Positions 1-44,979 of a stretch of DNA of 44,979 nt are shown here, in pieces. A program made the position numbers and the translations under genes. The number at the start of each line of letters is the position of its first letter. The first letter of the stretch is position 1. The notes under the pieces were generated by a model. The model saw nothing but the letters and a program-made list of their open reading frames with translations, was not told where the DNA came from and did no database searches. The DNA is from Chiloscyllium plagiosum (Eukaryota), in contig NC_057753.1 of assembly GCF_004010195.1 (NCBI RefSeq), positions 11,254,315 through 11,299,293 on the forward strand, given 5' to 3'.

Positions 1-660
1 GCAGGTCGATAGGATAGTGAAGGCAGCGTTTGGTATGCTTTCCTTTATTGGTCAGAGTATGGAGTACAGGAGTTGGGAGGTCATGTTGCAGCTGTACAGG
101 ACATTGGTTAGGCCACTGTTGGAATATTGCGTGCAATTCTGGTCTCCTACCTATTGGAAGGATGTTGTGAAACTTGAAAGGGTTCAGAAAAGATTTACAA
201 CAATTTTGCCAGGGTTGGACGGTTTTAACTATAGGGAGACACTGAACAGGCTGGGGCTGTTTTCCCTGGAGCGTTGGAGGCTGAGGGGTGACCTTAATAG
301 AGGTTTACAAGATAATGAGGGGCATGAATAGGGTAAATAGGCAAAGTCTTTTCCCTGGAGTCAGGGAGTCCAGAACTAGAGAGCATACGTTTAGGGTGAG
401 AGGGGAAAGTTATAAAAGAGGGGCAACTTTTCACACAGAGGGTGGTACGTGTATGGAATGAGCTGGCAGAGGAAGTGGTGGAGGCTGGTACAATTGCAAC
501 ATTTAAGAAGCAGTTGGATGGGTATATGAATAGGAAGGGTTTGGAGGGATATGGGCCGGGTGCTTGCAGGTGGAACTAGATTGGGTTGGGATATCTGGTC
601 GGCATGGACGAGTTGAACCGAAGGGTCTGTTTCCATGCTGTACATCTTTATGACTCTGTG
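1..660 (+). mobile_element. CR1-clade LINE (HER1-like) 3' end
   Basis: ORF 17-331 has YRTLVRPLLEYCVQFWSP...LERVQKRFT...RLRGDL (CR1 ORF2 C-terminus), followed by the 3' UTR ending tgactctgtga. Confidence 0.92.
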
Positions 661-1013
661 ATAATCCTGCAAATGTAAATTCACCCCATAACTTGTGTGT
701 GTGTGTGTGTACGCACGTGCATGCATGAGAGAGTAGAGAAAGAGAGAGTTTGTGTGTGTGCATACTGGGTAAATTGCGTGTGTGATGGAATATAAGCATT
801 TGAGAGGATGTGTGTGTGGGTGAGTGTGTGAGGTGTATGTATGTGTCAGAGAGCCTATGTATGCACAAGTATGTGAGTATATAAGTGTGTGTGTGTGTGA
901 GTGTGAGAGACAGAGTGTATAGTGTAGTTGGGTCACCTGTAGTGTGACATGAACCCAAGGTTGAGGCCATCCTCATGTGTTCCAAACTTGGCTATCAGTC
1001 TCTGCTCAGCCAC
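661..1013 (-). mobile_element. Penelope-like element fragment (ORF C-terminus and 3' region)
   Basis: Minus strand reads VAEQRLIAKFGTHEDGLN.LGFMSHYR* followed by a (CA)-rich tract; homologous to 17090-17338. Confidence 0.7.
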
Positions 1014-1189
1014 AAGAAACAGTTAAGCGGTTACGCAACACACATTGGAGAGGGCAGGGTGGGACTTGTCTTTCGATTTGCAGAATGTGGGAGGATCTAG
1101 ATGCTGTGATTCAGGGCAAATACATGCTGGAGGACCTTGGGCTCAGATATGGAGCTGGAAGCCAGGGTGAGACACGTTGGGCGTAAAGC

Positions 1190-1505
1190 GGCAGGTTAAC
1201 CTCACAGCGCCAGGGACCAGGGTTCGATTCCATCCTCAGGGGACTGTCAGTGTGGAATTTGGAACATTCTGCCCTTGTGTCTGCATGGGTTACCTCCAGG
1301 TGCTCCACTTTCCTCCCACAGTTGAAATATCTGCAGCTTAGGGTGGATCGGCCATGCTAATGTGTCCAGGGATGTGCAGCCTCTGGTAGGTTAGCCATGG
1401 GCAACTGAAGGGCTGTAGGGCAATAGGGTGGGTCTGTGTGAGATGCTGTTTGGAGGGTCGGTGTGAATTCGATGGGCCAAAAGGCCTGTCAGGATTCTAT
1501 GATTC
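1190..1505 (+). mobile_element. Diverged HE1-type V-SINE
   Basis: B-box-like gggttcgattcc, degenerate V-domain (gtggaatttggaacattctgcc...ttcctcccac) and attctatgattct tail. Confidence 0.8.
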
Positions 1506-1839
1506 TACTGCCTTAGCCATGTGTATATTGAGAAATGATTGCCCCAAAACTACTGTGGGAGGAGTGGGTTCCAGTTCATGGGACACTAATAGGAGTCCTA
1601 GGGAATTGAGAAATTCTCAATGAGACATTCAGAAACATCATTAAAGTCTAAACGCATGCATGGAGGACCTTGGGCTCAGAGATGGAGCTGGAAGGCAGGG
1701 CTTTTTAAAAAAAAGCTGCAGAAATCTTTCTGAAACTTACATGCAAGTATGTGCAGTTAGGGCACAGTTCAGGACAGGCTGTAAGGGGTGAATGGCCTTT
1801 TCCTAGTCTTGTGGAATTGGTCCAATTGTATAGAAAGAG

Positions 1840-2190
1840 AGTCAGAGTTGTAGAGTATAGAAACAAACCCTTCGGTCCGTGACGACCAGATATCCTAAAT
1901 TAATCTGGTGACCCATTTGCCAGCATTAGATTAGATTAGATTACCTACAGTGTGGAAAGGTCCACATATTTATCTTTCCCCTCTTATCCTAAACCTTCCT
2001 GTTCATGTACCCATCCAGCTGCTGCAAATGTTGCAATTGCACCTGCCTCTACAAATTCCTTTGGCAGTTTGTTCAATACACATACTACCCTCTGCATGAA
2101 AAAGTTGCCTCTGAGGTCCCTTTTAAACCTTTTCCCTCTTACCCTAAACCTATGCCCCTCTAGTTTGGGACTCTGTACCCTGGGGAAAAG
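1840..2190 (-). mobile_element. CR1 LINE 3' fragments with a short SINE tail
   Basis: ORF 1984-2220 GHRFRVRGKRFKRDLRGNFFMQRVV; (TTAGA)n tail at about 1926-1945. Confidence 0.85.
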
Positions 2191-2338
2191 ACATACAAAG
2201 GTTGGGCAGCCAACCAACATGCAAAAGGAATAAAATGTCGAGCCAAGAGGGGAGAAATTTGTGGCTTCAGCTTTTTCTATCCGATTGGCGTTTGGACCCT
2301 TAAAATTTGTCGATAAAACCAGCCTCTCAACAAAACAT

Positions 2339-2595
2339 ACTGAGCATGCTCCTCGGTGTCAGTAAGGACTGCGCATGTTCGCCGGTGTCAGCAAAGCAAT
2401 GCACATGCTCCTTGGTGTCCGCAGAAATGGCACGCGACCGTCTTTCCATGGGCCAATTGGAAGCCAATCAGAGCCCCCTAGTGTCTGGATGCGGAAGTTG
2501 GACCATGAGCTTCTGAAGCTGCTCCTCTCTCTCTGAATGAAGATTGAGCTTCACCTCAGACTGCAACTTCCTTCCTTTATCCAACATCTGTGAGC
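2339..2595 (+). promoter_or_regulatory. Candidate promoter / first exon (3x NRF1-like repeat, CCAAT boxes, ETS site)
   Basis: Three ~30-bp units with TGCGCATG-like cores (2339, 2368, 2398), CCAAT at 2453 and 2464, GCGGAAGT at 2491, possible donor GTGAGC at 2590. Confidence 0.4.
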
Positions 2596-2743
2596 GCGGC
2601 ACTCTGTTTTCTCACCCTCTCCGTTTTACATTTGTTTTCATTCTGGGGTTTAATTGTTGACTTGCAGCAACTGAATGGAATGGGAGTGAATCCAGGAGAG
2701 GACAGATTCTGGAAAAGTTGGTCCTGGTCTGTGTCCCAGTTGG

Positions 2744-2831
2744 GAGAAAGTGAGGACTGCAGATGCTGGAGACCAGAGTTGAAAAATGTGATGCTGGAAA
2801 AACACAGCAGGCCAGGCAGTATCTGAGGAGC
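2744..2831 (-). mobile_element. Penelope-like terminal fragment
   Basis: Homologous to the tail that follows the hammerhead motif at 20490-20585; flanked by tgtcccagttgg / tgtcccaattgg. Confidence 0.7.
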
Positions 2832-2939
2832 TGTCCCAATTGGCAAAGACACAGCAAATCTAATGCACAAGGTGAAGTTATAGGCTTTACTATGAAAAAA
2901 TTAGGAAGGAGGTGCATTGTTTAAATGGTGATACCTTGA

Positions 2940-5900
2940 GCATAGAACATTACAGCATAGTACAGGCCCTTTGGCCCTCTTTGCACTATCCTGTGAAACC
3001 AATCTGAAGCCCATCTAACCTACACCATTCCATCCATTCTCATCCATATGTTTATCCAATGACCATTTAAATGCCTGTAAAATTGGCAAGCTTACAACTG
3101 TTGCAGGCAGTGCGTTCCACACCCCACTATTCTCTGAGTAAAGAAACTACTTCTGACATCTGTCCTATATCTATCGCCCCTCAATTTGAAGCTATGTCAC
3201 CTTGTGCTAGCCATCACCAACCTAGGAAAAAGACTCTCACTGTCCACGCGATCTAACCCTCTGATTGTCTTATGTCTCAATTAAGTCACCTCTCAACTTT
3301 ATTCTGTGTAACAAAAACAACCTCAACTCCCTCAACTTTTCCTTGTAAGACCTTCCCTCCATACCAGGCAACATCCTAGTAAATCTCTTCTGAACCCTTT
3401 CTAAAGCTTCCATATCCTTCCTATAATGCGGTGACCAGAACTGTATGCAGTATTCCAAGTGCGACTGCGTTGACAGCAGAGTTTTGTACAGCTGCCACGT
3501 GACCTCATGGTACCAAAACTCAAACCCTCTACTGATAAAAGCTAACACACCATATGCCTTCTTAATAGCCCTATCAACCCAGGCGGCAACTTTGATGGAT
3601 CTATGTACATGGACACTGAGATCTCTCTGCTCATCTACACCACCAAGACTCTTACCATTTGCCCTGTACTCTGAATTCCTGTTACTCCTTCCAAAGTGAA
3701 TCACCTCACACTTTTCTGCGTTAAACTCTATTTGACACCTCTCAGCCAAGCTCTGCAGCTTATCTATGTCCCTCTGTAACCCACAGCATTCTTCGGCACT
3801 ATCCACAACTGTACCAACCTTCATGTCTTCCGCATATTTACTAACCCATCCTTCTACACCCTCATCCAAGTTGTTTATAAAAATGACAAACATCAGTGGA
3901 CCCAAAACAGATCCTTGCCACTAATACCTGAACTCCAGGATGAACATCTCCCATTAACCACTATCTTCTGTCTCCTTTCAGCTAGCCAGTTTCTGATCCA
4001 AACTGCTAAATTGCCCTCAACCCCATGCCTTTGTATTTTGTGCAGTAGCCTAGCGTGCGGAGCCTTATCAAATGGCACGGTGGCATAGTGGTTAGCACTG
4101 CTGCCTCACAGCACCAGAGACCCGGATTCAATTCCTGTCTCGGGCAACTGTCTGTGTGGAGTTTGCACATTCTCCCCGTGTCTGCGTGGGTTTCCTCCGG
4201 GTGCTCTGGTTTCCTCCCACAGTCCAAAAGATGTGCAGGTTAGGTGAATTGGCTATGCTAAATTGCCTATAGTGTTAGGCGAAGGGGTAAATGTAAGGGG
4301 ATGGGTCTGGGTGGGTTGCTGTTCGGAGGGTCAGTGTGGACTTGTTGGGCCTAAGGGCTTGTTTCCTCACTGTAAGTAATCTTAAAAAAAAACACCTTAC
4401 TGAAATCCATATACACCACATCAACTGCTTTACCCTCATCCACCTGTTTGGTCATCTTCTCAAAGAACTCAATAAGGTTTGTGAGACACAATCTCCCCTT
4501 CACAAAACTGTGTTGACTATCCCTAATCAACTTATTCCTATCGGAGTGATTATAAATCCTATCTCTTATAACCTTTTCCAATACTTTACCCACAACTGAA
4601 CTAAGGCCCATTGGTCTATAATTACCAGGGTTGCCTCTACTCCCCTCCTTGAACAATGGAACAACACTTGCTATCCTCCAGTCTTCTGGTACTACTCCTG
4701 TAGATAATGACAACATAAAGATCAAAGCCAAAGGCTCGGCTATCTCCTCCCTGGCATCCAAGAGAATCCTCGGATTAATCCCATCCGGCTCAGGGGATTT
4801 ATCTACTTTCACACTTTCCAGAATTTCTAACACTGCCTACTTGTGAACCTCAATCCCATCTAGTTTCTAATCTGTTTCTCAGTATTCTCCTCGACAACAT
4901 TGTCTTTTTCCAGTGTGAATACTGATGAAAAATATTCATTTAGTGCTTCCTCTGTCTCCTGAGACTTCACTGACAACTTCCCACCACTGTCCTTGATTGG
5001 CCCTAATCTAATCATTCCTTTATCCCTTATATATCTATAGAAAGCTTTTGGTTTTTCCCTGATCCTATCCGCCAACAACTTCTCATGTCCCTTACTCGTC
5101 TTAGCTTTCTCTTTAGGTCTTTCCTGGCTATCTTGTAACTTTCCTTTATCCCTTATATATCTATAGAAAGCTTTTGGTTTTTCCCTGATCCTATCCACCA
5201 ACAACTTCTCATGTCACCCCCTTACTCGTCTTAGCTCTTTCTTTAGGTCTTTCCTGGCTATCTTGTAACTCTCAATTGCCCTATCTGAGCCTTCATATCT
5301 CATCCTAACATAAGCTTTCTTTCTCCTCTCGACAAGAGATTCAACTTCCTTAGTAAACCATGGCTCCTGCGCTTGACAACTTCTCCCTGTTTGACAGGTA
5401 CATGCACAGTAGCTGTTCCTTAAGTAAGTTCCACATTTCTATTGTGCCCATTTCCTGCAGTTTCCTTCCCCATCCTCTGCATCCTAAATCTTGTGTAATT
5501 GCTCACCAATCTCCAAATCTAACGCCTGGCCAGGTTCATTACCCAGTACCAAATCTAATGTGGCCTCGCCCCTTGTTGGCTTGTCTGCATACTGTATCAG
5601 AAAACCCGCCTGCACACAATGGCCAAACACTGACCCATCTAAAGTACTTGAACTATAGTATTCCCAGTCAATATTTGGAAAGTTGAAGTCTCTCATAACA
5701 ACTACCCTGTCACTCTTGCTCTTATCCAGAACCATCATTGCTATCCTTTCCTCTAAATCTCTGGAACTATTTGGAAGCCTATAGAAAACTCCCCAAAAGG
5801 GTGGCCTCTCCTTTCTATTTTCTAATCTCAGTCCATACTACCTCAGTTGACGAGTCCTCAAACATCCTTACTGCAGCCATAATACCATCCTTGACTAACA

Positions 5901-6565
5901 ATGTCACACCCCCACCTCTTTACCATCTTCTGTGTTCTTACTGAAACATCTAAATCCCGGAATCTGCACAGCCATTCCTGTCTTTGCTCTACCCATGTCT
6001 CTGAAATGGCCACAATATTGAAATCTCAGGTACTGACCCATGCTGCAAGTTCACCCACATTATTCCGGACGCTCCTGGTGTTGAAATAGACACATTTCAA
6101 ATCAACTTGGTCCTCTTACGACCCCTGAAACCTTATTTCTGACCTTCCTACTTTCAACCTCCTCTATAATCAAACTACAATTTAGGTTCCCACCCCCCTG
6201 TTGAATTAGTTTAAACCCACTCGAACAGCAATAGCAACTTCCACCCCCCCCCCCCCCAAGGATATTGGTACTCCTCTGGTTCAGGTGAAGATCATCCTGT
6301 TTGTAGAGGCTCCACCGACCCAGAAAGAGCCCCAATTATCGAGGAATCCAAAACCCTCCTCTCCTGCCCCACTCCTGTAGCCACATGTTCAACTCCTCTC
6401 TCTCCTCACCTCACTAGCATGTGGTACGGGCAACAAACCAGAGATAACAACTCTGTTTGTCCTATATCTCAGCTTACACCCTAGCTCCCTGAATTTCTGC
6501 CTTAAATCCCCATCACTCTTCCTACGTATGTTGTTGGTGCTTATGTGGACCACTACTTGGGCTAT
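2940..6565 (-). mobile_element. Long degraded CR1 LINE (ORF1 esterase part, APE endonuclease, RT, 3' UTR)
   Basis: VVVHISTNNI and DDLHLNQRSTNIL (SGNH-like ORF1), DFNFPNIDW / LDLVL (APE), PGNYRP, VDVVYMDFSK, GPLMFVIFINNL..SKYAED (RT); many stops and frameshifts; internal 126-bp duplication at 5015-5270. Confidence 0.92.
4074..4383 (+). mobile_element. HE1-type V-SINE inserted in CR1
   Basis: tRNA-like head (A box tggcatagtgg, B box ggattcaattcc), V-domain, 3' tail. Confidence 0.92.
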
Positions 6566-6900
6566 GGGGATGAAGTGCTCTAAGGTTTACCAACAGTAAG
6601 TAAAGAGTGCTGAGTGGGGAGCCCAGTGAAGTGTTAGGTGGGTTTTTGTTTAAAACTACTTACTTCTGTCAGCCTCCAACACTGTATTTCCAATGCTGTG
6701 CGTCAGAAGGAGTGGTGAATCAGTAACTGGTATCGTTAGAAGCTTTACGATTTTCAGTACTGCAGCTCCTGAAGGTACTGCAGCTACTATTGTTCCATCA
6801 GCGTTGTAAAGTTTACTGGCAGCAGCGGATGGTGTGGGTTGTATTCACTCAAACTGGTTAAGCAGTTAGTTAACACACATATGAGAGGGCAGGGTGGGAC

Positions 6901-7519
6901 TGAAGATCTGAAATCTGAATACAGGCTGTTATCAGGAGCTCTTACTAACATAAACAACAACATGACAATATGGCTCAAATTGACAATTCTGCTTAAAAGC
7001 TGTATAAAGTGGCTTTTAACCCTGCTAAAAGCTACATTCCAGATTTAACCATTGTGTGCTTTAACAAAGATTAGCAGACAATGCCTCCTTTGCAGCATAG
7101 AAATAACTAGACTAGATAAGATATTACTAGCTATCCTAACTGACCTTGCAAGTGCAGATGCGGAAAATAGTGTCGGGAGATAAAGGTGCTTGGATGTGTA
7201 AAGCAAAGGTTGGTTCCCAGGAAATATCATTGGGTTATGCTGCTGTCAATAATGTCATTTTATTAAATTTGATTGGTAATTGTTTGAATCTGCTGTGGCT
7301 GTACTTCTTTTCAAAAAAGATATAAAAATGTCTTTGTCTTAAGCCATGTGCACAGTTTCTCTGAGGGACACAGAAGTGTTTAACCTCTGTTGCTAGACGA
7401 CCAGTACCTGGCCGTAAAATAAAGTGTGAAATCTTACAGAACCAGTCTGAATTGCTAGTGTTTATAGACAGATCGCAGAACAGAGAGAGAGCTGCCTGCC
7501 AGGGGAGTCCAGATCTTCA
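6901..7519 (+). mobile_element. Solo LTR (619 bp)
   Basis: Starts TGAAGATCTG, ends CAGATCTTCA (10-bp perfect inverted repeat); 4-bp TSD GGAC; TATAAAA at ~7321; AATAAA at 7418. Confidence 0.88.
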
Positions 7520-7589
7520 GGACTTGTCGATTGATTTGCAGAAGGTGGGTGGTTCTGGGTGCTGTGATCCAGGGCAAGTACAACTGCGG

Positions 7590-8082
7590 TAAATCCCAGA
7601 AGCCCTACAGTGTGGAAGCAGGTCATTCGGCTCATCAGGTCCACACCGACCCCTCAGAGCATGCCATATAAACCCCCCACCCACATCCAGTCATTTCTGC
7701 TGGTGAGTGAAACTAGGATGAGGGGACATGGCCTCAAGAGTAGATTTCAGACAGAGATAAGGAGGAGCTGCTTTTTCCAGAGACCAGTGAATCTATATCT
7801 GCCCAAGGAAGCAGTAGAGGCAGCTTCATTAAATATATTCAAGACACAGTTGAATGGGTGTTTGCATGGTAGGGGAATTAAGGGTAGTCGGGATAATGTG
7901 GGTAGGAGGAGCTGAGATGAATAGATCAGCCATGAGCTTAGTGAATGGCAGAGCAGATTCGATGGGCCAAATGGCCTACTCCTGCCTCTATTACAATGAA
8001 ACTAAAACCCTGCACTTCCCATTGTCTAACCCACCTAACCTGCACATCCCTGGACACTGGGCAATTTAGCATGGCCAATCCA
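7590..8082. mobile_element. SINE 3' part (-) interrupted by a CR1-type 3' end (+)
   Basis: SINE tail at 7590-7680 and 8010-8082; LINE tail at 7695-7995. Confidence 0.65.
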
Positions 8083-8889
8083 AATCAAGGCAGGTGAGCA
8101 ATGCAGTGATGTGGAAAATGAACATCAGAGCATGATAGAAAGGGACAAGGAGAGTAAACGTATCAGCAATCAAAACTGGATTCTAAAAACCAAAAGTTGA
8201 AACGGAAGACTGTGTGTCTGAATGTGTGCTGCATTGTAACAAAAGTGAATGAATTGACTGCAACACATTGAAGAGAACAATTATGATCTAAGAATCCTTA
8301 CAAAGACATGGCTTCAGGATGACAAGGATTGGATCCTGAATATCGAGGGGTTACGTGGCATTCAAGTCGAATGGGAAGTTGGGTAAAGGTAGAGGATTGG
8401 CGCTGCTAATCAAAGCACTGATCACAGGGTAATCTGGTGTCAGCTCAGATTTCAGGTGTGATTTCTCTGTCCTCTGTTGATCTCCCTGTTCCCACAGAGT
8501 AAGATGTCGGTCTGTTCTCAGCTCTGTTGGATTTCTGCTGAAGCTTTGACCCCCTTTTACACCTTCCAGAGCAATAAAACATATAGTCGGTCAGGATCCA
8601 ACCCACAGTCTTCCAGCCTGTCAGCGATCCAGACACAGAATGTCATTGTGGTGGGGAATAAATCAAGAAAAGTGAAACAAAATTAGAAATAAATACTTGG
8701 TTGGTGTTTGTGGTTAGTGTTTTAGGTTAATGTTTATTCATTAGAAAGTAAACCAGAAATAGGGGTCTCCCAGGATTCTTATATGCCCGATGTGAGGAAT
8801 TCTCTCTCCCTTACATCTAAGTAATAGTACCCAGCTATGATTTATATCAATACAGTATTTACATTAACAGAAATACATCATCTGTTATC

Positions 8890-9870
8890 AAATAGACATC
8901 GAGATATACAGCACTGAAATAGACTTTTCGATCCAACATATCCATGCTGACAAGATATCCTGTGGAAATCTAGTTACATTCGCCAGCATTTAGCCCATAT
9001 CCGTACAACCCTTCTTGTTCACATACCCATCCAGATGCCTTTTAAATGTAATTGTACCGGCCACTTCCTCTGGCAGCTCATTCCATACACGCACCACCCT
9101 CTGAGTGAAACCGTTGCTGCTTAGATCCCTTTTAAATAGTTCCCCTCCCTCGCCTAAACCTCTGGTTTTGGACACCCCCACCCTGGAGAAAAGACCTACA
9201 CGCACCACCCTCTGTGTGAAACCGTTGCTGCTTAGATCCCTTTTAAATGGTTCCCCTCCCTCACCTAAACCTCTGGTTTTGGACACCCCCACCCTGGAGA
9301 AAAGACCTTGTCTATTTACCTTATCCATGCCCCTCATGATTTCATAAAACTATAAGGTCACCCCTCCACCTCTGATGCTCCAGGGAAAACAACTCTTTCA
9401 TATTCAGCCTCTCCTTATACCACAACCCTCCAACCCTGGTGACATCCTTCTCAATCTCTTCTGCACCCTTTCAAATTTTGCAACATCCTTCCTATCCTCT
9501 AGCAGGGAGACCAGTATCAAATGAAATATTTCAAAAGTGGCCTAACGAATGTCCTGTACGGCTGCGGCATGACCTCCCAACTCTTGTACCCAATGCAATC
9601 GATGGGACAAAGAGCCTCTTTCTGCACTGCAAGGATTTTATGATTTTGTTCTGTGTCCCAGTCGATTTTAGTCACGATCTCTGGTGTATGGTGTGTCAGG
9701 GTGGGATCACTGGTACCAAGATTGCATGCAATGGTCCAAAGGAAGCCTAACTCATTTCCTGTACAGCCACAACATGATCTCCCAACTGACCAATAAAGCA
9801 AAGCGTTCCAACCACCTTCACTATTCTGTCTACTTTGCGACTCTATTTTCAAGGAATTATGAACCTGTCA
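8890..9870 (-). mobile_element. CR1 LINE 3' part with internal 111-bp tandem duplication
   Basis: ORF 8990-9337 repeats GLFSRVGVSKTRG...FTQRVVRV twice (9086-9196 and 9197-9307). Confidence 0.88.
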
Positions 9871-10005
9871 TACAGCATGAAAAAAGACCTTCAGTCCAAC
9901 CAGTCCATGCCAACCATAATCCCAAGTTAAATTAATCTCTCCAGCCTGCTTCTGACCTGTATCCCTCCAAACTTTCCTATTCCTGTACTTATCCAAATGG
10001 CTTTC

Positions 10006-11719
10006 TTTTTGTAAGTAAATTTATTAGCAAATTTTTTTTAACTTTCCAAACATATAAAATTATTGAAAAATACAATCAATAACAAATATCAATACAATAA
10101 AAAGACAAAAACATAAATTACAATACAATTACTGTCACCCTAGCTATTAACCTACCGTTTAATACAAAACAAACCCTAACACTGTGCAAAGCAACACCAA
10201 AAAAAAGAAACAAAAGCAAAAAAAAATGAAAAAACCACAAAATACAGAACAGCTATGCTCAGCGAAAAGCTCCCAAACAAAGGAACAGGAGCATTGTATA
10301 TGTACCCGTATTAACTCAGGAGACCCCCTCCAGGGCCCAGGGCTTCCCAAATCTAACCATCCTGGTTAAACAAACGTCCTAGTTAAGACAACTGACCAAT
10401 CTATCTCCAATAACTCAAGTAGGGCTGCCATGTCTTATAAAAATGATCTATTGTGTGGTGCTCCATGTTTGTAAAAAAGTCCAAGGGAATGTGCTCCATA
10501 ATTAATTTCTGCCATCCCAGCAAGCCCGGCGGGTTCTCAGACGCCCAATTCATCAGAATATTCTTCTGTGCAGTGTGCAAAAATATTAAATAGTTTCTTC
10601 CCATGCCCGTCTAAAGATGGTAAATTCGGTAGACCTAAGAGGAGAGATATTGGGTCTACTTTGACCTCAGTCCTCAATACCCTCCCTATCTCTCCTGCCT
10701 CAGTGCTCCAGTAAACATGGAGCCTGTGCCATGTCCAGAAACAGTGGGTAAGAGTACCTACACTGATAATACATTTGGGGCACACTGAAGATGCCCCTTT
10801 TTTAAACTTCGCCAGACGGTCTGGTACCAGATGAGCCCTGTGCAGAACTTTTAACAGCGTAGCGCAAGTCCTGTTACAGATTGAGATCTTTCAAGTATTC
10901 TCCCATATGTTCTCCCATGTTTCAGACGAGATCTCCATTCCTAGCTCTTGTCCCAGACCTCACATAAATGGTTAATATCCTGCCAGGCCCTGCCACCCAG
11001 CAGGCGATAGAGGGCACTAACCGAAAGTGTGCTTGTGGAACGTAGCAACAACCTCTCTGTATCGGGCTTATAGGGCTTAGTGAGAAGTGTGGTCTCCTTC
11101 TGGATGAAATCCCTAACCTGAAAAAAACGGAAAAGATCTCCAAAGGCATAGCCTCCGATTATGCAAAGTTAATCTTACATCCTGAAATATAGCCCCAAAT
11201 GAATTGATACATTGTATCAAATGGGATACGGAGGTCATTGGGTTCGATAAAAACAGAAGGACATCATCCGCATAAAGTGTAGTCTTGTGTGCCATTGGTC
11301 CCACTTCCGGAGCGGTTATGTGGACGTTCTGACGAATGGCCTCTGCCAGCGGCTCCATCACCAACGTAAACAACAACGGTAAGAGGGGGCATCCTTGCCG
11401 ACTACCCCAACCAATTGAAAAATTCCCAGACTTCACTCAGTTGGTGATGACTGCGTCCAGAGGGTGGCGATATAAAACCTCCACCCACCGAACAAAGACT
11501 CCACCCAACCCGAACTGTTCTAAGACATAAAAAAGATATGGCCATTCCACCCGGTCAAACGCTTCCTCTGCATCTAAGGAAATCACCAACCTCTGAATCG
11601 ATCGTTGCTTACAAACTTGGTCCACATTCAGCAACCTTCTAATATTATTAGAGGACCTACGACCCCTTATAAAGCCTGTCTGGTCCTCTTCAGTAACACC
11701 CTTTCCAATCTCAGCACAT
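10006..11719 (-). mobile_element. 5'-truncated L1-clade LINE (RT and C-terminal Cys/His domain), internally deleted
   Basis: DQTGFIRGR, SLDAEEAFDRVEW, GSRQGCPLLPLLF, LYADDVL and CPKC..GTLTHCFW; T-rich 3' UTR with AATAAA; 14-bp TSD tccaaatggctttc at 9992-10005 and 11720-11733. Confidence 0.92.
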
Positions 11720-12049
11720 TCCAAATGGCTTTCAACTATACCCTCATCCACCACTTCCTCAGAAAGTTCATTCCACACATGAATCACCCTCTGTGTAAAA
11801 TTAGTATTTGAACGGCTAGGATGAGGTTGAATTGAAATGGTTCATAAAATAAACAGTTTCTCCCAAACCCCCGACAGCAGCTATGGTAGCACCTCCAACT
11901 CTGGGTCTTCCCCTCCCCATGTGCTTCAGCTGCAGGGCAGCACAGGCCCACTGCCTGCCCTGCCCCCATTGATCCATTGTGATGTCACAATGCGGAGGTA
12001 GCCCTGTCAGTTTCAGAGTGAAACTCCCTCCCTCCCTCTGGCCAACATG

Positions 12050-12380
12050 GAATCCCTATAGTGTGGAAACAGGCCCTTTTGGCCCAGCAAGTCCACACCG
12101 ACCCTCCAAAGGATATCCCACTCAGACCCATTCCCCTATTACTCTACATTTACCCCTGACTAATGCACCTAACCTAGACATCCCTGAACACTATGGGGCA
12201 ATTTAGCATGGTCAATTCACCTAATTTGCATATCTTTGAATTGTGGGAGGAAACCGGAGCAAACCCACGCAGACATGGGGAGAATGTGCAAACTCCACAC
12301 AGGCAGTCGCCTGAGGCTGGAATTGAACCCGGGTCCCTGATGCTGTGAGACAGCAGTGCTAACCACTGAGACACCGTGCT
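12050..12380 (-). mobile_element. HE1-type V-SINE
   Basis: Full head, V-domain and tail on the minus strand. Confidence 0.9.
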
Positions 12381-12613
12381 ATCGTCCATTTGGGAGCAAA
12401 GCAATGTCTCCCCTTTCCATTCCTCATCCTGGGAGTGAGAGAGAGGGACAGACACTGTTCACTTGTAGCATCTGGAATGAATCCAGGGAGGGAACACACT
12501 CTGCAAAAATGCTCAGATGCTCTCTGCCCCTCTTAAAGGAATTTTCATTATGTATTCCCTCAGTTTGGCAGGAATACAGTTTGCAGCCCAGAAAAGGATT
12601 GCCTCTTTGCTCA

Positions 12614-13203
12614 TGTGAAATAGAGGTAAAGCAGTGTTGCTTCTGCAGCTATAATTGCTTCTGCTAGGTGATGAACGAACTTACACAATTGTATAATTGT
12701 TTCACCAAAGAGCTGAAGTTACAAAGAGCTGAGTTAGCTAAAACTTGCATGCAAAAGTTAAGCTTAGATTGAGCAACAATGGAATACATTATGGACAAGT
12801 AGATAAGGAGGAAAAAGAACACTTAGCCATGCCAGCTCAGCGATTTCCCTTACCTAGGCACCAGAATAAGCCAAGTTAGTTGCAAATAAGGGATAAAACA
12901 AACAAGAGTGAGGAGCGCCAGGCTTAGAGTAGTGGGAGAAGTAAACAAGGTGGAGCGCAGCTAGACAAGGGCAGAATACAGTAAGGAATAGTGATAGGTT
13001 TGACACGTAATATGCTAGGCCAATGAAGTAAATGGGGAAGTACCGAAAGAGACTCAATTAAACTGTATAAATTGTGAAGTAATGTTTGGATCGGGGTGCC
13101 TACTTGTTAGACACCCATCTTACGAGAACGTTTCAATAAAATTCGCTGCTTCAGAATTTGACTCGGACTGAAATTTATAGATACGTGAACTTTGTTTCTC
13201 ATA
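12614..13203 (+). mobile_element. 5' LTR of a class I endogenous retrovirus
   Basis: TGTGAAA start (approximate), CCAAT ~13020, TATAAA ~13066, AATAAA 13135, end TTTCTCATA; U5 homologous to the solo LTR at 19263; followed by PBS and gag. Confidence 0.75.
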
Positions 13204-13206
13204 ATT

Positions 13207-13224
13207 TGGACACTTGTCTGGGGT
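13207..13224 (+). promoter_or_regulatory. Degenerate primer-binding site, probably tRNA-Pro
   Basis: TGGACACTTGTCTGGGGT directly after the LTR; about 12/18 match to TGGGGGCTCGTCCGGGAT. Confidence 0.5.
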
Positions 13225-13525
13225 GTCCATCATCACCAGCAGGGTAGGCACTGTCGACGGCTGGGAAGACGCATCCCATACCTTTTAGAACGGTCCCGTG
13301 TTCCTCGGCGGTGGGTTCCCCCTTCTGGTTGACTGATCGAGATCCAATGGGAGTCTATCTGAACCAGGCGAAAGGGTTGTGAAGTAAGAAATTTAAGTAG
13401 GCACAGGGAGACATCGAGCCAGGCAACTCCGTGCACGGACCAAGGAAGGTAAATTGACTTTTAAGAACTACCTTGGTGGCTGGGATTGAGCTTCAGTAGT
13501 TAAGGGACTAACAAAAGAACTCAAT

Positions 13526-13858
13526 ATGGGCTGTGCCGAGGGTAAAGAAAAAGCCTCCAGGGAAAAAGGAAATGGAAATGGAGGTGGAGTCCCTGACAAC
13601 ATACCTCCAGAAAGTCCTTTGGGAAGGATGTTGTGGAATTGCAAAAATAATACTTGTACAAGGGAAAAAGATAGGAAAAAGATGATTAAATATTGTTGCT
13701 TTGTATGGACTAAGGAATCCATTCTTCGTCCCGCCATCTTCTGGCCAAAGTACGGGTCGGATGAAGACAGTGTTTGTAAATATTTGAATTTATATGTCAA
13801 CGGAAAACAGCTTTTCAGTCAGGAGGGATCAGATTATGCTTCGTGTCAGAAGGGCTAG
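13526..13858 (+). pseudogene. gag: ERV Gag N-terminus (matrix-like), truncated
   Basis: MG start; IPPESPLGRML...KKKMIKYCCFVW...FWPKYGSDED pattern resembles gamma-like ERV Gag; lies downstream of LTR, PBS and a donor AAG|GTAAAT at 13449; no capsid visible afterwards. Confidence 0.8.
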
Positions 13859-14798
13859 TAGCTGAAGGGCTACTGAGGGTACACTTTGTAACTAAATCAT
13901 GACCAGACATTCAGAAAAATATTCAAAAGGTGGAGCGAGAAGCCTCTAGAGGTGTTGTTGCGGGAAGCTCAGAAAGTGTTTGTGAGATGTGGTGTGTGTG
14001 TGTGTGTGAGAGAGAGAAAAGAGCTGCACAGTCAATAGAAAGTTTAACCCTTTGTGATTTGGTTTGAATGCACATTTGGTTGTTGGTGATTTGTTCCCTG
14101 GAGCTTGAGATCTGGGACTGTTTTGAATCTGATTTCTATTACGGAAATTTAACATGATTTCTTTTAAGGTTTAGGATTTTACAGTGATTATGAAATAAAA
14201 TGTTAACTCCTGTTCTTTTTACAAGACATGACTGCCTTACTATCAGTTTCTAACTAATCTCTTTTATCCTTACATAAAAGCCAACCTTATTCGATGGAGG
14301 AAAACAACATTATAACTTTTTTTTTGTGTTTCAGACTCATTTGTTTCCACTTAATTCTAAGACTGATGTGTTACATTGGTGATTATGACGTGCCAGCCGT
14401 AGCTTTATTCAGAAAGTCCCCTCCCTCAATGACAGTTGAAGTTTCAGTTCAACATTAGATTGTAATAAATCATTTAAAAAAATTCTATGGTTAATATCTG
14501 TGACCTTGGATTCGGCCATTATTCATGCATTAGAAGTTTTTTTTTAACTTGAATAGACAAATCCCTTTAAGGTTATTTCACGACCTTTAGCATTGTATTT
14601 GAGCAATGACTGGTCAGGACTACTTAAGAAAACTAATTTTGGATTTGAATTAAGGGACTAAAACCGGGTAATTATAGTGGCTTGGTACCACTCCACTCAG
14701 TGCTCTCGTCAAAATTCAAGCTGAATTCTATCCATATTATTAGGTGTTCCTAACAATGAGAAAGGTCTACTGCCTGACTTAAGCAGGCACTGCTGTCA

Positions 14799-15298
14799 NN
14801 NNNNNNNNNNNNNNNNNNNNNNNNNNNNNNNNNNNNNNNNNNNNNNNNNNNNNNNNNNNNNNNNNNNNNNNNNNNNNNNNNNNNNNNNNNNNNNNNNNNN
14901 NNNNNNNNNNNNNNNNNNNNNNNNNNNNNNNNNNNNNNNNNNNNNNNNNNNNNNNNNNNNNNNNNNNNNNNNNNNNNNNNNNNNNNNNNNNNNNNNNNNN
15001 NNNNNNNNNNNNNNNNNNNNNNNNNNNNNNNNNNNNNNNNNNNNNNNNNNNNNNNNNNNNNNNNNNNNNNNNNNNNNNNNNNNNNNNNNNNNNNNNNNNN
15101 NNNNNNNNNNNNNNNNNNNNNNNNNNNNNNNNNNNNNNNNNNNNNNNNNNNNNNNNNNNNNNNNNNNNNNNNNNNNNNNNNNNNNNNNNNNNNNNNNNNN
15201 NNNNNNNNNNNNNNNNNNNNNNNNNNNNNNNNNNNNNNNNNNNNNNNNNNNNNNNNNNNNNNNNNNNNNNNNNNNNNNNNNNNNNNNNNNNNNNNNNN
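14799..15298. other. Assembly gap (500 N)
   Basis: Run of N. Confidence 1.
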
Positions 15299-15299
15299 G

Positions 15300-15569
15300 G
15301 GGGAGAGGCCGTACACCTGCTCAGAGAGCGGGAAGGGATTCATCGATTCTTCAAGCCTGCAGACCCACCAGCGGGTCCACACGGGGGAGAAACTGTTCAC
15401 CTGCCCTGATTGCGGGAGGGACTTCAGTCACGCGGGCAACTTACGGAAGCACCAGTGGGTCCACACCGGGGAGAGGCCATTCACTTGCTCCGAGTGCGGG
15501 AAGGGATTTACCTGCTCCTCCCACCTGCGGAGGCACCAGCGAGTTTACGTGCCATCACAGGGGGATTGA
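15300..15569 (+). CDS. C2H2 zinc-finger protein, 3' end (partial; 5' part lost in the gap)
   Basis: [14 protein letters not shown]...[20 protein letters not shown]...[20 protein letters not shown]...[11 protein letters not shown]; absent from the ORF track for lack of a start codon; first finger has C>S, last has H>Y. Confidence 0.85.
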
Positions 15570-15993
15570 AGGAGTGACAGCCGTGTGCCATTATCGACTG
15601 GACTACCAACCCAGTTCTGGGGACACCCCGGTTCCAATCCCGGCATGGCTGATGGCGGAATTGGAATTCGGACAGAATCCTGGAGTACGGAATCTAACGA
15701 TGAAACCATATTCTGGGAAAAAGAAACTCCATCTGATTCACTCTTGTCCTTTTTTTTGGGAAGGCAACTGTTGTTGCGGGAAAGGATTCACTCAGTTGTC
15801 CCAGTTGCATCTTTTACCTGGTCTGGCCTACACATGACTCCTGACCCACAGCAATGTGGTTGAGTCTTGACCAACGCTAGTATTGTTAGAAACTGTAAAT
15901 TTTTCAGGAGTGCAGGTACTGCACCGTTTCATCGGCATTGTAAAGTTTACTGGCAGCACAGGGAGGTGTGGGCTGTGTTCACTAGAAACAATT

Positions 15994-17338
15994 GTGGAGG
16001 AGTCGGTTTTGGACTGGGTTGGACAAAGTTAAAAATCACACAACACCAGGTTATGGTCCCACAAGTTTATTTGAAGGCACTAGCTTTCAGAGCGCTGCTC
16101 CTTCATTGGATAGCCGTGGAGCAGAAGCATAAGACACAGAATTTACAGCTAAAAATCACAGTGTCATGCAACTGAAACGATATATTGAACAAACCTGGAT
16201 TGCTGTCAAGACTTTCATCTTTTAGAATGGGCTGCATGTTTCGGTTCATTAATATGTCAATCTCAGAGATTCTTTTAAGTTACATTCTCGCCATAACTTT
16301 TTAGATTCCCTAGGCAGCACGGTGGCATAATGGTTAGCCCTGCTGCCTCACAGTACCAGGGTCCCAGGTTTGATTCCAGCCTCGGGTGACTGTCTGTGTG
16401 GAGTTTGCACATTCTCCCAGTGTCTACGTGAGTTTCTTCCAGATGCTCTAGTTTCCTCCCACAGTCCAAAGATGTGCAGGTCAGGTAAATTGGCCGTGCT
16501 AAATTGCCCATAGCATTAGTCAGAGGGAAGTGGGTCTGGGTGGGTTACTCTTTGGAGGATTGGTTGGGCCAGAGGGCCTGTTTCCACACTGTAGGGAATC
16601 TGATCTAATCTAATCTTAACAAAAAAAAGCCAGAGACCTGGGTTCAATTCCCGCCTTAGGTGACTGACTGTGTGGAGTTTGCACATTCTCCCTGCGTCTG
16701 CGTGGGTTTCCTCCGGGTGCTCCGGTTTCCTCCCACAGTCCAAAACTGTGCAGGTCAGGTGAATTGGCCATGCTAAGTTGCCCGTAGTGTTAGGTGAAGG
16801 GGTAAATGTAGGGGAATGGGTGTGGGTGGGTTGCGCTTCGACGGGTCGATATGGACTTGTTGGGCCGAAGGGCCTGTTTCCACACAGTAAAAAAAAATCA
16901 CTTAATGTTTTATAAAAAACGTGACATCTCAGCTCAGACAATGCATGAAAGGTGTGAGGTTAAAGTCTGTCTGTATCCCAATTTTGAGACAAACTGGTTC
17001 TATTTCCAAGGTAGGAATTTATAAAATACTACATGGATTGACTACCTGCATTGACTGCCTGCAGATTGTGCGCTGTTTGAGCAAAATACATCTGCAAATT
17101 CACCCCATTGACTTATATATGTGTGTGTGTGTGTGAGTGCGAGTAAAAGAGTGTGTTTGCATGTGTGCATGCTTGGTAAAGTGTGTGTGTGATGGTTTAT
17201 AAGCTTGTGAGAGGGTATGTACATGGGTGAGAGTGTATAGTGTACTGTATTTGGGTCATTTGTAGTGCGACATCAACCCAAGTCCCGGCTGAGGCCATCC
17301 TCATGGGTACCCAACTTGGCTATCAGCCTCTGCTCGAC
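15994..17338 (-). mobile_element. Penelope-like element 3' part with pseudo-LTR, containing two SINEs
   Basis: Minus strand VVEQRLIAKLGTHEDGLSRD-like ORF end at ~17260-17338; degenerate hammerhead at 16081-16109; 14-bp TSD cactagaaacaatt (15980-15993, 17339-17352). Confidence 0.8.
16313..16890 (+). mobile_element. Two tandem HE1-type V-SINEs (16313-16615, 16629-16890)
   Basis: Two V-domains; the first is full length with a (TCTAA) tail, the second is 5'-truncated. Confidence 0.9.
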
Positions 17339-17479
17339 CACTAGAAACAATTAAGCAGTTGCACAACACACAGTGGAGAGGGCAGGGTGGGGCTTGTCTT
17401 TTGATTTGCAGAAGGTGGGAGGCATTAGTGTCTGTCTGGTGCCAGGATTCGGGAGCAGATGTGCTGGAGAAGTCCTTTA

Positions 17480-18305
17480 TATTTATAAAATGATTTGGAT
17501 ATGAACATAGAAGGTACAGTTTGCAGATGACACCAAAATTAGAAGTATAGTGGACAGCGAAGAAGGTTACCTCAGATTACAACGGAGTTTTAATTAGATG
17601 AGTCATTGGGCTGAGGAGTGGCAGATGGAGTTTCATTTAGATAAATGCAAGGTGCATCTTAGCAGGACTTGTACACTTAATGGTAAGGTACTTAATGGAG
17701 TGTTGCTGAACAAAGAGACCTTGGAATGCAGATTCATAGCTCCTTGAAAATAGAGTCGCAGGTAGATAGGACAGTGAAGGAGGTGTTTGGTATGCTTTCC
17801 TTTATTGGTCACAGCATTGAGTATAGGAGTTGGGAGATCATGTTGCGGCAGTACAGGATGTTGGTTAGGCCACTTTTGGAGTATTGTGTGCAATTCTGGT
17901 CTCCCTCGTATTGGAAGGATGTTGTGAAACTTGAAAGGGTTCAGAAAAAATTTACAAGGATGTTGCCAGGGTTGGAGGATTTGAGATATCAGGAGAGGCT
18001 AAAAAGTCTGGGGCTGTTTTCCTTGGAGCATCGAAGGCTGAGGGGTGACCTCATACAGGTTTATAAAATCATGAGGGGCATGGATAGGATGAATAGACAA
18101 AGTCTTTTCCCTGGGGTGGGGGAGTCCAGAACTAGAGGGGATAGGTTTAGGGTGAGAGGGGAAAGATATAAAAGGGACCTAAGGGGCAACGTTTTCATGC
18201 AGAGGGTGGTACGGGTATGGAATGCGCTGCCAGAGGAAGTGATGGAGGCTGGTACAAATACAACATTTTAAAATGCATCTAGATGGGTACATGAATAGGA
18301 AGGGT
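17480..18305 (+). mobile_element. CR1 LINE ORF2 3' part
   Basis: FADDTK motif near 17521 and ORF 17726-18271 (LVRPLLEYCVQFWSP...RLRGDL). Confidence 0.92.
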
Positions 18306-18834
18306 CTATCTCTAATTCTTTGTCTCTCTGATTCTCTCTCTCACTCTCTCATTCTCTGTCCCACCCAGTCTTTCTCTTCCCCTCACCCTTGATCCCCACG
18401 TCCATTTTCTCTCTCTCTCTCTCCCCACCCTCTGCCTCCCTGTCCATTCTCTCTCCCTTCTCCTCTCAACCCCATCCCCATCCTTTCTCGTGCCTCAAGC
18501 CCTCTTTAATCACTGTATCAAGCCCTTCTAAGAGACAGAGAATGAATGGAGGTTCCTCTGCATGGGAGGTTGGGGGTGCATGAGAAATGGCTGATCTTTA
18601 AAATTGAGAATAGCTAAAATGATAATAATCAGAAACATCACTAAAGTCTGAAAGCATGTTCAATTTTCTACAAAAAAAGCTGCAGACATCTTTCTGGAAC
18701 TTGCATTGAAAAATGCACAGTTGAGGACAGGCTGTAAGGGGCCTATTCTTAGTCTTGTAAAATTGGTTTTGACTATGTAGAAATAGAACCATCGAGTTAC
18801 AGAGCATGGAAACAACTCTTTGGTCCGTGCTTGT

Positions 18835-18872
18835 GATAGCGTGGCTGAGCGGTCTAAGGCGCTATATTTAAA
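18835..18872 (+). pseudogene. tRNA-Leu 5' half (fragment)
   Basis: GATAGCGTGGCTGAGCGGTCTAAGGCGCT closely matches the vertebrate tRNA-Leu 5' end GGTAGCGTGGCCGAGCGGTCTAAGGCGCT; breaks off at the anticodon loop. Confidence 0.75.
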
Positions 18873-19190
18873 GGGTGGTACGGTGGCTCAGTGGTTAGCA
18901 CTTCTGCCTCACAGCACCAGGGTCCCAGGTTTGATTCCAGCCTCAGGCGACTGCCTGTGTGGAGTTTGCATATTCTCCCCATGTCTGCGTGGGTTTCCTC
19001 TGGGTGCTCCGGTTTCCTCCCACAGGTCCAAAGATGTGCAGGTTAGGGTGAATTGGCCATGCTAAATTGCCCGTAGTGTTCGGTGCATTAGCCAGAGGGA
19101 AATGGGACTGGGTGGGTTATTCTTCGGAGGGTTGGTGTGGACTTGTTGGGCCGAAGGGCCTGTTTCCACACTGTAGGGAATCTAATCTAA
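18873..19190 (+). mobile_element. HE1-type V-SINE
   Basis: Full head, V-domain and TCTAATCTAA tail. Confidence 0.92.
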
Positions 19191-19262
19191 TATCCTAAAT
19201 TAATCTAGTCCCATTTGCTACCACTTTGCCGATGTCCCTCTAAATCTTCCTATTCACATACC

Positions 19263-20198
19263 TGTGAGAAACGAACCCCACTTAATCAATAATTTTCAGT
19301 CCGATTCAAAGAGTTCCGAAGCAGCATATTTATTCGAACATCTTTAAAGATGGGTGGCTCTACGAGGAGAGACACACCCGTCAGTAAAATACAGAGCTTT
19401 TTATACTTTTCTGGGAGTCTCTTGACACCCCTAAACTGAGCAATAAACCTATCATAAGTGTCTATTTCATTCTATCCCCTTATTTGATTATTACTTGCAC
19501 CCATTATTCCTTCATTTGGTAATTCCCTGCACCCAAGCCTAAGCCTATCATACTTATTAATTACCTCACTTGTTTTTCTTTAAATCTGCCTTATTTGGCT
19601 GTCCTTGTTCATTACAGCCTTCCTATTACTTTGTCCAGTTCCTCTTATCTAACCGTCTGACTTCTGAGATCATCCTTTAGATTAGATTAGATTAGATTAC
19701 TTACAGTGTGGAAACAGGCCCTTCAGCCCAACAAGTCCACACCGCCCCGCCGAAGCGCAACCCACCCATACCCCTACATTTACCCCTTATCTAACGTTAC
19801 GGGCAATTTTTAGCATGGCCAATTCACCTGACCTGCACATCTTTGGACTGTGGGAGGAAACCGGAGCACCCGGAGGAAACCCACGCAGACACGGGGAGAA
19901 CGTGCAAACTCCACACAGTCTGTCGCCAGAGGCGGGAATTGAACCCGGGTCTCTGGCGCTGCGAGGCAGCAGTGCTAACCACTGTGCCACCGTGCCGCCC
20001 ACTTTACTATCTTGATAGTCCAAAAAGCGGACCTACAAATTATGAGCTTATTGCAAAATGCCCCTCCTGCTTCTTTTTTTCTTTTGTGGTCAGCTACAAC
20101 ACTCAAAGTAATTTCTTAGCTTAAAACTATTTCTAAAAAGACCCTCTATATTCGTTAAAGTCAACATACACCTGACAACCTGAAATGTTTCTCTCTCA
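19263..20198 (-). mobile_element. Solo LTR inserted in a CR1 tail, itself carrying a SINE
   Basis: Minus strand TGAGAGAGAAAC...GTTTCTCACA; 4-bp TSD TACC; AATAAA and U5 similar to 13130-13203. Confidence 0.85.
19677..20000 (-). mobile_element. Young-looking HE1-type V-SINE
   Basis: CpG-rich, intact A and B boxes, (TCTAA)4 tail. Confidence 0.93.
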
Positions 20199-20339
20199 TA
20201 CCCATCCAGGTGTCTTTTAAAACTTGTAATTGTACCAGCTTCCACTATTTTCTCTGGCAGCTCATTCAATACACACTGCTGAAAATGTGTTGCTGGAACA
20301 GTGCAGCAGGTCAGGCAGCATCCAGGGAACAGGAGAATC

Positions 20340-20367
20340 GATGTTTCGGGCATAAGTCCTTCTTCAG
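20340..20367 (-). ncRNA. Minimal hammerhead ribozyme motif (imperfect)
   Basis: CUGAAGA-A-GGAC UUAU GCCC-GAAA-CAUC; stem II mismatch, stem III palindrome broken. Confidence 0.6.
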
Positions 20368-20459
20368 GAGGGTGGGGGTGGGGAGAAAGTAGCATAGAGT
20401 CCCCACCCCCACCCTCCTCTAGCTTATCCCTCCACGCTTCAGGCTCACTGCCTTTATTC

Positions 20460-20487
20460 CTGAAGAAGGGCTTATGCCCGAAACGTC
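20460..20487 (+). ncRNA. Minimal type I hammerhead ribozyme motif
   Basis: CUGAAGA-A-GGGC UUAU GCCC-GAAA-C-GUC; palindromic ACGU in place of stem III. Confidence 0.8.
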
Positions 20488-20634
20488 GATTCTCCTGTTC
20501 CCTGGATGCTGCCTGACCTGCTGCGCTGTTCCAGCAACACATTTTCAGCTCTGATCTCCAGCATCTGCAGACCTCACTTTCTCCCCATTCAATACACACA
20601 CCAGTCCAGGCAGCATCCAAGGAGCTTCGAAATC

Positions 20635-20662
20635 GACGTTTCGGGCAAAAGCCCTTCATCAG
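20635..20662 (-). ncRNA. Minimal type I hammerhead ribozyme motif
   Basis: CUGAUGA-A-GGGC UUUU GCCC-GAAA-C-GUC. Confidence 0.8.
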
Positions 20663-21265
20663 GAATAAAGGCAGTGAGCCTGAAGCGTGGAGAGATAAGC
20701 TAGAGAAGGGTGGGGGTGGGGACTCTATACTACTTTCTCCCCACCCCCATCCTCCTCTAGCTTATCTCTCAGCCTGGACAGCTGTGCTCTTTCAGCACCA
20801 CTAATCCAGAATCTGGTTTCCAGCATCTGCAGTCATTGTTTTTACCAATACACACACCAACCTATACGTGAAAACGTTGCCCCGTACGTCCCGTTTAAAT
20901 CTGTCCTCTGGTTCTGGACTCCTCCATCCCAGGGAAAAGACCTTATCTGTTTATCTTATTCATGCCCCTTATGATTTATAAACCTCCATAAGGTTTATAA
21001 AATCTGTTTACCCTGTTTACGCTCCAGGGTAAACAGCCCCAGCCTGTTCAGCCTCTCCCTGTAGCTCAAACCCTCCAACCCTGGCAACTTCCTTGTAAAT
21101 AATTTCTAAACCCTTTTAAGTTTCACAACATCCTTCCTGATTAGTCAGTAATAGCTGTGAACAATCTATATTGTTCAGGTGCTAAGACAGAGCTTTTCTG
21201 GAGGTGAATTAACTTTCACACTTTTTTTTCTAATCCTTAGGACCCTTTTAAATCTTTCCCCTCTC

Positions 21266-21662
21266 CCCCTAAACCTGTGCCCTCTAGTTTGGGATTCCCC
21301 CTAAACCTGTGCCCTCTAGTTTGGGATTCCCCCTAACCCTGTGCCCTCCGGCGTGCGACCCCCCCTAACCCTGTGCCCTCTAGTTTGGGATTCCCCCTAA
21401 CCCTGTGCCCTCTAGTTTGGGACTCCCCCTAACCCTGTGCCCTCTAGTTTGGGATTCTCCCTAACCCTGTGCCCTCTAGTTTGGGATTCCCCCTAACCCT
21501 GTGCCCTCTAGTTTGGGATTCCCCCCTAACCCTGTGCCCTCTAGTTTAGGATTCCCCCTAAACCTGTGCCCTCTAGTTTGGGACTCTCCCTAACCCTGTG
21601 CCCTCTAGTTTGGGATTCCCCCTAACCCTGTGCCCTCTAGTTTGGGATTCCCCCTAACCCTG
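21266..21662. repeat. 32-bp minisatellite, about 12.4 copies, CR1-derived
   Basis: Unit CCCCCTAACCCTGTGCCCTCTAGTTTGGGATT; matches the CR1 segment at 2141-2180. Confidence 0.95.
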
Positions 21663-21769
21663 AGGAAGAGACAGACAAAAGGAGTGAGATGTACAGTCAC
21701 AGGGACAGAAACAATTGTGGCTCCCGCCTTTTTTATCCCAGATTGGCAATTGGACACAAAACCTGTCAG

Positions 21770-22560
21770 TCACACCCAGCGCCGGCTGCCATTGGTCAGG
21801 TGGAGTAAGGTGCGCTCTGATTGGATGGGGGCGCGGATGACCGCGTCACTGCAGGAGGAGACGTAAAGTAGAAGAAAAACAAAGATGGCGGCGCGAGGTG
21901 GATGGAGGTGACGGGTCGGAGCGGAGGCTGAAGCCCTCTCCACCAATCCCAAAACCTGCGGTCAGTGCGGACTAATCGGAGAGCGACATTCGGCGGGGTG
22001 GGGTGGGACAAACGGTGACCGCAAAGCCGACCGCCATTGGTCAGGTGGAGTAAGGTGTTTTCTGATTGGATGGGGGCGCGGATGACGCGCGTCACTGAAG
22101 GAGGAGACGGAAAGAAGAAGAAAAACAAAGATGGCGGCGCGAGGCTGCGGTTTTCTCATCGACTCAGCGGGCGGTTTCTGACGGAGGGAGGGGGGCAGAC
22201 AGGCATCGTTTACCTCAGAAAATACCTTTAAAATACATTTCAAATTAAAGCCAGAACTTTTCAAACAAAAGTTGTGAAGAAAAGGAGACAGTCCCCGGTG
22301 GGGTTTATTGTTTATTTGTGTATAATTCCCGGGGCGCGGGAAGGGGGAGGTGACGGTTACCGGGTGAACGAGAAAAAACAAATTAAAAATGTCGGCGGTG
22401 GAGGAGAGAGAGCCGGCGCCCCGCGGCGGGAGGTGGTGGAGCACCAGCTGGAGGAGAGGCTGCACTCGGGGCTGCGCTGGACCGTGAGCCTGGAGCTGCC
22501 CGCGGCTTCACTCCACCAGGTACCGGGCTGGGCTGAGGGGGGAACCCGGGGGGGGACATT
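21770..22560 (+). promoter_or_regulatory. CpG island promoter with duplicated CCAAT/YY1 module
   Basis: High CpG; ~111-bp direct repeat at 21788-21898 and 22033-22144, each with two ATTGG, a TGAC..GTCA element and AAGATGGCGGC. Confidence 0.75.
22389..22519 (+). other. Candidate first coding exon of an unidentified gene (apparent 1-nt frameshift)
   Basis: aaaATGTCGGCG start, GC3-rich codons REVVEHQLEERLHSGLRWTVSLELPAASLHQ ending at CAG|GTACCG; the ATG frame stops at 22485. Confidence 0.35.
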
Positions 22561-22779
22561 CACTCCCAGTCCCAAAACAAACATCATTTCTATTAGAATC
22601 ACCATCTATAATCCCACCCTCGTCCATGTAGGAGGGCAGGCTGCACCATCTGACTGAACTTATCCTGTATATTCTATTAGAATCACCATCTAGTTCTCCA
22701 TACACCACCTTCTATAATCCCATCCTCGTCCATGTACTGTCTGACTGGACTGACCCTGTATTCATTGGTGTATAACGTG

Positions 22780-23300
22780 TAGTCATAGAGATGTACAGCA
22801 GGGAAACAGACCCTTCGGCCCAGCCCGCCCGTGCCGACCCAGATATCCCAACCCAATCTAGTCCCACCTGCCAGCGCCCCGCCCATATCCCTCCAAACCC
22901 TTCCTATTCATGTCCCCATCCAGATGCCTCCTAAATGCTGCCATTGTACCAGCCTCCACCACATCCTCCGGCAGCTCATTCCGTACACGTACCACCCTCT
23001 GCGTGAAAAAAGTTGCCCCTTGGGTCTCTTTTATATCTTTCCCCTCTCGCCCTCTAGCTCTGGACTCCCCGACCCCAGGGAAAACACTTTGCCTGTTTAC
23101 CCTATCCATGCCCCTCAGAATTTTGTAAACCTCTGCCTCCGACGCTCCAGGGAAAACAGCCTGAAACAGTCTGTTCAGCCTCTCCCTGTGGCTCAAATCC
23201 TCCACAACCCTGGTGACGTCCTTGTAAATCTTTTCCGAACCTTTTCAAGTTTCGCAACGAGACCAGAATTGCACACAACATTCCAAGTGGCCTAACCAAT
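22780..23300 (-). mobile_element. CR1 LINE 3' end
   Basis: ORF 22858-23205 VYKILRGMDRVNRQS...FFTQRVVRV plus 3' UTR. Confidence 0.9.
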
Positions 23301-23343
23301 GTAGATATCCCTTTTTTAAAAATATACAATGTTATTTATTACA

Positions 23344-23577
23344 TTAGATTAGATTACTTAGTGTGGAAACAGGCCCTTTGGCCCAACAAGTTCCACACCG
23401 ACCCGCCGAAGCGCAACCCACCCAGACCCATTCCCCTACATTTACCCCTTTCACCTAACACTACGGGTAATTTAGCATGGCCAATTCACCTGACCTGCAC
23501 ATTTTTGGACTGTGGGAGGAAACCAGAGCACCTGGAGGAAACCCACGCAGACACGGAGCGAATGTGCAAATTCCACA
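23344..23577 (-). mobile_element. 5'-truncated HE1-type V-SINE
   Basis: V-domain and (TCTAA) tail. Confidence 0.9.
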
Positions 23578-24159
23578 TATTAGATATAAAATATTGCAAT
23601 ACTTCACAGAGTGCTGTAGAAGGGTCACAGGCAATATTGTGTCCGAGAACCTGTGTAAACCTCTGAGATAATCACATATAAAATGTGGTCATATGCAATC
23701 ATTGGTTAGGTTTTTTTTAATGTGTGTTGGTGTGTATTTGGATCCTGGGGTTATTTGGATCCTGGGGTTTTGTCTTGCTCAGTGATGGTTTGGCCATAGA
23801 GGAAGGGGAGTAAGGGTACTAACTAATCTTTTTATCAAATCCAGCATCTTGACCAAGAGCTTCGCTTCTTCTTAGTGATTGTCATCTGACAAAGAATCAA
23901 CCTACCCAGCATTTATACGGACCCATGCCTGAACGATTGTGCCTGAATGCTGGAAATTCTTTTTTAAAAAAAAAATTATTGATCATATTTTTTGTTCTCC
24001 CTGCATGGCAAATTGGACATGTTTGATTTTTCTTTTCTTGCAAGTGTTGTGAAACGTAAGTTCTTCATTGATCTGTTATCTATGTTTGTGAGTCAGACTG
24101 CTGGCCATCATCTCCCGGTCCAGCTTTGCAGTCTGCCGGTTGTTTGGCTCTGCACCCAT

Positions 24160-24249
24160 CTGAAGAAAGGCTTATGCCCGAAAAGTCGATTCTCCTGTTC
24201 CTCGGATGCTGCCTGGCCTGCTGTGTTTTTCCAGCACCACATTTTTCAA
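24160..24249 (+). mobile_element. Short Penelope-like insertion beginning at a degenerate hammerhead core
   Basis: CTGAAGAAAGGCTTATGCCCGAAAAGTC; 14-bp direct repeat ctctgcacccatct at 24148-24161 and 24250-24263. Confidence 0.75.
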
Positions 24250-24399
24250 CTCTGCACCCATCTTCCAGTCCGCTGGCTGTTAGTTCCAGTCTGGGTTTTC
24301 AGAATTACCATAATTGTTTTTTTTATTATTCAGTTGGGCTTCTGCTCATGACAGGGTATGAATTTTGACAGGCACGAATTTCAGCCCCTCAAAAGTAGT

Positions 24400-24475
24400 A
24401 TCCATGTAATAGTCGACCCCCTAAATTTAACCTTAAAATGTAGTCAAAAAATTACTATTACTCAAGTATATACGG
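24400..24475. mobile_element. Possible Tc1/mariner (Tc2-like) DNA transposon end
   Basis: Reverse complement CCGTATATACTTGAG resembles the CCGTATATACTCGAG terminal repeat, with an internal tagtcgaccccc; no partner end seen. Confidence 0.4.
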
Positions 24476-24734
24476 GATAAATTAATTAATGTTAATTGCT
24501 TCTTTGCTTACGCTATTTCGGCTTATGGAAGGTTTCTTGGGAAAGCACTACTTATGGATAGTGGGGGAAACCTGTATCAATACAATACAGCACAGTCACA
24601 GGCCCTTCTTATTTGGTTTAGGCACCCCCACCTCCGAGCCTGTGCCAATTCTTAATCCTTACTTAGACCCACTATTTATTGCCCATGCACAGTTTCTGTT
24701 CGCCTCCCGTTCGTATATCAATCAAGATACGCTT

Positions 24735-25213
24735 GGTAGTCATGATTTGGAGATGCTGGGGTGTACAGTTAAAAATCATACAATACCAGGTTATAGTCAT
24801 GAATCCATGTAAGACTTTGTTAGCTCACTTTTTAGATTAGAATCAGTCTAAACATTATGGCACAGACAGGGAACACAGGGGGCTAACACCATCAACATCG
24901 TATCTGGCCTGACACCAATTGTTACAGTTAACCTGAGAATGTAACTTTTTTAAAAAAAGTTTTGTGATTTACAAATGAAAGAAGTGAAACTATCATGGTC
25001 ATTCTAACAGATGAGAGACTCAACAGACAATCAAAATATTTTTCAATGTTTTATTTCAGTTACATCACACTGTAAAATTTTGCTATAAATTCTGTGTCTT
25101 ACAATTGTGTCCTCCACAATCACCTGATGAAGCGGCGTGCCGAAAGCTAGTGTGTTTCCAATTAAACCTGTTGGACTATAACCTGGTGTTGTGTGATTTT
25201 TTTAACTTTGTAC
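24735..25213 (+). mobile_element. Penelope-like pseudo-LTR with inverted terminal segment
   Basis: Homologous in reverse to 16000-16300; ~36-bp inverted repeat at 24762-24798 and 25175-25213; hammerhead motif at 25124. Confidence 0.75.
25124..25149 (+). ncRNA. Minimal hammerhead motif, second family (stem II damaged)
   Basis: CAC-CUGAUGA-AGCGGCGUGCC-GAAA-GCUA-GUG; AGCU palindrome; 3-bp stem I CAC/GUG. Confidence 0.6.
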
Positions 25214-25214
25214 A

Positions 25215-26945
25215 GCACTGGTAGTGTGTTCCAGGCACCCACCATCCCTCTGTGAAAAACCTTCCCTTCCACTTCTCCCGTAGACTGACCCCTCTCGCCT
25301 TGAACCTGTGCCCTCTTGTAGTTGACTATTCCACCCTGGGGGAAAAGAAAAAAGCCTTTGACAATCATAGAATCCCAACAGTGTGGAAAAGACCATTCAA
25401 TGCAACATATGCGCACCGACCCTCTGAAGAGTAACTCACCCAGACCCATTTCCCCTACTCTTATTACACAACATTGACTCATGACTAATGCACCCTAAGC
25501 TGTGCATCCTGGACACTATGGGTAAGTTACCTTGGCCAATCCACTTTGGACTGTGGGAGGAAACCAGAGCACCTGGAGGAATCCCACGGAAACGTGGGGG
25601 GAGAATGAACAAACTCCACAGACAGTTGCCCTGTGGCTGGAATCGAACCCAGGTCCCCTAGTACTGTGAAGCAGCAGTGCTAACCACCATGCCACCCCTA
25701 TCTGGCTGATCTGTGTCTCTCATCATTTTGACGAGGCTGTCCCTCAGCCTCGATCTTTCCAGTGAAAACAATCTGCATTTATCCCACCTCTGCTTGTTAT
25801 GAGAGTCCTCCAGACCAGGCAACATCCTGGTGAACCTTCTCTGCGCCCTCTCCCATAGTATCCATGTCCTTCCAGTAGCATGGCGACCAGAACTGCACAC
25901 ATTTCAAATGTGAGTGGAATAAACAGCTATAACATAACTTGCCAACTGTTACACTCAAAGAAGGCAGGTGTGCTGTGTGCCTTCTTGACCACTGTACCCA
26001 CCTCTGTTGCCACTTTCAGGGATCTATGCGCCCAGATCCCTCTGCATGCCAGTGCTTCTAAGAGCTCTGCAATTTACTGTACAATTCTTGTGTTTCCTTC
26101 TATTCCTTTCTCCCTCGTATCTGTATCCAACTCCTCTCTTCATCTCTTTGCCCCCTCCTCATCCCTCCACGCATCGGCGAATCAGAACACCATAGGAGCC
26201 GAAAGTAGGCCATTCAGCCCAGAGTCTACTCTGCCATTCCGTCATGGCTGTTAAGTTTCTCAACCCCATTCTCCCCGTAACCCTTGATACTCAAGAACGT
26301 ATCTATCTCTGTCTTAAATATGCTCAATGACCTGGCCTCCACAGTCTTCTGTGGCAATGAATTCCATAGATTCATCACTTTCTGGCTGAAGAAGTTTCTC
26401 CTTCTCTCTGTTCCAAAGGGTCTTCCCTTTAGTCTAAGGCTGTGCCCTTGGATCCTAGTCTCTCCTACCAATGGAAACAACTTTCCAACATGAATTCTAT
26501 CTGGGCCGTTCAGTATCTTGCAGATTTCAATTGCATCTCCTCTCATCCTTCTAAACTCCATCGGGTATAGGCCCAGAGTCCTCAAACGTTCCTCATATGT
26601 TAAGCTTTTCATTCCTGGGACCATCCTCCTGAACCTCCTCTGAATGTGTTCCAGGGCCCCATACCTCATCCTTGCTGAGATTATGGGGCCCAAAACTGTG
26701 CACAATACTCCAAATGTGGCCTGACCAGAGCCTCAGAACATCCCTGCTTTTATATTCATCTTGTCAAAATAAATGCCTTTGTTGCATTTGCCTTCCTAAC
26801 TCAGGACTGCAGATGTTGGAGATCAGAGCTTTTCCAGCAACACATTTTTTAACTCTTGACTCAACCCGCATGTTTACCTTGAGACAATCCTGGACTGGAA
26901 CTCCCAAGTCTCTTTGCGGTTTGGATTTCTTAATTTTCTCCCCAT
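25215..26945 (-). mobile_element. Stack of CR1-type LINE fragments and one SINE (25365-25697)
   Basis: ERAQRRFTRMLPGL and ALEHIQRRFRRMVPG...NFFSQKVMNLWNSLP; SINE V-domain on the minus strand. Confidence 0.85.
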
Positions 26946-26964
26946 AATCCTTCTGTTCCAAGGG

Positions 26965-27807
26965 TGACGATCTGGTGTCAGGGCAGCACCAGAGATTTCC
27001 TGACACACAGATTGTATTTGGGGATACCAAGCGATCTGAGGAACTGCCAGTATCTCAGGAAGAATCGTTATTCCTGGAGGAGGCAGAGAGGAATGTGGTG
27101 TGGTCCACTAAACCCCAGAACTTTCCTAACTTCATGAGTCAGCAATAACTCTTCCTGGGCCAAGAAGAAACTGCTACAAAGGAGTTACAAAAAAACCATC
27201 CCTGGGAAGGAGGAGGCAAAACAACAAACCGTTTCTTGGGACAGACAAGATAACTGTGTTTAATGACCTCATGACAGAAGGACAAATAAGTCTGCCTGTA
27301 AAAGGAAGGTCCTGACATAAAGGGGTTAATTGCAGGACAGGTTGTTTCAAACACACAGCTAACCCTCAAGGATAAAAAGGTAGGCTACAGACCCAAGGTC
27401 TCCAGAAGTATAGGGAGGTAGTGTTAGAATCTGAAGAAACATCACATCACAAATTTGAAAGCGAGGAATCTCCACCAGAATTCAACTCCAACAACAATGC
27501 AGCAGTAGTACTTGGAAGAAGTTTTTCCAAGTTCTGCACTTCCAGAAACGGGCACTTTTGGTGCAAACCCAGCTAAATTCTGCCATCAACTGGGTGATAG
27601 CCAAGTTGGTAGGTGAGGCTAAACTTGTTTACTTGAGAGGTTTTAGTTTTGATTGCTATGTGCAAATAAAGTGTAAATCATAGTTTCAGCAGTTGAGTCT
27701 CTGTGTGGTTTCTGAGACAGTAGCCAAATAAAAGTGATTCGCCCACAACCAGAGCGAGAGGCTGGGATTAATATTGACTCCATTGCATTCAGCAGGATCG
27801 CATGTCA
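26965..27807 (+). mobile_element. Possible LTR
   Basis: TGACGATC...GATCGCATGTCA ends and AATAAA at ~27665 and ~27727; no TSD found. Confidence 0.35.
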
Positions 27808-27811
27808 ATAC

Positions 27812-28847
27812 TGTTATAAAGCAAAGGCTGACCTCCATCCCCTGCCACCCCCAACCACCAAGATCTCAAAGTGAAACACCCAAAGGAAAGCGCATTGCCC
27901 TATAATCTCTAAAATTAGCATGAAAAATAGTGTAACCTGCTCTAGTGATAAAAAAAATTGTTGACACTTTAAAATCAACAAAAAGCAATTTATTTATCCA
28001 ACTATAAATGGTGAACAAATGGAGTAAACTATTAACAAACCAAACAAATCCCTCTTAACTACTGACTATACCTGAATGAAATAAGATTCTTGTGGTATGT
28101 TATTCCAATAAATAAGAGTCCCAACGATACAACAAAAATATAGAATTTAGGCTCTCGGATTACAGCCATGTTACATGAGTTCTGGAATATTCAGCACCTT
28201 CTTCAATGGAGTATTCTGTCAGGAATGCCGTTGTCTGTTTTATTTTTTAAAAACAATGCTTTCTCTAATACGCAGATGACTGTTGAAAGCCAACTTCTTT
28301 CTCTAGAGCGGAGGACTCTTAGCTCTAGCAAAGGGGGATTAGATTTGGGGCTCTGTACAAATGTCCCCTTCTTTTCTACATTGATATGTCGATTATTTTT
28401 CCAATGGGGGACTGTAAAAGATAGAGGTTCCAATTCATCTGGGATTGGGGACTTCGCAAATGGCTAACAGGTAATGGCTGGGGCAATAATCAGGGAAAAG
28501 GTTTTCAGGTTTCTTTTCTAAAAAGACTTGTACAATGAAAAGGCAGTTCTCCCTTTTTTCCCCTCGTTTGGTTTGGGTTTTAGCAAGCAATCTGTCCGAA
28601 GCTGCTGGGGGAAGAAAGGTTCCCTGATTCAACAGGTGTTTCTGGCTAACTTTCCTGTAAGAACCTGTGTTTGAACTGACCTTTTTTTGCCAGAGGGGTG
28701 TGTTTATGGGAATGTTGCAGGAAATTGGAACAGCTCCTTTCTCGGTGGCATGTAAATAAATATTGGTTTTCCTGGAAGCTAAGTGGTTTGACCAACTATT
28801 TGGATCTGGGCTACCTGTTTTGAGGAGGTCAGGCCTGGTCGATAACA
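27812..28847 (-). mobile_element. Possible LTR
   Basis: TGTTAT...ATAACA termini and a minus-strand AATAAA near 27990; no TSD found. Confidence 0.35.
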
Positions 28848-28869
28848 CTGTAAACCTGCAAATTGTGTC

Positions 28870-29430
28870 TCCAGGAAGGATGTTGTGAAACTTGAAAAGG
28901 TTCACAAAAGATTTACAAGGATATTGCTGGGGTTGGAGAGTTTTAAGTTATAGAGGCTGAATAAGTTGCAGGTATTTTCCCTGGAGCATCGGAGGTTGAG
29001 GGATAACCTTACAGAGATTTATAAAATCACGAGAGGGGCACAGATGGGTGAAGGAGGGGTGAAGGAATCCAAAACTAGAGGTTTAATATGAGAGGGGAAA
29101 GATTTAAAAGGGACCTAAGGGGCAGCTTTTTCATGCAGAGAGTAGTGTGTATATTGAATGAGCTGCCAGAGGAAGTGGTAGATGTAACACTCCCAGCCCC
29201 ATTCTCCTACCCTATTAATCTATATTTACCCCTGACTAATGCATCACACCTACACATCCACTATGGGACAATTTAGCTTGACCAATTAACCGCTAACCTG
29301 TACAGCCTTGAACTGTGGGAGGAAACAGAGCACCTGGAGGAAACCCACGCAAATAAGGGGCGAGAATGTGCAAACCCCACACAGTCGCACCCAGAGTGGA
29401 ATAGAACCCAGGTATGCCACTGTGCCACCC
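28870..29430. mobile_element. CR1 fragment (+, 28870-29185) and diverged SINE (-, 29190-29430)
   Basis: RGERFKRDLRGSFFMQRVV; SINE V-domain in reverse. Confidence 0.8.
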
Positions 29431-29534
29431 CTGAGCCGTTGTGGGGGGTGGGCTGGGCTGGGTGCAGTCCAGCAGAAACCAAAAAAAACCCATCGACTCT
29501 GCCACCACACCCACTGTCGGAACGGGCAGGAGGT

Positions 29535-30962
29535 TCAGTCTGGGGTGTGACCCAGAGCATTGTCACTGGCAGAATCTGATCTTTGGGAGCGCTGGTGTCC
29601 CTGCTGGTGTTTCCGCAAGTTGCAGGACAATGTGAACCTCCGCCCACACTCAGGGCAGGCAAACGGCCTCTCCCCGGTGTGGACCCGCTGGTGCCTCAGC
29701 AGGTCAGAGGAATTGCTGAAGGCCTTCCTGCACTCCGGGCAGGGGAAGGGCCGCTCGCCAGTGTGGACCCGCTGGTGGGCCAGGAGGGCGGAGGCCTGGG
29801 TGAAGCCCTTCCTGCACTTGGGGCAGCTGAAGGGCTTCTCGCCTGTGTGGACCCGCCGGTGGGTCAGTAGGTTAGAGAAGCGGGTAAAGCCCTTCCCACA
29901 CTCAGGGCAAGAGTACGGCCTTTCCCCAGTGTGGATGTGCTGGTGCCTCAGCAGGCTGGAGGAATTGCTGAACGCCTTCCCGCACATGGAACAGCTGAAG
30001 GGCCTCTCCCCAGTGTGGACCCGCTGGTGGGTCTGGAGGTGGGAGGACTGGGTGAAGGCCTTTCCGCACTCAGGGCAGCTGAAGGGCCTCTCCCCCGTGT
30101 GGACCCGCCGATGCCGCAGCAGGTGGGAGGAGACAGCAAAGCCCTTCCCACACTCGAGGCAGGGGAATGGCTTCTTGCCTGTGTGGACCCGCCAGTGGGT
30201 CTGGAGGTGGGAGGCCTGGCTGAAGCCCTTCCTGCACTCGGGGCATGAGAACAGCATCACCCTGGTGTGGACCCGCCCGTGCGCCACAAGGGTGGAGGCA
30301 TGGGTAAACCCCTTCCCGCACTCAGGGCAATGGAAGGGCCTCTCCCCTACGTGGACCCGCCAGTGCCTGAGCAGGCCTGAGGACTTGCTGAAGGCCTTCC
30401 CGCACTTGGGGCAGGAGAACGGGCTCTCCCCAGTGTGGATCCGCCGGTGGGTTAGCAGGACAGAGGAATCACTGAAGGCCTTCCCGCACTTAGGGCGGGA
30501 GATTGGCTTCTTGCCCGTGTGGACCTGCCGATGTCTCAGTAGATTGGAGGAATTGTTGAAGGCCTTCCTGCACTCAGGACAGTGGAAGGGCCTCTCCCCC
30601 GTGTGGATCCGCCTGTGGGCTAGTAGGTCGGAGGAATTGCTGAAGGCCTTCTTGCACTTGGGGCAAGAGAACGGCCTCTCCCCTGTGTGGACCCGCATGT
30701 GCCTCAGCAGGTTGGAGGAATCGCTGAAGGCCTTTCTGCACTCAGGGCAGCTGAAGGGCCTCTCCCCGGTGTGGACCCGCTGGTGGTCCAGCAGGTGGGA
30801 GGAGCGAGTAAAGCCCTTCCCGCACTCAGGGCAAGAGAATGGCCTCTCCCCGGTGTGACTGCGCCGATGAATCTCTAGGGCAGACGGCACACAGAAGCCT
30901 TTCCCGCAGTCACCGCACTTCCACGGTTTCTCCACGGGGCGGGATTCCTCGGGTTTCTCCAT
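29535..30962 (-). CDS. C2H2 zinc-finger protein, 475 aa, 16 tandem fingers (finger 6 degenerate)
   Basis: Open frame from ATG in GCCATGG context (MEKPEESRP) through CxxC...HxxxH repeats with TGERP linkers to a stop. The frame is open upstream to 31055 without an ATG. No effector domain is visible. Confidence 0.93.
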   Translation of the reverse strand: MEKPEESRPVEKPWKCGDCGKGFCVPSALEIHRRSHTGERPFSCPECGKGFTRSSHLLDHQRVHTGERPFSCPECRKAFSDSSNLLRHMRVHTGERPFSCPKCKKAFSNSSDLLAHRRIHTGERPFHCPECRKAFNNSSNLLRHRQVHTGKKPISRPKCGKAFSDSSVLLTHRRIHTGESPFSCPKCGKAFSKSSGLLRHWRVHVGERPFHCPECGKGFTHASTLVAHGRVHTRVMLFSCPECRKGFSQASHLQTHWRVHTGKKPFPCLECGKGFAVSSHLLRHRRVHTGERPFSCPECGKAFTQSSHLQTHQRVHTGERPFSCSMCGKAFSNSSSLLRHQHIHTGERPYSCPECGKGFTRFSNLLTHRRVHTGEKPFSCPKCRKGFTQASALLAHQRVHTGERPFPCPECRKAFSNSSDLLRHQRVHTGERPFACPECGRRFTLSCNLRKHQQGHQRSQRSDSASDNALGHTPD

Positions 30963-31210
30963 GGCCGAAGCTTCAGCCGCACACAAACGTGTGTCCAGCC
31001 CCTCCCCGGTGTGAATTCCTCTTTCCAGACTGTATAACTGTTTCAGGCTCCACACTCAGGGCACTGCAATGGTAGGGTCTCTCATCCAGTCCCACTGATG
31101 CTGGGAATGTACTGAAACAGGAACCAAAAATCCTTGCTCCTTTTCTCACAGAATCAGAGGAAAATCGTTGCAGTCCTGATGGATTGAGTGACTGTCAGAC
31201 ATTGACGTGA

Positions 31211-31335
31211 AAATGAGGACTGCAGACATGGGAGAGTCAGAGTCGAAAAATGCGGTGCTGGAAAAGCACAGCAGAGGGGGGTCAGGCAGCATCCGAGGAA
31301 GAGAGTCAACATTTTGGGCATAAGCCTTTCATCTG
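31211..31335 (-). mobile_element. Penelope-like fragment with inactivated hammerhead, upstream of the ZNF ATG
   Basis: Minus strand CAGATGAAAGGCTTATGCCCAAAATGTTG followed by the family tail; absent from the paralogous 39385-39460. Confidence 0.7.
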
Positions 31336-31373
31336 TTGATTTTGAAACTTGCGTCTTCAGATCTTCAAATATT

Positions 31374-31405
31374 CTGTAAAAAGAGGTTAAAAATGTCACT
31401 GTCAG
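31374..31405 (-). promoter_or_regulatory. Candidate splice acceptor of the ZNF exon
   Basis: Minus strand CTGAC branch-like motif, pyrimidine tract and TTTTACAG; a paralogous TTTCCACAG lies near 39455. Confidence 0.55.
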
Positions 31406-31819
31406 TCCAGGGTAGAAATTCAGAACAAGCAATTCTACTTTCTGCGGAACATTCTTTTCTTTTGTTATTCCACAAAATTGAAAGCAACATCCCACTCTCT
31501 CCCTCTGTTCTCACTCCGCTCTAACTAATTCTGCTGAAGGTGCTGATTCAGGGTCTTGTATGGACAGAAAGGCAAAAACGACAAACTGACATCTTTTGAA
31601 TTTTGGATAACTCCACATGCAATTTAATATCTTTCACGACATTTGGGATACTGCGGAGAGTGAGCGGGTCTGATTTTGGGAAGCAAAAAGTGTCAATTCA
31701 GGATGAACCTGCAACGCAGCTTCTTCAAAATCAACCAGACACAAAATGGAAATGAGACATCAAGGCACTGGCACCAGAGAGAATCTGAACATACAGATGT
31801 GACAAACGTTAGTGGCAAG

Positions 31820-33745
31820 CCAGAGTCAGAAATATACAGCACAGAAACAGTTCAACTCATCCATGCCAATTAGATTGCCTAACTAATCAATTCCCATGTG
31901 CCAGTACTTGTCCCATATGCCCCTAAACCCATCCGGATGTCTTTTAAATGTCACTATTTTACCAGCCTCCACCCAGCATATGCATGGGTTTCCTCCGGGT
32001 GCTCCAGTTTCCTCCCACATTCCAAAGATGTGCTAAATTGCCCATAGTGTTAGGTGCATTATTCCAGGGTATGTCTAGGGTAGAGGAATGAATCTGGGTG
32101 GGTTACTCTTCGGAGAGTCGGTGTGGACTTGTTGGGCCGAAGGGTCCGTTTCCACACTAAGTAATCTAATCCACTACTTCCTCTGGCAGCTCATTCCTTC
32201 CTCTGCATGAAAAAGCTGTCCCTTAGTTCCCTTTTATCCTTTCCCCGGCATCATCCTAAACCTATTACCTTCTATGCCCGAAACGTCAATTCTCCTGTTC
32301 CTTTGGTGCTGCCTGACCTGCTGTGCTTTTCCAGCAACACATTTTTAAGCTCCAGCATCTGCAGTCCTCACTTTCTCCTATTACCTTCTAGTTCTGGACT
32401 CCCCCATCCCAACAAAAAGACCTTATCTGTTTACCCTACTCGTCCCTCTCATGATTTTATAAACAATTTTATAAAGGTCACCCCTCGGCCTCCGGTACGC
32501 TCGGGAAAACAGCCCCAGCTTATTCTGCTCAAACCCTGGCAACATGTAAACCTTTTCTGAATCTTTCAATTTTTACAACATCCTTCCGATAGGAGGAAGG
32601 CCAGAATTGCACACAATATTCCAAAAGTGGCCTAACCAATGTTCTGTACAGCTGCAACGTATCCTCCCAACTCCTATACTCAGAGGATTGGGAATGTTTT
32701 CTAAAACCCTCAAAAGGCAACCAGGAAAGAATGGAGAGACAAACCGAATTTTTGAGTGTCAGCTTGGAAGCATTAACATCTCTGGGCAGGAGTGGGATGG
32801 GGGTAGGAAGCCGAATGTTCTGGAGCCAAGGTGGAGGAAGAACAGAGGATGCAAAAGGTTTGCAGCTGCAATGAGGAATATTGCATGTGCTGTGCTTGTA
32901 CCTGTTGCATTTATTTATGGGAATTGGTGCATTTTAAAAATAAAAACAGAAAAGATTTCTCCCCCTCCCCGATCTCTATTATAACAAGAAATCAGAGCCA
33001 TTATAACACCATGAGATTGATCAGCATAAAATAGGCCATTCGGCCCATCAAGTCTGCTCCGCCATTGGCTAACACATTTTTCAACTCCATTCTCCTGCTT
33101 GATTCCCTTGACAATCAAGAACTTATCTATCTCCGTTTTAAATATACTCAATGACCTGGCCTCCACCGCCTTTTGTGGTAATGAATTCCACAGATTTACC
33201 GCTCTCTGGCTGCAGACATTTCTCCTTACTTCTGTTCCAAAAGTGTTCCCTTTACTCTAAGGCTGTGCCCTTAAGTCCTAGTCTTTCCTGCCATTTGCGA
33301 CATCTTCCCAATAGCCATTCTGTCCAGTAGTCTGCAAGTTTTAATTATATTCCTCCCTCTTCCTTCACTGAGCATAGTTCCAGAGTCATCAAACATTCCA
33401 CATTTGTTCAACCCTGGGAACATTCTCGTGAACCTCCTCTAGACCTGCTCCAGGCCAGGACATCCTTCCTGAGGTATGGGGCCCAAACTTGCTCACAATA
33501 TTTTAAATGTGGTCTGAACAGAACTTTAATAGACCCTCGAAAGTACATTCCTGCTTTTATATTCCAGTCCTCTCGAGATGAATGATAACATTGTGTCTGC
33601 CTTCCTAATCACCGACTCAACCTGCAAGCCTGCTCTGAGAAAGAAATCTGGACTGGGATTTGCAAATCCATTGGTACTTCAGGTTTCCAAATGGGAAGAA
33701 ATTCAGAAAATAGCCCATGCCTCTATTCCTCCTACCCAAGTGCAC
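31820..33745 (-). mobile_element. CR1 fragments (31820-32680, 33020-33745) with a nested SINE (+, 31975-32170) and a Penelope-like fragment (+, 32275-32376)
   Basis: LQLYRTLVRPLLEYCVQFW; the Penelope-like piece is flanked by 14-bp cctattaccttcta (32261-32274, 32377-32390). Confidence 0.8.
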
Positions 33746-34206
33746 GACGAGTTAGAGTGAAAGGTAAGGCTCGTATCTTTAAAGAACTGTGGATGAATAA
33801 AGATATTGAGGCGCTAGTGAAGAATGGAAAAGAATCATATATTCTTGGATTCAAATGAATTTCTTATGGGGGATTTCTTCAAAGGGAGATCAGGAAGGCA
33901 AAAGACAATATGAGATAACCTGATCTACAAAGGCTAAGGATAATCCAAAGAGATTCTCCAAGTACATATGGAGCAAGACAGCAATGAGAGGGAGAGAGAG
34001 AGAGAGAGTTAGGCACCTTAAAGATTAAGGAGGTTATCTGTGTTGAAACTCAGTAGATGGGAGAGATATTAAATGAATATTTCACATCAGCTTTCAGGCC
34101 CCTACACTGCACCTGCTCTGGATGACCAGCGGGCTGGCCCGCACTGTGCTTGCACTGCCCTGCAGCAGAAAGGGAGGAGAGTACAGTTTGCAAAAATCCT
34201 TTCCCT

Positions 34207-34560
34207 TCATAGAATCCCTGCAATGTGGAAGCAGACCCCTCGGCCCAATGGGTCCACACTGACCCTCCAAAAGGATAATCCATCCAGACCCATTCTCCTA
34301 CCCCTATTGCTCTACATTTACCCCTAACTCATGCACCTAACCTGCACATCCCTGGACACTGTGGGTAAATTAGCACTGCCAATCCACACTAATCTACACA
34401 TCCCTGGGCACCATGGGGCAACTTAGCACAGTCAATTCACCCCTAATCTACAAATCCCTGGAAAGCATGAGATAATTCAGCACAGCCAATTCACCTTAAC
34501 CGACACATCCCAGGACATGATGGGGCAATTTAGCATGGCCAACTCACCCTAACCTGCACT
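34207..34560 (-). mobile_element. SINE 3' part with an expanded ~53-bp internal repeat
   Basis: About four copies of cctaacctgcacatccctggacact...gccaatccac. Confidence 0.75.
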
Positions 34561-34569
34561 TCTGAAAAT

Positions 34570-36030
34570 AGATATGTCCTCTGGGCCGGATGGGATTTAT
34601 CCTGGGATTCTCTGGGAAGCCAGGGAGGAGATCGCACAACCTTTGGCTTTGACCTTTGTGTCATCGTTGTCTACAGGAGTAGTGCCAGAAGACTGGAGGA
34701 TAGCAAATGTTGTCCCCTTGTTCAAGATGAGGAGTAGAGACAATCCTGGTAATTACAGACCAGTGAGCCTTACTTCGGTTGTGGGTAAAATGTTGAGAGG
34801 TAAAGTGATAGGATTTATAATCACCTAGAGAGGAATAAGTTGATTAGGGATAGTCAACATGATTTTGTGAAGGGTAGGTTATGCCTCACAAACTTTATTG
34901 AGTTATTTATGATTGTGACTGAATAGGTGGATGAGGATAAAGCGGTTGATGTGGTGTATTTGGATTTCAGTCAGACATTTGATAATGTTCCCCAGGGTAG
35001 GCTATTGCACAAAATACATAGGCATGGGATTGAAGGTGATTTAGCAGTTTGGATCAGAAATTGGTGGTGGTTGATGGGTAATGTTCATCCTGGAGTTCAC
35101 TTACTAATGGGGTACACCAAGGATCTGTTTTGGGGCCACTGCTGTTTGTCTATGAGAGCATAGGTTAGTAAATTTGCAGATGACATTAAGGTTGGTGAAG
35201 TTGTGGATAGTGCTGAAGGATGTTGCAGGTTACAGAGAGACATAGATAAGCTGTGGAACTGGGCTGAGAGGTGGCAAATGGAGTTTAATGCGGAAAAGTG
35301 AGAGGTGATTCACTTTGGAAGGAGCAACATGAATAGAGTACTGGGCTAATGTTAAGATTCTTGGTGGTGTAGATGAGCAGAGAGATCGCAGTGTCCACCT
35401 ACATAGATCCCTGAAAGTTGCCACCTAGGTTGATCGGGTTGTTAAGGTAGGTTAACTTTTATTGGTTGAGGGATTGAGTTTCGGAGCTACGAGGTTATGC
35501 TGCAGCTGGAGAAAACTCTGGTGCGGCAGTACATGGAGTATTGCGTACAGTTCTGGTCACCGCATTATAGGAAGGATGTGGAAGCTTTGGAAAGGGTTCA
35601 GAGGAGATTTACAAGGATGTTGCCTGGTATGGAGGGACGGCCTAATGAGGAAAGGCTGAGGGACTTGATGCTCTTTTCATTAGAGAGAAGAAGGTTGAGA
35701 GGTGACTTAATTGAGACATACAAGATAATCAAGATAAGGTTAGATAGGGTGGACATTGAGAGCTTTTTTCCTCAGATGGTGATCACTAGCATGAGGGAAC
35801 ATAGCTTTAAATTGAGGGGTGATAGATATAGGACAGATGTCAGAGGTAGTTTCTTTACTCAGTAGTAGGGGGCATGGAACTCACCAACTTTAAGGCATTT
35901 AAATGGTCATTGGATAAATATATGGATGAAAATGGAATAGTGTAGGATAGGCAGGCTTCAGACTGGTTCCACATCAAGGTCGGCGCAACATCAAGGGCCG
36001 AAAGGATCTGTACTGCACTGTAATGTTCTA
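34570..36030 (+). mobile_element. Degraded CR1 LINE RT region and 3' end
   Basis: GPDGIYP...PGNYRPVSLTSVVGK, VDVVYLDFS, FADD, LERVQRRFTRMLPG; upstream part at 33760-34090. Confidence 0.92.
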
Positions 36031-36298
36031 TTTTTGGATTGAGAGGGGAAACTGGAGGAAACCCACACATTAATAATGTATTATGGTTTGGTTAATGTGA
36101 CAATTAAATGCATCTATCTTTTCCAGTGTGGCTGGACAGGCCACCCAAAATAATGAACTAATAATGCACAATGATAAACTTACCAAGGAGTGCCAAAAGG
36201 TGGACAATGATCAGAGCGTGCTGGGAAACAGAACCCAACCTTGTCTAAACTGTCAATCTACATGCTGCAGAATGTAGACACGCAAACGGGACAGCTGC

Positions 36299-36798
36299 NN
36301 NNNNNNNNNNNNNNNNNNNNNNNNNNNNNNNNNNNNNNNNNNNNNNNNNNNNNNNNNNNNNNNNNNNNNNNNNNNNNNNNNNNNNNNNNNNNNNNNNNNN
36401 NNNNNNNNNNNNNNNNNNNNNNNNNNNNNNNNNNNNNNNNNNNNNNNNNNNNNNNNNNNNNNNNNNNNNNNNNNNNNNNNNNNNNNNNNNNNNNNNNNNN
36501 NNNNNNNNNNNNNNNNNNNNNNNNNNNNNNNNNNNNNNNNNNNNNNNNNNNNNNNNNNNNNNNNNNNNNNNNNNNNNNNNNNNNNNNNNNNNNNNNNNNN
36601 NNNNNNNNNNNNNNNNNNNNNNNNNNNNNNNNNNNNNNNNNNNNNNNNNNNNNNNNNNNNNNNNNNNNNNNNNNNNNNNNNNNNNNNNNNNNNNNNNNNN
36701 NNNNNNNNNNNNNNNNNNNNNNNNNNNNNNNNNNNNNNNNNNNNNNNNNNNNNNNNNNNNNNNNNNNNNNNNNNNNNNNNNNNNNNNNNNNNNNNNNN
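36299..36798. other. Assembly gap (500 N)
   Basis: Run of N. Confidence 1.
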
Positions 36799-36839
36799 TT
36801 CAGTGTAACAGTTAATGTGTTATGCTCCAGCTATTTATT

Positions 36840-37972
36840 TCAGCCACATTTGGAATATTGCGTGCAGTTCTGGTCGTCACGCTGCCGGAAGGCCGTGGAT
36901 GTTCTGGGAGAGGGTGCAGAGAAGGTTCACCAGGGTGTTGCCTGGTCTGGAGGGATCAACCCGGATTGTTTTCACTGGAAAGACAGAACCTGAAGGGTGA
37001 CCTCAACAAAATGAAGAGAAACACAAATTAGCTGGATAGGTATGGCACGCTGGTTCAGTGGTTAACATGGCGCCAGGGCTTCCGGGTTCAACTCAACCCT
37101 CAGGGCAATTGAGAGTGGAGTTTGCACATTCTCCCCCGTGGGGTTCCTCCAGGTGCTCTGGTCTATCTCCCAAAGATGTGCAGGTTAGGGTGGATTAGCT
37201 GTGCAAAGTTACCCATAGTGCCCAGGGATGTGCAGGTTAGGGTGGATTGGCCGTGCTAAATTACCCATAGTGTCCTGGGACGTGCAGGTTAGGGTGAATT
37301 GGCCAAGCAAAATTACACATATTGTTCAGGGATGTGTAGGTTTGGTGCATTAGTCAGAGGTTAAAGTAGAGCAATAGGGGGTAGGGGAAGGGGTCTAGGT
37401 GGGTTACTCTTCAGAGGATCGATGTGGACTTGTTGGGTCGAATGGCCTGTTTCTACACTGTTGGGTTTCTATGGTAGAGGTTTTTTGTCCCCCCAGGGTG
37501 GAAAGATCAACTCTTAAGAGGGCACAGGGTCAAGACGAGAGGAGGGAGAAGTGGAGGGGATGGTTTTTCACACAGAGGGATGGTAGGTATCTGGAACACA
37601 CTGCCAGTGGAGGTAGTGGAAGTAGGCACCTTTTTAAGGCGTATCTTGATAGACACATGAACGAGAGGGCATAGATTTAGGGTGAGGGGACAGATATAAA
37701 AGAGACCTAAGGGGCAACTTTTTCACACACACAGTGGTACAGGTATGGAATGAGCTGCCCGAGGAAGTGGTGGAGGCTGGTACAATTGCAACATTCAAAA
37801 CCCTTCCCCCAGCCCCATCCTGCACACCATCTGGATGGATATATGAATTGGGAGGATTTGGAGGGATATGGAGGGTGCTGGCAGGTGGGACTAGATTGGT
37901 TTGGGATATCTGGTCGACATGGTTGAGTTGGACCAAAGGGTCTGTTTCCATGCTGTACATCTCTTTGACTCT
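36840..37972 (+). mobile_element. CR1-type fragments with a nested SINE (37043-37472)
   Basis: PHLEYCVQFWS, a SINE with 3-4 internal repeats, and a CR1 3' UTR. Confidence 0.8.
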
Positions 37973-38742
37973 AAATGTACCTGTTTCAAATCTACCTGCT
38001 GTGGTCAGACAAACATTATGCTCCCTCCAGGATTAAAAAAAAATCCTTTGTCTGCTCCTGCGGATCATATCCGTAGGGAAGGTGTAGTCCCAGGCTCAGA
38101 GAGTGTCAGCCCTCACTGGAAGCAAAGTGGGTGTGAGAGCGGACCCTTCCACTTCACCCACTCAATGGGGTTCAGGTTGTGACTCACAGCGGCAGTAACA
38201 TTAGAACCCCACCCTGCACACCATCTCACTTGTGAAATTGCTGGTGTCGCTGCCCGAGGAAGTGGTGGAGGCTGGTACAATTGCAACATTCAAAACCCTT
38301 CCCCCAGCCCCACCCTGCACACCATCTGGATGGATATATGAATTGGGAGGATTTGGAGGGATATGGAGGATGCTGGCAGGTGGGACTGGATTGGTTTGGG
38401 ATATCTGGTCGGCAGGGACAGGTTGGACCGAAGGGTCTGTTTCCATGCTGTACATCTCTATGACTCTAAATGTACCTGTTTCAAATCTACCTGCTGTGGT
38501 CAGACAAACATTATGCTCCTTCCAGGATAAAAAAAAATCCTTCGTCTGCTCCTGCGGATCATATCCGTAGGGAAGGTGCAGTCCCAGGCTCAGAGAGTGT
38601 CAGCCCTCACTGGAAGCAAAGTGGGTGTGAGAGCGGACCCTTCCACTTCACCCACTCAATGGGGTTCAGGTTGTGACTCACAGCGGCAGTAACATTAGAA
38701 CCCCACCCTGCACACCATCTCACTTGTGAAATTGCTGGTGTC
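37754..38742. repeat. ~495-bp tandem duplication
   Basis: 37754-38248 and 38249-38742 are near-identical with scattered substitutions. Confidence 0.92.
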
Positions 38743-39117
38743 TCTGCAAGTTGCACGACTGGGTGAAGCCCTTCCCTCACACTGAGCAGGTGAACGGCCG
38801 CTCCTTGGTGTGGATACGCTGGTGCTTGCACACGGTGGGGGAATCACAGAAGCCATTGCCGCACACAGTAGCTGAATTTCTTCTCCTCGGTGTGGATGTG
38901 GAAGTGGAGCAGCAGCTGGTACGACCGGGTGAAGCCCTTCCCGCAGACGGAGCAGATGAATAGTTTCTCCCCGGGGTGGACCAGGTGGTGATGTGACTGA
39001 GTGAAGCCTTTCCCACGCTGAGTGCAGGTGAATGGCCTCTGCCCGGCCTGCAAACACCAGCACAGACAGGGAAAGGAAACCGTTCTCACATTCCCCGCAT
39101 TTCCATGGTGTCTCCAT
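38720..39117 (-). pseudogene. C2H2 zinc-finger pseudogene
   Basis: METPWKCGEC start; fingers spread over three frames (CSVCGKGFTRSYQLLLHFHIH; CGNGF...[33 protein letters not shown]); frameshifts and an in-frame stop. Confidence 0.85.
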
Positions 39118-40349
39118 GTTGCGGGTGTCCTCATCTCTCTCCGGGTTCGATGATCAGTTTAACACGCACTCATGCTTGCAGCTTGTGTACACTGTTACTA
39201 GCGAATCCTCTGATAATTGGAACACACTCACTCAGTCTGGAAAGCTTGTTCCAGTGACTACTCTGGTGTGTGGGTATGCGTGACTCTGATTTTCTACTCA
39301 CACTGACGTTTCAAACCTAATGAGACAGACAGACCGCCTCCTCTTCATTTTCAAGGCCATCAGTAAACCTGTCCATGTGAATCAAGTGACTGTCAGACTT
39401 TGACATGATGTTTGGTCTGAGATTTCTGCCTCCAAATTCTTCTCTTGTAATATTCCTGTGGAAAGAGATTGCTGTCAGTCCGTGATAGCAAATCAGAACA
39501 CAATTCTAGTTTCTGTGGAAAATTCTTTCCTCTCTTCATCCCCAAGATCTTTGTGTAGATCTATATGTAACTGTAAACCAGCAGGGTAATGGGGCTGACT
39601 GCATTTCTCCACAAAGAGCTGGTATGCTTTCAAGTTGTTGAATATACCTCGATTGTGCAGTATTGGTGTTCTTACTGTAGGATATTATATGCCTTCAGTA
39701 CAATTTACAAGGCTATAAATAACTGCAAATAAAGCTCTTGGAACCATGACTACCTGTTCAAATATGTAGCATATAACCCACTTATCTCTGTCCTATATTA
39801 ACACACGGTTTTCTTAAATCTCAGACTTCTGGTAAAGCTACCATTTCGAGTGTGAATGTTTGGACTTTTTCTATGTCATACCGACTATTACTGGATATAC
39901 ACCCAGTACTACACTAGGACTCCTGGTCAATGACGTGAGGCGTATCTTTATCCTCTTACAATTTTCTGTTCCATAAATGTTTCGACGAATGCCAATGTTT
40001 TTACCAGTCTTAGGTCCAACTCGTCCATGCCGACCAGATATCCAAAATTAATCTAGTCGCATTTGCCAGCACTTGGCCCATATCCCTCTCAACTCCTCCT
40101 GTTCATGTACCCATCTAGATGCCTTTTTGTGGAAGCTGTATTGCTTGCCTGCTTGTCAGTTGCTGACCTGTTTGCAAAACCACCACCCAGGAAGCAGAGG
40201 CAGCTCTTTGCTTAGCTGGCTTCCTTACCTGCAGCCACCAGCTCAGCAGAGGTCAAAGCCACTTGCCTAGCAAAGCCCCAACCCAGGCAGATGGTATTAA
40301 TGGGGGGGGGATGCAGTATCTGCAGTGTGCATTGACTCAAGGTCTGACA

Positions 40350-40660
40350 ACAATAGCCCGTTAAAGATTGCTGATGGGCAGGGCATGCTGCAAGGGCCTT
40401 CCAGAAGAGGTAATAAACCCTTTGATAAGGGAGAGTATTACTGCTGTAATTACGGACGATATTCCCGGGAATACGCTTAGGAAAGTTATTTGGGTGGAAC
40501 TGAGAAATAAGGAAGAGATGATCACCTTATTGGGATCGTAGTATAGGCCCCCTAATAGTCAGTGGGAAATTGAGAAACAAATTTGTAATGAGGTTTCAGT
40601 TATCTGTAAGAATAATAGGGTGGTTATGGGAGGGTATTTTAACTTTCCAAACATAGACTG
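40350..40660 (+). mobile_element. CR1 APE endonuclease fragment
   Basis: WVELRNKE...YRPPNS...FNFPNID. Confidence 0.75.
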
Positions 40661-40664
40661 ATGC

Positions 40665-40775
40665 AACTTCTGCCTCAGAACACTTCAACTCCAGGGCATC
40701 AGTGTGGACTACACCAGTTTCCTCATTTCCCGTCCCCTCGTCTTACCCCAGTTCCAACCTTCCAGCTCAGCATTG
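40665..40775 (+). mobile_element. Penelope-like ORF C-terminal fragment
   Basis: FCLRTLQLQGISVDYTSFLIS resembles the FRLGTLQPxGxNxDF end of PLE GIY-YIG ORFs. Confidence 0.5.
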
Positions 40776-41489
40776 TCCACGGGGTTCCAAAATTATGTCC
40801 CACTCCAAAGGCATATCTGGAGTTGGTGTAAATGTTAACAGACCTTTTGTCAGCAAGGATACAGGCTCTGGTAAGGCAAACAGTTCAGATGCCTGTGCAG
40901 AAGTTCCTTCTGGTAGAGCAGCAGATTCCAGGGTTTCAAAAGGTGTGCATATCACATAGCCAGCTAGCATTTTGGTGATCCAAGAGGCAAAGAGAGAAGC
41001 CATCTGTGAAAAGGATCATGTCTGGGTTGTCTAACAGCGTTTCAGAGAGGTCAGGACAGGGGTGACAACGTCTTGGACAACATGCAGACAATGATGGTCC
41101 TCTGCCAGGGAATCTTGTACAACAGGGAGAAGGGTGGCAGGGTTTAAAGTGGGGACCTCATAGCCAGTTCCCCTTGAAGCTGTAAAGTGCTGAGTCACTG
41201 CTGAATTAAGCAGCAGGGAAAGTGAATGAGGAACAAAAACTGTACAAGGACAATCTAGTGGAATAGGGGCGGATATTTCTACCATTGCACTGGCAGCCAC
41301 CACAGCTCGTAAACAGGCCGGCATGTTCCTTACAACAGGTGATAACTGCATAGAATAAAAGGCTACAGGGCGCCAGAGATCCCCATGTATTTGTGTTAGA
41401 TTATAGGATGCATATCCTTCCTTTTCGTTAACATAAAGCTGAAATGGCTACGTATGATCAGGTTTGGCCAGAGCAAGCACTGAGGTTAA
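40776..41489 (-). pseudogene. pol: Class I (epsilon-like) ERV pol: connection domain and RNase H
   Basis: LALAKPDHT*PFQLYVNEKEGYA...WRPVAFYS.QLSPVVRNMPACLRAV...LFTDG...TSAQASELFAL...VNIYTNSRYAFGV; frameshifted. Confidence 0.9.
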
Positions 41490-42712
41490 CATAGAATATT
41501 ACAGCACAGTACAGGGCCTTCTGCCCTCGATGTTGGATCGACCTGTGGAACCAATCTGAAGCCCATCTACCTACACTATTCTATTTTCATTTCTATGTTT
41601 ATCCAATGACCATTTAAATACCCTTAAAGTTGACAAGTCTACTACTGTTGCAGGCAGGGCGTTCCAAGCCCCTACTACTCTGAGTAAAGAAACTACCTCT
41701 AACATCTGTCCTATATCTATCACCCCTCAATTTAAAGCTATGTTCCCTTGTGCTGGCCATCACCATCCAGGAAAAAGGCTCTCACTGTCCACCCTATGTA
41801 TATCTTATATGTCTCATTTAAGTCACCTCTCAACCGCCTTCTCTCGAACAAAAACAGTCTCAAGTCCCTCAGCCTTTCCCCATAAGACCTTCCCTCCATA
41901 CCAGGCAACAACTTAGTAAATCTCCTCCGAACCCTTTCCAAAGCTGCCACATCCTTCCGATAATGCGGTGACCAGAACTGTACGCAATACTCCAAGTGTG
42001 GCCACACCAGAATTTTGTGCAGCTGCAACATGAACTCATGGCTGTGAAACTCGATCCCTCTTACAATAAAAGCTAACACACCGTATGCCTTCTTAACAAC
42101 CATATCAACCTGGGTGGCAACTTTCAAGGATCGAGGTACATGGATACCGAGATCTCTCTGCTCATCTATACTACCAAGAATCTTACCATTAGCCCAGTAC
42201 TGTATATTACTGTTGCTCCTTCCAAAGTGAATCACCTCACACTTCTCCATATTAAATTCCATTTGCTACCTCTCAGCCCAGCTCTACAACTTATATATGT
42301 CCTTCTGTAACCTGCAACATGCTTCGGCACTATCCACAACTCCACCAGCCTTAGTGTCACCTGCAAATTTACTAACCCATCCTTCTAAGCCCTCATCCAA
42401 GTTGTTTATAAAAATGACAAACAGCAGTGGCCCCAAAACAGATCCTTGCTGTACACGACGAGTAACTGAACTCCAGGGTGAACAGCTCCCATCAACCATC
42501 AACTTCTTTCAGCTAGCCAATTTCTGAACCAAACCACCCTTAATCCACGCCTCCGTACTTTCTGTAATAGCCTACTGTGGGGAACCTTATCAAACACCTT
42601 ACTGAAATCCATATACACCACATCGACCACTTTACCCTCATCTACCTGTTTGGTCGCCTTCTCAAAGAGATCAACAAAGTTTGTGAGGCATGACCTACCC
42701 TTCACAAAACCG
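41490..42712 (-). mobile_element. CR1 LINE RT and 3' end inserted in ERV pol
   Basis: QGSVLGPLLFVIFINNL, FNMEKCEVIHFG and PHLEYCVQFWSP. Confidence 0.92.
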
Positions 42713-42714
42713 TA

Positions 42715-42965
42715 TTAGATTAGATTACTTACAGTGTGGAAACAGGCACATTCTCCCCGTGTCTGCGTGGGTTTCCTCCAGGTGCTCCGGTTTCCTCCCA
42801 CAGTCCAAAAACATGCAGGTTAGGTGAATTGGCCATGCTAAATTGCCCGTAGTGTTAGGTGAAGGGGTAAATGTAGGGGAATGGGTCTGGGTGGGTTGCT
42901 CTTCGGAGGGTCGGTGTGGACTTGTTGGGCCAAAGGGCCTGTTTCCACACTGTAAGTAATCTAAA
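42715..42965 (+). mobile_element. Headless SINE flanked by inverted 3' tails
   Basis: 28-bp perfect inverted repeat at 42720-42747 and 42937-42964. Confidence 0.85.
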
Positions 42966-42974
42966 AAAAAAATG

Positions 42975-43504
42975 CAGGTTTTTGTTAACCACAAAATGGC
43001 TGTTCAATTCAGAATAACACAAAAAAAATGGCTGAAAGTAATGATTTGACTCAGTGAACCTGTGCTGCTGCTTTGCTGAATTAAGCTAAAATAGAAGATA
43101 AGAGAAAACAATGGATTTTTCATAATATGCATCATAAGACGGTGATTTGGTATTTGAACTAATCTTGAACTAGCAAGCATGGGATGATTTTGTGTGTCAA
43201 ACAATCTGTTTCTCAAGAAATATCATTGGATTAGCCTGCTGTCAGTCATGTCACCTTATTATAGTTGATTGGACTTTTCTCGTAATTAAGGCTGTGCTGT
43301 CTCTTAAAAAACATATAAATAATGTGTAAGTTTCGAATGTAATTGCGCAACTTCACCATGGAACCCAGAAGCTTTAACCTCCGTGTTGCTGGACAGATTC
43401 GCGACAAGGTGCCTTACTTTAGTAAACCTTGCTTTGTACAGATTGCATTCCATTGATTATTTGACCGATCTCGGACTGAAAAGGCCCCTTAAGGGGTGGG
43501 GTTC
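42975..43504 (+). mobile_element. 5'-truncated LTR related to 6901-7519
   Basis: Shares aaatatcattgg..gctgtca.t.atgtca...ttgattgg and TATA context with 7222-7330; ends TTCA at the pol junction. Confidence 0.65.
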
Positions 43505-44520
43505 ATATCGTCACCCTCAAATCCTGCATAAATCTCCACTGTGCCAATTTTCCTGCCTTAGGAATAGGGAGGATAGGAGTGTTGCAGGGGCTAGTGGGAT
43601 GCACCAGGATTCCTTGCTGTAGGTTGGAATAAATAACTGGTTTTACATCTTTGTTGACAGGTGACAAATTGTACTGTCTGATAGACGGTAGGATGGCCCC
43701 ACGTTTCACAGTGACCATATGAGGCAGAGCCGATATAATGAGGTCTGCGTCATTGGAGTGCTGTGCCCACAATGAAGGTGGCACATTGTTGAGCAGTAAG
43801 GGGCTGCCATAGAAGGGGGAGGGCAGTGGGGTCTGCAAGGTAAAGGTCACATCCTCGGACAAAGGAAAACAACACACACAAAACTCCTGTCCTAAGCAGG
43901 CAATCTGCATGGAGTCAGGATCCAGGAGTTTAAATTCCTTTGGCAAACTGCAGAGTCTGTGCACCATGGGCCCCAAATCCTTTGGGTACCAAGGGGCTTT
44001 AACTATTGGGAAATATGAGGGAATGAGGTGGGGTTATTTCAGAAAAGCGTTCTTTGTTCAGCTTTGAGCAGAACTTCCACAGCTAATCCCTCCTTACCAA
44101 CGTAACACAGGCCAGTCAATGTCAGTGTAGAAACCAGATTGAGATAAGGGTCTGTAATAGCGGAATAAGACGGGTCAGGTTCGTGAAGGTAAGTTGCAGT
44201 GCAGTGAGACTGGTCTGAACGATCCAGTGGGGGAGGGTGGTCATGGGAGATGGAGGGGCATTCAACAAATGCAGCAGGGAAGAGGTCAGGAACGTACAGG
44301 GTTGCCCAGGAAAGTCCATGTGTAAAGGGAGGGAGTAGGAGAGGACAAAGGCAGAAAAGTGGCCACAGCAACCAGCAAAAGGGAGTAATTAGAGTCAGGG
44401 CGTTCCAAGGTGAGGCCCTGTGGAGAGCAGTGAATGGAAGCGTTCAGTTTGCATACAGTCTGTCGACCGAGAAGGGTAAATGGACAAAAAGGGGAGATTA
44501 TAACAGTGTTTGTAGAATTT
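43505..44520 (-). pseudogene. pol: ERV pro-pol: protease C-terminus, 2H-like insert, RT N-terminus
   Basis: SPFCPFTLLGRQTVCKLNASIHCS (protease end); HCTA and PHIS motifs; PSIRQYNL...SPCNTPILPIPK...WRFMQDLR (RT start). Confidence 0.88.
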
Positions 44521-44979
44521 TTCTTTTAGCTTTGGCAGAAGCTGCTGGAGTTTTGAAAGAAGTACAACATTTCTTTTTCCTCTCTCAGCTACGAAATTGA
44601 CTCCACCTGAAACTGGTGTGGGATAGTGTTCAAGTAACAACCAAAACTCACTGAGTGGCGAAAATAGCCTCTTTGTTCAGCAATCACAGCACAAGGTCGA
44701 GGTGGTGATGGACCCTCGAAATACAGTTCTTACAGGAGCCCCTTTATACACAGTTCTTGCATATCATTACTATAGTGTTACATTTTTAATCTGTAGTACA
44801 CAAAGGTTTGAAGGGCTTCTGTCCTGGGAGACAGGAGATGGGTTAAAAATGTGCTAAATGCTAGCTACTATTCATAATCTATCCAGTCTGCTTGCATAAT
44901 TAGAAATGTTAGTTATTTCGTCTTTTACATTAGTACATGAGTTAAAAATACAAATACTCAGCCTACATGCTCTAAATAA

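What the first reader, a model, noticed from the sequence alone, without database searches (positions are those of the whole stretch)
43960..44390. 2H-phosphoesterase-like domain between protease and RT in a shark ERV
Seen: about 600 bp separate the protease end (LLGRQ) from the RT start. The insert has HCTA (His codon 44204-44206) and PHIS (His codon 44015-44017) in the same frame, 63 codons apart with one stop between, then KDLGPMV after a frameshift. Established: paired Hx(T/S) motifs define 2H phosphoesterases, reported in fish retrovirus Pol and in coronavirus NS2 and rotavirus VP3, where they degrade 2-5A. Inference: this ERV lineage carried an accessory RNA-end-processing or immune-antagonist enzyme. 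This copy is dead.
Basis: partly seen in the sequence, partly recalled or inferred. Interest (0 to 1): 0.72.

Follow-up and report, generated by a model that had tools for sequence, protein, structure and literature searches.

The report
CNPase-like domain in dead shark retrovirus
A broken endogenous retrovirus carries, between its protease and reverse transcriptase, a real copy of a domain related to the host enzyme CNPase rather than to the viral 2-5A-destroying enzymes; this kind of insert has been reported in fish retroviruses, and I found no test of its function.

Summary
On the minus strand of a decayed class I ERV pol, His codons 44206-44204 and 44017-44015 lie in one frame, 63 codons apart, inside a roughly 170-codon insert between protease and RT. 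The motif pair alone is within chance, but a profile of natural homologs scores the insert at 36.4 bits (E 1e-12). The domain also occurs in shark, skate, bichir, teleost and newt ERV Pol; 35 of 41 rows keep both motifs. Models of two intact homologs match vertebrate CNPase (Z 17.0 and 12.9) far better than coronavirus ns2 (8.4, 4.8) or rotavirus VP3 (6.6, 5.5). All 23 PDB sequence hits are CNPase/RICH. A CNPase-type helix follows the second His. So it most likely opens 2',3'-cyclic phosphates; 2-5A breakdown is unlikely. This copy is dead: two frameshifts, one stop, RT core missing. CNPase inserts in fish ERVs are in print (PMC4977317), and this scan noted the domain before on other DNA (e1-7858212, e1-7811984). 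New member of a known kind, function untested.

The parts
44390..44519 (-). C-terminal half of the retroviral protease, with LLGRQ (44474-44460); the catalytic N-terminal half was not found in the window
   Evidence: tblastn of turtle, newt, bichir and other Pol proteins
44300..44390 (-). Linker and first strand of the CNPase-like domain (Y-x-W motif), still in the protease frame
   Evidence: tblastn P0009 residues 48-117 to 44507-44301; translation; Y/F-x-W or YW found upstream in 11 of 20 homologs
44003..44290 (-). Core of the CNPase-like 2H domain in a shifted frame: HCTA (His 44206-44204), in-frame TGA 44041-44039, PHIS (His 44017-44015), frame closed by TAG 44005-44003
   Evidence: profile hits 44221-43952
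43850..44000 (-). C-terminal part of the domain after the second frameshift: KDLGPMV (43982-43962), start of the predicted CNPase-type helix, then closing strands
   Evidence: helix in homolog models
43506..43850 (-). Linker and N-terminal ~95 residues of reverse transcriptase (LWAQH ... QWRF ... DLRV), cut off at about 43506
41490..43505 (.). About 2 kb of repeats (high-copy repeat, SINE-like and LINE-like pieces) where the RT core should be; about 230 codons of RT are absent
   Evidence: gap between P0010 residues 153 and 383; repeat families D5, D7, D8, D12; contig depth
40726..41489 (-). RT connection and RNase H of the same pol, with stops and a frameshift
   Evidence: Pfam RT_RNaseH E 2.4e-4; tblastn
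40349..40426 (-). Short further pol piece, probably the start of the integrase region
   Evidence: tblastn P0010 residues 634-659, E 0.007; weak

Best explanation
The stretch is a decayed copy of a CNPase-family 2H phosphodiesterase domain that an old lineage of class I (epsilon/gamma-like) retroviruses of fishes and amphibians carries in Pol, between protease and RT. Shown: position, homology, CNPase-type fold of intact relatives, two conserved H-x-T/S motifs, breaks in this copy. Inferred from CNPase chemistry: the intact domain hydrolysed 2',3'-cyclic phosphates to 2'-phosphate, leaving a free 3'-OH. Inferred from its place in Pol: it was made as part of Gag-Pol and packaged with RT. Most likely purpose (inference, untested): healing cyclic-phosphate ends that host metal-independent nucleases leave on viral RNA or primer tRNA, next to the enzyme that needs a 3'-OH. 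The window's copy makes nothing functional. Identity as a CNPase-family domain: about 0.95. Cyclic-phosphate chemistry: about 0.75. End-healing as the purpose: about 0.5.
For: Profile match of the window insert (shuffle control). Homologs from shark, sawshark, catshark, skates, bichir, teleosts and newts. Both motifs kept in 35 of 41 rows that cover both columns, near-duplicates included. Teleost homolog model, pLDDT 86-97 over the domain: mouse CNPase 2xmi Z 17.0, rmsd 3.2, 167 aligned, 19% identity; next 2H 9.8; Foldseek best hits CNPase, E 2.6e-8. Newt homolog model: 2xmi Z 12.9, rmsd 4.0, 176 aligned; other 2H at most 5.5. Domain profile against PDB sequences: 23 of 23 hits CNPase/RICH, best E 2.8e-4. 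Helix 127-137 follows the His-2 strand, as helix alpha7 does in CNPase, a helix described as absent from other 2H enzymes (PMC4643303, passages). Weak tRNA_lig_CPD hits in 2 of 12 members and in the Atlas, score 0.79, a lead only. [quoted passage not shown]
Against: No activity was measured and I found no functional paper. The folds are of intact relatives, not of the window copy. Identity to CNPase is only 19%; His spacing is 58-68 against 79. Arg307 is replaced in 20 of 20 homologs and the Phe235 position is aromatic in only 7 of 16 usable rows. No curated Pfam 2H or CNPase family reaches its cut-off. The two closest shark gene models (P0054, P0045) have Tyr instead of His; they look decayed, but this is a result against conservation among close copies. 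Many related Pol proteins lack the domain (25 of 59 tree rows), so it is dispensable in many lineages. A 2'-phosphate end may itself hinder priming (own reasoning).
Confidence: 0.5

Rival explanations
1. Same chemistry, different purpose: the packaged domain destroys 2',3'-cyclic nucleotides and cyclic-ended RNA fragments that act as innate danger signals (for example lysosomal RNase T2 products sensed by TLR7/8; recalled, no call).
For: CNPase hydrolyses free 2',3'-cyclic nucleotides (PMC4643303, abstract). Structural hits to walleye-virus Env polyproteins hint that the domain can also sit in Env, away from RT, so closeness to RT may not matter.
Against: No direct evidence. The Env placement rests on Foldseek rows without ranges. 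The receptor link is recalled.
Confidence: 0.2
2. Decoy or competitor for host CNP, which blocks assembly of primate lentiviruses by binding Gag; catalysis would be secondary.
For: CNP inhibition of lentiviral assembly is cited in PMC5434554 (passage) and PMC7471995 (table row). The viral domain comes from exactly this family.
Against: The catalytic motifs are kept in 35 of 41 rows, which points to selection on catalysis. The restriction is reported for primate lentiviruses only in what I read.
Confidence: 0.1
3. 2',5'-phosphodiesterase that destroys 2-5A and blocks OAS-RNase L, like coronavirus ns2 and rotavirus VP3.
For: Shared 2H fold (ns2 Z 8.4 and 4.8; VP3 Z 6.6 and 5.5; AKAP18 Z 7.6). 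Elephant shark has an OAS (PMC6307210, passage). 2H substrate choice can drift.
Against: CNPase scores 7-9 Z units higher in both models; no ns2, VP3 or AKAP7 among 23 sequence hits. The domain is frequent in teleost ERVs while OAS is reported missing from some teleosts (PMC2852836, passage). The survey of viral 2-5A PDEs has no occurrence of 'retrovir' or 'fish' in its text (PMC10835031, term search).
Confidence: 0.08
4. A captured host domain with no current viral function, carried along as a spacer between protease and RT.
For: Patchy distribution: 10 changes on the RT tree, at least 6 forced. His lost in the nearest shark gene models.
Against: Motifs and fold are kept while overall identity among members has fallen to 19-25%, across sharks, bony fishes and newts.
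Confidence: 0.07

Closest known systems
CNPase-bearing epsilon-like ERVs of ray-finned fish (Basta et al. 2009, not held; seen only as cited in PMC4977317, passage) and the 2H domains of fish retroviruses (Mazumder et al. 2002, not held; seen only as cited in PMC9503650, passage)
   Same: Retroviral CNPase/2H domain in fish-type class I retroviruses.
   Different: Here in a probably cartilaginous-fish ERV, with relatives in skates, bichir and newts. The passages I could read do not give the position in Pol, so I cannot say whether the protease-RT placement is in print. This copy is broken.
Vertebrate CNPase and goldfish RICH catalytic domain (2xmi, 1woj, 2ilx, 2i3e)
   Same: Fold (Z 17.0, 12.9), H-C-T and H-x-T/S-L motifs, Ser three before His-2, helix after the His-2 strand, Gly 15 residues after His-2 (CNPase His309 to Gly324; numbers).
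   Different: 19% identity; shorter His spacing (58-68 against 79); no Arg307 equivalent; no PNK-like N-terminal domain or membrane-anchoring tail; embedded in a viral polyprotein.
Viral 2',5'-phosphodiesterases (MHV ns2 4z5v, rotavirus VP3 4rpt/6o3v) and AKAP7/AKAP18
   Same: 2H superfamily fold and paired His motifs; viral context.
   Different: Much weaker structural match, 9-14% identity, no sequence-profile hit; a separate branch of the superfamily.
Fungal tRNA ligase cyclic phosphodiesterase domain (Pfam PF08302)
   Same: Weak profile hits (best E 0.0025, 2 of 12 members; Atlas lead); same predicted reaction.
   Different: Below the curated cut-off; no ligase or kinase partner in the polyprotein.

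Membership tests
2H phosphoesterase superfamily | Two H-x-T/S-x motifs | tested here: met
   Window HCTA and HIS, the latter cut by a frameshift; 35 of 41 homolog rows keep both
2H phosphoesterase superfamily | Two-lobed 2H fold | tested here: met
   On two intact homologs, not on the window copy:
2H phosphoesterase superfamily | Phosphoesterase activity | not testable with these tools
   Needs an assay
CNPase/RICH catalytic domain | Nearest sequence and structural neighbour among 2H proteins | tested here: met
   23 of 23 PDB sequence hits; Z 17.0 against 9.8 for the next 2H
CNPase/RICH catalytic domain | Helix alpha7 after the second His strand | tested here: met
   Helix 127-137 after strand 116-121 in the P0026 model, 265-276 after 254-259 in P0061; Gly at His-2+15 in 19 of 20 (the filter asked for a Gly at +14 to +17, so partly circular). 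Residue-level pairing with alpha7 was not printed.
CNPase/RICH catalytic domain | Substrate-binding Phe235, Tyr168, Arg307 | tested here: inconclusive
   His-1+5 aromatic in 7 of 16 usable rows (4 rows dropped: wrong first His picked) and Tyr in the window; upstream Tyr/Trp motif in 11 of 20; Arg at His-2 minus 2 in 0 of 20
CNPase/RICH catalytic domain | Curated Pfam family hit above cut-off | tested here: not met
   None; so filed as CNPase-like, not as a CNPase orthologue
CNPase/RICH catalytic domain | 2',3'-cyclic nucleotide 3'-phosphodiesterase activity giving 2'-phosphate | not testable with these tools
   Needs an assay
Viral 2',5'-PDEs (ns2, VP3-CTD, AKAP7-like) | Closest homology to AKAP7-like phosphodiesterases | tested here: not met
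   Listed but far below CNPase in both models; absent from sequence hits
Viral 2',5'-PDEs (ns2, VP3-CTD, AKAP7-like) | Cleavage of 2-5A | not testable with these tools
   Needs an assay
Class I (epsilon/gamma-like) ERV pol | Protease-RT-RNase H order with class I-like RT | tested here: met
   the homolog profile matches MLV/XMRV RT best
Class I (epsilon/gamma-like) ERV pol | LTRs, gag and env around pol | tested here: inconclusive
   No gag match next to this pol in the window; the window ends about 460 nt upstream of the protease piece; env and LTRs were not searched

The most novel reading that the evidence does not exclude
Retroviruses of fishes and amphibians captured the catalytic domain of CNP, a host protein that itself restricts lentiviral assembly, early in jawed-vertebrate history, and placed it in two different virion-bound polyproteins (Pol in most, possibly Env in the walleye viruses). 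They use it as a packaged eraser of 2',3'-cyclic-phosphate danger signals: a viral counter-defence on cyclic nucleotides that is separate from the 2-5A and cGAMP phosphodiesterases.
Probability: 0.2. Interest if true: 0.75.

Novelty: new member of a known kind. Interest (0 to 1): 0.37.

Why it matters
Enzymes beyond protease, RT, integrase and dUTPase are rare in retroviral Pol (own knowledge). A CNPase-type domain kept from sharks to newts points to an unexplained pressure involving 2',3'-cyclic phosphates in retroviral replication, and the physiological substrate of CNPase itself is still called unknown (PMC3290555, search listing). An assay on an intact natural homolog could inform both questions. 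This locus alone is a dead fragment and adds mainly host range.

Tried and rejected
Window pieces alone: no Pfam hit for the insert, no meaningful PDB sequence hit (ATP synthase gamma at E 0.66 is chance), no relative in viral contigs, none among 265 word-index candidates. No whole genome is held, so other genomic copies could not be counted. The domain-profile word-index search returned only 6 proteins among 6187 candidates, 2 of them new; it gives no census. Sequencing runs: no RNA holder listed; in one poly(A) single-cell run, about 2% read, no reads lay on 43462-44649; neither is evidence on expression. Whether the matching DNA in organisms B and C is the same insertion or other copies is unresolved: no listed piece spans the stretch. 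No fungal tRNA ligase CPD structure was listed in the wide fold searches; not a test. The RT tree has only 94 columns and some 'none' labels may be spliced gene models (e.g. P0031), so single origin versus repeated gain is open. Literature: Mazumder 2002, Basta 2009 and Doherty 2025 are not held. No functional test of a retroviral CNPase/2H domain turned up in searches; this covers open-access text only. Han 2015 on shark ERVs (PMC4422223, first 10,000 of 14,366 characters) does not mention the domain in the part read; PMC6001957, PMC8672886, PMC7599744, PMC9967133, PMC7619455 and bioRxiv 2021.11.23.469661 had no relevant passage by term search. No supplements were opened; domain tables there could mention it. 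Sequence look-up in earlier scan notes found nothing.

Full report
Observation. Six-frame translation confirms every coordinate given, all on the minus strand: LLGRQ 44474-44460, HCTA 44206-44195, PHIS 44020-44009 with the His codon at 44017-44015, KDLGPMV 43982-43962 and LWAQH 43772-43758. The two His codons share a frame, 63 codons apart, with one TGA at 44041-44039. The protease end and the RT start share a different frame, so the insert is broken by two frameshifts, one near 44300-44260 and one right after the second His, where a TAG at 44005-44003 closes that frame. From LLGRQ to LWAQH is 234 codons, against 57-64 residues in three turtle and frog Pol proteins: about 170 extra codons.

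Chance. A loose search for paired H-x-S/T motifs 55-100 codons apart with at most one stop gave 6 other pairs in the window and missed this one, since the residue after H-I-S is out of register. The pair alone proves nothing. The insert read by itself had no Pfam or PDB hit and no hit in two database searches.

Context. The insert lies in a class I ERV pol: protease C-terminal half 44519-44390, RT N-terminus to about 43506, then about 2 kb of repeats in place of some 230 codons of RT core, then connection and RNase H at 41489-40726 and a weak further piece at 40426-40349. No gag match was found beside it; the window ends soon after. The copy cannot make a working Pol.

Homologs. An HMMER search with the open frame 44000-43506 gave 256 proteins at E up to 0.001, 150 listed. 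17 of 152 stored proteins aligned over the insert. 15 of 152 had two His motifs 58-68 apart followed by a D-L-G-like word. Named sources among 20 looked up, include Chiloscyllium, Pristiophorus, Scyliorhinus, Leucoraja, Amblyraja, Erpetoichthys, several teleosts, Pleurodeles and Lissotriton. A profile from those 15, without the window, scores window 44221-43952 at 36.4 bits, E 1.2e-12; the next window hit is 0.9 bits. A second profile from 12 domain stretches gives 34.9 bits against at most 6.6 in 1800 shuffled frames. Among 182 stored proteins, 53 domain rows were found; 41 cover both His columns and 35 keep both H-x-S/T motifs (cluster near-duplicates included). Against this, the two nearest shark gene models, P0054 and P0045, carry Tyr at the His positions they cover.

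Fold. AlphaFold models of two intact homologs were searched. Astyanax P0026 (domain pLDDT 86-97): mouse CNPase 2xmi Z 17.0, rmsd 3.2, 167 residues, 19% identity; then Deinococcus-type CPDase 5h7f 9.8, archaeal 2'-5' ligase 9.3, MHV ns2 8.4, AKAP18 7.6, Acb1 7.3, rotavirus VP3 6.6. Foldseek ranks CNPase first, E 2.6e-8. Newt P0061 (lower confidence): 2xmi Z 12.9, rmsd 4.0, 176 residues; VP3 5.5, ns2 4.8. By sequence alone, the domain profile hits 23 PDB sequences up to E 10, all CNPase or goldfish RICH, best E 2.8e-4. In both models a helix follows the strand that starts at the second His. In CNPase this is helix alpha7, described as conserved in vertebrate CNPases, absent in other 2H enzymes and possibly setting stereospecificity (PMC4643303, passages). 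A Gly stands 15 residues after the second His in 12 of 12 rows of A2 and 19 of 20 representatives (filter partly circular), matching the His309-Gly324 distance. Ser three before the second His is kept in 16 of 20. Arg307 has no counterpart in 20 of 20, the Phe235 site is aromatic in 7 of 16 usable rows (Tyr in the window), and the His spacing is shorter than CNPase's 79. It is CNPase-like, not a CNPase orthologue by curated families.

History. On a 94-column RT tree of 59 rows (154 representatives examined; those with short coverage or unknown status dropped), the window groups with newt P0185, sawshark P0009 and two unnamed proteins (98/88). The domain label needs 10 changes, at least 6 forced. 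An old gain with many losses fits, but repeated gain or recombination is not excluded, and some 'none' rows may be spliced gene models. Contigs from three organisms match parts of the stretch closely. In one contig of organism B covering 43974-44117, all 4 substitutions fall outside the second His codon and the TGA, so that stop is not an assembly error of this window. Orthology versus other copies is unresolved.

Mechanism. Shown: position in Pol, family, conserved motifs, breaks. From established CNPase chemistry (PMC4643303, abstract and passages): His-activated water opens a 2',3'-cyclic phosphate to a 2'-phosphate. Inferred: as part of Gag-Pol the domain was packaged with RT. I commit to healing of cyclic-phosphate RNA ends left by host nucleases as the most likely purpose (0.5); mammalian CNPase can replace the CPDase of yeast tRNA ligase (PMC5434554, passage). 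Rivals: removal of cyclic-nucleotide danger signals (0.2), decoy for the host restriction factor CNP (0.1), 2-5A breakdown (0.08), passenger (0.07). The 2-5A reading is weak because ns2, VP3 and AKAP18 score far below CNPase and because the domain is common in teleost ERVs while some teleosts are reported to lack OAS (PMC2852836, passage); elephant shark does have an OAS (PMC6307210, passage).

What is known. PMC9503650 (passages) states that 2H domains occur in fish retroviruses and walleye dermal sarcoma virus, citing Mazumder 2002. PMC4977317 (passages) states that some ray-finned-fish epsilon-like ERVs encode a CNPase or macro domain, citing Basta 2009. I could not read either original. 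Eight open-access searches showed no functional test and no statement on sharks or newts; supplements were not opened. This scan noted the same domain before, once on another piece of this genome (e1-7858212) and once in another genome (e1-7811984). Those notes agree with my own fold results and are not independent support.

Verdict. A real feature, correctly spotted, but of the CNPase branch and of a kind already in print. New here at most: host range beyond teleosts, the CNPase-specific helix, and a hint that walleye viruses carry the domain in Env (ranges not shown). New member of a known kind; interest 0.37. The boldest reading still open, a packaged eraser of cyclic-phosphate danger signals, has probability 0.2 and would deserve 0.75.

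Noticed in passing
BFVD hits Q9WHI8 (WEHV-1 Env) and A4GTG3 (WDSV Env): The protease-2H-RT model matches the Env polyproteins of walleye viruses (E 4.3e-7 and 4.8e-5, TMq 0.32, higher than protease-only rows at 0.21-0.28). The 2H domain may sit in Env in those viruses. Ranges were not given. [quoted passage not shown]
   Followed up: no
P0139, P0073, P0117, P0096: Related Pol proteins with other long stretches between protease and RT that match neither the 2H profile nor any Pfam family.
   Followed up: partly
window 29538-31055, minus strand: 506-codon open frame of tandem C2H2 zinc fingers (84-nt repeat); further broken zinc-finger pieces near 15300-15544 and 38700-39158.
   Followed up: no
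P0167 (skate gene model, 1816 aa): Zinc-finger-like N-terminus joined to an ERV Pol that holds part of the 2H domain; may be a gene-prediction artefact.
   Followed up: no
window 13490-13855, plus strand: Open stretch that resembles the N-terminal matrix region of a class I ERV Gag (resemblance recalled, not tested), a separate element from the pol described here.
   Followed up: no
window 10540-11841, minus strand: Broken non-LTR retrotransposon RT pieces of L1/Tx1 look (recalled motifs).
   Followed up: no
window 43000-43460 and 44650-44900: Very high-copy repeats on both sides of the protease-2H-RT fragment; these are the only parts with reads in the RNA run.
   Followed up: partly
window 21200-21726 and 37754-38747: A 32-nt tandem array and a 494-nt tandem duplication at 96-99% identity.
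   Followed up: no
window near 44290: Indels at about this place differ between the window and contigs of two other runs, so the locus or its copies vary between samples.
   Followed up: no
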